Assembly: GCA_963771465.1 (NCBI GenBank)
Contig: CAVYTU010000014.1
Span: forward strand, 832,001 to 896,000
Source: an uncultured delta proteobacterium
GTDB taxonomy: Bacteria > Desulfobacterota > Binatia > UBA9968
Reading direction: 5' to 3'
DNA length: 64,000 nucleotides
Position numbers and translations under genes: made by a program. Of this stretch, positions 1-64,000 are shown one piece after another. How positions within the stretch are numbered: position 1 is the first letter of the stretch; each line of letters opens with the position of its first letter. The notes beneath the pieces were generated by a model, which saw nothing but the letters and a program-made list of their open reading frames with translations, was not told where the DNA came from and did not search any database.

Positions 1-913
1 CCACTTGCTGCCCTTCTTTCGACGCCATGAACTCGATCCAGAGCAGGGCTGAGTGAATGTTCTTGGCGCCCGCGTAGATCGCTTCCGGTTCATGAAAAGA
101 TACGGGGAAGGGGTCTGGAACAACCATTTTGAGGTTCGCATCCTGGTTCAAAGCACGCTGCGTCGAGTGGACGTAATTGCCGCAATTCATGACGACCTCA
201 CCAGAAGTCAACATCGTTAGGTTGCGGGTATTGCCCCTGCTCCAAAGCGGATTGTTCTCTTTGATCCGGCGCGCGAAGCCGAGAAGTTTTTCTGCTCCCC
301 ACGCGGGAGTCAGCCAAGCCAAAACATTGGGTTTGGTATCGACGCTAAATTTGCCGTTAAAGTATGGATCATGACACGCCTCCCAACTCTTCGGTGCCTT
401 ATCGGGAGGAACGAGCTTGGTATTGTAGACCAATACACCCGTGTAGGACCCCAACCAAACGACTATTCCTGAATCGTCGATCATTTCGCGATGGATATTT
501 AAGTGGCCGGCCTGAGCCATGCCATTGAAGTTCACCTGCTTCACTAGATTGTGCTTAAAGTACTCGCTCCAGAAAGCGATGTTGGTGCTGAACACGTCCA
601 GGTTAGCGCGTCCGGCAGAAAGTTCAAAAATCTGCCTCTGGTAAGCGGGAATGCCGTCTGCGGATGTCCAGTTCACTTTGACGAAGGGATATTTCTGCTC
701 GAAGGCCTTGACCAACACGGGGATCGATTTTTCATCGAACGCCGGAGATACATTCAACTTACCTTCTTTTTTGGCGCCTTCCATGATCTGCGCCTTTGTG
801 AGCATGACTGCTGGTTCTTTTTTCGCCTGGGCCATCACGTCTTGGTTAGAGATGACCGCAGTCAGCATCACTCCGAGAATCCAAGCACTGAAAAATTTTA
901 TCCGTCTATCCAT
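1..913 (-). CDS. ABC transporter substrate-binding protein (Fe3+/thiamine/polyamine-type), runs off the left edge
   Basis: Not in the ORF track. Manual translation from ATG 913 (RBS GGAGGAG): MDRRIKFFSAWILGVMLTAV...AKKEGKL...FEQKYPFVKV; signal peptide; resembles the SBP at 52652-53722. Confidence 0.85.
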   Translation of the reverse strand, partial: MDRRIKFFSAWILGVMLTAVISNQDVMAQAKKEPAVMLTKAQIMEGAKKEGKLNVSPAFDEKSIPVLVKAFEQKYPFVKVNWTSADGIPAYQRQIFELSAGRANLDVFSTNIAFWSEYFKHNLVKQVNFNGMAQAGHLNIHREMIDDSGIVVWLGSYTGVLVYNTKLVPPDKAPKSWEACHDPYFNGKFSVDTKPNVLAWLTPAWGAEKLLGFARRIKENNPLWSRGNTRNLTMLTSGEVVMNCGNYVHSTQRALNQDANLKMVVPDPFPVSFHEPEAIYAGAKNIHSALLWIEFMASKEGQQV

Positions 914-993
914 CGGTCTCCTCCTTGTTGGACTCGCCAATGTCGGTTTTCATACAGTTTAATGAGCCGTCCATCACGGCTATCGATCAATAG

Positions 994-1737
994 TTACTTT
1001 CGCTCGCTTTCCGGATCGCCAAGCTCCCGATCAAAAAAGTCGACGACCAGCGGCCAAACCTGTTCGGCGACTTCCGGCTGATAACCACCGCCCGATTCCG
1101 GCGAAGCAAATCCGTGGTTGGCGTGCGGGTAAAGATGCCACTCCAACGGCTGACCATTGGCCAGAAAGCTCGCCATGATTTTCTGCTGCATCGGCAGAGT
1201 GCTGATGTGGTCGCGGCCGCCATAGGCGATGAACGAAGGACACTTGATGTCGCGGGCGGCATCACAGGGATGACGCGGCCGGAGCTTGCTCGGCGGCTCT
1301 TCGTGGATGGATGCGTAATAAGCGGCATAAGCTTTGACGGCGGGAGTGGCGGCGACAAAATGCACGCCGATACGGCCTCCCATGCAATATCCGATCACTC
1401 CCACGCGCCCCGGATCGACATTCGACCGGGCCGTCAGATAGCGCCATCCCACGTCGATCGCGCGCACGAATTCGTCGTCCGTTCTTACGTCCTGAACTTC
1501 CTCTTTACCCTGCAGGGTTCCTGAAAGATTGCCGAAGCCCAACAAACTATACAGATCCGGCATGATTGTGGTGTAGCCAAGCTTGGCAAATTTGTAGGCC
1601 TCCGTTCTAAGGTATCCGGTTGTGCCCGACGAGTGGACGATCAATATGGCCGGTCCCCGCTCCTGCCCAACCGGATGGGCCATGAATCCGGGCAGGCCGT
1701 CTTTTTCCTCCGTCAACCGTCGTGAGACAATTCGCAT
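994..1737 (-). CDS. Dienelactone hydrolase family protein
   Basis: GYCMGG nucleophile motif, YPHANHGF catalytic His, AGGAGG RBS. Confidence 0.9.
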   Translation of the reverse strand: MRIVSRRLTEEKDGLPGFMAHPVGQERGPAILIVHSSGTTGYLRTEAYKFAKLGYTTIMPDLYSLLGFGNLSGTLQGKEEVQDVRTDDEFVRAIDVGWRYLTARSNVDPGRVGVIGYCMGGRIGVHFVAATPAVKAYAAYYASIHEEPPSKLRPRHPCDAARDIKCPSFIAYGGRDHISTLPMQQKIMASFLANGQPLEWHLYPHANHGFASPESGGGYQPEVAEQVWPLVVDFFDRELGDPESERK

Positions 1738-2260
1738 GCTGTGAGTCCTCCTGTTTCAGTCATCTGTTAAGTTCCTTGTCGACCGCTAAACGTCTCCTCG
1801 CCTGCGAAAGGCATGCGACGCGACTCATGTAAGAATGCAGCGAAGTAAAATTAACGGCAATGTTATTTTCATCAAGACGGCGAGCCGGCGCATGCTACCT
1901 GTCGCGGTTTTCTCTCACCGTAATCAATCTGTTTTCATCATTCACGATCTGCACTCGTGTCTCACCGATACTCTAAACAGAAATCTTGTGTCAACCAGGC
2001 AAGTTAAATTAGCGGATCATCGTTCCGACGAACGCAATCACGGTTTCCCATGCGTCGAGTCGGTCGGCGACGATGGGCGACGAGCCGAGAAAACTCATCG
2101 CGGTCCGTTTAGATGCAAATTCTCACTTTGATTCCGAACACACGTTCAAGGAACACGAACACGTCCGCTGCGTGTTCGTTTACCAGTCAATGAAATACCA
2201 GGTGGCGCCATGCGGAAGGTAAGTTAGTCGAGACTCACGTCTGACCCTCATGCCTTTTCC

Positions 2261-2455
2261 CTAGTGCTTCTTGTCCCTTGGCGGAAATGGATCGTTTCCG
2301 TAACTGTCAGAGTCCTGAATTTTGCCGTTGCGGCCGTGAATAATGACATCAACGCGTTCTCGGCGGGCCTGCTCACGAGCCTGCTCCACCGCATCGGCTT
2401 TCGTATCGTGAACGGAACCCGCACGATCAGCGCCTTCTTTTTCTTGCCCAGCCGG
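2261..2455 (-). pseudogene. DUF2188-family small protein remnant (no start, frameshifted)
   Basis: Frame reads KEGADRAGSVHDTKADAVEQAREQARRERVDVIIHGRNGKIQDSDSYGNDPFPPRDKKH*. The upstream GWA lies in another frame and an in-frame TAG precedes it. Confidence 0.75.
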
Positions 2456-2626
2456 CTAGTCCTTCCTTTTCTCTTATCGCGTGAAACGGTGCCGGTACGC
2501 AATAAGAAAGTAAATTTTCCAGGCGGCGACACTTCGCCAACCGTCGACACGCGTGATGAATCTTCGCCATTTCAAACCGATCAAATCATAAAAGTCTCTA
2601 GCTATCTGAATCTCACGAGATAGTAT

Positions 2627-2640
2627 TGTCGATATCGACA
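2627..2640. promoter_or_regulatory. Perfect 14-bp palindrome TGTCGATATCGACA, possible operator of the ADH gene
   Basis: Intergenic, about 60 bp upstream of ATG 2703. Confidence 0.35.
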
Positions 2641-2702
2641 GCGTGCGGCAACTCACGTGCGACTTTTGAATCCAATAATCAAGTATCAGGAGGGACATCG
2701 AT

Positions 2703-3803
2703 ATGAACGTAGCGACTCCACAAAGCGCGCAGCAGGAAAAAAGTGTTTCCCAAACGGCAAAAGCTTTTGCGGCCCAAAGTCCCACGTCAGGTTTGGCGCC
2801 ATTGACGATTCGGCGCCGCATCCCCGGAGCGCAGGATGTGCAGATCGATATTTTATACTGCGGCGTGTGTCATTCGGATTTGCACCAAGTGCGCAACGAG
2901 TGGCAGAAAGCGATGCCGACAGTTTATCCCTGCGTCCCGGGTCACGAGATCGTCGGCCGGGTGGTCAAAACCGGCAACGCCGTGACGAAGTTCAAAGCCG
3001 GCGACATCGCCGCCGTCGGATGCATGGTCGACTCTTGCCGCAAATGCACCAGTTGCCGCGCCGGTGAAGAACAGTATTGCGACAGCTTTCCCACGCTTAC
3101 TTATAATGGCGAAGACAAACATCTCGGCGGTGTAACCTATGGCGGCTACTCCGAGAATATCGTGGTCGATGAGAAGTTTGTCCTGCGGGTCTCGGAAAAA
3201 TTGAATCTTGCCGGCACGGCGCCGCTGCTGTGCGCCGGCATCACTACCTACTCGCCGCTGCGTCACTGGAAAGTCGGCAAAGGCCAGAAGGTGGGAGTGG
3301 TGGGACTCGGCGGGCTGGGTCACATGGGAGTGAAATTCGCCAGCGCGTTTGGCGCGGAAGTCGTGCTCTTCACCACCTCGCCGAACAAGATCGAAGACGG
3401 GCGGCGGCTCGGCGCGCATGAAGTGGTGGTGTCAAAAAATGACGCGGAGATGCAAAAGCATGCACTCAGTTTCGACTTCATCTTGGATACCGTTTCCGCC
3501 GAGCATAATTTAAATGCCTATGTCGAGTTGTTGAAGCGCGACGGCACGCTGACCATGGTCGGTGCGCCGGAAAAACCGCTGCCGATCGAAATCTTTGGCC
3601 TGCTGCCGAAGCGGCGGCAGATCGCCGGCTCCAGCATCGGCGGCACTCTTGAGACTCAGGAGATGCTCGATTTCTGCGCCGAGCATAATATCACCTGCGA
3701 TGTCGAAGTGATTCGGGCTCAGCAAATCAACGAAGCCTACGAGCGCCTGCTCAAGAGCGATGTGAAATACCGCTTCGTCATCGACATCGCTTCGCTGAAG
3801 TAA
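2703..3803 (+). CDS. Zn-dependent NAD(P)H alcohol dehydrogenase / aldehyde reductase (CAD/YahK-like)
   Basis: CGVCHSD, GHE, CxxCxxCx7C structural Zn site, GLGGLG, C-terminal DVKYRFVID. Confidence 0.93.
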   Translation: MNVATPQSAQQEKSVSQTAKAFAAQSPTSGLAPLTIRRRIPGAQDVQIDILYCGVCHSDLHQVRNEWQKAMPTVYPCVPGHEIVGRVVKTGNAVTKFKAGDIAAVGCMVDSCRKCTSCRAGEEQYCDSFPTLTYNGEDKHLGGVTYGGYSENIVVDEKFVLRVSEKLNLAGTAPLLCAGITTYSPLRHWKVGKGQKVGVVGLGGLGHMGVKFASAFGAEVVLFTTSPNKIEDGRRLGAHEVVVSKNDAEMQKHALSFDFILDTVSAEHNLNAYVELLKRDGTLTMVGAPEKPLPIEIFGLLPKRRQIAGSSIGGTLETQEMLDFCAEHNITCDVEVIRAQQINEAYERLLKSDVKYRFVIDIASLK

Positions 3804-3840
3804 AAAATCGTAAGCGAGCCTCATGGAAGCTTGCTTTATC
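3753..3840 (+). repeat. Imperfect direct repeat, copy 1 (ADH 3' end plus downstream flank)
   Basis: gtgaaataccgcttcgtca...cgcttcgctgaagtaaaaa..gcttgcttt recurs at 5161-5244. Confidence 0.9.
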
Positions 3841-3854
3841 GCTGAGCGGATTTC

Positions 3855-3910
3855 GAATGTTTAAATCGTTCAAAACGTTCAACCGCGTTGCTCCGTTCAA
3901 GCCGTTTAAG
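3855..3910. repeat. Intergenic tandem 'cgttcaa'-like repeats (about 9-nt period)
   Basis: atgtttaa atcgttcaa aacgttcaa ccgcgttgctccgttcaa gccgtttaa between convergent genes. Confidence 0.6.
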
Positions 3911-3979
3911 AGTCCACCGGTTCCGCACGCGCCGGATGCTCGAATCTCGTTTTCTGCGCTCTTTTCCGCGCATTTCATA

Positions 3980-5044
3980 TTACTGTTGCGTGAGAATTTT
4001 TTTTAAGCGGGCGATGGTCTCCGGCGGTTGTGTCATGACATCTTTGACGATGACTTCCAGCTCCTCGCCGCTGATCGGGTCAAGCTCGAAATTTTTTTTC
4101 TTGGCATCTTCCAGAAAAACCGGGTCCTTGATCATCTTTTGAAACGCTTCGCGCAGCATCTTCACCCGATCCGGCGGCGTCCCGGGGGAAGTGAATATCG
4201 GCCTGCCCAGAGTGCCGTTGGCGAGGATCACGCTTGCCAGGCGCCGACCATCCTCGGGCGTCTTATAACCGTCCATGACCTCATACAGCGTCTGTACATC
4301 GGCCAATCGCGCATCGCGTTTCCGCCCGGTTTGATAGACGTTGCGAACGAAGCCTTTCTTTTTCCACGTAATATAAGGCTCGCGCGCGAAAAACGTTTCG
4401 ATCGTAAAGGTCCGGCACTGTATCTCGCCTCGCTCAATGCCGAGATCGAGCTCCGGCCCGCCCGGGTAACCCAGCACGGAGTGGATCTTGAGGGGCGGCA
4501 TAATTTCTTCGAGCAGCCGCGCCAGCATATAGTCTGTGCCGGAAGTGCCGGTGGTGCCGCAGCGCGGCGGCTCTTTGGCCTTGCGAATATCGTCGATGGA
4601 TTTGAAGGGCGCATCCGCGCGCATGGTCATCTGAGAATCACCCTTGACCGGCGAGCCAATCCAGACAAACTTTCCCCAGTCATATTTGACCTCCGGCCGC
4701 CCCACGAGCTGGTCCAGGTACATGCCTGGTAAGATGGATCCAATGATCGTCAAGCCGTCGGGCTTGGCCACATTGTACATGTAATTGGTGGCAATTTTGT
4801 GGCCGGCTCCAGGCATGTTCTGAATGAGCCCATCCGGATTGCCGGGGATGTGTCTCGGCAAATGGGCGGCAACCGTGCGCGCCCAGACATCATAAAGAGA
4901 ACCTGCGGTGGTTCCGACCACGACTTTGAGGGTCTTTCCCTTATAGAAGGACTCGCTTTGCGCGTGGCCTAGGGAAACCGAAGCAACGTTTAGAGCGACG
5001 AGGACCATGAGAAAATATTCGCCTGCGAGAGTCGATTTTTTCAT
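3980..5044 (-). CDS. Bug/TctC-family tripartite tricarboxylate transporter substrate-binding protein
   Basis: YKGKTLKVVVG, NMPGAG, KPDGLT, PGTPPDRVKMLREAF motifs. Start moved to ATG 5044 with AGGAGGT RBS. Confidence 0.88.
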   Translation of the reverse strand: MKKSTLAGEYFLMVLVALNVASVSLGHAQSESFYKGKTLKVVVGTTAGSLYDVWARTVAAHLPRHIPGNPDGLIQNMPGAGHKIATNYMYNVAKPDGLTIIGSILPGMYLDQLVGRPEVKYDWGKFVWIGSPVKGDSQMTMRADAPFKSIDDIRKAKEPPRCGTTGTSGTDYMLARLLEEIMPPLKIHSVLGYPGGPELDLGIERGEIQCRTFTIETFFAREPYITWKKKGFVRNVYQTGRKRDARLADVQTLYEVMDGYKTPEDGRRLASVILANGTLGRPIFTSPGTPPDRVKMLREAFQKMIKDPVFLEDAKKKNFELDPISGEELEVIVKDVMTQPPETIARLKKILTQQ

Positions 5045-5160
5045 AACACCTCCTGCTCTCAACTAGCAGATTAGGGGTCTAGAATGATAGCGGAGTTGCG
5101 AATGTTCCGGAGGGATCAGTTTTAGTCGCCTATCCCGTCGGTCGGAATCCTGTGGAACGC

Positions 5161-5244
5161 AAGCGCGACGTGAAATACCGCTTCGTCAGATGTCGCTTCG
5201 CTGAAGTAAAAATCGTGAACGTGCTCGATGGAGCTTGCTTTGTC
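5161..5244 (+). repeat. Imperfect direct repeat, copy 2 (orphan, decayed ADH 3' end)
   Basis: Matches 3753-3840 with a 2-nt deletion and several substitutions. Confidence 0.9.
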
Positions 5245-5302
5245 ATCGGGGGGAATATCCAATGACCATTGCCGGTGACAGATTCTTTCGGAAAGTTCTC
5301 GC

Positions 5303-6196
5303 TCACGGCGCGTTGGTCGGATCCCAGCAGGTTCGCAGGTTTTCATTGAAGCCATCGAGGAGACGCATATCCTCTGCGCTGATTTCAAAGTCAAAGACAT
5401 CGGCATTTTCGAAGATGCGTGTGCGATTGGCCGATTTGGGAATCACCACCAAGCCACGCTGCAGCGCCCAGCGGATGAGGATTTGCGCTGTTGATTTGGT
5501 TTGCGAATGGGGCAACAGCTTATCGACGAAAGGCAAGCGCGAGCGGGAACGCGCAGTCTGCGCTTCGCCTGTGGAATATTTTTTGGCCACTGCGACGAGT
5601 TTCGGATCTTTTAATCGGTCGCCTTTGGTTAAAGGACTGTAGGCTTCAATGACAATGCCTTTGCTGGCGCAGTAATCCAATAAATCCCGCTGATACAGGT
5701 AGGGATGAAACTCAACCTGGTTGACTGCGGGAACCGTCTTCGTCTGGGCAAGCAGCTCCGTCAAGTGCTTAATGGTAAAATTGCTAACGCCGATCGACCG
5801 CGCCTTGCCCTCCGCCTGGAGCGCTTCGAGCGCGCGCCAGCTCTGGCGCCGTTCCCGCACAGGATAGTGGATCAGGTAAAGATCGACATAATCCATCTTG
5901 AGCTTGCGCAGGCTCGTGTCCAGCGCCCGCTCCGGGTTGCCATGGTCGGAATTCCACAGTTTGGTGGTGACGAAAATGTTCTGCCGGGGAATGCCGCTTT
6001 TTCTAATCGCCGCACCCACATTCTCCTCATTACCGTACATGGCCGCAGTATCGATGAGCCGGTACCCCGCTTCCAATGCAGCAAGCACCGCCGCTTCACA
6101 GGTCGCTCCCGCGCGCACCTGCCACACGCCCAACCCGAGCTGGGGAATTCGCTGACCGTCATTGAGGGTTAATTTCGTCTCGATCGTCAATTTCAT
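5303..6196 (-). CDS. Aldo/keto reductase (AKR5/DkgA-like)
   Basis: GLGVW, DTAAMYGNE, TTKLWN, DLYLIHYP, IGVSNF, IPKS motifs. Confidence 0.95.
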   Translation of the reverse strand: MKLTIETKLTLNDGQRIPQLGLGVWQVRAGATCEAAVLAALEAGYRLIDTAAMYGNEENVGAAIRKSGIPRQNIFVTTKLWNSDHGNPERALDTSLRKLKMDYVDLYLIHYPVRERRQSWRALEALQAEGKARSIGVSNFTIKHLTELLAQTKTVPAVNQVEFHPYLYQRDLLDYCASKGIVIEAYSPLTKGDRLKDPKLVAVAKKYSTGEAQTARSRSRLPFVDKLLPHSQTKSTAQILIRWALQRGLVVIPKSANRTRIFENADVFDFEISAEDMRLLDGFNENLRTCWDPTNAP

Positions 6197-6403
6197 AAAA
6201 AGTCATTGGCTGTTCTTGTTAGACGGCCGTCACGGCATCGGGTTTGGATTGCGACAATGGATCCATTTAACTAGTTGACAGCGCTTTCCCGATTAACCTG
6301 CACAATTCTCGACTGGCCGCAACAAGATTGGTATTTGTATAGACGATGAGATCGCGGCTCTATACAAGACCCGTGAAATATCACACCAAAGGATCGGTTC
6401 ACC

Positions 6404-7810
6404 ATGCTGCTTGTCTTTGTCCATGGCTGGAGTGTAGTCAACACGGATACTTATGCCGGTCTGCCTGCCGCACTCGTCAAGAATGCGTCGGCGAAACTCG
6501 ATCTTCAAGTCACCCATCTCTACCTCGGTAAATACGTGACCTTCGCCGATGAGGTGAAGGTCGATGACATCGCTCGTGGAATGCAGCACGCCATCGCCAC
6601 GGAGGTCGTGCCGAAGCTCGCCAAGGGCGAACGCTTTGCCTGCGTCACGCACTCGACCGGCGCACCAGTGGTGCGTAAGTGGATCGATCTCAACTATCGC
6701 GGGAAACTCGACAAGTGTCCGCTTGGGCACCTGGTTATGCTCGCGCCGGCAAACCATGGGTCGGCGCTGGCGCAGCTTGGCAAGGGCCGCGTCGCGCGAA
6801 TGAAATTCTTTGCCGACGGCGTCGAACCCGGCACGGGCGTGCTCGACTGGTTGGAACTTGGCAGCGACCAAAGTTGGGAGCTCAATCGGGAGTGGCTTGC
6901 TTACGACTGCGTGCCCGCAAGGTTGTATCCCTTTGTCCTCACAGGGCAGACGATAGACCGCGCCTTCTACGACAACCTTAACGCCTACACCGATGAGGCG
7001 GGGTCGGATGGCGTCGTACGGGTCGCAGCGGCAAACTTGAACTACGGCTTGATCCGGCTGGTGCAGACCGACGGCGAACTCGAGCTAAAAAAAGATGATC
7101 GCAGCGTAAAAACCGCCCTCGGTGTCCTGCCCGGGCGCTCTCATTCCGGCACGAACATCGGCATCCTCGCTAGCGTGCGCGCCGACGATGACGGCACGCA
7201 CCCCACGGTTCAGTGGGTTTTGCGCTGCCTGGAGGTGGGCAGTGCCGCGGCTTACAACCGGCTGGTCAAAGAACTGGATGATCTCACCGCAGAGACTCAA
7301 ACGGATGAGCGCAAGCAAAGCGTCAAACAGTTGTTCATCTTTAGGCGGACCTTTGTGACCAATCGCTACTGCATGCTCGTCATCCGGATCGTCGACGACC
7401 GTGGTTACAATCTTTCTGACTACGACGTGCTCTTCACCGCGGGACCGGCCTACGACCCGAACCATTTGCCGCCCGGCTTCTTTGTGGATCGCCAGCGCAA
7501 TCATCTCAACCCCGGAAAGCTGACCTATTATATCGACTACGACGTGATGAACGACTGGCTGAACAAGCCCGAGCTGGCAGGAAAATTTGGCGTGCGGATT
7601 GCCGCGCGCCCGTCCGAGGGTTTCGCCTACTACACCGTCGCCGAACACAAGGGCGCCTTTGCCGCGCTCAAGCGATACTTTGAGCCAAACCAGACGTTGA
7701 TGATCGAAGTCGAACTGCGCCGCCGTGTCGTCGAAGGCGTTTTCCGACTAACGCAAAACCTGACTCCGGAGGATTTCAGCAAGCAGCCGAAAGGGTCCGA
7801 AATCCCGTAA
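6404..7810 (+). CDS. Alpha/beta-hydrolase (lipase/phospholipase-like) with C-terminal extension
   Basis: VFVHGW oxyanion motif, THSTG nucleophile elbow, LAPANHGS, SDGVV, HS. Confidence 0.8.
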   Translation: MLLVFVHGWSVVNTDTYAGLPAALVKNASAKLDLQVTHLYLGKYVTFADEVKVDDIARGMQHAIATEVVPKLAKGERFACVTHSTGAPVVRKWIDLNYRGKLDKCPLGHLVMLAPANHGSALAQLGKGRVARMKFFADGVEPGTGVLDWLELGSDQSWELNREWLAYDCVPARLYPFVLTGQTIDRAFYDNLNAYTDEAGSDGVVRVAAANLNYGLIRLVQTDGELELKKDDRSVKTALGVLPGRSHSGTNIGILASVRADDDGTHPTVQWVLRCLEVGSAAAYNRLVKELDDLTAETQTDERKQSVKQLFIFRRTFVTNRYCMLVIRIVDDRGYNLSDYDVLFTAGPAYDPNHLPPGFFVDRQRNHLNPGKLTYYIDYDVMNDWLNKPELAGKFGVRIAARPSEGFAYYTVAEHKGAFAALKRYFEPNQTLMIEVELRRRVVEGVFRLTQNLTPEDFSKQPKGSEIP

Positions 7811-7942
7811 CCGAACAGTGCGCGCGGCTCAATGTCAGTCTAGATCTCGAATCTCAAAAGCGCTCAATTCGCTTCAACTCTTCTTTGCATTCGTTTAGCA
7901 CGGTATACGAAGCATTGAGGCAACAACACGTTCTTGGTCACC

Positions 7943-8016
7943 TTACCTGCCCGCATCTTCAGTAGCGTCGGAATACTTATTTCTTCCCGATACGCCCGCA
8001 ATTCTAGTTCTTTAGC
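7943..8016 (-). pseudogene. Orphan 3' end of an RNase HI gene
   Basis: Translates AKELELRAYREEISIPTLLKMRAG, versus RKEKELRLYQETTDIPTLLKLRAG* at the end of rnhA (11936 onward). Confidence 0.75.
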
Positions 8017-8153
8017 CGGCACTGGGACCCCGCCCTAGTAGTCTAGTGTTGGTGCGTCGCAGACGAACTCAACGATGGCTCAAACGACTGTTGACAGAAG
8101 GGCGAGGCAGCATGAAGCATGGGGAGTTAGCTATTCGGAAATCGGGGAATTGA

Positions 8154-8349
8154 GTGCCGCCTAAATAAGGGAACTCATCGCGGATCTTGAGAAGGCTGGT
8201 TTCGTGATCGCGGCGGCAAGGGAAGTCATCGAAATTATGTTCATCCCAAAGTAGCGCGACCAATTACGATTTCCGGAAGACCGGGAGACGACGCCAAGCG
8301 TTATCAGATACGGGCGGTGCAACTAGCAGTCGAGGAGGCGAAGAAATGA
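8154..8349 (+). pseudogene. hicA: HicA-family toxin with two 1-nt deletions
   Basis: Repaired reading MPPKIRELIADLEKAGFVDRGGKGSHRNYVHPKVARPITISG...AVEEAKK*. GSH motif; ATGA overlap with hicB. Confidence 0.8.
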
Positions 8350-8586
8350 AGGACAGCGCGAAGTACGCTAAAATTGTTGAGTGGTCCGATGAAGACCAAT
8401 GTTACGTTGGCAGTGCGCCTGGATTGATCCTTGCCGGTTGCGATGGCGATGATGAACAAGTCGTTTTCAGCGAACTTTGTCAGGTGGTCGAAGAAGCGAT
8501 CGATATCTATCATAAAGATGGTAAGCCTCTGCCTGGCGCCAACTTCTGGACGTGACTTCGCTACCAAAATGCGGAACGTTGCGTGA
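8346..8586 (+). CDS. hicB: HicB-family antitoxin (1-nt insertion near the C-terminus; stops at 8555 as sequenced)
   Basis: IVEWSDEDQCYVGSAPGL...GKPLP; the shifted frame continues APTSGRDFATKMRNVA*. Confidence 0.8.
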
Positions 8587-8713
8587 TGTTCTGCGAAATG
8601 ACGTGCTACCAAACGGTTGACGAAAGTTCCTGCACTACTAATGGAGCGCGGTTTTTTGCTCGCCTAGCTATTTTCGCGAACGGAGTCAAATCTCTTTTTG
8701 ATCGCCGATTTTA

Positions 8714-9772
8714 TTAGCTGGCTTCTCCCAGAGCCACGGCCACGTCGTCCTTGCTCACCTCGAACTTTGTGGCAAAGCGGGCGGAGATCTTCTGTATGTC
8801 CTTAACCAGGTCCGGAGCCTGGGAAGGTTGAAAGAATTCAGGAGGGCCGTTCCCCTTGTATAGTCCGGGCACGAAGGAGAGACGTTGGATCTTGCCATCG
8901 TGAATATCGCAGCGCACCAACATGGACAGGAGCACATGGTTGGGGCGCTTCTGGTAGTGCAGGTCGTGAACGAAATTGCCCAGAGAATAAAGTATAGGCT
9001 TGCCCTTGTAGACCTCGATGGCCTGGAGAACGTGAGAATGATGGCCGGCCACCATGTCTGCGCCGGCGTCGATGGCGAAATGGCCCATCTCTGTTTGATA
9101 TTCCACGAGCTCGCCGGTTCCCCCCGTCGTGGGTGACACACCCCAGTGCCAGGAGACAACCACTACGTCGGCTTCTTTTCGCGCTTTGCGAATATCCTCT
9201 TCCAGAGCCGCGCGGTCCGCGCCGCGATCAGGAACAGTGTGGATGATCGGTGGAGAGCCGGGCACATGGTGAACCCGAAGCCGGGGCTCGTAGAAAGTCT
9301 GGACGGAATAGTAGGCGATGCCTCCTCTGGTTTCTGTGGCTGCGGCCGTGATCGGATCGCACACCGAAGCGCGGCAGACGAAAGCGACTTTGGTGCCGTT
9401 GCGCTCGATGATGGCGGGCTTTCGCGCTTCAGCGAAATTGCGGCCGCCGCCGCCGCGCACGATGCCAGCCTTATCCATTACGTCCAGGCAACGCAAAAAT
9501 GGATCTAGGCCGTGCCACGTGCTTGGATTGTTGGCGAGGTTCATGACGTTGAAACCCGCCTTGACGTAGGAGTCGAACATCCACTCATCGGTTCGAGGGT
9601 GGTGATCGGTATCATGGGGCGCGAGATACTTGGCATCAGCCACCACGGTTTCGAGATTGCAGAAGGCGATGTCCACGTCTTTGAGCAGCGGCTGGACCGT
9701 GGCAAAGGCGGAATCGGGATCGGGGCGACCGACGAAGGTATCGCCCACCAAAACCATTTTGACGTCACTCAC
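8714..9772 (-). CDS. CapA-family (poly-gamma-glutamate synthesis-like) metallophosphoesterase
   Basis: LVGD, NLE, LANN, SWHWG, GHHSHV, YSLGNF motifs. GTG start at 9772 with GAAGGAG RBS. Confidence 0.9.
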   Translation of the reverse strand: MSDVKMVLVGDTFVGRPDPDSAFATVQPLLKDVDIAFCNLETVVADAKYLAPHDTDHHPRTDEWMFDSYVKAGFNVMNLANNPSTWHGLDPFLRCLDVMDKAGIVRGGGGRNFAEARKPAIIERNGTKVAFVCRASVCDPITAAATETRGGIAYYSVQTFYEPRLRVHHVPGSPPIIHTVPDRGADRAALEEDIRKARKEADVVVVSWHWGVSPTTGGTGELVEYQTEMGHFAIDAGADMVAGHHSHVLQAIEVYKGKPILYSLGNFVHDLHYQKRPNHVLLSMLVRCDIHDGKIQRLSFVPGLYKGNGPPEFFQPSQAPDLVKDIQKISARFATKFEVSKDDVAVALGEAS

Positions 9773-9855
9773 GATAAGTCTCCTTCTCAAGAGCTGCGCT
9801 ATCGATTGCTACTTTTGGGCGGAACAATATGCGGTAACAGGCAATGATGTCAAAC

Positions 9856-9875
9856 TAACAAATCGGAATTTGTTA
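9856..9875. promoter_or_regulatory. Inverted repeat TAACAAAT-N4-ATTTGTTA, candidate regulator site for the CapA-like gene
   Basis: Perfect 8-bp arms, next to a minus-strand TTGACA at 9848-9853. Confidence 0.45.
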
Positions 9876-10001
9876 TAGCAAAGCACCGAGGGAAGTTTCG
9901 GGTCGGATCAGCAATGGAAATTGCATCAAGGACGCGATTCTGTTCAGCGTTGCAACGCGTGGGTTTCCAACTCGCCTGTCCGTTATTCACCAACTCATGA
10001 T

Positions 10002-11009
10002 TCAATGCATGAGCGCCAACGCCACCGCCACGAACGCGGTGATCAACGCGGTGCCGGCTAGCGCCAGCGCGATGAAAATTGCGGTTCGCCACTGCGACTC
10101 CATCGCACGCGCACTCATAACGGCATTGGCTGTTGCTATCCGGGTATCGGTGAAGAGTGACTGCTGCATTACCGTCTTTGCCGCGAGCACCTCTTCGATG
10201 GCGCATTCGAAGTCCTGCTGCTTGATGCGCTTACCCAAATCCGGTCCCGGCTCGGCGGCGGCTAAGGCGGCGGCTTTGAGCACCGCATTCTTGATATCGC
10301 CACCGCTCAGTGTGTAGCGCTCGGCGAGCCGGCGGAAATCCACGTCGGGCGCTATCGGAGTCTTCTTGGGGTGAATTTGCAACTCCCAGATGCGCGCGCG
10401 TTCTTCCGGTCCCGGGATCTCAAACAGCACATGGGCGCGGATGCGGCGCTCGAAGGCGGGATCGAAGTTCGCTGCCAGATTCGTCGCAAAAATCACGATG
10501 CCATTGAACGCCTCCAACTCGTGCAGGATAACGTTAACCGTCAAATTGCTTTCGCGTTCGTGCGGCAGTCCGGCGCCCGAGGAGCGGCGCATGGCGATGG
10601 CGTCTGCCTCGTCAAATAATAGGACCGCATTTTGTTCAGCCGCCGCGCGAAACGTCGCGACTATATTTTTAGGCGTCTCGCCGAACCACATAGACTCGGC
10701 CTCGGCATAGTTGACCACGAGCAGCTTAAGACCGAGCTCGTAGGCGATCGCCTCGGCGCAGATCGTCTTTCCCGTGCCGGGCTGTCCGGCGAAGTTAAAC
10801 GCCAGCCCCCGTCCCGAAGTATGCCGTTCGCCTAGGCCCCAGCGGTTAAAAATCAAGTGGTGATTGCGTACCTGCGCCAGCGCCTGATCCAAGGTGCGGC
10901 GGGTTTGTGGCGCCAATACCACATCCGCCAACGTACGCGCCGGTGTGACGGCTTCCACGACCCGGCGTGAGCCGAGGCCGGTGAGGAAAGAAATCAGAGG
11001 ACTAGCCAT
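10002..11009 (-). CDS. AAA+ ATPase with C-terminal transmembrane helix
   Basis: Walker A GQPGTGKT, Walker B LLFDEAD, SRH ATN...DPAFERR, LSGGDIKN; hydrophobic tail. Confidence 0.9.
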   Translation of the reverse strand: MASPLISFLTGLGSRRVVEAVTPARTLADVVLAPQTRRTLDQALAQVRNHHLIFNRWGLGERHTSGRGLAFNFAGQPGTGKTICAEAIAYELGLKLLVVNYAEAESMWFGETPKNIVATFRAAAEQNAVLLFDEADAIAMRRSSGAGLPHERESNLTVNVILHELEAFNGIVIFATNLAANFDPAFERRIRAHVLFEIPGPEERARIWELQIHPKKTPIAPDVDFRRLAERYTLSGGDIKNAVLKAAALAAAEPGPDLGKRIKQQDFECAIEEVLAAKTVMQQSLFTDTRIATANAVMSARAMESQWRTAIFIALALAGTALITAFVAVALALMH

Positions 11010-11072
11010 AACTGATTGTGGTCAATTTCTCCCCGTGAATCTAGATCGCCGGGGATAAAAATTCATCCGCTT

Positions 11073-11834
11073 CTACCCAACCTGCTTGGGCCGGTAAAAC
11101 TCAATCGCGTTTTCATAAAAAACATTCGCTGCTTTTTCTTCGCCTAAGGTTTCCAAGACCAGTGTGTAATCGCTATCGAGATACGGCCTCGGCGCGCGAG
11201 TGGACGGCAGGTCGGTGCCGAACATGAGCGCCCGTGGGTTGGCCGCGTAGAGGTCGGTCAGGGCGGAGCGTACATCGAAGTCGACCCGTCCGAACCCAGT
11301 GGCTTTTACCCGCACACCTTTTTCCACGAGTTTGAGCAACGTCGGAAAACCTGCTTTGGACAGGCCAAGGTGGTCGATGCTGACCGCCGGCAACGACACC
11401 AGCGTATCGAAAAGATCGCCAAGCTCGGTGGAGTCGACATACAACTCGGTATGCCAGCCGACCAGTTGATGGACGCGCCGCGCGAAGTTTTCCAGATGCT
11501 GGATTTCTTCCGAGCCGCCGCGCTTGACGTTGAAACGGACGGCGCGAACTCCCGCGTTGTTGAGTTCCCGTAACTCTTGATCCGACACGGTCTGCGGCAC
11601 TTGAGTGACTCCGACAAAGGTCGGGCCGAGCACTTTCAAAGCGTGAAATAGATAGGATTGATCTAACTCCTGGAAAGAGCCGGACACCACGGCGCCGCCG
11701 CAGAGATCGACGGCTTTTACGCGCGCTAGATAATCCTCGCTGGTAAATGCGTCGGGCATGAATCCTTGATTGGGCACGACGGGAAAGTTCTTGTCGATGA
11801 TATGAAAATGGCAATCGAAATATTTTTGCTGCAA
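11073..11834 (-). CDS. Amidohydrolase_2 family (LigI/lactonase-like)
   Basis: DCHFH, GVRAVRFN, IDHLG, FGTDLP; TTG start after GAGGAG. Confidence 0.88.
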   Translation of the reverse strand: MQQKYFDCHFHIIDKNFPVVPNQGFMPDAFTSEDYLARVKAVDLCGGAVVSGSFQELDQSYLFHALKVLGPTFVGVTQVPQTVSDQELRELNNAGVRAVRFNVKRGGSEEIQHLENFARRVHQLVGWHTELYVDSTELGDLFDTLVSLPAVSIDHLGLSKAGFPTLLKLVEKGVRVKATGFGRVDFDVRSALTDLYAANPRALMFGTDLPSTRAPRPYLDSDYTLVLETLGEEKAANVFYENAIEFYRPKQVG

Positions 11835-11935
11835 CGAAGTTCTCCTCTCAAGATTGTCGAACCGCTATATCGCAATAACGCGGTGCTGGCAAGTATTGTA
11901 CGGCCGCCGCCGTTTCGTCCGTTGATCAGGTTCCA

Positions 11936-12692
11936 TCACCCAGCCCGCAGCTTGAGCAGCGTCGGAATATCCGTTGTTTCCTGATACAGACGCAGCTCTT
12001 TTTCTTTACGCTGCACGGCGAGCATGGCCATGCGGTCGGCGAGTTCGTTGCCTTCGGTGCCGACGTGGGCGGCGACGTGGGTGAGGGTCAGTTTTTTCTC
12101 AATGCGTCGGTAGATCGCGTAACAGTCCTGGATAATTTCCAGGTTCTTGATCTCGCCGCCAGGTTTTTTCCAGCCTTTCTTTTCCCAGCTCGGTGCCCAA
12201 CTGCGAATGCAGTTGATGGAATACGCCGAGTCGCTGCACACCTCGACGGTGTTGCCGGCGTTGATTTCCGCTTCGGCCATGCGCAAGGCGTGATAGAGCG
12301 CGTTCAGTTCGGCGGTGTTGTTGGTTCCCATGGGGTTGTACAGGCCATACCATAACTCCGCGAGTTTGCCGCCTCGATACACCACGATGCCGGAGCCGGC
12401 CTTGCCGGGGTTGGGTTCACAGGCGCCATCGCAATAAATGCTGACATCGAATTGGTGAGCGCTATGCATGGCAGCGCGTTCGCTGTCAGGTTTGCGGACC
12501 TTTTGCATGCCGGGCGTTTTGGCCGGAACGTTTGCGGCCGCCGTGAGCAAATGCCTCCTCTGCTTCCACACGGTTCGGGAAGGACTTGAAACGAGCGCCG
12601 GTATACTTGTCGACGGCACGCTGAGCAGTCGCCCAATCCGTGAATACACCGGTCTGCCGTCCTGACCATACGACGTAAAATTTTTGCGCCAT
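11936..12692 (-). CDS. rnhA: Ribonuclease HI with N-terminal hybrid-binding (viroplasmin/Cauli_VI) domain, split by one frameshift near 12535
   Basis: ORF 12486-12692 has KFYVVWSGRQTGVFTDW (HBD). ORF 11936-12649 has DGACEPNPG, TNNTAEL, SDSAY, HVAAHVGTEGNELAD. Confidence 0.9.
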
Positions 12693-12752
12693 GCTGAGTC
12701 GATGTGCCTCCTGGAGAAATTGCTTCTTGCGGGTTTCGCGCGAGGAAATTTT

Positions 12753-12826
12753 TCACCACAGTTCGCAGAGTTCGGAGTAACGTTTATAAAAACCTTGACT
12801 GCGAGACCTCAGCGCCTCTGCGGTGC
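12753..12826. repeat. Palindromic intergenic element (caccacag...ctgcggtg with internal gttcgcaga repeats)
   Basis: Imperfect terminal inverted repeats and 9-nt internal repeats; REP-like. Confidence 0.5.
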
Positions 12827-12867
12827 AATCTCCGATCAGTTGTTGCTGGCGAAGCTGGTGAAAATAT

Positions 12868-12884
12868 CGCGTCGCCCGGACGCG
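12868..12884 (-). promoter_or_regulatory. Candidate bacterial SECIS hairpin CGCGUC-CGGGC-GACGCG
   Basis: 6-bp stem (five GC pairs) starting 13 nt after the in-frame UGA at 12898-12900. The loop starts 19 nt after the UGA, with G at loop position 2. Confidence 0.55.
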
Positions 12885-12888
12885 TTAA

Positions 12889-14385
12889 TCAGGTACCTCA
12901 GAAAGTTCGGTAATGACCGTACCCTTCAGGCGGAGGTTCGGTAAAGGCGGCAAACTCGGGCTGATCGTCGAACGGGCGCGATAGGATATTCAGCAGCGTT
13001 TCGAAAGGCGCGTAGTCGTCGCGTTCCACCGCAGCACTCAAGGCTTCCTCTACTCGATGGTTGCGCGGAATGAACGCCGGATTAACACGCCGCATCGCTT
13101 GTGCGCGCGCCAAAGGCGCCACCGCCTCGCGTGCAAGCCGCGCGCGCCAGTGTCCACTCCAGAGATCGTAGGCAGACGGATCGGCAAACAGGGCGCGAAT
13201 CGGTTCCTCGTTGCCTAAGGCCGCATCGGCGAGGTAACGGAAAGCCAACGTGTAGTCAACTTTCTTTCCCGCCATCGCGGTGAGAAACCCCGTGGCGAGG
13301 TTGAGATCGGCCTCGTCCTCGCTGACCAGTCCGAGCTTGGCGCGCATGCCTTTTAGCCAGTGGCGTTCGTATTGTTCTGTAAAGGCGTTGATCACCTCAG
13401 TGGCGCGTACGATGGCGCGTTTTTCATCAGCATCGATCAGCGGTAAAAGCGTCTCCGCCAGCCGCGCAAGATTCCACTGCGCGATGTTGGGCTGATTGGC
13501 GTAGGCGTAGCGACCCCGAGTGTCGATGGAGCTGAAGACGGTTGCCGGATCATAATGATCCATGAAGGCGCATGGGCCGTAGTCGATGGTCTCACCGGAG
13601 ATCGCCATATTGTCGGTGTTCATCACGCCATGGATGAAGCCCACATGCATCCAGCTGGCAATGAGCGCCGCTTGCCTTTCGCACACGCGCTCGAGCAATC
13701 CGAGGTACGGATTCGCATGGCCCTTTAGCTCCGGATAGTGACGATCGATTACGTAATCGGCCAGGCGACGCACCTTGGCCGGCTCACCGCGGGCGGCGAA
13801 TAATTGGAAGGTGCCGACACGGATGTGGCTGGCAGCAACGCGGGTCAAAACCGCGCCCGGTAGCGCGCCCTCGCGATAGACGGGCTCGCCCGTGACCACT
13901 GCGGCAAGCGCCCGGGTCGTCGGGATACCAAGCGCGTGCATCGCTTCGCCGATCAAGTATTCACGCAACACGGGCCCGAGTGCCGCCCGGCCGTCGCCAG
14001 CGCGCGAAAATGGCGTGGGACCCGAGCCTTTGAGCTGAATGTCACGACGACGTCCGTTGCGGTCGATCACCTCGCCCAGGAGCAGCGCCCGCCCGTCGCC
14101 AAGTTGGGGCGCGAAGCCGCCGAACTGGTGGCCGGCGTACGCTTGAGCCAGCGGCAGCGCTCCCTCGGGTGTCTGATTGCCGGCAAAGATTCTCGCGCCT
14201 TCCGCGGAATCGAGAGCCGTGGCATCCAGTCCCAATTCTTCAGCCAACTCAATGTTGAGCTTGACCAATCTAGGCTGCGCCACTTGCGCCGCCTTCCAGG
14301 GCACGTAGAAGCCCTCAAGTTCGCGCGCATAGGTATTGTCGAAGGCGAATCGCGCGGCGGCAGGGTTGTTCGGGACGTGCGTCAT
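12889..14385 (-). CDS. selO: Protein adenylyltransferase SelO/YdiU, putative Sec-containing (tail TF-U-GT*)
   Basis: [44 protein letters not shown]. Start ATG 14385 with AAGGAAG. The ORF stops at TGA 12898 exactly where family members have Cys in TFCGT, and GGT ACC TGA follows in frame. Confidence 0.93.
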
Positions 14386-14531
14386 CGGGTGACTTCCTTG
14401 GTCGGGGCGATTAATGAATCCTCGTGCTATCATTCTTCTCGATATCGAAAGAAATATCTACACCTGTTCCAAAGAGTGTCCTTGGTTTTCAATACGCTTT
14501 GCGGGTTATGCTTTCGTAAACAAATCGACGG

Positions 14532-14939
14532 TCAGGGGTTGGTATACATCGCTCTGCGATCTCGCAGCGCCAGCCAGCCGCGACCGATTCGGTAGATGAC
14601 CCACAGGCCGGCCGCGATGAAAACCACTATCGCAAGTGGAATGCCTATGAACGTCACAAACAAAAACCCGCCAAGCAGACACCAGAGCAGGCCAAACCAA
14701 AACGTCCGGATCTGCCAGCGAAAGTGTGACTCGAGAAAGGTGGCTCTGGCCTCCCCTCTCTTCAGGTAGTTGATGATAACGGCGATAATCGAGGGCATGC
14801 CAAAGACGAAGGCGCCGATGATCGTCGCCGCGGTGGTTATGCCGATCAGGAGGCTCAGAGCGTGCAGGGCATAGACCAAGTGGGTGACGTTGACGAGGGA
14901 GGAGGCCGGGTTGGCATCGGTAAGAGTTTCTTCGGACAT
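14532..14939 (-). CDS. DUF4870-like three-helix membrane protein
   Basis: HLVYALH, SHFRWQIRTFW, WVIYRIGRGWLAL signature. Confidence 0.8.
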   Translation of the reverse strand: MSEETLTDANPASSLVNVTHLVYALHALSLLIGITTAATIIGAFVFGMPSIIAVIINYLKRGEARATFLESHFRWQIRTFWFGLLWCLLGGFLFVTFIGIPLAIVVFIAAGLWVIYRIGRGWLALRDRRAMYTNP

Positions 14940-15116
14940 CAGCGTTACCCCCTCAGCAAATCACATTCACATTCGCTCAGGCCCAGTGTTAGACTTCGCC
15001 AACCCGACTATCTTGGCCAGGTCCACGAACGAGTCGGACAATACTACTTTGGGTGGCGCCATCGGGAGAATCATGAGATTCCCCTTCGTACTGTCTCATG
15101 GCACGAGTGAAAGTCT

Positions 15117-16097
15117 CTACGGTTTCCAGCCGGCTTGGGTCAGCTCGCTGTCCGCTTTCTTCGCAAAGCTGAAATCGTAGGCGCGCTCGATGGGCACTTC
15201 CTTGGTGACTTTGAGAACCTCGCGAACGATGTCGAGATCGTTCTTTTGGGTTTCTTCATCGACCACGCCGCTAGTCGTAAAAGTTCCGATCATGCCGTCG
15301 TAAGTGCGCGCAGCCAATTCTCTGTCCAACTCGGAAAATTTCATCATCGTGTCCATGGCGACCGCGCGGTTCTGTTTGACCAGGCGCAGGGCTTTGAGCA
15401 GAGCACGCATGAATCCATGCATCAACTTGGGTTTCGCTTTGATGAATTGGTCGTTGGTGGCCACTGTGCCCCAGGAATTTTTCACTTCCTTGCCAAGGTA
15501 CAAGATCTCCTTCATGCCTTGATCGAGGGCGGCAAAGCGTTCCTCGGAGCTTAATAGTCCCGCATCCACGACTCCCGACTGTAGCGCGGCAAGACGCTGG
15601 CCGGGAGGCAGCGCGAGAAACGTCAAATCCTTGTTGGCGTCGAGGCCGTACTTCGGCGCAACTTTTTTCAACATAAACGTCGCCACAGCGGCGATGCCGG
15701 TGACAGCGATCGTTTTATTCTTAAGTTCTTTGAAAGCGCTGTACTGGGGCCGGACCATCAGCCACTGCAGCACCTGATCGTTGACGGCGAGCACGGTTTT
15801 GAGCGGAGCGTTGCCTTGAGTGACGGCGACCAAGGCGCTGCTGCCGGAACCGGTGAAATCCATTTCTCCGGCGAGCACGGCTTGAAGGCCGGGGGTGGAA
15901 GCCATGACGACAATATTGAGATCGATCCCTTCCTCTTTCATGTAACCCCGCTCCTTGGCGAGCGGAAAGATAATGAACTGAAACGACTTGGACGGCAGGG
16001 TGACGTTGATTTTATCGAGGCCGAATACCGCTTTGGCGGGAAGCAGCAACATGCCGACCAGCAGCGGCGAAATCATCGACAGGATGATTTGTTTCAT
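15117..16097 (-). CDS. ABC transporter substrate-binding protein (SsuA/NMT1/THI5-like)
   Basis: Signal peptide, AKERGYMKEEGID, LKNKTIAV, RLAALQSGVVDA; AGGAGG RBS. Confidence 0.88.
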   Translation of the reverse strand: MKQIILSMISPLLVGMLLLPAKAVFGLDKINVTLPSKSFQFIIFPLAKERGYMKEEGIDLNIVVMASTPGLQAVLAGEMDFTGSGSSALVAVTQGNAPLKTVLAVNDQVLQWLMVRPQYSAFKELKNKTIAVTGIAAVATFMLKKVAPKYGLDANKDLTFLALPPGQRLAALQSGVVDAGLLSSEERFAALDQGMKEILYLGKEVKNSWGTVATNDQFIKAKPKLMHGFMRALLKALRLVKQNRAVAMDTMMKFSELDRELAARTYDGMIGTFTTSGVVDEETQKNDLDIVREVLKVTKEVPIERAYDFSFAKKADSELTQAGWKP

Positions 16098-16149
16098 CGT
16101 TCATTCCTCCTGAAAACAAGCCACCGAGCAGGCGGCGAATCCGATCACG

Positions 16150-16170
16150 GCTGACTTTATAAAAGTCAGC
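16150..16170. promoter_or_regulatory. Inverted repeat GCTGACTTT-N3-AAAGTCAGC, candidate operator
   Basis: Perfect 9-bp arms about 55 bp upstream of the SBP start. Confidence 0.45.
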
Positions 16171-16429
16171 TTTTTAAGTCGAGGGAAAATTTAAAGGTTC
16201 AATGAAGCGGCTGCTTTTCCACGTGAGTCATTTCCTCGTGTCATACGGCCAGCAATATTGTCGTTCGAGTAGGGATTCTACCGGCGGCAAGTTAATGCCA
16301 ATGAGGATGATCGGGTTGTACCTTGCGGCTTGTACTTATTTCTAGACGAGGCGGATAGCAATTGACTTGGCTGGAATGGACAATAAGAAAATCCTTGCTG
16401 CTTCTCCTGAGCGTCCCTATGCTGTGCGT

Positions 16430-17134
16430 CTATCTTGAACCGGCGAGTTCGAGAAATTCTCCGGCGAGCTTGGGACCGATGCCTTCATCTTCATGCTTGA
16501 AGAATATGTATGCATGATCCCATTGCTGCGATAGGATTCGTTCTTTCCAATTCAACAGATCGGCGCGGCTATATTCGGAGCGCCGGAGCCGGACGTAGCC
16601 CCAGGTTGCAGTCGAGATCAGATTGGAACTTTCCGTCTCATCCATTTCGGCCGTGCAGAGCGCACAGTTATGTTCCCGTAGGCAGTTGTAGATTTCGTCA
16701 TCGAACCAAGACGAATGGCGGAACTCAAAAGCAACCGATCGGTCTGCCGGCAAATGGGACAAAAAGTCTTGCAGCGTCAGCAAGTTTTTTCGTAGATAGG
16801 GCGGCAGCTGAAAAAGAACCGCGCCCATGCGCGCGCCTAACGTGGTTGACACGCGAAATAGATCGTCGACTTCGCGTGTGGCGTCTTTGAGCCGTTTCTG
16901 ATGAGTAATTCTCTGCGGCGCTTTGAGGACGAAGCGAAACTCCGCTGGCACCTGTTCCGCCCAGGATTGAAGCACGCTTTCCTTGGGCATCCGATAAAAA
17001 GTATTGTTGATCTCGACGGCAGGCAGCCGTGAGGCGTAAAACTGCAGCAGCTCCTTTGCCGCGAGACGCTCGGGATAAAAATTTCCTAGCCAGGCTTTGT
17101 AACTATAACCGCTGGTTCCGACCCACAGCTTCAC
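16430..17134 (-). CDS. DUF72 (YecE-like) protein
   Basis: VGTSGYSY, VEINNTFY, KAPQRITH, LFQLPP, EFRHSSW, YVRLR; GTG start with GGAGG. Confidence 0.92.
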   Translation of the reverse strand: MKLWVGTSGYSYKAWLGNFYPERLAAKELLQFYASRLPAVEINNTFYRMPKESVLQSWAEQVPAEFRFVLKAPQRITHQKRLKDATREVDDLFRVSTTLGARMGAVLFQLPPYLRKNLLTLQDFLSHLPADRSVAFEFRHSSWFDDEIYNCLREHNCALCTAEMDETESSNLISTATWGYVRLRRSEYSRADLLNWKERILSQQWDHAYIFFKHEDEGIGPKLAGEFLELAGSR

Positions 17135-17311
17135 GGCAGTTTTCCTCCCCGAACAACTTTCAGAAACCCCTGTGCAGACGTATTGAATTGTACCATTGTC
17201 GGGCGACACGGTTCATTGCGGCAATGGCCGCCGCACCGCCGATAATCGACTTGGTTTCGCAATCAGATAGCCGGAAAACTTCCGCTATCAAATTAAGTTA
17301 ACAGTCCATAG

Positions 17312-17504
17312 TTACTTCTTCTTGCGCGATTTTTTCGCCGGTACTTTAGCTGCCGGCGCGTCGCGCTTCAGATAAGCCAATGGCGATCGCCTGCTTGCGG
17401 CTTTTCACGGTCTTGCCAGAACGGCCGCTCTTCAAGGTTCCCTTTTTACGCTCATGCATCGCCCGTTTAACTTTTCGTGCTGCGCCTTTGCCGTATCGTG
17501 CCAT
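17312..17504 (-). CDS. DUF6496-like small basic protein (1-nt insertion near the end; stops at 17346 as sequenced)
   Basis: Not in the ORF track. MARYGKGAARKVKRAMHERKKGTLKSGRSGKTVKSRKQAIAIGLSEARRAG then AKVPAKKSRKKK* in the shifted frame; GAGGT RBS. Confidence 0.8.
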
Positions 17505-17611
17505 AAGATCACCTCGATAATTCATTTGCTACGATGACGACTCTCTAATTCCTTCGTTATCCCTACAACACAGGACTCTAATATATTTGCGAGACGGCGG
17601 CGTTCAGCATT

Positions 17612-18946
17612 TCACCTAACGGGCTCACTAGCATGGACTTTTGTCCCCTGCGGCCGATACCAATCCGCCCGCGTCAAGGGAGGGCCGCTTCGGCCGTGCT
17701 CGGGTTTTGCCAGTAAGGTTTGGTAAATACTCAAGCGGCCGGAGCGGAATTCATAGGCTGAGCCGGCCAAGTACAAGCGAAAAACCCGGAAGCTCAGGCG
17801 ATCGGTCAGCCGCTCGATCTCATTTTGCGCCGCTTCCAACCGGTGTAGCCAGTGCTCGAGAGTCAACCGGTAGTGCTCACGTAGACTCTCCACGTCGAGC
17901 GCTTCGAAACCGGCGGCTTCAGCGCTCGCAACCGTACGTCCGATGGTCGCGAGAAAATGATCGGGAAAAACATAGCGATCCATGAACGAGCGACCGGGGT
18001 GGTTTGCGACCGTCGGCTTGCTCACGATCGCGTGATGGAGAAATTGCCCGCCGGGCCGCAGCAACTCATACGCGCGGGTAAAGTATCCATCAAATAATTC
18101 TTCCGGCACATGCTCGGCGGCGCCGACACTGGCGATGCGGTCGACGGGTTCGATGCCCTGCAGTTGGAGAAAATTATCGACTTCGACGCGGCACCGGCTT
18201 TCCAACCCTGCTGCGCGAATGCGCTTGCGCGCAAAGTCGGCTTGTTGCGGGCTGAGCGTTAGGCCCACCGCCTCGACGCCGTAGTTGGCTGCGGCGTGCA
18301 TGATCAGCGCGCCCCAGCCGCAGCCAAGATCGAGCAAGCGTTGGCCCGGTTGTAACCGCAACTTGCGGCAGATGTGGTCGAGCTTGCTTTTTTGCGCCTC
18401 GGCAAGCGACGCCTCTGGCGATTCGAAGTACGCACAGCTGTACGAGAGCGACTCGTCCAACCACAACTTCCAAAACTCCGCGGGATGATTGTAATGATAA
18501 TTAACGGCGTCTCGAAGCCGCGCTGCGGTCGGCGCAAAGCGCCGGGAGAAGCCGGAAAAAATTCCCGCGCGCGGATATTTAATCGGTGGGATCGACCAAA
18601 GCCAGCGCGCCAATTTGAATCTTTTAGATGCCGGGTAGTGGATCGTCATCAGGCGGTCGGCCGATTCGAAAATATCGATAAACGAACCTTGTACCTCAAG
18701 GTCGCCATAGATGTAGGCCTCGCCGAAACTCAATGTGCTGACGTTGCTAAAGATACTGCGCACGACGTTGGGCGTGCGAAAGATGAGTTTGAAATCAGCC
18801 GGGCCGGCAGGCTCGGGCGGCCATTGTTCGCCATCCCATAGTTGAATGGCGAACCCACGCGGCCGTAAAGGGGATAGGACTGTTTCTAAAAGTGAGCGCG
18901 CTGACCACTCGACGGGATTTGCTACCGATGACGTTGTCGTTACCAT
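17612..18946 (-). CDS. cfa: Cyclopropane-fatty-acyl-phospholipid synthase family methyltransferase
   Basis: HYN, YSCAYF, AQKSKLD, LLDLGCGWG, SVGAAEH, YVFP, LREHY. Confidence 0.9.
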   Translation of the reverse strand: MVTTTSSVANPVEWSARSLLETVLSPLRPRGFAIQLWDGEQWPPEPAGPADFKLIFRTPNVVRSIFSNVSTLSFGEAYIYGDLEVQGSFIDIFESADRLMTIHYPASKRFKLARWLWSIPPIKYPRAGIFSGFSRRFAPTAARLRDAVNYHYNHPAEFWKLWLDESLSYSCAYFESPEASLAEAQKSKLDHICRKLRLQPGQRLLDLGCGWGALIMHAAANYGVEAVGLTLSPQQADFARKRIRAAGLESRCRVEVDNFLQLQGIEPVDRIASVGAAEHVPEELFDGYFTRAYELLRPGGQFLHHAIVSKPTVANHPGRSFMDRYVFPDHFLATIGRTVASAEAAGFEALDVESLREHYRLTLEHWLHRLEAAQNEIERLTDRLSFRVFRLYLAGSAYEFRSGRLSIYQTLLAKPEHGRSGPPLTRADWYRPQGTKVHASEPVR

Positions 18947-19067
18947 TGCAGACCTCGCGCAGATAGCGAAATGTAGTTACGACCTTAGAGCAATCTCCAC
19001 GCCATGAATGAATTGAAGCCGGACTCATTGATAATTCATTCACCAGCGACCACGGGCCACTAATCTT

Positions 19068-19130
19068 TGTAGGAGTTTTGCCTTCTACGAAGGTTTTGCC
19101 CCTACACGCGAAGGTTTTTGTTCCTACACG
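19068..19130. promoter_or_regulatory. Three tandem AGG-tttt-CCT(ACA) boxes upstream of cfa
   Basis: tgtaggagttttgcct / aaggttttgcccctacacg / aaggtttttgttcctacacg. Confidence 0.45.
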
Positions 19131-19254
19131 GAATGTGGAAGGAGATCAGGTGCGATTACGCCAGATATCGTTCGTTTGTCGTTCGCAGCTATGCGAGCTG
19201 CGAGCTAGGAAATCACTGGCAGATTTAAAATTGGCTACCAATGGTAGGCGAGTG

Positions 19255-19947
19255 CTAAAACTTTTCCGACCACGGCCGTAATTCAATGTGCGATGCCCAC
19301 GAGCTGCGGTGTTGGCGGTGCAGGTGGAGATAAGTCTGAGCGATCGCATCCGGGTCGAGGCTACCGTCGGGACCGCGTGTAGTGAGACGCTCCGGGTTGG
19401 TAATTCCACCGTCGATCACCACCTGAGCGACGTGAATATTTCGCGGCTGGAGCTCGCGCGCCATGCTTTGCACGAGCCCGGTCAAGCCCATCTTGCCCAT
19501 GGCGAATGCCGGAGAATTGGCGTAACCCTTGACGCTCGCGGATGCTCCCGTGAACAGGATCGTGCCGTTGCCCGCTTTGACCATTCTCTTGGCGGCCTCC
19601 TGGCCGATAAGAAACCCGCCATAACAAGTGATCAAGATTGTCTGGCGCACTGCGTCGGGATCGAGTTCGGTGATCGGACCGCGGACGCGACCGCTGGCAT
19701 TGTAGACAACAAGATTGGGATCGCCGAAATCTTGATTCACCGCCTGGAACAGCTTTTTCACATCGGCTGGGCTGCTCGCATCGCACGTGTATGCGCGGCC
19801 GTCGATTTCTTTGACTAAGCCGTCCAGTTTCTCGACGCTGCGCGCGGCCAGCGCCACCCGCATACCTTCTGTCTTAAACAGCCTTGCCAGCGATGCGCTC
19901 AATCCCGGTCCGCTGCCGACGATCAATGCTATTTCTTGCTGTGCCAT
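19255..19947 (-). CDS. SDR-family oxidoreductase
   Basis: IVGSGPGLS, YNAS, LFTGASAS, FAMGK, IHVAQVVIDG; start ATG 19947 with GGAGG. Confidence 0.92.
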   Translation of the reverse strand: MAQQEIALIVGSGPGLSASLARLFKTEGMRVALAARSVEKLDGLVKEIDGRAYTCDASSPADVKKLFQAVNQDFGDPNLVVYNASGRVRGPITELDPDAVRQTILITCYGGFLIGQEAAKRMVKAGNGTILFTGASASVKGYANSPAFAMGKMGLTGLVQSMARELQPRNIHVAQVVIDGGITNPERLTTRGPDGSLDPDAIAQTYLHLHRQHRSSWASHIELRPWSEKF

Positions 19948-20038
19948 AACGACCCTCCAACGGCCGGATATCAAGCTGGTTTCAGGCTGTCAATCAATTC
20001 AACGAAAAGATGATCCGGAAATTGATTGCGTTGCGTCG

Positions 20039-20290
20039 TCACAAATCGATCGACGCTGCGCGCAGGCAACGCGCTGCCTCGATAAATACCGCTGCGTCCA
20101 AAGTGTTCAAAATGTCGGATGGCTGTAACCAGCCGCGCCGCGCCATGGCGATGCCGAAATGGAGATTGCCCATACCGGCGTCGAATGGGCGTCCGTAGAC
20201 ACGATAAATTTGATGTCCCGTTCGCGCGCAGCGAATCCAGCGCGGTTCCAAGTCAAGCCGATGGGGATCGCCATTGGTTTCGAATGGCAC
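20039..20290 (-). pseudogene. Orphan, frameshifted C-terminal PHP-domain fragment of DNA polymerase X
   Basis: Across frames: ETNGDPHRLDLEPRWI / AARERDIKFIVSTDAHST / GMGNLHFGIAMARRGWLQPSDILNTL, matching the PolX-PHP tail (RLDL, TDAH, ARRGW, LNT). Confidence 0.75.
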
Positions 20291-20334
20291 CGCGGGACGC
20301 GGCGACGTAAAAACGATCCTGCAATGAAAAGCCA

Positions 20335-20877
20335 TCAGCTCGAGGATAGCGGCAGAAACATGTTTAGATCCGAACCGCCAAAAACTGAGTCGATGAACTG
20401 GCCGATCAGCCAGGCGAGTCCTGCCAAAATTCCAAAAATAATGACCAGCAGCCCGGCAAGCAGCGAAATGACAAACAACCCGTGCCCGACTGTGGATTTG
20501 CGGTGGTGCGCGCCGGCGTAACGTTCCAGTAGCTGTACGTTCTTGACGTTACTGCGAAACCAAATCGAGAAGATGTCGCCGAAGATTGGAATCGCGCCGA
20601 TCATGGAATTAATCGCGATATTCAACCCCATGCGCAGCAAGACGATCTTGGGAATATTAAACTGCGCCGCGATTAACAGAATCGCCGAACCGGTCACATT
20701 GGCCAATAAATCGCCCACTCCCGGCACCAGGCCAAGAATTGGATCCAAACCGAAGCGAATCGATGTCCCGGGAATTGTAATGCGCTGATCGAGCAGGTCA
20801 GCCAAGAACCGCGCGATCCTCAGCCGCTGCGCGGCTAGGTCACTCCCGGCCTCTCGCTTAATCTCCGTTTCGATCAC
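20335..20877 (-). CDS. DUF4112 membrane protein
   Basis: LLD..ITIPGTSIRFGLDPILGLVPGVGD...IGAIPIFGDIF...N; GTG start overlapping the upstream stop (GTGA). Confidence 0.88.
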   Translation of the reverse strand: MIETEIKREAGSDLAAQRLRIARFLADLLDQRITIPGTSIRFGLDPILGLVPGVGDLLANVTGSAILLIAAQFNIPKIVLLRMGLNIAINSMIGAIPIFGDIFSIWFRSNVKNVQLLERYAGAHHRKSTVGHGLFVISLLAGLLVIIFGILAGLAWLIGQFIDSVFGGSDLNMFLPLSSS

Positions 20878-21065
20878 CGAGCCGACAGCTGCTCCCCGGT
20901 AATTTCCTGCTCGGCGTTTTTCCATTTCGCATATTCCTCTGCGCGTCGTTTGGCGTCGGGGCCGGAAAATCGCGTAATTAATTTTTCGCCTTGAGCCGCT
21001 TCGTTGACCGCGACCACAATATAGCTACCGGCGTGCTCGGTTGATTCTTCTAATTCGTACGTCAT
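20874..21065 (-). CDS. Hypothetical 63-aa protein
   Basis: GGAGG RBS before ATG 21065; translationally coupled to the DUF4112 gene. Confidence 0.6.
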   Translation of the reverse strand: MTYELEESTEHAGSYIVVAVNEAAQGEKLITRFSGPDAKRRAEEYAKWKNAEQEITGEQLSAR

Positions 21066-21357
21066 TGCAATCCCCTCCGTATCAGCGCTTATTTGCCTGC
21101 CTTCGAGCCGATTCAAGGTTGAGTCAAAGAGCAACGGTGAAATCCGCAGTGCGGGGCTTCTTTGCTCGACTTCGTGTATTCTAGCGTACCTCTGAATAGC
21201 GCCGGTTCAACCCCAAATCTTTACAATTTATAATTGGAATACCGGGCACGCGGCTGTATCATTGACAGATAGTGAGTCCTCAATTACGTTCGCTCTGAGA
21301 CAACGATCAAAACCTCAACCAGCAACTGCAGCGCTAGCCCGCCGCATAGGAGCAACA

Positions 21358-23034
21358 ATGGCATACGATCTGATTATCAAGAACGGCAAAGTGATCGACG
21401 GTTCCGGCCTGCCAGGATTTCACGGCGACGTCGCCGTCAGCGGCGGGCGAATCGTCGAGATCGGCAAAGTGAGTGGCGAGGCGCGCCAGGTGCTGAACGC
21501 GGATGGCTTGGTGGTGGCTCCGGGAATCATCGACAACCACACGCATTACGATGCTCAGGTCACCTGGGATCCGCTCTGCACTTACTCTTGCTATCATGGC
21601 ATCACCACCGTCGTCATGGGCAACTGTTCGCTGGCGATGGCGCCCGCTCACCGGGAGGATCGCGAGATGCTTGCCGGAGTTTTGTCCCATGTCGAAGCGA
21701 TTCCGCTGGAAGCGATCCAAGCCGGGGTCAACTGGTCCTGGGAAACGATCCCCGAGTATCTCAATGCTCTGGACCGACGGCTGGGCATTAACGTCGCTTC
21801 GCTCATCGGCCACTCGGCGGTGCGGCGCTATGTCATGGGTGAAGCGTCGCAAGAGCGGCACGCCACCGATGAAGAAGTTACGGCCATGAAGGCGATCGTG
21901 CGCGAGGGATTAGCGGCCGGCGCGGTGGGCATTTCCTTCGAGCGCAATCTGCGCCATTTCGACTGGAATGGCCGGTTGGCGCCGACCAATCTCGCCTCCG
22001 AGGAAGAGATTTTCGCCGTCGCTAGCGTCGCCGACGAGGTCGGGCATGGGGTGATCCAGTTTGGCGGCGACCGCACGATCAGCACAAAGCTAGCCAAGGC
22101 GAGCCGGCGGCCGGTTTTCTACGGCAACATCACGCAGCAGGCGGTGGCGCCAGACAAATGGCGCAAGCAGCTAGGAGAAGCCGAGAGCTTGATGCGCCAG
22201 GGACATCGCGCCTACCAGTTTGTCATGCCGCGGCCGGGAGATCTGCGTTATACGCTCAAGACCGCCCAACACTTCGACGCCATGGCGACCTGGAAAAACG
22301 TCATGTTGCTGCCTCACGACCTGCGCACACAAGCGTTCCGTGATCCCGAGACGCGCGCCAAACTGCATCGGGAGGCCGTCGAGACGCCGATGGATACCAA
22401 CCGCGCCGGTGATTTCACGCGCCGCTGGGATTTACAATTTGTCTTCAAGCCGGCGCTGGCGAAAAACCAGCATCTCACGAGCAAGAGCGTGGCCGAGATC
22501 GCGCGGGAACAGAACAAAGACGTGCTCGACGCGTTCCTCGACTTGGCGCTGGAAGAAAACCTCGAAACCGAATTCGAGCGGCGCGAAGTCAACAGCGACC
22601 AAGCGGCCATGACCGCGCTGCTCACCAGTCCGTACACCGTCATCGGCCAGTCGGACGGCGGCGCTCACGTGGTTTTTCGCACCGATTATAGCTACTCGAC
22701 TTATCTGCTGTCGCACTGGGTGCGCGAGAAAGAAATCATGTCGCTGGAAGACGCCATCCGAAAGCTCACGTTCGTGCCGGCATCGCTCTTCGGATTCTCC
22801 GACCGCGGGCTAGTGCGCCCCGGCTTGGCCGCCGACCTGATGATATTCGATCCTGCGACCATCAGCCCGTTAGAACCGGGCGAAGCGCACGACTTGCCCG
22901 GCGGTGCCAAGCGGCGCAAACAACTCGCGCAGGGAATCGAGTGGACCGTGGTCAACGGCCAGGTGCTGATGGAACACGGCAATCACACCGGCGCATATCC
23001 CGGCAAGGTGGCGCGCAGCGGCAGTGCCGCGTAG
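21358..23034 (+). CDS. N-acyl-D-amino-acid deacylase family amidohydrolase
   Basis: DLIIKNGKVIDGSG, PGIIDNHTHYD, GNC, SDGGAH, DRG...ADL; AGGAG RBS; TTGACA-N17-TACGTT at 21262-21290. Confidence 0.92.
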   Translation: MAYDLIIKNGKVIDGSGLPGFHGDVAVSGGRIVEIGKVSGEARQVLNADGLVVAPGIIDNHTHYDAQVTWDPLCTYSCYHGITTVVMGNCSLAMAPAHREDREMLAGVLSHVEAIPLEAIQAGVNWSWETIPEYLNALDRRLGINVASLIGHSAVRRYVMGEASQERHATDEEVTAMKAIVREGLAAGAVGISFERNLRHFDWNGRLAPTNLASEEEIFAVASVADEVGHGVIQFGGDRTISTKLAKASRRPVFYGNITQQAVAPDKWRKQLGEAESLMRQGHRAYQFVMPRPGDLRYTLKTAQHFDAMATWKNVMLLPHDLRTQAFRDPETRAKLHREAVETPMDTNRAGDFTRRWDLQFVFKPALAKNQHLTSKSVAEIAREQNKDVLDAFLDLALEENLETEFERREVNSDQAAMTALLTSPYTVIGQSDGGAHVVFRTDYSYSTYLLSHWVREKEIMSLEDAIRKLTFVPASLFGFSDRGLVRPGLAADLMIFDPATISPLEPGEAHDLPGGAKRRKQLAQGIEWTVVNGQVLMEHGNHTGAYPGKVARSGSAA

Positions 23035-23062
23035 CACTAAAAATTATCAAAGTGAGAAAACT

Positions 23063-23102
23063 GAGTGGCAGGAAGCTCAAAAGCTTCTGCCACTCTTTTT
23101 TT
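23063..23102 (+). terminator. Intrinsic terminator, possibly bidirectional
   Basis: gagtggcag-gaagct-caaa-agctt-ctgccactc followed by a T run, between convergent genes. Confidence 0.8.
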
Positions 23103-24807
23103 ACTCGAGGGAAACATTCACCAGTTGCTTGCGAATTTTATATTTACCGACTTGCTTCATGACCAGCGGCACGAGTCCTTCCGGCACATCGACGAACGAC
23201 TTTTGGTTTTCAATGTGGATCTTGCCGATGACGTTGCCTGGGATATCGGCGTGATAGGCGATGGTGCCGACCAGGTCGTTCGGACCGATGCCATGGCTTT
23301 TGCCGATGTTCAAGGTGAGCCGCACCATCCCCGTTTCGTGTGAGTCGTCGTTGCCGCGATGGCGCGGTGTGGATTTTGCCTTGTCGCGTGAGAACGACGG
23401 CCGTGTCGAAGGTCTGGCGCGCTGCTCGACGCGATAGCCGCCGCGGCGCGGTTCGCGTTCGAAGCGTTTGTTCGGCGCTTCCCGGATCTCTTCGACTTCG
23501 ACCACCTGAGCGATCGTGCGTTGCTTCTCGTCGCCGCGGGCTAGTTTCAGCGCGGCCGCCGCGATGTCCAAAGGGTCATGGCCCAGCGCAACCAATCCGT
23601 CGACGATGGCGCGTTCACGGTTGAACCTAGCGCGCTTGAGTCCAAGCGTCACTTGCTCGGTCAGCTGCGCGCTGCGCCGTTGCGTAATGTCTTCCACGCT
23701 CGGTAGTGTGGCGCGGAGAAATTTCTGCCGAGTAAACGCTTCGATACGGCGCAAATGGGCTTGCTCGACGGGCGCGATCAGTGAGATGGCGATGCCGGTT
23801 TTGCTGGCACGGCCGGTGCGGCCGATGCGGTGGACATAGACTTCGACTTCAGTTGGCAGGTCGTAGTTAAACACATGGGAGATGTCGTCGATGTCGAGGC
23901 CGCGCGCGGCGACGTCGGTGGCCACCAGTATCTGAATTTTGTCGTTGCGAAAGCGATGCAAAACTCGCTCGCGAGCTTCCTGGGTGAGATCGCCATTCAA
24001 AGTTTCAGCGGGGAAACCCTGCTGCGTCAGTGCGTTGGCCAATTCGGCAGTGCCGATGCGGGTGCGCGCGAAAATTAAAGCGCGCTTCACATCTTCGTGT
24101 TCTAGGATGCGTGTGAGCGCGGCGATTTTGTCGGACGGCCGCACCAGATAATAGCGTTGCTCGATGGCCAGCGCCGTGACTTGATTGCGTTGAATGGTCA
24201 CTGATTGCGGCGCGCGCATATATTTATCGGCGAGGCGGCGGATCGGTGGCGGCATGGTGGCGGAAAAGAGCGCGGTCTGCCGCGTCGCCGGGGTCTTGGC
24301 TAAAATCGCTTCGACATCGTCGATGAAACCCATCTTGAGCATCTCATCCGCTTCGTCGAGCACGACCGTCTTGATGGCGCTCAAGTCCAATAATTTGCGC
24401 TCCAGTAGATCGAGCAGCCGTCCGGGTGTGCCGACGACGATATCGACGCCGCGCCGCAGCTGGCTGACTTGCTGGCCAAAACCCTGACCGCCGTAAACCG
24501 CCAGCACCTTGGCGCCGATGTGGCGTCCGTACCCTTGCACGGCTTCGGCCACTTGCAGAGCTAGCTCGCGGGTAGGCGTGAGCACCAAAGCTTGAGGGGT
24601 TTTGCGCGCTTGATAGTTGTTGAGAATTGGCAAGGCAAAGGCCGCAGTTTTGCCGGTGCCGGTTTGGGCTTGACCGATGACGTCGACGCCGGTGAGCATG
24701 AGCGGAATCATGCCCGACTGAATCGGTGTCGGCGTCGTGTAGCCGAGCTCGCTAAGCGCCTGCGTCAGTGCCGGATGCAAATTAAAATCAGTAAACTCTA
24801 CGGTCAT
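23101..24807 (-). CDS. deaD: DEAD-box RNA helicase with C-terminal DbpA RNA-binding domain (DeaD/CsdA)
   Basis: Q motif, AQTGTGKT, PTRELA, TPGR, DEAD, SAT, ARGLD, HRIGRTGR; DbpA-type tail; start ATG 24807 with AAGGAG. Confidence 0.93.
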   Translation of the reverse strand: MTVEFTDFNLHPALTQALSELGYTTPTPIQSGMIPLMLTGVDVIGQAQTGTGKTAAFALPILNNYQARKTPQALVLTPTRELALQVAEAVQGYGRHIGAKVLAVYGGQGFGQQVSQLRRGVDIVVGTPGRLLDLLERKLLDLSAIKTVVLDEADEMLKMGFIDDVEAILAKTPATRQTALFSATMPPPIRRLADKYMRAPQSVTIQRNQVTALAIEQRYYLVRPSDKIAALTRILEHEDVKRALIFARTRIGTAELANALTQQGFPAETLNGDLTQEARERVLHRFRNDKIQILVATDVAARGLDIDDISHVFNYDLPTEVEVYVHRIGRTGRASKTGIAISLIAPVEQAHLRRIEAFTRQKFLRATLPSVEDITQRRSAQLTEQVTLGLKRARFNRERAIVDGLVALGHDPLDIAAAALKLARGDEKQRTIAQVVEVEEIREAPNKRFEREPRRGGYRVEQRARPSTRPSFSRDKAKSTPRHRGNDDSHETGMVRLTLNIGKSHGIGPNDLVGTIAYHADIPGNVIGKIHIENQKSFVDVPEGLVPLVMKQVGKYKIRKQLVNVSLE

Positions 24808-24822
24808 GGAATGGCTCCTTAT

Positions 24823-24902
24823 ACTTATGTGTAGACGTTGATAATGCTGCAACGTCTTTGCAGATACCGTTGTGGTTCAACAATCGGACCCATCACATAA
24901 GC
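24823..24902 (-). promoter_or_regulatory. Structured 5' leader of deaD (multi-branched stem)
   Basis: Closing helix cttatgtg/cacataag (24824-31 with 24894-901) encloses hairpins agacgttg/caacgtct and ccg-ttgt/acaa-cgg; ends just before the RBS. Confidence 0.55.
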
Positions 24903-25181
24903 ACGAGCCGCTCTGTTGCATCTAAACGCCCGACCCAGGGGGCGGACTAGGCACTACCAAGCCCAGAAGATTTGCCACTTTCGGAAGGTAAGGCACAGTA
25001 GCACATTAAATCGCGAACTTCGAACCGTGGCGAATTGGAGGAAACTTATGGTTGTGAAAGCATCCCGAAAAGGATTCGCCCAAGCCGTTTGCCATTGGCG
25101 ATGCGTACGGAGTACAAGAAATCTACGTTTGAATGAGCGTGCGAATTCCCCAGCAATGGTGTCGTTAAACGAGCCGCCGAA

Positions 25182-28100
25182 ATGAACTGTCCGCGCTGCC
25201 AGCATGACAATCCTGCCGGTGTAAAGTTCTGCGGCGAGTGCGGGGCGCGGCTTGAATCCGCATGCGCCGCTTGTGGCGCGGCAAATTCGCCGGGAAATAA
25301 ATTCTGTGGCCAGTGTGGCGCCTCGCTCGTTCAAGTGACCAACTGCCGACGAAGTTCGCGTCTCCCGAAACGTACACCCCCAAGCATCTCGCCGAAAAGA
25401 TTCTCACTTCAAAAAGCGCGCTCGAAGGCGAGCGCAAGCAGGTCACGGTGCTGTTCGCTGATATGAAAGGATCAATGGAACTGCTCGCCGATCGCGATCC
25501 GGAGGAGGCGCGCAAACTGCTTGATCCGGTGATCGAGCACATGATGGAAGCGGTGCATCGATACGAAGGGACAGTGAGCAATTTGATGGGCGACGGAATC
25601 ATGGCGCTGTTTGGCGCGCCGCTTGCGCATGAAGATCATGCCGTGCGCGCCTGCTATGCAGCGCTGAGAATGCAGGAGTCGGTGAATCGATATGCTGACG
25701 GAGTGCGGCGGACGGAAGGTGTGCCGATTCAAATCAGAGTGGGTTTGAATTCCGGAGAAGTGGTGGTCGGTGCCATCGGCAACGACTTGAAGATGGACTA
25801 CACGGCGATCGGCCAGACGGTGCATTTCGCTTCGCGCATGGAGCAGATGGCGAAGCCGGATTCGATCATGATGACCGCAGATGCTCTGCGCTTAGCCGAA
25901 GGCTACGTGCAGGTGAAGCCGCTCGGCCCGGTCAGCGTCAAGGGATTAACTGAGCCGGTGGAAGTTTATGAAGTTACCGGAGTTGGAGCCGCGCGCTCTC
26001 GCCTGCAAGCGGCAGCCGCGCGCGGACTCACTCGCTTTGTCGGACGCGATGCTGAAACCGAGCAGCTTCGAAAAGCGCTTGAACAAGCGCGCGCAGACCA
26101 TGGTCAGGTGGTCGGTGTCGTAGGAGAACCTGGTCTGGGTAAGTCACGGCTGTTCTTCGAGTTCACTCATTCCCATCGGACGCAAGGATGGTTGATCCTC
26201 GAAAGCGGGTCAGTTTCATATGGCAAAGCCACGCCCTATTTGCCAGTCATCGATCTCCTCAAAGCCTACTTTAAAATTCAGGATCGCGACGATCAGCGCG
26301 AAATTCGCGAGAAGGTGACCGGCAAGCTGCTCACGCTGGATAAATCTCTGGAGTCCACGCTACCGGCCTTCCTGGCACTTTTAGATGTGCCTGTCGATGA
26401 CCCGATGTGGCAGGCACTCGATCCTTCCCAACGCCGTCAGCAGACTCTTGGCGCCGTCAAGCGGCTGCTGCTTCGAGAGAGTCAGGTCCAGCCTCTGATC
26501 CTGCTATTCGAGGATCTGCACTGGATCGATTCGGAGACCCAGGCGATGCTGGAGAGCTTGGTGGAAAGTCTGCCGACGAGCAGGCTGCTCCTTCTGGTCA
26601 ACTATCGTCCGGAATACCAGCATGGTTGGGCTAACAAGACTTACTACACCCAACTGCAGGCTTGATCCGCTGCCGCCTGAGAGCGCGGGGGAGATTCTCA
26701 ATTCAGTTCTGGGGAATGACCACGGACTTCAGTCCCTCAAAGAGCTTTTGATCGAACGAACCGAGGGGAACCCGTTTTTCCTTGAAGAAAGCGTCCGGAC
26801 CCTGGTGGAGACAAAAGTTCTGGCGGGCGAGCGAGGGAATTATCATCTGGAGAAAAAGGTCGAGAGCACCCAGGTGCCGGCTACGGTTCAAGCCGTGCTG
26901 GCCGCGCGCATTGACCGGCTGCCGCTTGAGGAAAAGCAGCTCCTACAATCAGCCGCGGTCATCGGCAAGGATGTTCCCTTCTCCCTCCTGCAGGCCATCA
27001 CTGAATTATCTGACGAGGAACTCCGTCGCGGCCTTACCCACCTCCAGGCGGCGGAGTTCCTTTACGAGACGAGTCTGTTTCCTGATCTGGAATACACTTT
27101 CAAGCACGCGCTCACCCACGAAGTGGCGTACGGAAGCCTTCTCCACGAGCGCCAGCGCGCTCTGCACGCGCGGATCGTGGAAGCCATCGAGACGCTATAT
27201 CCTGATCGGCTGATCGAGCAGGTCGAGCGGCTCGCGCATCACGCAGCGCGGGGAGAGGTATGGGGAAAAGCTCTGACCTATCTCCGGCAGGCCGGCACCA
27301 AGGCGGACGCCCGCTCGGCGAATCGAGAAGCGGCATCGTACTTCGAGCAAGCGCTGACCGCCCTGGCGCATCTGCCTGACGAGTCGCGAGACACGTGAGC
27401 AGGCCATCGACCTCCACTTCAACGTGCGTAGTCTCGCTGGGGGCGCTCGGGGAACGCGAGAGGGTTCTTGAACACCTGCGCGCAGCCGAAGCCCTGGCAA
27501 ATGCTCTAGGAGATGAACGCCGGTTGGCGCGGGTTAATGTGTACATCGCGAGACGAGCTCTCGGCGCAGGGTGAGCATGAACAAGCCGTCACGGCCTGTG
27601 AACGGGCAATCGCAATGGCCAGAACCCTAGACGACTACGGTCTGGAGGTTGTGGCGACTAATATCTCTGGGATCGGCTTACTATTGCTTGGGCAATTATC
27701 CTAAAGCAGTAGAGGCGCTGAGGCGCAACTTGGTGCCCCTTGACAGCCCAGTGGTTCGTGAGCGCTTTGGTGCGATCGGCCTCCCCTTCGCGAACTCGCG
27801 GGCCTCGCTAGCCTTAGCGCTGGCCGAGCGCGGGGAGTTCATCGAAGCCATAGCCCGATGCACGGAGGCGATCCAGATAGCGGAGGCGGTCGGCCATCCT
27901 TACAGCGTTACCGTGACCTATCGAGGGATGGGTCATCTGCATCTCAGGCGGGGAGATCTTCACCAGGCAACTCTTACACTCGAGCACGCCCTGGAGGTCT
28001 GTCAGGGAGTGGACAGCCCGCCTCTCTTTCACGCAGTGCGTTCCGCTCTAGGCTACGCCTATGCGCTCTCTGGGCGCAGTGCTGAGGCAATTCCCCTCCT

Positions 28101-28552
28101 GGAGGAGGCCGTCGAGCGCCCCGCATGGCCGCGACCACGAGGGCCAATCGCAGCGGACCATCTGGCTGAGCGAAGCGTATCTGCTGGCCGGGCGGGAAGC
28201 GGATGCCCGTGCCGCCGCACAGCGCGCCTTGGGTCTCGCCCGCCAGCACAAAGAGAGAGGACACGAGGCGTACACTCTTCGGCTCCTCGGCGAGATCGCG
28301 GCGCGCGAAGATCCCCTTGATATCGGGAAGGCGGAAAACCACTATCGCCAAGCTCTCGCCCTCGCTGAAGAACTCGGCATGCGCCCGCTCATCGCGCATT
28401 GCCACGTCGGTCTGGGAAAACTGTACCGGCGAATCCGGCAATTTGACAGACGAGCTGAAGAGCATCTCACCAACGGCGTCACGATGATGCGTGAGATGGA
28501 AATGGGACTGTGGTTGCAGAGGGCTGAGGCGGAGTTGAAGGGGCTCGAATAA
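25182..28552 (+). pseudogene. Double Zn-ribbon + class III adenylate/guanylate cyclase + STAND-like ATPase + TPR protein, multiply frameshifted
   Basis: CPRC..FCGECG..CAAC..FCGQCG; GERKQVTVLFAD, GDGIMALFG; GEPGLGKS; FEDLHWID; EGNPFF; FKHAL; TPRs. Spread over at least 6 ORFs. Confidence 0.85.
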
Positions 28553-28741
28553 CAAGATCGTGCAGTAAAATTGTGACAAACTGAGCTCCGTATGACATTG
28601 AGCCGGTTACTGATCGTGGTGTGTCTGACTGGTTTGGCTAATGGCGTCGGTGAATCTTGACGCTTCAATGCTGATGGTGGTAGACCTTCCGGTATAAGCA
28701 ATTGCGAGGATTCGCAGACTCAGTGCAAGGAGGAATTGGAT

Positions 28742-29803
28742 ATGGCTGGTAACGGAAACGACGCTGGTTTCGAAGTTATTATTTCGTCCGACTCCCACGT
28801 GATGGAGCCGTCGGAGATACTGGCCGAACGAGCGCCGCAATCATTCAAGGATCAAGTACCGCGCTTTCCCAAACTGGCGGTGGGTTCGAGTTTCCAAACT
28901 CATCCGGGCGGGTCGGACCCGACGCACCGAATTACCGAAATGGAAACCGACGGGCTGAGTGCCGAGGTGCTTTATCCAACTTATTTGCTGCCCCATTTCG
29001 CGATGGACGACGCCAAGCTGCAGGAAGTTAGTTTTCGCGCCTACAATGACTGGCTGATCGAGTATTGCAACGCGTCGCCCAAACGTTTGATCGGTATTGC
29101 GGCGATCTCGGTTTACAATATTGACGAAGCGGTGAAAGAATTGGAACGCTGCGCCAAAGCGGGCATGAAGGGTTCGATCATTTGGCAGGCGCCGCATCCC
29201 GATCTGCCTTTTCATTCCGAGCACTATAATAAGTTCTGGGCCGCCTCGCAGGATCTGGGGTTGCCCGTGCACCTGCACATTCTCACCGGCCACGGCTACC
29301 ACAAGCAGACCGTGTTCGGAAACAAGCGCACCGGCGTCGAAGCCTATCGAGGCAGCGTGAATCTAAAGCTCAAAGAGATCATCGACGCCTTCTTCGAGCT
29401 GATTTTTTACGGTGTGTTCGAGCGTTATCCCAAGCTTCGGTTTGTCGGAGTAGAAAACGAAATCGGCTGGATGCCGTTCATGATGCAGCAGTGGGACTAC
29501 TATTATAACCGGTTCAAGGGTGTGAATCCGCCGCCGATCAGCAAAAACCCGAGCGAGTTTTTCAAGACACAGATCTTCGGGACGTTTTTCCGCGACACCG
29601 TGGCGGGTCACAATTTCGAATGGTGGGGACAGGACAACTGCATGTGGTCGAACGACTATCCGCATGGCAACTCGACCTGGCCGGAATCAAAAAAATATAT
29701 CGACCGCGATCTCGGCCACTTGCCGGCGGACATCCGCAAAAAACTGGTTTACACCAATGTGAAAAAGCTTTACGACATCGATATTCCTCATCCGGTGCAG
29801 TAA
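28742..29803 (+). CDS. Amidohydrolase_2 family protein
   Basis: SSDSHVMEP, LYPT, AYNDW, HLH, WSNDYPH; AAGGAGG RBS. Confidence 0.92.
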   Translation: MAGNGNDAGFEVIISSDSHVMEPSEILAERAPQSFKDQVPRFPKLAVGSSFQTHPGGSDPTHRITEMETDGLSAEVLYPTYLLPHFAMDDAKLQEVSFRAYNDWLIEYCNASPKRLIGIAAISVYNIDEAVKELERCAKAGMKGSIIWQAPHPDLPFHSEHYNKFWAASQDLGLPVHLHILTGHGYHKQTVFGNKRTGVEAYRGSVNLKLKEIIDAFFELIFYGVFERYPKLRFVGVENEIGWMPFMMQQWDYYYNRFKGVNPPPISKNPSEFFKTQIFGTFFRDTVAGHNFEWWGQDNCMWSNDYPHGNSTWPESKKYIDRDLGHLPADIRKKLVYTNVKKLYDIDIPHPVQ

Positions 29804-29830
29804 CCGGCGATTCGGTCAGGGGTGAAACCG

Positions 29831-29881
29831 ATTGGCGCGCTAGCGGACAACTAAAAGTCTGAGAGCGCGCCAATTTTTTTT
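29831..29881 (+). terminator. Intrinsic terminator
   Basis: attggcgcgc...gcgcgccaat followed by a T run. Confidence 0.65.
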
Positions 29882-29923
29882 GCTTAAGAAGAAGTCTCGC
29901 GCAACGACGCAAAGCTCGCCAAG

Positions 29924-29996
29924 TGACGGGCAAGGCCCGTCATCCCGAACGAATGTGAGGGATCTAAGAAGGATTTCTCCGTTCGGTCGAAATGAC
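29924..29996. repeat. REP-like palindromic element (gtcat.ccgaacg...cgttcgg..atgac) overlapping a second hairpin
   Basis: Nested inverted repeats at 29939-29996 and tgacgggc/gcccgtca at 29924-29942. Confidence 0.6.
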
Positions 29997-30079
29997 ACGC
30001 TTGGCATTTTGCCGCGATATAAATTTTCCGTCGTTCGGTTGACGATTTTACAATTAAGAATCCAATAGGAGGAGGTCTT

Positions 30080-31829
30080 ATGGCCGCACGCTATGGTTCC
30101 GATCTGATCGTCGATTTGTTGAAAGTTTTGGGAATTGAATACGTCGCGCTCAATCCCGGTTCGAGCTTCCGCGGCATCCACGATTCTCTGGTCAACTACG
30201 AGAGCGGCCACAAGCCCAATCCTGAAATGATTTTATGCTGCCACGAAGAGATCGCCGTCGCGGTGGCGCATGGCTACGCCAAAGCGACCGGCAAGATCAT
30301 GCCGGCGATCGTGCACAACGTGGTCGGCCTGCAACATGCCTCGATGGCGATCTACAACGCCTGGTGCGATCACACACCGGTGATGGTCATGGGCGGTACC
30401 GGGCCGATGAATTCGAGCAAGCGGCGGCCGTGGATCGACTGGATTCACACGGCGCAGGTGCAGGGCAATCTGGTGCGCGACTTCGTCAAGTGGGACGACC
30501 AGCCGGTGGGTGTCGAAGCGTTTCCTTCTTCGATCATGCGCGGCTATCGCATCGCCATGAGCGATCCCGGCGGGCCGGTCTATCTCTGCTTCGACGTGAC
30601 CGACCAAGAGGCTGCGATCGAAAAGGAAATACCGCTGCCTGACCCGAAGCGCTTTCGCCCGCCAGCGCCATTACAAGCGGACTACGACGCGATCAAAGAA
30701 GCCGCACAGTTACTAGCGTCGGCGCAAAATCCGGTGATCCTTGCCGACTACGTCGGGCGCAACAACGACGCGGTGATGGGCCTGGTCGCGCTCGCCGATC
30801 TTCTGTCTATTCCGGTGGTCGATTTCGGTGCGCGCTTGAATTTTCCCAATACTCACTCGCTTAATCTCACCGGCAGAAACCGCGAGTTGATCGCCAACGC
30901 CGACGTGATCATGGGACTGGACATGACCGATCTCTACGGCGCGCTGGTGCGCTCGGATCCCAACACTCACGCCAACGTTCCCGCGACCAAACCCGGCTGT
31001 AAAGTGATCAACATCACGCTCAAAGATATCGTAGTGCGCGGTTGGAGCAGCGATTTTCAGGAACTGGCGCCGGTGGATCTGCCGATCGTCGCCAACACCA
31101 AAGTCTTTCTCCCCGCGCTCGCTGAGGAAATCAGAAAGCAGGGAAAATTTTCCAAGAGCGTCGTCGAGGATCGGCGCAAAGCATTGGCGGCGCAGCACGA
31201 AGAAATCCACGCGCGCTGGCAAGCCGATCTCAAGAAACGCTGGGACGAGCGGCCGATCGCGCCGCCGCGGCTTGCCTGGGAAATTTGGGAAGCGCTCAAA
31301 AAAGAAGACTGGCTGCTGGTCGCCGGCGCGTTTCGTGGTTGGCCGAGCCGGTTATGGACATGGGACAAACCTGGGCTGTTTCTCGGCGGTTACGGCGGTG
31401 GTGGATTGGGTTACGGACCCGCTGCGTCGGTGGGCGCATCGCTGCCGTATCGCGGCACGGGCAAGATCTGCGTCAATCTGCAGCGCGACGGCGAGATGCT
31501 ATACACGCCGAGCGCTCTGTGGACCGCCGCCAACACCGGCGTGCCGCTGCTGACCGTGATGACCAACAATCGGGTTTATTACAATGACGTGGAGCATCAG
31601 GAAAAGGTCGCGATCCACCGCGGCCGGCCCGTGGAGAACAAACTCGTGGGTATGGAAATGGCCAAGCCGCCGGTGGATTTTGCCAACCTGGCGCGCACCT
31701 TCAGTCGTTCACGGCGAGGGACCGATCACCGAACCGGAGCAGATTCGCCCGGCGGTGGAACGGGCGATCAAGGTCATCAAAGAAGAAAAACGACCGGCCC
31801 TGGTCGATGTGTATATGCAGATGGTGTGA
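30080..31829 (+). CDS. ThDP-binding enzyme (benzoylformate decarboxylase/acetolactate synthase-like); 1-nt insertion near 31705
   Basis: NPGSS, CHEE..AHGYAK, xDG...NN ThDP motif; the true tail VHGEGPITEP...PALVDV is in the shifted frame ending at 31829. Confidence 0.88.
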
Positions 31830-31863
31830 TCTTCGTTCTATTGCTCGAAGAGGAGAACGCAGA

Positions 31864-32871
31864 ATGCTCGTGGCCAAAATTTTGTTTCTAGGTTTCCTGG
31901 TACTGATTGCGTCGGGTTGGCCGGATCGCGGTTATTCTCAACAGAAGCCGTTAAAAAAAATTCGCGTCGGCGTGCCTTCCGTGGGCATGGGCAACATCAT
32001 CATCTTCGTCACCAAAGAAGGTAAACTGTTCGAGAAGTACGGACTCGACGCCGAGGTCATCACCGTCATGGGGTCAGGGATCGGCTCGAAAGCGTTGATC
32101 AGCGGCAACTTGGACATTATTCCCATCGCGACGCCGACAGTTATCGCGGCCAATCTGGCGGGCGCCGACATGGCCATTCTGGCGCATACGATGCCCGCAG
32201 TGGTTCACGCCTTGATGGTTCGGCCCGATATCAAGCGGCCGGAGGATCTGAAAGGCAAAAAAATCGGCGTGTCGAGTTTGGGCTCGTTGACGGATTTTTT
32301 GGTGCGCTCGATCGCCAAGAAAAAAGGGCTCAACCCCGATCGCGACATAACTCTGCTGACAACCGGCGGCAGCGATACCGAACGCGTCATGGCGCTCAAG
32401 GCCGGTGCGGTCGAGGCGGCGGCGGTGTCTCATCCCGGCTACGGTTTGGCGCGGAAAATGGGATTCAACATGCTTTGGGATTCGGCCAAGGAACTCGACT
32501 ACCCGTGGATGGAAATTACCACGCGCCGCGCCGCGATCAAAAACGATCGCGAACTGATTACGCAGATACATGAAAGCACACCTGGAAGGCATCGCGCTGT
32601 TTAAAACCAACCGCGAATTTCGGCGTCAAGGTCATCAAGAAGAACCTTGAAAATGACTGATGACGAATTAGTCAATGAATCCTACGAAATCTTCTCAAAA
32701 ATGTTTCTGCCGACGCCGTATCCCAATCATCCGGGGATGAAGATAAGCTTCGAGTACGTCGCGATGACGCGCAACGACGTCTGGGGTCACAAGCCGGAAG
32801 AGTTTACCGATCCGAGTTTCGTCACGGAGCTGGATAAAAGCGGCTTTATCAAGTCGCTGTATGGGAAGTGA
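31864..32871 (+). CDS. ABC substrate-binding protein (NMT1/SsuA-like); three 1-nt insertions at about 32563-32645
   Basis: Close paralog of 44017-45015; alignment to it restores RYMKAHLEGIALFK...GVKVIKK. Confidence 0.85.
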
Positions 32872-33125
32872 GCGCTGACTGACTATCGAGCAGAGTACCG
32901 AAAAGGGAGATCCCGCGTCTGTTGCGCAAGATCCTGAACGATAATCCGTGAAGATTCTACGGGCTATAGGTAGTTTCCCTCAGCGCGGTCAGGGCGTCCG
33001 CAGTTCACTTACAAAAAGTTTCCCGCGATACGATCACTTTGTGGGATAAACGCTATACATCCGACCGATAAAGCCGCAGTCATCAGGTTTGCGGAGGGAT
33101 GTATGTAAAAGTCCCTCAAGGCGCT

Positions 33126-35803
33126 TCACGCGTGGGCGTCGGCCCAGTTGGCGCCGCTGTGTACTTCGACCGCCAAGCCGCAGCGCAGATCGGCGGCTTG
33201 AGTCATTTCTCTTTCGATCAATGCGCGCGCTTGACTGACCTTGTCCGCCGGCACTTCAAAAACCAATTCGTCGTGAACCGTCAGAAGCATTTTGGCGACC
33301 GGCTCCTTGCGCAACGCGGCGTCGACATTGATCATCGCCTTCTTGAGAATGTCGGCGGCGCTTCCCTGGATCGGTGCGTTGAGCGCCATGCGCTCGCCGA
33401 TTGCGCGCAGACGGAAATTAGACGACTGCAACTCGGGCAGATAGCGGCGCCGGCCGAACATGGTTGTGGTAAAGCCGTCAACTTTCGCTTTCTCCACCTG
33501 GGCGGCAAGAAATTCTTTTAGCTTTGGAAATTGCGCGTAGTAGGTTTCGACGAAGCTCGCGGCTTCATCCATTTCGACGCCAAGGCGCTGCGAGACACCG
33601 TAAGTGGACATGCCGTAGGCGATGCCGTAAGAAAACTGTTTGACCCGATTGCGCATCTCCGAAGTCACTTCACTCAATGGCACGTTGAAGACTTTTCCGG
33701 CGATGGTCGCGTGGAAGTCGTGCTTCTGGGCGAACGCTTGGCAAAACGTCTCATCCTCGGACAGATGCGCCAGCACGCGCAGCTCGATTTGCGAATAATC
33801 AGCCGAGAGCAAAACCTGTCCCGGCGGCGCAATGAAAGCGCGGCGAATTTGTCGTCCGAGATCAGCGCGAATGGGAATGTTTTGCAAATTAGGTGCGGTC
33901 GATGACAATCGCCCGGTCGCCGCCGTGGTCTGCTCGTAGGTCGTATGGATGCGTCCAGTCTTGGGATCGATGAGGCCGAGCAGCATTTCGCTGAAACCAT
34001 TCTTGAGCTTCGAGACCTCGCGGTATTCGAGCAATGAAGCGACGATCGGGTGCCGGTCGGCGAGCTTCTCCAACTCGGCGGCATCCGTGGAATAGCCGGT
34101 TTTGATTTTTCTGGTTTTCGGCAAGGCTAGTTTGTCGAAAAGAATGCGCTGCAGCTGCAGGTTGGAGTTGACGTTGAACTCTTCGCCAGCGAGCTGTTGA
34201 ATCGTCTGCTCCAGGCTTATTACCTTCTGCCCGAAGTCCGAGTTCAGCTTATCGAGATAGTCCCGATCGACTAGAATGCCGGTGTGCTCCATGCGCGCGA
34301 GCACTGGGATCAAGGGAAACTCGAGAGTCTTGGCAAGCTCCCAGGCGCCTTGCGCGCGGAGTTTCTCCTCGACGGCCGGCGCCACGGCGCGGACCGCCAC
34401 GGCCTCCCGACATACGCTTTGCTTTTCATCCGTTTCAAAAGACAGCGTGCCCTGCTCACCAGCTTGCGGTTCTCCGTTCTGCAAATCGAGGCTGACGCCT
34501 AGATAACGACTCACGATGTCGCGCAGGTCGTACCCTGACGAGGAGCCGGGTTCGAGGAGATAGGCGGCGAGCTTGGTGTCACAGTGCAAACCTTCGATTT
34601 CTACGCCGGCGTTGAGAGCGGAACGGAAAAGCTTTTTGGCGTCATGGGCGATTTTTTGCCGGTTCGAATCCCTCAGTGCGCCGGCGATCCTGCGCATGGC
34701 ATCATTACACGGCATAATGCGCGCCTCGCCAGATCCATCGCTCACGGCGAGCCACTGATCGTTCCAAGCGAGCGCAATCATTTCGCCCGGCCGCAGCTCG
34801 CTCTCCGAGGCGAGCTCCGAAGTCGAATTCACTTCCAACACGGGCGCCGCCGCCGCAGCGCCGTGAAATTTGAGTTCCTTCAGCCGCTCGTGCAGGCTGC
34901 GAAATTCGAGCGAGTGAAAAAGGCTGCGCACTGCTTCGTCATCCCATGCTTCCAGTCGCAGTTTCGCCGGATCGAGGTCGAGACGCACATCGTCGAGCAG
35001 ATGCCCCAGCTCTTTATTGATCCGAACTTGAGCCGCATGCTTCTTGATCGCTTCGCGAAGTTTCGGCGTCAGTTCCTCTGCATGGGCTATCACCTGCTCG
35101 ATATCGCCGTACTTATTGATGAGCTGCGCGGCGGTCTTGTCGCCGACGCCGGGCACGCCCGGTAAGTTGTCCGCGCTTTCACCCTTGAGGGCGACGAAAT
35201 CGATCCACTTTTCCGGTGTCACGCCGTAGCGCTCGATCACCGTCGGCGAGTCATAACGGATGACGTCAGAAATACCGCGTCGGGTCATAATGACGGCGAC
35301 ACCGTCGCGAACCAATTGAAGGATATCCCGGTCGCCGGTGACGATAAGCACCTCGCAACCTTCTTCGCACGCGTGCTTGGTCAAGGTCGCCAGAAGGTCG
35401 TCGGCCTCATAGCCTTCCAACTCGACTATGGGAATCCGCAAGCTCTCGAGCACATCGCGAATCAAAGGTAGCTGCTGCTTGAACAAGTCCGGCGTCGCCG
35501 CGCGCCCAGCCTTGTACTCCGCGTAACGGTCGAGACGGAATTGCGGCGCGCCTTTGTCGAAGCAAACGACTACCCCTTGTGGCCGCTCGTCGGCGAGAAG
35601 CTTGATCAGCATCGCAGTGAAGCCGTAGACAGCGTTGGTCACTTGCCCGGACGACGTGACGAGAGTATCGGGCAGTGCAAAAAAAGCGCGGTAGGCCAGC
35701 GAATGCCCGTCGAGCAGCACCACTTTGTGCGCGTCCGGTTTGATCGCCGCCGCCATCGCGCGGTTAGACTTTATTTCAGTTCGTTTTTTGGCTTTGTCGC
35801 TCA
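33126..35803 (-). CDS. polA: DNA polymerase I (5'-3' exonuclease intact, 3'-5' exonuclease degenerate)
   Basis: DGHSLAYRAF, EADD, TGDRD, PGVG, TGRLSS, NLQNIP, ADYSQIELR, QGSAAD, VHDEL. ORF track gives 33126..35804. Confidence 0.97.
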
Positions 35804-35915
35804 TGGAATGAGTCTAACCAGTGAATTCGTTCGCGGCAATATCGCGAGCCTCCAGCCGGGCGGAATCCAGTAAGATCTATGCTATATCCGTCGCTAAGTG
35901 CGCGGCCAATATTCG

Positions 35916-36563
35916 CTAGTACAACTTTCCTTCAAACACCCAGCGATCGAGATTGTCAAAGTACGCCCGGCGCAACAGTAAACTCATCGCCACGGCGCGG
36001 CCGGCGCGTTCCTGTTTCTCCGCCGTCGTCGCGTATTTGACGAGAATCTCAAATGGGTAATTACCATGTTCTTCTTCGTCTTCGTGGATTTTCTGATAGG
36101 GCGCGGTGACCCAGCGGGGAACTGTGCCGGCGTGTAAACTCTTGGCGATTAAATAATCGGCGACGCCTTCGCCGGCCATGGGGAACGCGGCGATCCTTTC
36201 GACTGTGTCGGTCAGTCCTTCGAAGGCGTTGAACATCGCCATCTGCGCGGGCAGCGCCTGATAGTCGTGCGGCGTGGCGCCTTTGCTGCGCAGAGCTTCT
36301 TCAAGGAATGTCGCGTGCTGGTATTCTTCATGAGTCGATTCAGCGAGGATTTTCTTCACGTCGAGTTCGGGTGTGCTCTTCAACCAGCCGCCGAAGATTT
36401 CGCCGGCGCGGATTTCATTAAACAGCCGGCTCTGCATGACTTTGATTCTCATTTCATCCGTCGTCAGCGGAATAAAGCTATAAGCCGGTAACTTCGCGTC
36501 GAGGTTCTTGCAGAACTCGGCGACATGTTTTTCCAGCGATTTGGCAAATTCACGGCTATCCAT
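35916..36563 (-). CDS. Ferritin-like di-iron carboxylate protein
   Basis: Two E...ExxH modules (NEIRA...EEYQH; GEG...DEEEH); GGAG RBS. Confidence 0.7.
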   Translation of the reverse strand: MDSREFAKSLEKHVAEFCKNLDAKLPAYSFIPLTTDEMRIKVMQSRLFNEIRAGEIFGGWLKSTPELDVKKILAESTHEEYQHATFLEEALRSKGATPHDYQALPAQMAMFNAFEGLTDTVERIAAFPMAGEGVADYLIAKSLHAGTVPRWVTAPYQKIHEDEEEHGNYPFEILVKYATTAEKQERAGRAVAMSLLLRRAYFDNLDRWVFEGKLY

Positions 36564-36631
36564 GTTTCACTCCGGAGGCGATTTTGTTTCAGCCATTCGC
36601 TATCAAGTCAAATCTTCAGGGTCAAGCAGGT

Positions 36632-37513
36632 TCAGCGATTGGTGATCAACACGACGCCGCCAACCATCAAGATCGCGCCGCAGATGATGCGTAGATTGAC
36701 CGTTTCGACCTTGCGCAAAAACAGCGCGCTGAAAAAAACCGAGAACAGTGGCGTGGTATTGAGCAGGGGAATGATCACGGCCATCTGACCGCGGCCGAGG
36801 GCGATGAAGTTGGCGATTTGCGCGGCGGTGGCGACCAATGCGGCGGCGAGGAAGAACAAAAAGCTCGTGCGGTTCATGCGAAACTGCTGGCCACGGCCGG
36901 TGCTGAAGACGAAACCCAAGAGAAGAATCAGCGACACGGTGGTGACGATGGCGACCGCGACAAATGGATCGGGAATGATTTTGAGCGCTTGCTTGCGCAG
37001 CGTCTGCGAGATCGCCGAGATCAACGCGGCGCTGATCGGCAGGAGCGCGTCGATGACGCGCCATTTGGCGTCGTGCGGCTGCTTGCCAGAGATCAACCAG
37101 AGACTGCCGACGATTAGCAACGTGCCGACATACACTGGCAGTCCTGGTTCTTCGTTCAACACGAGCACGGCGATGGCCGCGGCGAAGAGCGGCTCAATAC
37201 CGCGCAGCGGCCCGGCACGGGCAACGCCGATTCGGGTAATGCCTTCATAGAAAAGTGCGCGGGCAAAGAGCGGCTGCATACAGCCGCTGATCAGGTAGTA
37301 GATCATCGCCGGCGAAGCGAGAAACTCCAGCGAGGTGGTGGCGATCAAGTAAGTCCAGACGCAGGTGATCGAGACCGCGTAGCTCATCAGCATGGCGGCG
37401 AAGATGTTGGACTTGTGCAAGCCAAAACGGACGAGGATGGAGTCGATCGCCCAGCCCATGGCGGACCAGATGGCGATGATTTCAGGGACCAGTAGCGTCA
37501 AAGCTTGACTCAA
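36632..37513 (-). CDS. EamA/DMT-family transporter
   Basis: About 10 TM helices in two repeats; PLF...L.E motifs. Confidence 0.9.
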   Translation of the reverse strand: MSQALTLLVPEIIAIWSAMGWAIDSILVRFGLHKSNIFAAMLMSYAVSITCVWTYLIATTSLEFLASPAMIYYLISGCMQPLFARALFYEGITRIGVARAGPLRGIEPLFAAAIAVLVLNEEPGLPVYVGTLLIVGSLWLISGKQPHDAKWRVIDALLPISAALISAISQTLRKQALKIIPDPFVAVAIVTTVSLILLLGFVFSTGRGQQFRMNRTSFLFFLAAALVATAAQIANFIALGRGQMAVIIPLLNTTPLFSVFFSALFLRKVETVNLRIICGAILMVGGVVLITNR

Positions 37514-37674
37514 TTCGTTGGTGCTTCCAGATAAGCCGAGGAGCGGATTTATTGCAAACGTTGAGGCGCGCCGCTGCCGACGATTTGAACCGCGGCAAGC
37601 TGACCCTTGCAGCGATGCGACGGCGTATCCTAAGATCGCCCGATGTTGGCGACAAATTTCTACTGGAGGGATTT

Positions 37675-38112
37675 ATGGAGAAACAAGCTCAAGTGGTTCA
37701 GCTAAAAACTCAGCTGGTAAAGGAAGGGCACACTCGCTTCATGCTCGCTGAGACCGATCTAATGACGCTACGGATTCACTGCTATGCGCCGGGCATCGGT
37801 GAAAATGCATTGCATGCCCATACCAAAGAGGATCATATCTTTGTCGTTTTAGAGGGAACCGCGCAGTTCACTACCGGGAGAGATGGAAAAACCGTCGTCG
37901 GTGCGACAAAGAATCATGCGGTAGTGTTGCCGGCGGGGAGTTACTATCAATTTTGTAACTCAGGTCAGACGCCGCTGGTGATGGCGCGCATCGGCGCCGG
38001 CTCCGATAAGGCGGACCAACGGCTCAACCCGGATGGCAGCGCGATCCCCGGCCGTGCGCAAGAACACGGCGCGGCAAAACCGGTTTTGATAGAAGGCGCC
38101 TTCTTCGAGTAG
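37675..38112 (+). CDS. Cupin-domain protein
   Basis: LHAHTKEDHIFVVLEG and LPAGSYYQF; GGAGG RBS before ATG 37675. Confidence 0.88.
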   Translation: MEKQAQVVQLKTQLVKEGHTRFMLAETDLMTLRIHCYAPGIGENALHAHTKEDHIFVVLEGTAQFTTGRDGKTVVGATKNHAVVLPAGSYYQFCNSGQTPLVMARIGAGSDKADQRLNPDGSAIPGRAQEHGAAKPVLIEGAFFE

Positions 38113-38140
38113 TGACAATCGATTGGAACGTGAGGGAGGG

Positions 38141-38207
38141 GACAAGCCCGTGCCGGTTGGGGGCGGACACGGGCTTGTCGGGGGAGCTTCCCCACTCGGG
38201 GAAGTTC
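38141..38207. terminator. Two tandem hairpins between convergent genes
   Basis: gacaagcccgtg/cacgggcttgtc (12 bp) and gagcttcccc/ggggaagttc. Confidence 0.6.
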
Positions 38208-38219
38208 GCAGAAACAAAA

Positions 38220-38429
38220 TCAAGCGAAGTCGCGCATGTGGGAAAAGGTATGTTGCAACTTTCTCAATTCACCATTGATCCAGCGTTGTCGGCGGCGATG
38301 CTGGGTGAGATGGGGCTTAAGAAGCGATACCGGAAACATCTTGGCACCGCATTTTTCACACATCGCGCCGCGCAAGTTTCTTTTTTCGATGGAAATAATT
38401 TTTGAGCTAATTTGGGTTACTGGATTCAT
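38220..38429 (-). CDS. 69-aa basic protein with a classical C2H2 zinc finger
   Basis: CEKC-GAK-M-FPVSLLKP-H-LTQ-H fits C-x2-C-x3-hydrophobic-x8-H-x3-H; AGGAGG RBS; sigma54 promoter upstream. Confidence 0.7.
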   Translation of the reverse strand: MNPVTQISSKIISIEKRNLRGAMCEKCGAKMFPVSLLKPHLTQHRRRQRWINGELRKLQHTFSHMRDFA

Positions 38430-38459
38430 CCGCGTCCTCCTGCAATGCCTGGATTAGAC

Positions 38460-38475
38460 AGCAAGGCTCATGCCA
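38460..38475 (-). promoter_or_regulatory. Sigma54 (-24/-12) promoter
   Basis: TGGCAT-GAGCC-TTGCT, near-consensus with exact spacing, about 30 bp upstream of the C2H2 gene. Confidence 0.75.
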
Positions 38476-38731
38476 GCGCATTTGATGCATGAACTGCTGG
38501 GGAAACGCGCGACTTTGCTTGGATTCTCGCGATCAGATAGCCGGCCTTACGTTTGTGGATGACTCCTGAGTTGACAGTGCCTTGCCATAGGTGACAGCAC
38601 AATGGCAGAGAGACGAATGAGAATAGCGGAAAATTCTAAAAGCGTGCGAGAAGCGTTACCAAGTTACACCAAAACCGGACAATTATCCCGACGGAAATTT
38701 CATGGTGTCACGATGTCGCGGGAACCACGCA

Positions 38732-39781
38732 TCAGAGATATTGCTTGAAGCCGAAAAATTCAGCAGCAGTGCCGCCTAATAAGTTGTCAATGTCCTGGGA
38801 GCTCAGTCCTTGGTGAGCTTGCAGCATCGAGATGGTATTGGGTGAAGTGCCGTCCGGGTGGGGGTAGTCGCTGCCGATCATCAATCGCGCGCTACCAAGG
38901 CGTTTGACTACGTCGGGGAGCGTCGAGTCCTCTGAGCCGAAAGAGAAATAGAAATTATCGAAACAGTCCTTGGGCCGGCGTGGAGTCCGTGCGCGCGCCG
39001 CCGGCCGTGCGTCGTACGCCATCTCAAGGCGATCGAGCAGCCAGGGAATCCAGCCGATACCGACTTCAAAATAGCCGAACTTTAGCGCCGGAAAACGATT
39101 GAGAACGCCGCTAAAGATAAGCGCTGAGATCGCTGTGAAAACTTCGAAGGGAAAACCCAAACAAACATCGAGGTTGTAGCGCGCGAAGCGCTCGACGCCG
39201 AGCAATGGGCCGCTGTCGACGCCGTGGACCGATAGCGGCACGGCGAGTTTTTCGACGGCCTCATAGAACGGCCAGAGAAATTCGCTGTCCAAGTCTTTGC
39301 CATTAATGTTCTGGTACATGATCACCGAGTGGAGGCCGAGTTCTTTGATGGCGAACTCGGCTTCAGCGATCGCGAGCTCGATGTCTTGCAGCGGCACCGC
39401 GGCGATGCCGATGAATTTGTTCGGGTACTTTTTCAGTATTCGCGCGATGGCCTGATTGTAGGCGCGGCTGACGTTGGCGCCCATGACGGCGTCGACGTCG
39501 TAGTAAAACGGCGCGTTGTTGGGAATCAACACTTGCATATCGAAGCCATCCTGCGCCATCGCTTCGAGGCGCGGTTCGATCTCAAAAGTGGCTTTGGGAC
39601 GGCCGTTGACGCGGAGCGGTTTGATATGTTCCGGCACAAACGGCGCGCGCGCCGGATAATCGATCCGATAATGGCCAGACGGCAACTCGACCAACCGTGG
39701 GCCTTGACCGACGTATTTTGGCTCTAAATCGGCGAACGCGTCCAGCGGTGTAAAATGAGTGTCGGAATCGATGCGGATCAT
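38732..39781 (-). CDS. Amidohydrolase_2 family (ACMSD-like decarboxylase/hydratase)
   Basis: DSDTH, RAYN, AAVPLQD, SVHG, EVGIGWIP, GSDYPHPD. Confidence 0.9.
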   Translation of the reverse strand: MIRIDSDTHFTPLDAFADLEPKYVGQGPRLVELPSGHYRIDYPARAPFVPEHIKPLRVNGRPKATFEIEPRLEAMAQDGFDMQVLIPNNAPFYYDVDAVMGANVSRAYNQAIARILKKYPNKFIGIAAVPLQDIELAIAEAEFAIKELGLHSVIMYQNINGKDLDSEFLWPFYEAVEKLAVPLSVHGVDSGPLLGVERFARYNLDVCLGFPFEVFTAISALIFSGVLNRFPALKFGYFEVGIGWIPWLLDRLEMAYDARPAARARTPRRPKDCFDNFYFSFGSEDSTLPDVVKRLGSARLMIGSDYPHPDGTSPNTISMLQAHQGLSSQDIDNLLGGTAAEFFGFKQYL

Positions 39782-39828
39782 CTTGCGCCTCCAACCTGTG
39801 GCAAGAAATTTAGCTGTGCAAAATCAAT

Positions 39829-40800
39829 TTATCGCAGAGTTCGCTCAGCCGCCGCAAGGATAAGTTCTTTGCTCGGTAAAAACTGCTTTTCCAACGCCGG
39901 ACTCGCGGGTACTGGCGCGAACGGCGCGGCGACCCGGCCGATCGGGCTGTCGAGATAATGGAAAGCTTCTTGCTGAACTCGGGCGACGATTTCGGCGCCG
40001 ATGCCGCCTTGTTCGACGGCTTCGTGGACGACGATCATGCGGCTGGTTTTCTTTACCGAGTTGACCATCGTCTCGATATCGAGCGGCGAGATCGTGCGCG
40101 GGTCGACGACTTCCGCCGAGATTCCCTCCGCTTCTAATTCTTTCGCCGCCGCCAACGCTGGGCCAACCATGCTGGACAGTGCAACGATGGTCACTTGCTC
40201 GCCTTGGCGCAGTACCGAGGCTTTGCCGATCGGGACGAGGGATTCCTCGTCGGGAACGTTGCCTTTCGACCAATAAAGTCCACGGTGTTCGATGAAGACG
40301 ACTGGGTTGTCGTCGCGGATCGCCGATTTCAATAGTCCTTTGGCGTCGGCCGGATTGGCCGGCATGACGACTTTTAGACCGGGAACATGGGCGAGCCACG
40401 ATTCTAAACTCTGCGAATGGTGCGCGCCCATGGCGCCGCTGATACCGCACTGCACGCGGACCGTCAGCGGAATTCTCAATTGTCCGCCGGACATGTAGTG
40501 CAGCTTGGCGGCGTGATTGATCAGTTGGTCCATCGCCAGGGTGATAAAGTCGATGAACATGATTTCAACGATCGGTCGTAAGCCGGCGGTTGCCGCGCCG
40601 ATGGTGATGCCCATGACCGTCGCTTCGCTGATCGGCGTGTTGACCAATCGGTTGACGCCAAAGGTTTCCGCCAATCCTTTCGTGACGCCGAACGGCCCGC
40701 CGAGGGCGACATCTTCGCCGAAAACATAGACCGATGAATCACGGCGCAACTCTTCTTCGATTCCCGTGCGGATCGCTTCGAGGTAAGTTTGTTCGGGCAT
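39829..40800 (-). CDS. 2-oxoacid/acetoin dehydrogenase E1 beta subunit (canonical)
   Basis: GEDV, NTPISE, EIMFIDF, AHHSQ, DAKGLL, DPRT; start uncertain (40800 or 40845). Confidence 0.93.
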   Translation of the reverse strand: MPEQTYLEAIRTGIEEELRRDSSVYVFGEDVALGGPFGVTKGLAETFGVNRLVNTPISEATVMGITIGAATAGLRPIVEIMFIDFITLAMDQLINHAAKLHYMSGGQLRIPLTVRVQCGISGAMGAHHSQSLESWLAHVPGLKVVMPANPADAKGLLKSAIRDDNPVVFIEHRGLYWSKGNVPDEESLVPIGKASVLRQGEQVTIVALSSMVGPALAAAKELEAEGISAEVVDPRTISPLDIETMVNSVKKTSRMIVVHEAVEQGGIGAEIVARVQQEAFHYLDSPIGRVAAPFAPVPASPALEKQFLPSKELILAAAERTLR

Positions 40801-40848
40801 GGTGTTTAGAAATTCGGCGATGGACACAGCGTGCCGCACCGCCATACG

Positions 40849-41823
40849 TTACGTTTTTGCGTAGACCTGACTGTCAACGTCCGTATCTGCGGGCCAGGGC
40901 GACGACAAGGAAAACTCCGCGGCTTTATCCGCCAGTGCGCGCGCCTCGCTTTCAATGGTTTCCAATTGCGCGTCAGTGATCGCTTTCTTGCTTTTCAACA
41001 TGCGGGCGACCCGGGCGATGGGATCTTTTTTCTTCCATTCGGCGAGCTGCGACAACTCGCGGTATTTCGCCGGGTCGCCTTCGTAGTGGCCGCGCATGCG
41101 GTGGGTTAGACATTCCACAAAAACCGGGCCTTTGCCGGCGCGGCATTTTTCCACGGCCTTAGTCATGGCGTCGCGCACGGCGAACAGATCGTTGCCGTCA
41201 ACCGTGCTGGCGGGCATGCCATAGGTCTTCGCATGCTGCGCGAGTCTTTCAATCTTGGTGTGAGCCGACAGCGGCGTGAACTCGGCGTAGCCGTTGTTCT
41301 CGCAAATGAAAATTACCGGCAGGCGCCAAAGGCTCGCGATGTTAAGTGACTCGTGAAACGGCCCGACTTGGCCGGCGCCGTCGCCGAAGAACACTACGGC
41401 AAGCTGGCCTTTCTTTCTCTCCTTGGCAGCGAACGCGGCGCCGAGAGCAAGCGGGATGGTGCCGCCGACGACGCCTGTGGCGGTGATGAAGCCGCACTCT
41501 TTGGCGACGATATGCATTGACCCGCCCTTGCCGCCGCAATAGCCGGTGGCGCGGCCGGCGATCTCGGCCATTAACTTATTCACGTCCGCGCCTTTGGCGA
41601 TGGCATGACCGTGGGAGCGATGACCGCCGTAGACGTAGTCATCGTCGCGCAGCAAACTTAGCGCTCCAACCGCCACCGCTTCCTGGCCGATGCCGAGATG
41701 GAGAAGGCCGACGATCTGCCGTTCGGCATAGAGCGCTGAGACTTTTTCCTCGAAGGCCCGGATGAGCCACATACGGCGCAAGAGATCGATGATGACCTTG
41801 GAAGTTTCTTTTTTGGTGGCCAT
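40849..41823 (-). CDS. E1 alpha subunit (canonical)
   Basis: GQEA, HRSHGH, GKGGSMH, GDGA...CENN, RMRGH, DP. Confidence 0.93.
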   Translation of the reverse strand: MATKKETSKVIIDLLRRMWLIRAFEEKVSALYAERQIVGLLHLGIGQEAVAVGALSLLRDDDYVYGGHRSHGHAIAKGADVNKLMAEIAGRATGYCGGKGGSMHIVAKECGFITATGVVGGTIPLALGAAFAAKERKKGQLAVVFFGDGAGQVGPFHESLNIASLWRLPVIFICENNGYAEFTPLSAHTKIERLAQHAKTYGMPASTVDGNDLFAVRDAMTKAVEKCRAGKGPVFVECLTHRMRGHYEGDPAKYRELSQLAEWKKKDPIARVARMLKSKKAITDAQLETIESEARALADKAAEFSLSSPWPADTDVDSQVYAKT

Positions 41824-41895
41824 GAACGTGAGCAAATTGCGCCGCGGATGGTATCGGATAAACCCGAACTCAAAACTCGAAACCAGAAAATTTCT

Positions 41896-42867
41896 TTAAG
41901 CTACCGCCGCCCGTATGGCATCCATGATGCGCGACTCGGACGGACCGATATGCGCTTCCAGCGGTGGGCTGTAGGGCACCGGCACATCGAGCGTCGAGAC
42001 GCGGCGGATGCGCGTCTTGAGTTTGTCGAAGCCGGATTCGGCGATACGCGCGGCGATCTCGGCGGCAACGCCGCAGCTTTGATGCGTCTCGTCGGCGATC
42101 ACGACGCGGTGGGTTTTTTCAACCGAAGAAAGAATCGCAGCGAGGTCGAACGGCACGAGCGTGCGCGGATCGACGACTTCGACTTCGATGCCTTCCTTGG
42201 CGAGCTTGGCGGCGGCCTGAAGAGCGACCTGCACCGTGTAGGAAGTTGCAATCAGCGTAACGTCGCTACCAGGACGCTTGATGTCGGCGACACCGAACGG
42301 AATCGGTTTATCGTTCTCGGGAACCTCGCCGCGGATATCGAGCAGTCTGGTGTGATCGACAAAGATCGTCGGGTTGTCACTGGCGACGGCGGTTTTGAGC
42401 AGACCTTTGACGTCGCGCGGCGACGACGGAATGACGATCTCCAATCCCGGAACGTTCCACAGCATCGCTTGCGGACTGCCGGAGTGCTGCGCCGCACCGC
42501 CGCCGCGCAAGCCATGAAACAGATGAAACACAACCGGCACACGGGTCTGGCCGCCGGACATTGAGAACGCATTGGCAGCTTCGTTGGCGACCTGCGGCCA
42601 AGCTTCATAAATAAAACTGCCTGTGCTCAGATCGACGATCGGTCTGAGCCCGGCCATCGCCGCGCCGGTGGCGAGACCGCAAAAGCCCAGCTCGGAGATC
42701 GGCGGCGCGATCATACGCTCGCGGAATTTCTTTTGCAGGTTTTGATAAATGTGGCGGTGCGGACTGAGGCTTAGAAACGTGCCGTTGATCAAATGGACGC
42801 GCTCGTCGGCCGTCATGATTTCGTCGAGCGCCTCGAACTTAGCTTCGTAGTATGCGAGTTCTCTCAT
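41896..42867 (-). CDS. E1 beta subunit (divergent)
   Basis: PISE, AQHS, DVKGLL, DPRT retained; GED and FxDF motifs absent. Confidence 0.88.
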   Translation of the reverse strand: MRELAYYEAKFEALDEIMTADERVHLINGTFLSLSPHRHIYQNLQKKFRERMIAPPISELGFCGLATGAAMAGLRPIVDLSTGSFIYEAWPQVANEAANAFSMSGGQTRVPVVFHLFHGLRGGGAAQHSGSPQAMLWNVPGLEIVIPSSPRDVKGLLKTAVASDNPTIFVDHTRLLDIRGEVPENDKPIPFGVADIKRPGSDVTLIATSYTVQVALQAAAKLAKEGIEVEVVDPRTLVPFDLAAILSSVEKTHRVVIADETHQSCGVAAEIAARIAESGFDKLKTRIRRVSTLDVPVPYSPPLEAHIGPSESRIMDAIRAAVA

Positions 42868-42876
42868 GGTCGATTC

Positions 42877-43896
42877 TTAGGCGAAGAAGCCTCGCTCGGC
42901 TTCTTCCGCTTTCGGAAACGGGCTGTTGACGGCAAACTCGACGGCTGCGGCGATGTCCGTTTTAACCGCGCGCTCGATGGTGGCGACCTCGTCGCGCGAA
43001 GCTTGACTTGCCTGCACCAACTCTCGAATGTACACCAGCAACGGATCGGCGCTGTGATACCACTCGCGGGCTTTCTCCGGCACGGCGCTGACGTCCCACG
43101 CCAGCGCTGTGTCGGTTGGCACCGGTATGGTGGGCCAATTGGTTTCGCTGCCGGGATAGCGAACCGTTTGAGCTTCGACGAACTGCGGCCCGCCGCCGGC
43201 GCGGATTTTTTCCACAGCCGCGGAAATCGTCGCGTGCACCAGGCCGGCATCGATGCCGTCAATCTGCTGCGCCGGAATTTTGTAGGCTTTTGGCAGATCG
43301 GTCAACGGATAAGCGGCCATCGAGCTTGACTGCGCCGCGGCGACCGCGCGCCCAGTGCCGTACTTACCGTTGTTCTCGCAGAGAAACAGCACCGGCAATT
43401 TTAACAGCGAGGCGAGATTGAACGCCTCGGGCGCCGCGCCTTCTTCGAGGGAGCCGTCACCGAACAGGCAAACCGTGATGCGGCCGTTTTTTTGCGCCTT
43501 GGCCGCGTAGGCTGTGCCGGTCGAGAGCGGAATGATGCCGGCGACGACGCCGGAGCTGTGCAGAAATCCTAGCGACGGCGCGACGGAATGAAATGAACCG
43601 CCCTTGCCTTTATTCAAGCCGTCGAGGCGGCCGAGGATTTCCGCAAACAGCCGCTTGGGCTCGGCGCCGCGGGCGAGTAGGTGGCCATGGTTTCTGTGGG
43701 TCGTGAAGAGATAATCGTCGGCGCGCAGACAAGCGAGCGCCGGCACGCCGGTTGCCTCTTGGCCCACGTAGAGATGATAGTGGCCGCCGAAAACACCTTT
43801 GTCGTGCAGCGTCACCAGACTTTCCTCAAAATGGCGAATGACGAACATGCGCCGGCACAGTTCCAACAAATTTTCCCGTGGCAAATTAGGCAACAT
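42877..43896 (-). CDS. E1 alpha subunit (divergent)
   Basis: GQEA, THRNHGH, GKGGSFH, GDG...CENN; RYPGS replaces RxxGH. Confidence 0.88.
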   Translation of the reverse strand: MLPNLPRENLLELCRRMFVIRHFEESLVTLHDKGVFGGHYHLYVGQEATGVPALACLRADDYLFTTHRNHGHLLARGAEPKRLFAEILGRLDGLNKGKGGSFHSVAPSLGFLHSSGVVAGIIPLSTGTAYAAKAQKNGRITVCLFGDGSLEEGAAPEAFNLASLLKLPVLFLCENNGKYGTGRAVAAAQSSSMAAYPLTDLPKAYKIPAQQIDGIDAGLVHATISAAVEKIRAGGGPQFVEAQTVRYPGSETNWPTIPVPTDTALAWDVSAVPEKAREWYHSADPLLVYIRELVQASQASRDEVATIERAVKTDIAAAVEFAVNSPFPKAEEAERGFFA

Positions 43897-44016
43897 GATG
43901 GCTCTGGCTTATTTCAATTTAACTGCGTTTGTCAACGCTGAGCCGGCGCATTGACATTGCGCGTGCCGCTCGACTAAATGCCGGGAAGAGAGTGCTCGTG
44001 ACGGAGGTTTTTCGCC

Positions 44017-45015
44017 ATGAACAGAGAACGGTTTTGGCTGGCGCTCGTGTTGACGACAAACTTATTGCTGCCGTCGATTCTTTTCGCCCAAGCAGGCGCA
44101 CTCAAGAAAGTTCAGGTCGGCGTGCCGGCCATCAGCATGGGCAATATCGTCATTTACTTCACCAAGGAAGCAAAAATCTTTGAGAAGCACGGTCTCGATG
44201 TCGAACCGGTGGCGGTGGCCGGCTCAGGCATCGCTTCCAAAGCGCTGATTTCAGGGAGCGTACAAATCTCGCCCATTGCAACGCCGACGGTGATGAGCTC
44301 GGTGCTCGCGGGCTCCGACATGGTGATCCTCGCGCACACCATGCCGGGCGTCATTCAATACTTGATGGCGCGCTCGGACATCAAGCGCACCGAAGACATC
44401 AAGGGCAAGACCATCGGCGTGACGACCTTCGGCTCGCTCACTGATTTCCTGGTCAAGCATCTGGCCAAACAAAAAGGACTCAACCCGGACAAAGACTTCG
44501 CCATGCTCCAAATCGGTTCCGACAGCGATCGCTTCATCTCCATGCAGCAGGGCAGAATACCCATGGCTACGCTCTCCCATCCGAACTATATCTTCGCGCA
44601 ACGGGCGGGGTTCCATGTGCTGTGGGATTTTTTCAAGGAAGTCGATTACCCTTGGAGCGAGATCGCGACCACGCGCACGCAGATCAAACAAGATAGAGAC
44701 TTGGTGATGCGCTACATGCGCGCCCATGTCGAAGGGATCGCTCGTTTCAAGCAGGAACCGGAATTGGGTAAACGAGTGATCAAGAAAATGCTGCGCTTGA
44801 ACGACGATGCGATGGCGCAGGAATCATGGGAACTCTTTTCCAAGCACCGCTTGGCGGCGCCGTATCCAAACATCAAAGGCATGAAGACGAGTTACGAATA
44901 TGTCGCGGCGACCCGGCCAGACGTCTACAAACACAAGCCCGAAGAGTTCATCGACGCGAGTTTCGTCGAAGAGCTCGACAAGAGCGGGTTTATTAAAAAG
45001 CTTTACGAAAAGTAA
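44017..45015 (+). CDS. ABC substrate-binding protein (NMT1/SsuA-like)
   Basis: Signal peptide, FEKHGLDVE, IKGKTIGV, GSLTD; GGAGG RBS; TTGACA at 43951. Confidence 0.9.
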   Translation: MNRERFWLALVLTTNLLLPSILFAQAGALKKVQVGVPAISMGNIVIYFTKEAKIFEKHGLDVEPVAVAGSGIASKALISGSVQISPIATPTVMSSVLAGSDMVILAHTMPGVIQYLMARSDIKRTEDIKGKTIGVTTFGSLTDFLVKHLAKQKGLNPDKDFAMLQIGSDSDRFISMQQGRIPMATLSHPNYIFAQRAGFHVLWDFFKEVDYPWSEIATTRTQIKQDRDLVMRYMRAHVEGIARFKQEPELGKRVIKKMLRLNDDAMAQESWELFSKHRLAAPYPNIKGMKTSYEYVAATRPDVYKHKPEEFIDASFVEELDKSGFIKKLYEK

Positions 45016-45024
45016 TCAGAGAAG

Positions 45025-45954
45025 ATGAAAGTCCGCATCGGGATACAACTCGGGCAGTGGCCGAGTCGCGACATCCAGCCCGAAGCGGTGTTCGATCTGA
45101 TTGACTTCTTCGAAGCGCTCGATGTCGATTCGATCTGGGTGAGCGACCGGTTGGTTTCGACGGCGCTGACCCTCGAACCTGTGACATTCCTTTCCTACAT
45201 TGCCGGAAGACTGCGCAAGATGAAGTTCGGCACCAGCACGTTGGTTTTGCCGACGCGCAATCCCGTCGTGCTCGCTAAAGAACTTGCGACTCTCGATTTT
45301 CTTTCGCAAGGGCGTTTTTTTCCGGCCATCGGTCTCGGTGGGGAGGAGTCGAGAGATTTACAGGCGGTCGGCGTAAACAAAAAGGAACGCGCCGGCCGCA
45401 CCGACGAGATGATCGTGCTCATGCGCCGGCTTTGGACCGAAGAAAATGTGACATTCACTGGAAAATATTTTTCTGTCGACGATGCGACGGTCACGCCGCG
45501 GCCGTGGCAGAAAAACGGCCCGCCGATTTGGATCGGTGGAAGAAGTGAAGCTGCGCTCCGGCGAACTGGACGACTGGGCGATGGCTGGTTGGTGTCGTCG
45601 GTGTCGCCGGCTGAAGTCGAAGCCGGGATTAAAACCATCCGCCGCTATGCGGCGGAAGCGAACCGAGAAGTTCCCGATGATCACTACGGTGTGCTGATTC
45701 CGTTTTATTTTGCCGACAATGCTGACAAAGCTTTCGACATTGGCGGGCGCTCAATCCGTCCGCGCGCAGATTTATCGATGACCGACTTCACGGCCTTCGG
45801 CACAGCAGACAACGTACGCGCCAAAGTCCAGGCTTACATCGCCGCCGGTGCGACCAAGTTCATCATGCGCCCCTGCGGCCCGTTTGCCGGGTGGCGGGAG
45901 CAAGTGGGAATCTTGGCGAAGGAAGTGATCGGGCCGCTGCAAACGTCCAGCTGA
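45025..45954 (+). CDS. Luciferase-like (LLM) flavin-dependent oxidoreductase
   Basis: DSIWVSD, LPTRNPVVLAKELATLD.LSQGR, PPIWIGG, GDGW. Confidence 0.92.
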   Translation: MKVRIGIQLGQWPSRDIQPEAVFDLIDFFEALDVDSIWVSDRLVSTALTLEPVTFLSYIAGRLRKMKFGTSTLVLPTRNPVVLAKELATLDFLSQGRFFPAIGLGGEESRDLQAVGVNKKERAGRTDEMIVLMRRLWTEENVTFTGKYFSVDDATVTPRPWQKNGPPIWIGGRSEAALRRTGRLGDGWLVSSVSPAEVEAGIKTIRRYAAEANREVPDDHYGVLIPFYFADNADKAFDIGGRSIRPRADLSMTDFTAFGTADNVRAKVQAYIAAGATKFIMRPCGPFAGWREQVGILAKEVIGPLQTSS

Positions 45955-45969
45955 TTAAATACAATCACT

Positions 45970-46968
45970 TCAAAAACCAGCCGGATCATTTACCAACACC
46001 GCCGCTCCCTGAATCGTTCCCGTAAGCAATCGATGCAACGCTTCGTTAGCGTCTTCTAACGGAAAGGATTCCACTTGTGTTCGCACGGGCACTTTTGGCG
46101 CGAGCGCCATGAATTCTTCGGCGTCGCGGCGAGTGAGATTGGCGACGGAGCAGATCGAGCGTTCCTGCCAGAGAATTGAGTACGGGAAAGAAGGGATATC
46201 GCTCATATGGATGCCGCCGCAGACGACCGTGCCGCCTTTGCCGACGGCTTTCAGAGCTTGCGGAACTAACTCGCCCGCCGGCGCGAAGATGATTGCCGCA
46301 TCGAGCTTTACCGGTGGCGATTGGTTCGAACCGCCGGCCCAAGCCGCGCCGAGACTCATGGCGAAGTTTTTTGCGTCCGTATCATCTGTTCGCGTGAATG
46401 CGTAGATTTCTCGCCGTTGGTATTTCGCCACCTGGGCGATGATGTGGGCGGCGGCGCCGAAGCCATAGATGCCGAGCCGTTTGCCGTTGCCGGCTTTGAC
46501 TAAGCTTCGGTAGCCGATCAAGCCGGCGCACAGGAGCGGTGCGGCTTCCGCGTCGCTGTAAGAGTCGGAAATTGGAAAACAGAATCGCTGATCGGCAACC
46601 GCATACTGCGCATAGCCGCCGTCGAGCGTGTAGCCTGTGAATTTCGCATCGTCGCAAAGATTTTCTTGGCCGTTCTTACAATACGCGCATTCGTCGCACG
46701 TCCATCCGAGCCATGGTATGCCGATGCGGTCGCCGATCTTAAAGCGCGTGATTGCTTCGCCTAGCTCCGCTACGACACCGATGATTTCATGACCGAGGAT
46801 CAGCGGCAGTTTTGCTTGTGTCAACTCACCGTCGACGATGTGCAGATCGGTGCGGCAGACGGCGCAAGCGTGAACGCGGATTAAGAGTTGTCCTGGCCCG
46901 GGCTTCGGTGTTGGCACGTTGGCTGCCCGCAGCGCCTTACCGGGAGTATCGAGAACCATTGCCCGCAT
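45970..46968 (-). CDS. Zn-dependent alcohol dehydrogenase (AdhP-like)
   Basis: CAVCRTDLH, GHE, CxxCxxCx7C, APLLCAGLIG, GIYGFGAAAH. Confidence 0.93.
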   Translation of the reverse strand: MRAMVLDTPGKALRAANVPTPKPGPGQLLIRVHACAVCRTDLHIVDGELTQAKLPLILGHEIIGVVAELGEAITRFKIGDRIGIPWLGWTCDECAYCKNGQENLCDDAKFTGYTLDGGYAQYAVADQRFCFPISDSYSDAEAAPLLCAGLIGYRSLVKAGNGKRLGIYGFGAAAHIIAQVAKYQRREIYAFTRTDDTDAKNFAMSLGAAWAGGSNQSPPVKLDAAIIFAPAGELVPQALKAVGKGGTVVCGGIHMSDIPSFPYSILWQERSICSVANLTRRDAEEFMALAPKVPVRTQVESFPLEDANEALHRLLTGTIQGAAVLVNDPAGF

Positions 46969-47212
46969 AATCTAATTCACTTCTATCCAAACCGTCAAAA
47001 GTGAAATTGGCCATCGTATCTGCAAGTATGACGGCCTCGACTTGAGAATCGATTTTCATAGTCGACTTTTCCAAGCGTCCAACACTTAACGTATACACCC
47101 ACGAGAAGCATTGATAGGCAAAAGACTCTGGCACGAATATCATTATCTCGGCGATGACACTGAGCCGACGTGCAAGGAGGCGGATTTCAAAGACTGATTA
47201 GCAACGCCGCTA

Positions 47213-47521
47213 CTAATCCAAGTCAATGTCTTTAAGCGGTTTTTCGAGCGGTTCTTCCTTGGCTTTCTTGAATAGTTCTTGGAACTTGGCTTCGAGGACT
47301 TTGGATTTATTTTTTTCTGCTTCGGCGAGCTGTTTGTATTTCTCGTCGCGGCGGCCGGCTTCTCCCTTGACCTGATTCAGGGCGTCTTGCATGTTCACTA
47401 CCACTTGCGGCTTGACCGGCATTTTGTGGTCTAAGACGACGGCAAGCGTCGGATCGATGGTCAGCATGGCGTCGCAGCAAGGACAGGCGACATGGATGGG
47501 TTTGGTTTCGTTTATGGACAT
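47213..47521 (-). CDS. Hypothetical protein with CPCC motif and coiled coil
   Basis: VACPCC...IDP, charged helix, C-terminal DIDLD; AGGAG RBS. Confidence 0.75.
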   Translation of the reverse strand: MSINETKPIHVACPCCDAMLTIDPTLAVVLDHKMPVKPQVVVNMQDALNQVKGEAGRRDEKYKQLAEAEKNKSKVLEAKFQELFKKAKEEPLEKPLKDIDLD

Positions 47522-47571
47522 ATATGAAGCTCCTCGCCATGAGGCGCGAGTTTCCTCGTGCCTCGTGTTTT

Positions 47572-47940
47572 TTATCCCCTCAACTCAATCTGCTCGCCGT
47601 CCGGGCCGCCAAAGACGACGCGGCGCCAGCCGTTTTCTCTCGGCTCGCGGGCGGCGGTGTCGTGCGGCGCGCGCACCAACTTCACGCCGTCTTTCTGAAG
47701 CTTTTCCACGGTGGCGTCGAAGCCGTCGGTCTCCAGGCAAAAATGAAATCCCTGCATGGCGCCGTCGGTGTGGTGAGTCAATTCTAGCACGGTATCGCCC
47801 AACTTGAGATAGGCGATCTGCAAGCCGCTGCCGGCGGCGTGCTGGAAATAATGCTTGAAACCGAAATGGCGCTCATAAAACTGCACCGAGCGGTCCAGAT
47901 CCGAGACATGTAGGGCGACGTGATCGATGCGCTTGAACAT
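47572..47940 (-). CDS. VOC/glyoxalase family protein
   Basis: IDHVALHVSDLDRSVQFY, HFCL, PDGEQIEL; AAGGAG RBS. Confidence 0.92.
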   Translation of the reverse strand: MFKRIDHVALHVSDLDRSVQFYERHFGFKHYFQHAAGSGLQIAYLKLGDTVLELTHHTDGAMQGFHFCLETDGFDATVEKLQKDGVKLVRAPHDTAAREPRENGWRRVVFGGPDGEQIELRG

Positions 47941-48056
47941 GACTTGCTCCTTGACGAGAAGCATAGGCTTTCGGCCGGTGCCTTTGCAAGTTGATTAAAC
48001 GAACGTGAAAATTTCCCACGGGCGAGTTAGAATGGCATCGCTAGTTGGGTTGACCG

Positions 48057-48746
48057 ATGCCGATCTTTCGCCTTATCGACGATATGGTTTTTCCGCCGCC
48101 GGATTATGCCGATGCTAGCGGTCTGATCGCCGTCGGCGGTGATCTCTCCAGCGATCGGCTCTTGGAAGCCTATCGGGTCGGCATCTTTCCATGGTATTCG
48201 GAAGATCAGCCGCTGCTCTGGTGGTCGCCCGATCCTCGTTTGGTCCTGCATCTCGACAAATTCAAAATTGGCCGAAGCCTGCGAAAGACGCTGAAGAAGG
48301 ACATCTTCAAAGTCACTTTCGACCGAGTCTTCGAGGAGGTTATAGCAGCCTGCGCGGCCGTGCCGCGAGACGGTCAACAGGGCACCTGGATCACCAAGGA
48401 AATGCAGGAGGCGTACATCAACTTGCATGGCTTGGGTTATGCGCACTCGGTCGAAACCTGGTTCGAGGGTAAGCTGGTAGGCGGGCTGTACGGTGTGTCC
48501 TTAGGCAAGGCATTCTTCGGCGAGTCGATGTTTCACCACAAGACTGACGCCTCGAAGGTTGCGTTGGCGACGTTGGTGGAGCGGCTCAACGCTTGGGGCT
48601 TTCGCTTTATCGACGCGCAGATGACCACGGAGCATTTACTTAGCCTCGGCGCCATCGAACTTTCCCGGCGAATATTTTTAAAGCAGCTTCAGTCCGCGCT
48701 ACGCCATCCGACCAAGCGCGGTAAGTGGCGCATCGATCAATTGTGA
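48057..48746 (+). CDS. aat: Leucyl/phenylalanyl-tRNA-protein transferase
   Basis: GGDL, AY..GIFPW, WWSPDPR, TWI, AHSVE, GGLYGV, GESMF, DASKVAL. Confidence 0.96.
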   Translation: MPIFRLIDDMVFPPPDYADASGLIAVGGDLSSDRLLEAYRVGIFPWYSEDQPLLWWSPDPRLVLHLDKFKIGRSLRKTLKKDIFKVTFDRVFEEVIAACAAVPRDGQQGTWITKEMQEAYINLHGLGYAHSVETWFEGKLVGGLYGVSLGKAFFGESMFHHKTDASKVALATLVERLNAWGFRFIDAQMTTEHLLSLGAIELSRRIFLKQLQSALRHPTKRGKWRIDQL

Positions 48747-48787
48747 ATTAACCCGGCCGCAGATCGATTGCTTTTCAAACCCCGCGA

Positions 48788-49309
48788 TTACTCCGCGTCT
48801 CGTAGCAGGGTTTCGATGGATTTCGCCGAGGGAAACTCGATGATCAACAGGATCAGGCTCAGCAGCGAAAGCAGAATCTGATCGGCAACGAAGCGGCCGA
48901 GGAATGCCAAGACAAAACCGTAGACCGCGATGGCTTCGATGATCGCGTAAAGCACGACTTTGCGCGTCACCAACGTCGAGACGATAAATGCGGCATTCTC
49001 TTCGGCGCCGCCTTGGAATTCTTCTAGAGCGCGAAACAGCTTGGATTTGCGGGCGTCGCGCTTGATCGCCGCGGCACTGAGATTTCGATCGCGCCAATAA
49101 AAATAGTAGCCGAGATCGATGAGCGTCAGCAGCCAGAAAATAATTCGCGCCGGCTCGGCGATAGCGGGATTGGTGCCGACGTTGGGATTCGCCAGCACGT
49201 AACTCGCGATGACGTTATAGATCGGAATTGAGATCACGAAGAAGCTCCACAGGATCACCGCCGCGCCGCGCTGGTCGAGTAGGATTTTTTTAAATTCAGG
49301 TCGAATCAT
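48788..49309 (-). CDS. Hypothetical membrane protein (about 4 TM)
   Basis: Hydrophobic segments; GGAGG RBS. Confidence 0.7.
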   Translation of the reverse strand: MIRPEFKKILLDQRGAAVILWSFFVISIPIYNVIASYVLANPNVGTNPAIAEPARIIFWLLTLIDLGYYFYWRDRNLSAAAIKRDARKSKLFRALEEFQGGAEENAAFIVSTLVTRKVVLYAIIEAIAVYGFVLAFLGRFVADQILLSLLSLILLIIEFPSAKSIETLLRDAE

Positions 49310-49456
49310 CGGTCCTCCCGAACCGGCAAATTAACACACCCCATCATGATCTGTCTCGCGTATTCGCGGCTTACTGAACTGCGCCGCCGCGGATTCCTTG
49401 TCGGGTGTGGGCCGTGGTGATATAGCGACGAAGAGTAGTCAAAACAGGAGTGAAAC

Positions 49457-51049
49457 ATGGCTGAGTTCGATATCGTGATCCACGGCGGCAGGGTGATCGA
49501 CGGCACCGGCAATCCCTGGTTTTACGGCGACGTTGGGATCAAAGACGGCAAGATTGTCAGCATCGGCAAGATCAATCCCGACGCCGGCAAGCGCGCCATC
49601 GCGGCGAAAGGTCACGTCGTCACACCCGGTTACATCGACATGCACACTCATAGTGACCAGCCGCTCGTCGCTGACGGCAACGCCGAGAGCAAAGTGCGCC
49701 AAGGTGTCACGCTCGACATCATCGGCGAAAGCCAGACCGTGGCGCCGCTGGAAGGCGCGATTCTTGAAGAGTACCGCGCCGAGCATCGCAAGCGTAACGG
49801 CATTGAAACCGATTGGTCGACGTTCACCGGCTACTTCAAGACGGTCATGCGCGGCGGGATTTCGATCAACGTCGCTTCCGGCGTGTCACCGCAGCAAGTC
49901 AAGCGTGTGGTGTGCGGTTTCGAAGAGCGACCGGCCAATTCCAATGAGCAAGAAAAAATGAATCGGTTGGTGGCGCAGGCGATGGAAGAGGGCGCCCTCG
50001 GCCTCACCGCTGCGTGGCATGCCAAGGGGCCGGAGAATCCCGAAGAAGTAGTCGAGATGGCGAAAGTCGCCAAGCGCTACGGCGGATATTACGGCGTGCA
50101 TGTCGGCAGCGAAGGTTTCGACATGATGGAAGAGCTGGCGAAGATGCTCCGGGTCGCGCGCGGCTCGAGGATTCCCGTCCACGTCTATCATTTGAAGATG
50201 CGCGCCAAGGCCAACTGGGGCAGGATTCGCCAGGTCATCGAACAGCTCGAAGAGGCGCGCCGCGAAGGTTTGGAGATCACTGCCAATCAGTATCCTTACA
50301 CCGCCATGCAGCATCCCTGGCGCCGGCTGTTTCCGCGCTGGGTGCAGGACGCGCCGGTGAACGAGACCATTGCGCAATTCAAAAATCCGGATTTCCGCGA
50401 GCGCGTGATCAAAGACAAGGAGTTCAACCAGTACGTCGACGAGCACGGCGGCTGGGAAGGAATCGTTGCGGCGCGGCTGGATACGGAGTCTTTAAAGCAG
50501 TACGAAGGCATGCCGATCGCCGAGATCGCACGGATGCGCGAGCGGGATCCGGTCAGCACAGTCTTTGATCTGATCTACGAAGAAGGCAGCTTCATCCACG
50601 GCGTGCACCACACGATGAACGAAGACGACGTGAAGGCGGTGATGCGCGTGCCGTGGGTATCGATCGGCTCCGACGGCAGCGCGCTCAATCAAAAATATCC
50701 TGGCAAACCGCACCCGCGCAGCTTCGGCACCAATCCGAGAGTACTCGGCAAATACACCCGCGAGGAAAAAGTTCTCACTTTGGAAGACGCCGTGCGCAAA
50801 ATGACTTCTATGCCAGCGCAAGTACTCGGGCTCAAGGATCGCGGTTTATTGCGCGAGGGTTTTTGCGGCGATGTCGTTATTCTCGATCCCGACACCGTAG
50901 CCGACACGGCGACCTACGATGATCCCAAACAGTATCCCAAGGGAATTCCCTACGTCCTGGTAAACGGCACGGTGGTCATAGATAATGGCCAGCATACCGG
51001 GGCGCGGCCGGGGAAAGTCGTTTATGGGCCGGGGTATGTGGGAAAGTAA
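49457..51049 (+). CDS. D-aminoacylase (N-acyl-D-amino-acid deacylase)
   Basis: IDGTG, PGYIDMHTHSD, HLK, YPY, GSDG, PHPR.FG, KMT..PA. Confidence 0.93.
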   Translation: MAEFDIVIHGGRVIDGTGNPWFYGDVGIKDGKIVSIGKINPDAGKRAIAAKGHVVTPGYIDMHTHSDQPLVADGNAESKVRQGVTLDIIGESQTVAPLEGAILEEYRAEHRKRNGIETDWSTFTGYFKTVMRGGISINVASGVSPQQVKRVVCGFEERPANSNEQEKMNRLVAQAMEEGALGLTAAWHAKGPENPEEVVEMAKVAKRYGGYYGVHVGSEGFDMMEELAKMLRVARGSRIPVHVYHLKMRAKANWGRIRQVIEQLEEARREGLEITANQYPYTAMQHPWRRLFPRWVQDAPVNETIAQFKNPDFRERVIKDKEFNQYVDEHGGWEGIVAARLDTESLKQYEGMPIAEIARMRERDPVSTVFDLIYEEGSFIHGVHHTMNEDDVKAVMRVPWVSIGSDGSALNQKYPGKPHPRSFGTNPRVLGKYTREEKVLTLEDAVRKMTSMPAQVLGLKDRGLLREGFCGDVVILDPDTVADTATYDDPKQYPKGIPYVLVNGTVVIDNGQHTGARPGKVVYGPGYVGK

Positions 51050-51125
51050 AAATTAAAAAGACAAAGTAAAAAAGGGAAGCTCGACCGCCGTCAAACCAGA
51101 GACCAGAGATAGGATACGAATTATT

Positions 51126-51545
51126 GTGAATGATACAGTCCAATCCGACCTCGACGTGTGCCGTGAATTGTCGAGGTCTTTCCAGGGAACTTTGACATGG
51201 AAATGGGATTCGCGCTTTGAGACGGTTTTGGCTGAGTTTGGTGTAGATAAGAAAGATAATATTCGAGCTACCTTGGAACAACATCTCAGCGCCGCTTGGG
51301 ACAGCGCAAACGTCGGTAACGCCCCGGATACTGTTCGTGTAATCAAAGATGATCTCGGCGGTCTCATGGCCGGACAAATACTTTTCACCTCCGATCCGAA
51401 CCGCGGCGTCGTGCTCTTTTGTGCCTGGTGGCCGTGGGGCAACGGTGAAAAAATTTCTATTCGCGTTGGGTTATGGTCTAAGCAATTATCGGATGCAGAG
51501 TATGCTGAGAATTTGCAACAGTTAAAGGTTTGTTTCGGATTGTAA
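51126..51545 (+). CDS. Hypothetical protein
   Basis: 139-aa ORF filling the gap, with conserved-looking WKWDSRF and AWWPWG motifs. Confidence 0.65.
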   Translation: MNDTVQSDLDVCRELSRSFQGTLTWKWDSRFETVLAEFGVDKKDNIRATLEQHLSAAWDSANVGNAPDTVRVIKDDLGGLMAGQILFTSDPNRGVVLFCAWWPWGNGEKISIRVGLWSKQLSDAEYAENLQQLKVCFGL

Positions 51546-51608
51546 GGTTTACCGAGAAGAATGAGTTAGCGCAAAGCGCGCCAAGTGCGCTATGAATTTC
51601 GGCAGCTT

Positions 51609-51637
51609 AAAGGGCGGGTTTCACACCCGCCCTTTTT
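51609..51637 (+). terminator. Intrinsic terminator / REP-like hairpin
   Basis: aaagggcgggt-ttcac-acccgcccttt followed by Ts. Confidence 0.7.
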
Positions 51638-51658
51638 GCTGTTGCAGCGGAGTGTCGA

Positions 51659-52612
51659 GTGGCGGGAACGAGTCTTTTAGCTCTTATCGATGACATCGCG
51701 TCGATTCTCGACGACATTGCCGTGTTGAGCAAAGTCGCCGCGAAAAAGACCGCTGGCGTACTCGGCGACGATCTCGCGCTCAACGCGCACCAGGTAGCGG
51801 GTGTGCAAACCGACCGCGAATTACCTGTCGTATGGGCAGTGGCCAAAGGCTCGTTCAAAAATAAAGCGATACTTGTGCCGGCGGCTCTCGTCATCAGCGC
51901 TGTTGTTCCCTGGGCGATCGCGCCACTGTTGATGATTGGTGGTGCGTATCTCTGTTATGAGGGCTGCGAAAAAATTGCTCATAAGTTAATGCATGTTGAG
52001 ACGGAAGACGCGCATCGCGCGGAGCACTTAAAAGCGTTGGCCAACCCGGCTGTGGATTTGGTCGCTATCGAGAAAGACAAAATTCAAGGCGCCATCCGCA
52101 CAGACTTCATTTTGTCCGCCGAGATCGTCGTGATCTCGTTGGGTACGGTGGCCAATGCCGCATTCGGCAAACAAGTCGCCGTATTGTGCGCCATTGCCAT
52201 CCTCATGACCGTCGGGGTTTACGGCATCGTTGCCGGAATAGTGAAGCTGGATGATGCCGGGCTGCACTTGAGCCGAAAGACCGGCAATTTTTTCTGGCGC
52301 AAAATCCAGCGCGTTGTTGGCGCAGCGCTGTTAAACCTGTCGCCCTACCTGATGAAGGGATTATCGATCGTCGGCACCATCGCCATGTTCATGGTCGGCG
52401 GCGGTATTCTTATGCATGGTATCCCCGGCGCGCACGAGTGGATTGAACGCTTGGCCCACGGCGCCGGCGCGATTCCCGGCGTCGGTGGATTGCTAGAAAC
52501 CGTCCTGCCCACACTGCTCGGTGTATTGGTAGGTATTCTTGCTGGCGCGCTCGTTCTCGTGGGAGTGACGGTCGCGAGAAGATTACTTCGAATGATCAAA
52601 AGAGCGAGCTAA
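51659..52612 (+). CDS. DUF808 (YedI-like) inner membrane protein
   Basis: [57 protein letters not shown]. Confidence 0.92.
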
Positions 52613-52651
52613 GCGCGCTGCAATAGTCGAAGCTCAGAATCGTTGCTTCGC

Positions 52652-53722
52652 TCACCGACCCAAGAATATCTGGCTAAACTCCTTGCCGGTCTGGTCCATG
52701 ATCGGGCCGATGAAGTCGACGTCGACGAGAAACGATTCTTTTTGGACTAATTCCGGAAATCTTTGTTTGACTCCCTTTCTCGCAACCACACGGCCGAAGG
52801 TGGTGATCATCGATTGTCCTTCTTCGGACAGGGACCAATCGTAGAACAGGGCGGCGGCGTGTGGATGGGGCGCGTGGCGCGCGAGCATGAGCTTATTGGC
52901 CTGGGCGAAGTAGGGATCGAGGATCACTTGATCGACGGGCGCGCCGGCGGCTTTCAGGTCCAACACGGTGTGGCCTGAGAGCACGATGGCGATGGGCCGC
53001 TCGCCGGCGGCGAGCAGCTGGGTTTGTTGCGTGCGGCCGCGCATCATGCGCAAGTCCTGCTTCGCCAGGGCTCTCATGTATTGCAGCGCTTTGTCCCGCC
53101 CCCAGTGTTTTTGCAATACCGCGGACCACTCGTACGCTTCGTCGTCAAAAAACATGTTGCTTTTCCATCTTGGATGGAGCAGGTCTTCATAGGTTTTCGG
53201 CAGCTCGGCGGGTTTGACCATTTTGGTGTTGTAGCCGAGCACGATGGGGATTACGTAGAACGAAACAAAGTAGCCGTCCTTGTCTTTATTCGGCCCAGTG
53301 TAAAAATCGCGCTGCGGCGAGAGGTAAGGATCGAGGGCGCCGATCTTTTTGATCGCCGATCCCTGTTCGGAGGAACCGTTGGTGACATCGAACAGATTAT
53401 TGCCGGCGTTCAATTCGGTCTGAATCTTGAGCACCTGGCGATTGCCCGAGACCCGGTAGGGATTCACTTTGATAAACGGATAGCGTTTTTGAAAAACCCG
53501 GGTGAACGGATCGATCTGCTGGGCTTGGAGTGAGCTGTAGAAAACCACCTCGCCTTCGGCCTTGGCTTTTTCTACCAACACTTTCTGGCGTTGGTCCGGC
53601 GGAAGCTTGTTGACCCTGGCGAGAATCTGTCCGGCAGTTTCAGCCGCGGCACCCGCATAGGCTGGAGCCACGCTGCCAGCGAAGAAAACGGTAGCGAGCA
53701 ACACTAAGGTTAGGTTCGTCAT
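52652..53722 (-). CDS. ABC substrate-binding protein (Fe3+/polyamine-type)
   Basis: Start ATG 53722 with AGGAGG; signal peptide, AKAEGEVVFY, YNT, DLLHPRWK, APHPHAA. Confidence 0.9.
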   Translation of the reverse strand: MTNLTLVLLATVFFAGSVAPAYAGAAAETAGQILARVNKLPPDQRQKVLVEKAKAEGEVVFYSSLQAQQIDPFTRVFQKRYPFIKVNPYRVSGNRQVLKIQTELNAGNNLFDVTNGSSEQGSAIKKIGALDPYLSPQRDFYTGPNKDKDGYFVSFYVIPIVLGYNTKMVKPAELPKTYEDLLHPRWKSNMFFDDEAYEWSAVLQKHWGRDKALQYMRALAKQDLRMMRGRTQQTQLLAAGERPIAIVLSGHTVLDLKAAGAPVDQVILDPYFAQANKLMLARHAPHPHAAALFYDWSLSEEGQSMITTFGRVVARKGVKQRFPELVQKESFLVDVDFIGPIMDQTGKEFSQIFLGR

Positions 53723-53915
53723 GGGTCGGGTCCTCCTAAAATCTGCCGGTCGGATGTTGAGCTGATCGCAATCCTTATCCCAGTGTGCGTGGCTTGTGTC
53801 AAGTGAGCTCTCCCTTGACTGCCAAGACGGGAGATTGTGTTGACACAAATTTGGCGATTCGATAGCGTCACGGCGGCTAGTTATAGCGAAGCTGGCGCCA
53901 ATTCGGAGGCAATTT

Positions 53916-54767
53916 ATGGGTGAGCTCAAGCCGGCCAAGAGCGGCAAAGTCAAAGTCGACGACGTCAATCTCTACTACGAAATCTACGGCCAAGGCGATC
54001 CGTTAGTGCTGGTCGCTGGCACCGGAATTAGCTGCGCGCCATGGCGCGTCGCGCAGGTGCCGGAGTTCGCCAAACATTATCAAGTCGTCATTTACGATCA
54101 TCGCGGTCTGGGCCGCAGCGACAAGCCGGACATGCCGTATGACACGCGCATGTTTGCCAAAGACTGCGCCGGTTTGATGGATGCGCTTGGCATCAAGCGC
54201 GCGCATATGATGGGTCACTCCATGGGCGCGCGGGTATTACAATGGTTTGCGCTAGATTATCCCGACAAGGTTCGTAGTTTGACTCTCTCCGGGCCGGGCT
54301 CGGGAAAATACCACGAGTCGCTGGACTATCCGCGCGGCGTGCCGATGGATGCGGCGCTTGAGATGATCGAGAAAGGCTATCAGAAATACCAGAGCGATCA
54401 TTGGGGGCCGGGCTTCATGTTCAGCGAACAGTTTTTGCAAGACCATCCCGACGTCGTCAAAAAGTACCAGGAGCTGATCGTCGACGAAGTGCCGCCGTTA
54501 AAATGTTACCTGCGCCATGTGGTGGCGCGTCAATGTCACGAGACGACTCATCTGATTCATAACATCAAAGCGCCGACCCTGGTCATCGTCGGCAGTAAAG
54601 ACACGCACGAAGGCGGCACCGGCAGCCACGTCGAGTCCGCCAAGGTGCTGGCGCAAAAAATCCCCGGTGCCGAACTGGTTCTCGTCGAGGGCGGCCGGCA
54701 TGGCTATTTGCGCGAGATGCCGGAGAAGGGACATCCACCGATCTTGGATTTCTTGCGGCGCCATTAG
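53916..54767 (+). CDS. Alpha/beta hydrolase (enol-lactonase-like)
   Basis: YDHRGLGRS, GHSMG, PTLVIVG.KD, GRH. Confidence 0.92.
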   Translation: MGELKPAKSGKVKVDDVNLYYEIYGQGDPLVLVAGTGISCAPWRVAQVPEFAKHYQVVIYDHRGLGRSDKPDMPYDTRMFAKDCAGLMDALGIKRAHMMGHSMGARVLQWFALDYPDKVRSLTLSGPGSGKYHESLDYPRGVPMDAALEMIEKGYQKYQSDHWGPGFMFSEQFLQDHPDVVKKYQELIVDEVPPLKCYLRHVVARQCHETTHLIHNIKAPTLVIVGSKDTHEGGTGSHVESAKVLAQKIPGAELVLVEGGRHGYLREMPEKGHPPILDFLRRH

Positions 54768-54789
54768 CGCAACGATCGCTGGGCTGACT

Positions 54790-56076
54790 ATGAACAAAAA
54801 AGAGATCATCGAAAAGCAAAATAAGTATCTCTTCTCATGCGTGGCAACTTATTATGACGAGCCGCTGGTCATCGATCACGCCAAGGACCATTCGGTATTC
54901 GACGCCGATGGCAAAGAGTATCTGGATTTTTTCGGCGGTATTCTCACGGTCAGCGTCGGCCACTGCAACGACAAAGTGACCCAGGCGATCGACGAGCAGA
55001 CTCACAAAGTCCAGCACCTGTCGACGCTCTACGCCAACGAGCCGCAGGTGTTGTTGGCGGAAAAGTTGGCGCAAATCACACCTGGCCGTTTGGAAAAATC
55101 TTTTTTCACCAACAGCGGCACCGAGGCGAACGAGACCGCGGTGTTGCTGGCGCAGATTTATACCAAATGCCAAGACGTGATTACGTTGCGGCATAGCTAC
55201 AGCGGCCGTTCCTATTTGGCGCTGAGCTTGTCGGCGCAGTCGAGCTGGCGCTTGATGCCCAATGTCGTTCCCGGCGTGCACCATATCGCCAATGCGTATT
55301 GCTATCGCTGTCCTTTCGGTCTCACCTATCCGAGCTGCGATTTGAAATGCGCCAAAGACGCCGAGGAAGCGATTCAGACGATGACGTCGCAGGGGCGGGT
55401 GGCGGCGTTTCTCGCCGAGCCGATTCAAGGCGTCGGCGGTTTCATCGTGCCGCCCAAGGAATATTTCAAAGAGATCGTCGGCATCATCCGCAAATACGGC
55501 GGCTTGTTCATCGCCGATGAAGTGCAGACCGGCTGGGGGCGCACCGGCGGCAAGATGTTCGGCATCGAACATTGGGGCGTCGATCCCGACATCATGACGT
55601 TCGCCAAAGGCATGGCCAACGGTGTGCCGATTGGCGCAACCATCGCTACACCTGAAGTCGCGGACAGCATGAAGGGCAACACGATTTCGACTTTCGGCGG
55701 CAATCCGGTGACTTGCAGCGCGGCTAAAGCGACGATCTCGGTGATTGAAGAAGAAGGTTTAGTCGAGAATGCCCGGGTAATGGGCAACCGCTTGCGCGAC
55801 GGTTTAAACGCCTTGCAGCAAAAATATCCGATCATCGGCGATGTGCGCGGCATGGGCTTGATGCAGGGCATGGAACTAGTCGGTGAGCAGAAAAAGCCCG
55901 ACAGCGAAAGCACCAAGCGGGTCATGGAACTGACAAAAAATAATGGACTCCTGCTCGGCAAGGGCGGCACCTATGGCAACGTTTTGCGCGTCGCACCGTC
56001 GCTCAATGTCAATAAGGATGAAGTCGACCATGCGCTCAAAGTGTTGGACCAGTCGTTCGGTCAGTTGGGTCAATAG
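54790..56076 (+). CDS. Class III PLP aminotransferase (AGXT2/GABA-AT-like)
   Basis: YLDFFGG, NSGTEANE, AEPIQGVGG, DEVQTG.GRTG, AKGMANG, STFGGNP. Confidence 0.93.
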   Translation: MNKKEIIEKQNKYLFSCVATYYDEPLVIDHAKDHSVFDADGKEYLDFFGGILTVSVGHCNDKVTQAIDEQTHKVQHLSTLYANEPQVLLAEKLAQITPGRLEKSFFTNSGTEANETAVLLAQIYTKCQDVITLRHSYSGRSYLALSLSAQSSWRLMPNVVPGVHHIANAYCYRCPFGLTYPSCDLKCAKDAEEAIQTMTSQGRVAAFLAEPIQGVGGFIVPPKEYFKEIVGIIRKYGGLFIADEVQTGWGRTGGKMFGIEHWGVDPDIMTFAKGMANGVPIGATIATPEVADSMKGNTISTFGGNPVTCSAAKATISVIEEEGLVENARVMGNRLRDGLNALQQKYPIIGDVRGMGLMQGMELVGEQKKPDSESTKRVMELTKNNGLLLGKGGTYGNVLRVAPSLNVNKDEVDHALKVLDQSFGQLGQ

Positions 56077-56148
56077 GTGCCGATCGTGATTTGTGCAGTG
56101 TTAAGAAAGTTTTTGCGATTATCGATCATCTGGTGGTAGATATCCCCA

Positions 56149-57147
56149 ATGAACCGCCTTGTACGTAGAACCGTCGGCGCGATTCCGGTCATTATCGGCA
56201 TATCTTTTTTAATCTTCTTGCTGTTGCATCTTGCGCCCGGCGACCCGGTGACGCTCATGCTTGGCGACAACGCGACGCCGCAAGATGTCGAAAATTTACG
56301 CCGCGAATTACGCCTCGACCAGCCGATCTTGGTGCAATACTGGGAGTTTGTCTCGCGCGCCGTGCGCGGCGACTTCGGCAAGTCGCTTAAGTTTAACGAA
56401 CCGGTGATGAAGTTAGTCGCCGAGCGTCTGCCGGCAACTTTAGAACTTGCGTTTGCCAGTCTCTTGGTCGCGATCACCATCGCCGTGCCGTTGGGCGTCT
56501 ATTCGGCGATCAAGCACAATTCCCTGCTCGATCATGCCGGCATGAGCGTCGCGTTGATCGGTGTTTCACTGCCCAACTTTTGGCTCGGTATCATGCTGAT
56601 TTATTTTCTCGGCGGCCAGCTTAATCTTTTGCCGGTAGCCGGCCGGATCGAGTACGGCATCGAGATTAAGACGATCACCGGTCTATATTTGCTGGATAGT
56701 TTGCTGACGGGAAACCTCACGGCTTTTTGGAGCGCGTTTCAGCACTTGCTCATGCCGGCGGTAACGCTCGGCTCGGCACTGGCGGCCATCGTCACCCGCA
56801 TTTCGCGCTCCAGCGTGCTCGAAGTGATGCGTCAAGATTACGTCGTGACCGCGAGGGCGAAGGGACTTAATGAGAAAACCGTGATCTGGCGTCATATCTT
56901 GCGCAACGCGTTGATTACGATCGTGACCATTTTGGGATTGCAACTAGGCGCGCTATTGAGCGGCTCGGTGGTTACCGAAACGGTATTCTCCTTTCCCGGC
57001 ATCGGCGATTTGCTGATCCAGTCGATCTCGGCGCGCGACTACAAACTCACGCAGGTGTTGATCTTGATGTTCGCCGTCACCTATTTCGTTGTCAACTTGT
57101 TGGTCGATCTGCTCTACAGTTGGATCGATCCCAGGATTAAGTTCTAA
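56149..57147 (+). CDS. dppB: Peptide/nickel ABC permease (DppB-like)
   Basis: PGDP, LPATLEL, PNFW, ARAKGL EAA loop, ETVFS.PG. Confidence 0.92.
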   Translation: MNRLVRRTVGAIPVIIGISFLIFLLLHLAPGDPVTLMLGDNATPQDVENLRRELRLDQPILVQYWEFVSRAVRGDFGKSLKFNEPVMKLVAERLPATLELAFASLLVAITIAVPLGVYSAIKHNSLLDHAGMSVALIGVSLPNFWLGIMLIYFLGGQLNLLPVAGRIEYGIEIKTITGLYLLDSLLTGNLTAFWSAFQHLLMPAVTLGSALAAIVTRISRSSVLEVMRQDYVVTARAKGLNEKTVIWRHILRNALITIVTILGLQLGALLSGSVVTETVFSFPGIGDLLIQSISARDYKLTQVLILMFAVTYFVVNLLVDLLYSWIDPRIKF

Positions 57148-57986
57148 TGTTTTCACAGCGTTTTTTAAAAATCTGGGTCGGCGGCGCGATCCTTAGTTTG
57201 CTTATCGTTTGCGGCGTCGCCGCGCCGCTACTGGCGCCGCGCGATCCCCAGGCGCAGACCTTGGAAGATCGTCTGCGGCCGCCGCGTTGGCTTGAAAGCG
57301 GCTCGCAAGCCTATTTACTCGGTACCGACAATCTCGGCCGCGATATGCTGAGCCGGATTATTTACGGCTCGAGAATTTCTTTGATGGTCGGCGTCGCGAC
57401 GGTGTTGTTTGCCGGACTGGTCGGCTGCACGCTTGGCGCCGTGGCTGGCTATTTTGGCAGCACCGCCGATGAAGTCGTCAGCAAGGTTTCGGAAATCTTT
57501 CTCGCTTTTCCATTTCTATTGATCGCCATCGCGATCATGGCGTTTCTCGGCCAAGGGGTCGGTAATCTGATCATGGCGCTGATGCTCAGCCGCTGGGTGC
57601 AGTATTGCCGGGTGGTGCGCGGCGAAGTGCTGTCGCTCAAGGAGCGCGACTTTGTCACTGCCGCCAAGGCGCTGGGCGGTAGAGATTTTTACGTGCTGTT
57701 TCGCCACGTGGTGCCCAATACCTTCGCTAGCGTTACGGTCATCGCCACGTTTGGCATGGCGATCGTGATCATTACCGAAGCGAGCTTGAGCTTTCTCGGT
57801 CTGGGAGTGCCGGCGCATATTCCGACTTGGGGTTCGATGTTGAGCGAAGGCCGGAGCTATATCAACCGCGCGCCGTGGCTGACGATTTTTCCCGGCATGG
57901 CGATTTTTATCACAGTCTTCGGCATTAACTTACTCGGTGATGGCTTGCGCGACGTTTTCGATCCGAAGCTGAGAAGGCAGAGATAG
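57147..57986 (+). CDS. dppC: Peptide/nickel ABC permease (DppC-like)
   Basis: LGTD.LGRD, RISL, AKALG, SFLGLG, WG.ML, GDGLRD; coupled to dppB. Confidence 0.92.
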   Translation: MFSQRFLKIWVGGAILSLLIVCGVAAPLLAPRDPQAQTLEDRLRPPRWLESGSQAYLLGTDNLGRDMLSRIIYGSRISLMVGVATVLFAGLVGCTLGAVAGYFGSTADEVVSKVSEIFLAFPFLLIAIAIMAFLGQGVGNLIMALMLSRWVQYCRVVRGEVLSLKERDFVTAAKALGGRDFYVLFRHVVPNTFASVTVIATFGMAIVIITEASLSFLGLGVPAHIPTWGSMLSEGRSYINRAPWLTIFPGMAIFITVFGINLLGDGLRDVFDPKLRRQR

Positions 57987-58053
57987 GAAGACAGATAGAG
58001 AATCGAGAATAGTTAGAGATACAGAATCGAAAATAGAAACAAGGGAGCGTTTT

Positions 58054-59592
58054 ATGGCAACGAAAAAAGTCGGCGTTAGCCGGCGAGAGTTTTTGAAAAA
58101 AAGTTCGGCCTTCGCCATCGGCGCCGCGGCGTGGCCGCAGTTTTTACGCAGCGCGCATGGCGCATCGCGCGATCGCGTGACTATTTTTCATTCGAGCGTC
58201 GCCGATTCGATCCATCCGTATAATCATAGCTCGAGTCCAATCTACGGACAGTGGCAGCATGTCATCGAACCGCTCTTCGAGTACGATTTCAAGCGTAAAG
58301 ACTATATCGGCGTGCTCGCCGAGTCGTGGCAGTTCCAAGGCAACAAATGGGTTTTCAAACTCAGAAAAGGCATCAAGTTCCACGACGGCACGCCGTTCAC
58401 CTCCAAAGACGTGGCGTTCTCGGTGGAGAGAATGCGCGATGAAAAAGGCGGTAGCCTGCAGGCGCCGAATTTCAAAGACATCGTCGAAATCCAGACGCCC
58501 GACGATCAAACGGTTATCTTCGTCACCAAACAACCCAACGCGATTTTGTTGGATCGCCTGGACAATCGGCTGATCGTCAGCAAGGCGGCGGGCGATAAAT
58601 ACGGCGACAAGCTTTATGAAAATCTGGTCGGCACCGGGCCCTACAAGTTCGTCAGCTATCAACGCGGCGGCCATTTGGTTTTCACCCGCAACGATGACTA
58701 TTGGGGGCCCAAAGCGGCGATCAAGGAAGTGATCTTCAAGAAAGTCACGGAAGATGCGGCGCGATTGGCGGCGCTGGAATCCGGTCAAGCGGATTTCATC
58801 AACAACGTGCCGGATCACGAAGTGCCGCGCTTGAAAAAACACCCGCGCATTCGCATCGATCAACTCGAAGGCACGCGGATGTTCTTCCTGGCGATGAATT
58901 TCGCCTTCAAACCTTGGGACAACAAACTAGTCCGCCAAGCGGCTAACTACAGCGTCGACGCGCCGGCGATCGTGCGCAATATTTTTGACGGCATCGGTTA
59001 TCCCTGTAACGGACCGGTGGGCGCGAATGTGCTGGGTGCCGATCCCAAGCTAAAACGCTATCCGTACGATCCGCAAAAAGCCAAACAATTGCTGGCCCAA
59101 GCGGGTTATCCCAACGGCTGCGACATTCAGCTCTATTACTCTGCGGGACGGTATCCGAAGGACCGGGAAGTTTGCCAAGTCGTCGCCGCGCAGATGGTCA
59201 AAGGCGGATTTCGCGTCGAGTTGATTTCGCAAGAGTGGGCGCTGTTTTGGGACAAGCAGGGTGTCAACGGCGGAAGGTTGCCTTTTTATTATATCGGCCG
59301 CGGCGGTCTGATCGATGCGGATACGCTCTACGATCAATATTTTCGCACCGGCACGACCCGACGCACTAACTACAGCAACCCGGACCTCGATAAGTTGGTT
59401 GAAGAGCAACAGAAGACACCGGAAAGCAAAAAGCGCATCGCGCTGCTGCAGCAAGCGGGGAAATACATCATGGACGAGGCGCTTTTCATACCGCTCTATA
59501 ATCTCGCCGATATTTATGGCACGGCGAAAAATTTAGATTGGAAAACCCGCCCCGACGAACGCGTGATGGCGCGGGACATGAGAATCAAATAA
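58054..59592 (+). CDS. Family-5 solute-binding protein with Tat signal
   Basis: SRREFLK, LRKGIKFHDG, GTGPYKF, VRQA. Confidence 0.92.
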   Translation: MATKKVGVSRREFLKKSSAFAIGAAAWPQFLRSAHGASRDRVTIFHSSVADSIHPYNHSSSPIYGQWQHVIEPLFEYDFKRKDYIGVLAESWQFQGNKWVFKLRKGIKFHDGTPFTSKDVAFSVERMRDEKGGSLQAPNFKDIVEIQTPDDQTVIFVTKQPNAILLDRLDNRLIVSKAAGDKYGDKLYENLVGTGPYKFVSYQRGGHLVFTRNDDYWGPKAAIKEVIFKKVTEDAARLAALESGQADFINNVPDHEVPRLKKHPRIRIDQLEGTRMFFLAMNFAFKPWDNKLVRQAANYSVDAPAIVRNIFDGIGYPCNGPVGANVLGADPKLKRYPYDPQKAKQLLAQAGYPNGCDIQLYYSAGRYPKDREVCQVVAAQMVKGGFRVELISQEWALFWDKQGVNGGRLPFYYIGRGGLIDADTLYDQYFRTGTTRRTNYSNPDLDKLVEEQQKTPESKKRIALLQQAGKYIMDEALFIPLYNLADIYGTAKNLDWKTRPDERVMARDMRIK

Positions 59593-59643
59593 ACCGGGAT
59601 GGCGGGATTCCGCGCGTTACCGACTTACCGACGGGAGATGAGT

Positions 59644-60005
59644 ATGGCTTTGAAGCGCAATGGGCCGATGCGCCGAGATTTCTTGAAGTATAGCGGCTTG
59701 GCTGGGTTTGGTGCCGCGCTGGGCGATTCTGTCTTGAACCTCAGTTACGCCGCGTCGCGCGAGCGGCTGACCATTCTTAGCAGCATCGCCCTCGACACGC
59801 TCCATCCCTATGCCCATAGTTCGAGTCCGCATTACGGCATTTGGAATAATATGCTCGAGCCGCTGGTGGAGGTCGACTACGGCAAGAAAACCTATTTCGG
59901 CATCCTGGCTCAGTCTTGGGAGTTCCAGGGAAGAAATAGATTTTCAAATCCTGGAAGGCGCTGCCGGATGAGAAAATTCTCGCCGGCACCATGAAAATCG
60001 CCTAA
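59644..60005 (+). pseudogene. Internally deleted family-5 SBP paralog
   Basis: Tat signal and N-terminus up to WEFQG, then a 1-nt deletion, TGG>TAG, and a jump to the C-terminal WKALPDEKILAGTMKIA*. Confidence 0.85.
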
Positions 60006-60033
60006 CGATGCCGATTACGAAAGGAAATCGCCG

Positions 60034-61560
60034 ATGAGCTTGGATCAGCGCGGAATCAAGCGCAGAGATTTTCTTCAACGCGCCGCGCTGGCGGGCGTCG
60101 TCAGCGCGGTTTGGCCGGGTCTGATCGATGCCGCATCCAAGGACCGAGTAACGATTCTTAGCAGCATCGCTCTCGACACGCTTCATCCCTACGCCTATAG
60201 CTCCGGGCCGCAGTACGGTATCTGGTTCAACATGATCGAGCCGTTGGTCGACGTCGACTTCGCCAAGCGAAGTTATTTCGGCGTGCTCGCCGAGTCGTGG
60301 GAGTTTCAAGGCAAGAAGTGGGTTTTCAAACTGCGCAAGAACGTGCGCTTCCACGACGGTAGCCTGTTCACCGCCGCAGACGTGATCTACTCTTTCAACC
60401 GAATCAAGAACGACAAGCTCAGCCTGCAAAAAGAGAACTTCCGCGATCTCGTCGAGATGCAAGCGCTGGACGATCATACCATCGCGTTTATCACCGAAGC
60501 GCCCAACGCGGTATTTCTCGACCGGCTGGAGAACCGTTTCATCATCGCCAAAAACGGCACCGAAGCGCAGGGCGGCGAACCCGGCGAGCAAAAGCCCATC
60601 GGCACGGGACCCTTTCGCTTCGTCAGTTGGCAGCGCGACGGCAACCTGGTGGTGACGCGCCACGATCATTACTGGAGGACCAAAGCCGGAGTCAAAGAAA
60701 TCGTCACGCGCCGAGTCAGAGAGGACGCCGCCCGCGTCGCTGGATTATTGGCCGGTCAAGGCGATTTGATCAATAACGTGCCGGTCGAAGAACTGTCGCG
60801 CTTCGATAAACATGCCAAGATCAGGGCGGAAAAAGTCGAAGGGCAGCGGATGTATTTCCTCGCCATGAACGTGACGCACAAACCTTTCGACAACAAGCTG
60901 GTGCGCCAGGCGATCAATTACGCGGTCGACCCGACGACGATCATCAAGCATATCTATGAAGGTAACGGCTACGTCATGAACGGGCCCATGGGCACCAACG
61001 TGATCGGCTTCGATCCCAAGATCAAACGCTATCCGCTGGATCTCAAGAAGGGCAAGGAACTGCTCGACAAGGCAGGTTTCCCGCAGGGGTTGGAGGTCAA
61101 GCTTTATTTCTCGCCGGACCGCTATCCGAAGGCAAAAGAGGTCTGCCAAGTGATCGCCGATCAGTTGGCCAAGATCGGCATCAAAGTGGAACTGGTGTCG
61201 CAAGAGTTCGTTATTTTTTGGGGTAAGGACGGCGTCAACGGCGGTAAGCTGGGTTTTTACTACGTCGGGCGGCCGGCGACCGACGCCGACACGGTTTACG
61301 ATCAATACTATCGTTCCGGCGTGAGCCCGCGCATTCAGTACAAAAACCCCGAGTTCGACCGGATCATCGACGAAGAACAAAGAACTGGCGATCAGAAAAA
61401 GCGCGTCGCGTTGCTGCACCAGGCCGGACGCATCTTGATGGAAGACGTTCCGTTCGTGCCGCTTTACACCTTGGCCGAAATCTACGGCGTCGCGCGCAAC
61501 CTCGCCTGGAAAGCCCGGCCGGATGAAAAAATCCTCACCGGCGCAATGAAGATCGCGTAA
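60034..61560 (+). CDS. Family-5 solute-binding protein with Tat signal (paralog)
   Basis: KRRDFLQ, LRKNVRFHDG, GTGPF, VRQAIN. Confidence 0.92.
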   Translation: MSLDQRGIKRRDFLQRAALAGVVSAVWPGLIDAASKDRVTILSSIALDTLHPYAYSSGPQYGIWFNMIEPLVDVDFAKRSYFGVLAESWEFQGKKWVFKLRKNVRFHDGSLFTAADVIYSFNRIKNDKLSLQKENFRDLVEMQALDDHTIAFITEAPNAVFLDRLENRFIIAKNGTEAQGGEPGEQKPIGTGPFRFVSWQRDGNLVVTRHDHYWRTKAGVKEIVTRRVREDAARVAGLLAGQGDLINNVPVEELSRFDKHAKIRAEKVEGQRMYFLAMNVTHKPFDNKLVRQAINYAVDPTTIIKHIYEGNGYVMNGPMGTNVIGFDPKIKRYPLDLKKGKELLDKAGFPQGLEVKLYFSPDRYPKAKEVCQVIADQLAKIGIKVELVSQEFVIFWGKDGVNGGKLGFYYVGRPATDADTVYDQYYRSGVSPRIQYKNPEFDRIIDEEQRTGDQKKRVALLHQAGRILMEDVPFVPLYTLAEIYGVARNLAWKARPDEKILTGAMKIA

Positions 61561-61791
61561 ACCACGCGCGACTGCGAGCGCCGCGTTGGCAATCACTCGG
61601 GCAAAGGCCGGCAAGAAAAAGCGCTACGTCGCCCGAAGAGCACGCTGAGTTCGGATTCTTAATGCGAGGTATCTCGCGCCGGCGAAATTTTTCATGCACA
61701 CCCAGCCGACGAGATTGTTTTTCAGCCGGACAAAATTGCACGTCCGCGGCAAAGTTTCATAGTAAATTAGAGAATCCTTCGCACTATTCCT

Positions 61792-61807
61792 TGGCATGCG
61801 CGTTGCT
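61792..61807 (+). promoter_or_regulatory. Sigma54 (-24/-12) promoter
   Basis: TGGCAT-GCGCG-TTGCT, exact spacing, just upstream of ATG 61821. Confidence 0.65.
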
Positions 61808-61820
61808 CCTAAAAATGCCC

Positions 61821-62372
61821 ATGGAAAATCAAGCATTGAACGTCATTCATCCGTTTCCGGCAAAGCTCCGCTACGCCTCGATCCTACGCTGTCTCGGTCA
61901 AGCCTTGGCGGCGATGGATTTAAAGGCAGTTGAAATCAAACGGCATGGCGAGGACTTCATCGTCCAGGCATGGAACCGGGGCACGTCGATGGCGATGGAT
62001 GTGGACAAGCATTATAGCATCGAAGACATCCGTAGGATGGATATTGCGGCGCGGGCGCAGCGCAGGCCTTATTTAGGGCCGCCGGACCTTTTGAGCCTTT
62101 CGCAGGTGTTGCGACTGGCCGGCAACTATGTCGACCGGATGAGCGGCCGATTATTACGAGTTTCGTGGCAAGATCAGTCCGATAAAATCCAATCGGTCAC
62201 GGTGCAGTGGGAGTCGATTACCGGCGCGCCTGAAACGAAAGAAACCAAGGCAACGACAGTCGAAGAACTGTGCATTCACATCTACAAACAGCGCAAGAAG
62301 ATCAATCGATCGTCGGAGAAAGAAGCGCACCGGCCGTTTGTCAGCGTCGGCAGGGTTGGCCAACAGTCGTGA
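61821..62372 (+). CDS. Hypothetical protein with an internal two-fold repeat
   Basis: YASILRCLGQAL.. versus LSQVLRLAGNYV..; start uncertain (61815 or 61821). Confidence 0.7.
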   Translation: MENQALNVIHPFPAKLRYASILRCLGQALAAMDLKAVEIKRHGEDFIVQAWNRGTSMAMDVDKHYSIEDIRRMDIAARAQRRPYLGPPDLLSLSQVLRLAGNYVDRMSGRLLRVSWQDQSDKIQSVTVQWESITGAPETKETKATTVEELCIHIYKQRKKINRSSEKEAHRPFVSVGRVGQQS

Positions 62373-62466
62373 GTGCTGAGTTCTGAGTTGAGAGTCACGC
62401 CTCGTCCGCTTCTCACTCTCGTCATGCCGGCGCCATCCGGCATCCAGGTTTTGCGATTCGATAGGC

Positions 62467-64000
62467 TCAAGCCTGATACTTGACTTCGCCTCCCACCAAG
62501 GTCATCTCGACTTTTAGCTCTCTGATCTTCTCCGGCGCAATGGCAAAGGGATCGTCGGCGAGCACCGCGATGTCGGCGAGCTTGCCGATTTCTAACGTGC
62601 CCTTGTCGTTTTCTTCGAAGCCGACCCACGACGCCGTGGTGGTGTGCATGGCGAACGCTTCGCTGACCGTGATTTTCTCCTCCGGTATCCAGACCTCGCC
62701 CCAGCGCATCTTGCGCGAGGCGGCGGTGGCGATGTCTCGCAACGGATCCACCGGCCAGTAGCCCGGCGAATCCGAGCCGCCGGCGATGATCACGCCGTTC
62801 TTCAATAACGTGTGAAACGGAAACGCTTTGGTCAGCCGCCGCTCGCCGACGCAATCGAGAATCGCGTCGCCGATATAATAGGCGAAAGCGATGTTGGGAA
62901 TCGCGACGATACCGGAGCGCACCATGCGGTGAATCAATTTCGGCGTGGCCAGCCAGTTGCCCATATGCTCGATTCGATGACGGTGATCTTTGCGCGGTGA
63001 GTGTTCAATGGCATTCTCATAAGCGTCGAGGGCCATGTCGAAGGCTTTGTCGCCGATGGCGTGCACGCAGCAGCGCAGGCCGGCGTCGTGGCAAACCTGC
63101 ACGGTGTGATTCAATTCGTCTTGCTGAATTCTAATAATGCCATGATTGTGCTCGTCGTTTTCATAGGGCTCATGAAAGCAGGCGTTACGTCCGGTGATAC
63201 CGCCGTCGATGCTCATCTTGACGCCGCCGATGCGCAGCCAGTCGTTGCCGAAGCCGGTAATGAGGCCGAGCTCGGTCAAACTCTTGGTTTCGATCATCGA
63301 CTCGATCACCCGCGGCAAGATGCTCACGCGCGCGTGCATGCGGCCTTCCTTGTAGATTTCCTGATAGGCGCGCACCGGTTCGGCGTAGCGGACGATGTCG
63401 TGCACCGTCGTCACGCCCCGTTGGAGGCATTGATTGAGAGCGAAGACGATGCCGTCTTTGAGCTGCAGGTAATTGAACTCCGGCGCGACTTTTCGAAGAA
63501 TCAGCTGGGCGCGCTCGTGCAGCTCGCCGGTGGGCTCGCCGGTTTGCGGGTCATGTTTAATGTGACCGCCGGCCGGGTCGGGCGTGTCGCGGGTGATTTT
63601 GCCGGCGGCGAGCGCCGCTGTGTTGCCGATGGTGACGTGGGCGCCGAATGAGATCGACAGGGGATGGTCCGGCACGGCACGGTCGAGATCATGGCGGTCG
63701 GGAAAGCGATGATCGTCGATGCGAAAATCTTGCATCGGACTGCCGTGGGCGACGATCCACGAACCTTTTGGCGCGCTGGCCGCGGCATTAGCAAGCCGCT
63801 GCAGTATATCCGCCACCGAATGCACGTCGACATAAAAGTCGCGGCAGTCGACCAGTTCCATCTCCGCCGTGCCTTTCTCCGAAAGATGCACATGGGTGTC
63901 AGTCAAGCCGGGGATCGCGGTGCGCCCTTTGAGATCGATCATTTGAGTATCGGCGCCGGCGAGCCGACGAACATCGTCGGATTTACCCGTCGCAACAATG
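62467..64000 (-). CDS. Amidohydrolase_3 (YtcJ-like), N-terminus beyond the window
   Basis: IDLKGR.AIPGLTDTHVH, DG, HAIGD, RIEH, GSDSP, GKLAD; frame stays open to 64000 (IVATGKSDDVRRLAG). Confidence 0.93.
   Translation of the reverse strand, partial: IVATGKSDDVRRLAGADTQMIDLKGRTAIPGLTDTHVHLSEKGTAEMELVDCRDFYVDVHSVADILQRLANAAASAPKGSWIVAHGSPMQDFRIDDHRFPDRHDLDRAVPDHPLSISFGAHVTIGNTAALAAGKITRDTPDPAGGHIKHDPQTGEPTGELHERAQLILRKVAPEFNYLQLKDGIVFALNQCLQRGVTTVHDIVRYAEPVRAYQEIYKEGRMHARVSILPRVIESMIETKSLTELGLITGFGNDWLRIGGVKMSIDGGITGRNACFHEPYENDEHNHGIIRIQQDELNHTVQVCHDAGLRCCVHAIGDKAFDMALDAYENAIEHSPRKDHRHRIEHMGNWLATPKLIHRMVRSGIVAIPNIAFAYYIGDAILDCVGERRLTKAFPFHTLLKNGVIIAGGSDSPGYWPVDPLRDIATAASRKMRWGEVWIPEEKITVSEAFAMHTTTASWVGFEENDKGTLEIGKLADIAVLADDPFAIAPEKIRELKVEMTLVGGEVKYQA

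Follow-up and report, generated by a model that had tools for sequence, protein, structure and literature searches.

Does the SelO/YdiU gene of an uncultured bacterium of the class Binatia end at its first in-frame UGA, or does this codon specify selenocysteine (Sec)? No selenoprotein family is more widely conserved than SelO, whose Sec or Cys at the C-terminus is thought to switch AMPylation in response to redox state. Reviews continue to assign Cys to all prokaryotes at this site (available text of PMC7278666), and the sole bacterial Sec-SelO located in the literature was predicted by software in 2025 (accessible part of PMC12013277). For the stretch of DNA analyzed here (64,000 nt, hereafter the window), an earlier note had proposed a bacterial Sec form of a family that usually contains Cys, and comparison with related sequences supports that reading. 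The window protein is, with a probability of roughly 0.88, a selenoprotein form of SelO/YdiU in which Sec takes the place of the C-terminal Cys under the direction of a hairpin. The features concerned are as follows.

12889 to 14385, minus strand: selO/ydiU coding sequence with the UGA read through, 498 codons plus stop (from the list of open reading frames and the translation)
12898 to 12900, minus strand: in-frame TGA, the predicted Sec codon, aligned with the C-terminal Cys of homologues
12892 to 12897, minus strand: Gly-Thr codons (GGT ACC), which enter the protein only upon decoding of the UGA
12889 to 12891, minus strand: second TGA, read from sequence and translation as the true stop, 6 nt past the Sec codon
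12868 to 12884, minus strand: SECIS-like hairpin in the 3′ UTR with a CGCGUC/GACGCG stem and a CGGGC loop (from folding)

The Pfam SelO profile (PF02696) matches the window ORF with 401.8 bits (cut-off 22.8, E 5e-120) over profile positions 6-464 of 466, i.e., as a full-length SelO, the NCBIfam model NF000658 matches with 588.2 bits (cut-off 431), and SelO/YdiU chains in the PDB match at E 4e-108 to 5e-105. The equivalog models NF045949 (449.9 bits, cut-off 850) and NF040880 (430.7 bits, cut-off 900) gave scores below their cut-offs, and by these profile comparisons the protein is placed in the SelO/YdiU family at the subfamily level only, not at the equivalog level. The start at ATG 14385 proposed in the earlier note agrees with the public gene call, which runs from 14385 to the first UGA, and with the N-termini of the cluster members. 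With an alternative in-frame ATG at 14433 the protein would be 16 residues longer, and the predicted Sec is residue 496 counted from ATG 14385 or 512 counted from ATG 14433. The neighbors of selO are unrelated genes that suggest no partner, namely an RNase H gene downstream and, upstream, genes for an NMT1-like protein followed by amidohydrolase, AAA, and DUF72 proteins. Contigs from RNA libraries (X15, X16) cover parts of selO, and none crosses the UGA or positions 12856-13047.

The minus strand reads TAC CGA ACT TTC TGA GGT ACC TGA, exactly as first described, and translation through the UGA gives a product ending in YRTF-U-G-T-stop (tail HYRTF-U-GT). The proposal that the UGA occupies the site of the conserved C-terminal Cys is borne out by its alignment with the C-terminal Cys of Pseudomonas syringae SelO (6EAC) and with TGC or TGT in 16 Cys-type (TFCGT-type) orthologue ends. 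The main alternative takes the first TGA for a genuine stop: SelO of this clade would end in YRTF and lack the regulatory Cys, and the hairpin would be a terminator or an mRNA-stabilizing structure. Public gene calls do end at the first TGA, but this alternative is improbable, in the first place because the residue replaced is a functionally important Cys and because the codons beyond the TGA are maintained. Among the 15 TGA-type rows that were obtained by protein search, and were thus unselected by pattern, the two codons are GGN ACN in all 15 and the true stop is TGA in all 15; third positions vary (GGT/GGC/GGG and ACC/ACA/ACT), the changes being synonymous only, so that Gly-Thr and the second stop stay in frame. 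By contrast, the spacer and the sequence beyond the hairpin are variable or unalignable in the Binatia-type alignment. Rows from two pattern scans are uninformative on the conservation of the Gly-Thr codons because they were selected for GGN ACN TGA.

The hairpin that follows consists, on the minus strand, of TTAA, CGCGTC (12884-12879), the loop CGGGC (12878-12874), and GACGCG (12873-12868). It begins 13 nt past the UGA, and its loop starts at +19 nt with G at loop position 2, both as originally written; the weak lower stem suggested at the same time appears in the single-sequence fold but is not conserved among relatives. The bSECIS model specifies a loop of 3-9 nt with a G in its first two positions, an upper stem of 4-16 bp, a UGA-to-loop distance of 16-37 nt (PMC13188914), and an energy of −7.5 kcal/mol or lower (quoted in PMC13188914). 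The geometry of the window hairpin lies within these ranges, with a loop of 5 nt and a stem of 6 bp, which is shortened to 5 bp in most relatives; its bare energy is −8.2 kcal/mol, and values of −5.2 to −5.8 kcal/mol, short of the model limit, are found in 14 of 26 Binatia-type rows. In these rows the UGA-to-loop spacing is 19 nt in 24 of 26, the five inner stem pairs are invariant in all 26, and the sixth is paired in 10. The 15-mer hairpin core is unique within the 6.9-Mb genome, and the fold of the window sequence alone is unremarkable (z −1.36; 18/200 shuffles as good). A covarying hairpin found with TGA versions only had been anticipated: the restriction to TGA versions holds, as described below, but covariation within the Binatia-type hairpin is not significant (the observed score was reached by 123/500 shuffles) because the stem is nearly invariant. 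A short hairpin that lacks internal covariation is a point in favor of the first TGA being a real stop. Given the invariant stem, structural support therefore has to be sought in the unrelated stems of other clades and genes.

Such stems were found. In the Reyranella-type clade the stem is unrelated to that of the window (CUGCUCC-GUC/GGC/GGG-GGAGCGG at +18 to +20), and one Binatia-like contig (L158) has another unrelated stem (GCGAGCCG-GGU-CGGUUUGC at +20), such that three unrelated stem sequences occupy the same place past the UGA in TGA-type ends. With a SECIS-like hairpin defined as a stem of at least 5 bp and a loop of 3-6 nt that has G in its first two positions and starts 16-24 nt past the codon, all 88 distinct TGA-type 3′ ends from genomes and metagenomes have one, always at +18 to +20; the pattern that selected these ends called for an upstream PF/PY-D/E motif and for 50 nt or more of downstream sequence, and so left out some pattern hits. 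Thirteen pattern-scan loci, comprising motif-lacking contigs, four with short upstream sequence, and others, were re-checked singly; 12 have the hairpin, and the exception is the TGA-type metagenome contig L183, in which no such hairpin was found. Under the same definition none of the 16 Cys-type ends has such a hairpin and 188 of 4400 shuffles (4.3%) do, and the core hairpin motif occurs in 26/26 Binatia-type TGA rows vs. 0/16 Cys rows. Thus the same hairpin does not recur in Cys-encoding relatives, an outcome that the earlier note had taken as the mark of a terminator; in all 16 Cys-type ends it is absent or decayed. A position fixed in 88 of 88 ends despite three unrelated stems, and decay exactly where TGA has turned to TGC, both speak against a real stop.

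The window hairpin, together with the ATATTTT that follows it, passes a simple terminator scan, as would be expected if the first TGA ended the gene. However, of the 26 orthologous hairpins a single one has a terminator-like tail (five or more T in the tail window), A-rich tails prevailing in the others, and by this comparison the SECIS-like hairpin is not an intrinsic terminator.

The alternation of TGA with a Cys codon, which was to be distinguished from a singleton TGA, is found within the genus of the window itself. Among its 31 genomes SelO has TGA in 13 and TGC in 8, with no match in 10, and in another family of the same order TGA is found in 2 of 2 SelO-bearing genomes. The other 22 SelO-bearing genomes, in a sample of 401 from the phylum of the window, have no C-terminal TGA. 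Close Sec and Cys orthologues share ∼90% identity. Genome G005 (locus L124, excluded from one analysis) was counted as having no SelO match and as positive for selA and for the peroxiredoxin (Prx)-like gene described below, so that the tallies of 21/31 (SelO), 26/31 (selA), and 22/31 (Prx-like) rest partly on it.

A second alternative retains decoding of the UGA but dispenses with SelB: a near-cognate Trp or Cys tRNA would read through the codon and the hairpin would be a generic stimulator. The conserved frame and downstream codons need just some read-through and agree with this equally, but it is a very unlikely explanation given that the UGA lies exactly at the Cys site, where it alternates with TGC, that a second UGA (12889-12891) functions as a stop, and that the hairpin geometry fits the published bSECIS model. 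The genome also carries a complete Sec system, and the search for selA, selB, selC, and selD suggested at the outset recovered all four: tRNA-Sec (selC; 76.7 bits, called SeC(tca) by ARAGORN), selB (358.6 bits, cut-off 242), selA (614 bits), and selD (376 bits), the last being of the Sec type and itself containing an in-frame TGA (VKAAG-U-AAKLGP). A selC-selB-selA cluster is carried by the Reyranella MAG, and within the genus of the window 11 of 13 TGA-type genomes have a selA match. Two TGA-type genomes in which selO is in pieces (G009 and G045; 93% and 92% complete) gave no match to selA, selB, or tRNA-Sec, which would suit a real stop at the first TGA; in G449 neither selA nor selB was matched.

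Other likely selenoprotein genes of the same genome have UGA at a redox Cys and similar loops (CGGGN, 20-21 nt past the UGA), which also argues against SelB-independent read-through. The candidates are a Prx-like protein (FYRGYW-U-TFC), whose TGA is kept in all 24 Prx-like matches of the genus, a DUF411 protein (PG-U-GCC), and a DedA-rhodanese protein (LYCSU), for which the best match is the rhodanese-related (seleno)protein model NF041203 (E 6.5e-23; 80.8 bits, below the 115-bit cut-off). When the whole genome was scanned for CGGGN hairpins downstream of an in-frame TGA, 18 hits resulted, without raw enrichment over controls (17-22 for TGG, TGC, and GGA; 48 for CGA; 7-30 for TGA with other loop motifs), and only hits with UGA at a known redox Cys were used. 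One hit (C14 rc 1085557) was dropped as it looks like two adjacent genes.

Last, an assembly or sequencing error for TGC or TGT in a long-read-like assembly, for which possible indels elsewhere in the window (12754) and the splitting of selO in some relatives might speak, is refuted for practical purposes, since a substitution would be required and not an indel, as the earlier note had recognized, and since independent assemblies show the same TGA, in 27 distinct genome-derived ends and at 95 metagenome loci, as do run contigs of two studies. The latter, from two soil metagenome runs of different studies, cover 12600-12918 with TGA and hairpin identical. The possible indel at 12754 is a single base absent in contigs of three runs.

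We infer from these comparisons that Sec would actually be inserted at the UGA and would serve there in a redox role. In the proposed mechanism, the ribosome would arrive at the UGA (12898-12900), the hairpin 13 nt downstream, with its CGGGC loop at +19, would recruit SelB with Sec-tRNA(Sec), and Sec would be inserted where the conserved C-terminal Cys otherwise stands, followed by Gly-Thr and termination at the next UGA. Partial termination at the first UGA would also be expected and would yield a product without U-G-T.

In the Cys forms of the family, E. coli YdiU and P. syringae SelO (PDB 6III, 6K20, and 6EAC), which are likewise full length, a C-terminal Cys stands where the window protein has the aligned Sec, and the C-terminal Cys of SelO has been reported in a regulatory disulfide with an activation-loop Cys (available text of PMC7278666). 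By analogy with the Cys272-Cys476 disulfide of the E. coli protein, Sec may form a redox-sensitive selenenylsulfide. The position of E. coli Cys272 is Phe in the window SelO, the activation-loop Cys being absent there, and because of this Sec probably pairs with the DYGPC-motif Cys, which is invariant (37 of 37 rows) and lies 12 residues upstream of that position.

The closest parallel is the Sec-SelO predicted in 2025 by deep-Sep in Desulfosediminicola ganghwensis IMCC35004 (PMC12013277), a selenoprotein O-like protein that is listed as WP_136798779.1 (PMC13188914). As far as the accessible part of the former paper describes it, that protein likewise belongs to COG0397/PF02696, has a predicted bSECIS and an in-frame TGA as the proposed Sec codon, counts both TGA and Cys forms among its homologues, and is a prediction made by computation alone; it differs, in a comparison made by description, in coming from an organism other than the Binatia- and Reyranella-like forms treated here. 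Bacterial Sec-SelO is thus already in print as a computational prediction, and the window provides a well-supported new example. The literature search found no paper joining Binatia with selenocysteine, and a term search of the BSepDB paper found no mention of SelO. Vertebrate SELENOO likewise belongs to SelO and has one Sec close to its C-terminus (reviews, including the available text of PMC7278666) but is described as having the motif CXXU, with a SECIS of the eukaryotic kink-turn type in its 3′ UTR, whereas the window SelO lacks a Cys at −3 and has a bacterial-type hairpin without a match to any Rfam SECIS, no family being matched at E up to 10 in a search of 12780-12960.

With Sec third from the end, almost the whole of the putative SECIS lies behind the stop codon. 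The earlier note had called a SECIS in the 3′ UTR unusual for bacteria; it is indeed uncommon but has natural precedents in SaoC and the Campylobacter/Helicobacter KCU-star proteins and an engineered one in TrxR1. In all of these Sec is at or next to the C-terminus and the hairpin therefore falls behind the stop codon. The untranslated SECIS of SaoC has a 7-bp stem and a GGU loop (bioRxiv 10.1101/2022.07.06.499078), and engineered TrxR1 has been expressed in E. coli with the fdh SECIS appended past the ORF, indicating that an untranslated bacterial SECIS works with Sec near the C-terminus (PMC10778597). They belong to unrelated protein families, and the window SelO differs from them in that its UGA is separated from the stem by two sense codons and the stop.

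Sequence comparison points to an apparent repeated reversion from Sec to Cys, with hairpin decay, in the soil clade of the window. A tentative extension, for which the odds are against rather than in favor, is that Sec is ancestral for SelO in the whole soil lineage (Binatia and allies), with at least two losses to Cys and the Sec machinery kept. On this reading, the hairpin appears to have decayed after each loss of Sec, and in most cases a second Cys appears to have been gained five residues upstream (C-x4-C). The SelO tree comprised ORFs of at least 440 aa only (omitting L038, L040-L043, L049-L051, L083, L086, L087, and L097) and is enriched for Sec rows because rows from the contig scan were picked by their TGA pattern. 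Were Sec ancestral, the lineage would show, as a natural experiment, how an enzyme makes up for the loss of selenium.

Public gene calls are cut at the UGA, and a catalytically relevant tail of SelO is therefore missing from databases. A compact natural candidate SECIS behind the stop codon would be of practical interest for recombinant selenoprotein tags, and, if the proposal is true, the CGGGN/GGN loop at +19 to +21 that is common to four genes would define the SECIS recognized by SelB in this lineage. The termination and Sec products would differ by the U-G-T tail alone, and selenium supply would therefore decide whether the redox switch is present. The locus adds to the family an abundant and large soil clade in which close Sec and Cys orthologues of SelO occur side by side, and such orthologues would be ideal material for learning what SelO gains from selenium.

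The selO gene under study (window 12889-14385, minus strand) is read here, with high confidence, as a selenocysteine (Sec) form of SelO. This reading was put forward in the earlier note and is supported at the sequence level by an aligned cysteine, the Sec machinery of the genome and a hairpin restricted to TGA-type genes. The minus strand at the end of the gene runs TAC CGA ACT TTC TGA GGT ACC TGA TTAA CGCGTC CGGGC GACGCG (tail YRTF-U-G-T), and comprises the following features, all taken from the sequence:

12900-12898, minus strand: first TGA, the putative Sec codon
12891-12889, minus strand: second TGA, the stop
12884-12879 and 12873-12868, minus strand: hairpin stem arms
12878-12874, minus strand: hairpin loop, starting 19 nt past the first TGA

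The layout of UGA, stop and hairpin had been described exactly, including the loop start at +19 nt. In the ORF list the frame that stops at the first TGA spans 12898..14433, and the public gene call on identical DNA extends from ATG 14385 to the UGA (495 aa). The start is placed at 14385, as previously proposed, because the public call begins there and members of the protein cluster share an MTH... N-terminus. The protein matches PF02696 (E 5e-120, profile positions 6-464 of 466), NCBIfam NF000658 (588 bits vs a cut-off of 431) and the solved SelO chains of E. coli and P. syringae (E 4e-108 to 5e-105), scores under the cut-offs of both NCBIfam SelO equivalog models, and by sequence similarity is assigned as a full-length SelO/YdiU. 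The residue read as U aligns with the C-terminal Cys of 6EAC, and the tails of Cys-type orthologues read Y-[RQK]-T-F-C-G-T. Adjoining RNase H and NMT1-like genes provide no functional clue. At 12754, in the interval from selO to the RNase H gene, one base of the window is absent in contigs of three public sequencing runs (X1, X4 and X15) and may be an indel error; ORF 12304-12759 and ORF 11936-12649 overlap there in different frames.

The genes selA, selB, selC and selD, for which a search had been proposed, are all found in the host genome G000 (6.9 Mb, 19 contigs). Profile searches detected a selA-selB-selD cluster on the window's contig (C14:197319-201637; selA 614 bits, selB 358.6 bits vs 242, selD 376 bits), and the tRNA-Sec scores 76.7 bits, where the gathering score is 47; ARAGORN types it as SeC, anticodon tca. 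An in-frame TGA lies within selD (VKAAG-U-AAKLGP, C14:200741), which from its sequence is itself a predicted selenoprotein gene.

Protein searches, in which genes were not selected by pattern, located SelO in 21 of 31 genomes sampled from the genus, the window's included, with no match in the unpublished G005. The codon at the conserved Cys position is TGA in 13 of these (G000, G002, G006, G009, G011, G014, G015, G016, G018, G019, G020, G043 and G045) and TGC in eight (G003, G004, G007, G008, G012, G024, G041 and G042); the alternation for which a check had been suggested is therefore present and the TGA is not a singleton. SelO was found in 2 of 16 genomes from two other families of the order, with TGA in both. 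Across the phylum, SelO (counted at E 1e-30 or better) was present in 23 of 401 genomes sampled; the nearest of the other 22 shares 61% identity, and a C-terminal TGA occurs in none of those 22. In G003 and G004, both Cys-type, an extra 97-aa frame (L042 and L043, respectively) situated 3-4 kb from full-length selO matches the SelO C-terminus alone (residues ~431-514) and ends TFCGT. Elsewhere selO is broken into two or three pieces in shifted frames (L038/L041 in G019, L049-L051 in G045 and L035/L044 in G018), representing either assembly indels or a decaying gene.

All 15 distinct TGA-type ends from the protein searches continue GGN ACN TGA after the first TGA, differing in third positions alone, and all 15 carry a GCGUC-CGGGN-GACGC hairpin; the spacer ahead of it is variable and the sequence beyond it is not alignable. 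The earlier expectation of a covarying hairpin found only with TGA held as to its restriction, this hairpin being absent from all 16 Cys-type ends (10 from the clade, two of them gene fragments, and 6 more distant). Covariation was not significant in an alignment of 26 Binatia-type rows, since the five inner pairs are unbroken, with one U-A to U-G change, and the sixth is C-G in 7 rows and U-A in 3, the other 16 having no pair there. In four Cys-type ends (L022, L023, L046 and L047) a decayed remnant of the hairpin persists; its changes are common to them, in the pattern ...CGAGUCAGG....

The window's hairpin folds into six pairs and a pentaloop and agrees with the bacterial SECIS model as outlined in a 2026 review, which allows a loop of 3-9 nt with G within its first two positions, a stem of 4-16 bp and a distance of 16-37 nt to the UGA (PMC13188914). 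By itself the 54-nt region is unremarkable (MFE -14.8 kcal/mol, z -1.36). Bare-hairpin energies span -5.2 to -8.5 kcal/mol over the 26 rows, and the model's energy limit of -7.5 is reached by the window's copy and missed by 14 of 26 relatives when the hairpin is folded alone. No Rfam family matched at the hairpin region. The core occurs once in G000 and is thus not a repeat element. A simple terminator scan flags the window's CGCGTCCGGGCGACGCG with its ATATTTT tail as a transcription terminator; however, such a tail follows only 1 of 26 orthologous hairpins and A runs follow most, hence termination is not the conserved function.

SelO ends were also collected with a degenerate 24-mer (Y-[RQ]-T-[FY]-TGA-G-T-TGA). 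These scans say nothing on the GGN ACN TGA codons, because the pattern selects them, and leave the sequence past them unselected. The genome collection yielded 38 stretches, comprising 25 SelO C-termini and 13 chance matches. Most of the former are labelled Candidatus Binatia, 'delta proteobacterium' or 'Deltaproteobacteria' MAGs, and the lineage is taken by label to be Binatia because several match genus-mates of the window exactly; one 'Chloroflexota' match, identical to a genus-mate, is probably a labelling difference. One of the 25, a Reyranella MAG in which tRNA-Sec, selB and selA are adjacent, has a stem-loop quite unlike the Binatia type (CUGCUCC-GUC-GGAGCGG) with its loop also starting at +19. 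Metagenome contigs gave at least 118 stretches; among the matches listed, 95 are SelO, 19 chance and 4 too short upstream. The Binatia-type core is present in 86 of the 95, further Reyranella-type hairpins (loops GUC, GGC, GGG and CGGGA) were detected, and locus L158, with a Binatia-like protein, has an unrelated 8-9-bp stem with a GGU loop at +20. With one criterion applied to all ends, namely a stem of 5 bp or more containing three or more G-C pairs and a 3-6-nt loop that opens 16-24 nt past the codon and has G within its first two positions, a hairpin was found in 88/88 distinct TGA-type ends among the matches listed, all at +18 to +20, in 0/16 Cys-type ends and in 188/4400 shuffles. By the same criterion none was found in L183, a metagenome contig with a more distant SelO (tail PYRTF-TGA-GGG-ACG-TGA, then a T run), in which the TGA may be a genuine stop or be served by another SECIS type.

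A scan of G000 for CGGGN loops 14-29 nt past an in-frame TGA gave 18 matches, no excess over the sense codons TGG, TGC and GGA. In three of the 18 the TGA falls on a known redox-Cys position:

C14:823118-823747, minus strand, ~8.3 kb before the window start: AhpC/TSA peroxiredoxin (Prx)-like, FYRGYW-U-TFC, loop CGGGA at +20
C14:230092-231108, minus strand: DedA(VTT)-rhodanese fusion, LYCSU, loop CGGGU at +21
C9:180152-180682, minus strand: DUF411 protein, PG-U-GCC, loop CGGGC at +20

In the DUF411 protein PG-U-GCC replaces a CGCC-type motif, and the fusion is matched best in NCBIfam by NF041203, 'rhodanese-related (seleno)protein', with E 6.5e-23 and 80.8 bits, short of the 115-bit cut-off; both are likely further selenoprotein genes. 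The TGA is kept in 24/24 genus matches to the Prx-like protein, whose hairpins in the genus (the unpublished G005 locus left out) are CAGCU-CGGGA-AGCUG, as in G000, or CAGCUC-GGN-GAGCUG. By eye, selD has a different candidate stem-loop. Recurrence of the loops at TGAs of redox-Cys genes supports G-rich loops ~20 nt from the UGA as the feature that the SelB of G000 would recognize.

In a quick maximum-likelihood tree of 37 full-length proteins, built after trimming 12 residues from each C-terminus, all Binatia-type rows form one clade (SH-aLRT 98), and the Reyranella row is sister to it on a long branch (support 80). The basal branches are all Sec with Cys rows nested inside, in a sample that is Sec-enriched, and parsimony gives 6 changes, at least 3 forced by well-supported branches. 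Because of that enrichment the hairpin relics in Cys rows were weighted above the tree; together they suggest that Sec was replaced by Cys at least twice. These putative replacements are unlinked to loss of the Sec trait, since selA is present in 7/8 Cys-type genomes (26/31 in the genus). No match to selA, selB or tRNA-Sec was found in the TGA-type genomes G009 and G045 (93% and 92% complete, selO in pieces), nor to selA or selB in genome G449. Five residues ahead of the Sec/Cys position, Cys occurs in 8/16 Cys-type rows vs 1/95 distinct Sec-type rows among the matches listed, counts not corrected for relatedness; it may have been acquired after Sec loss as a second thiol that compensates (C-x4-C). 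Sec-type ends have Arg or His there (His in the window, 12913-12915).

The activity of E. coli SelO is described as controlled through a disulfide that joins Cys272 of the activation loop to Cys476 at the C-terminus; the second of these positions is given as Sec in higher eukaryotes and, according to the same review, as Cys in all prokaryotes (PMC7278666). In the window's protein, unlike E. coli SelO, the Cys272 position is Phe; the Cys of DYGPC, 12 residues earlier, is invariant in 37/37 rows, and we infer that a selenenylsulfide could form between it and the Sec.

Part of the stretch is contained in 21 of 23 listed public runs, mainly soil and rhizosphere metagenomes. Contigs from X1 and X4, runs of different studies, cover 12600-12918 and differ from the window three times, always outside the TGA and the hairpin; in two RNA libraries contigs cover other parts of selO and none lies over the UGA. 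The earlier note was unsure whether a bacterial Sec form had been reported: the Sec reading is supported, but is not the first predicted for a bacterium, as the text of the deep-Sep paper (mSystems 2025; PMC12013277) describes SelO homologues with Sec, 'first detected in certain bacteria', with Desulfosediminicola ganghwensis as example and both TGA- and Cys-containing homologues, and the 2026 review includes 'Selenoprotein O-like protein, PF02696' among prokaryotic selenoproteins (PMC13188914). The position of the putative SECIS behind the stop, noted earlier as unusual for bacteria, has precedents: as at the window's selO, the hairpin lies past the stop in the natural bacterial selenoproteins SaoC and the KCU-star family, described as having Sec at the last position or the one before it (bioRxiv 10.1101/2022.07.06.499078), and in TrxR1 expressed in E. 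coli with a SECIS appended behind the ORF (PMC10778597). A literature search, with supplements and figures outside its reach, found no paper combining Binatia and selenocysteine.

The finding adds new lineages, very well documented by comparison, to a kind predicted in 2025 and is not its first example. What it contributes is a large clade, Sec and Cys orthologues found side by side along with decay of the hairpin, three unrelated stems occupying a single position, the loop common to other likely selenoprotein genes of G000, and the systematic ending of public gene calls at the UGA.
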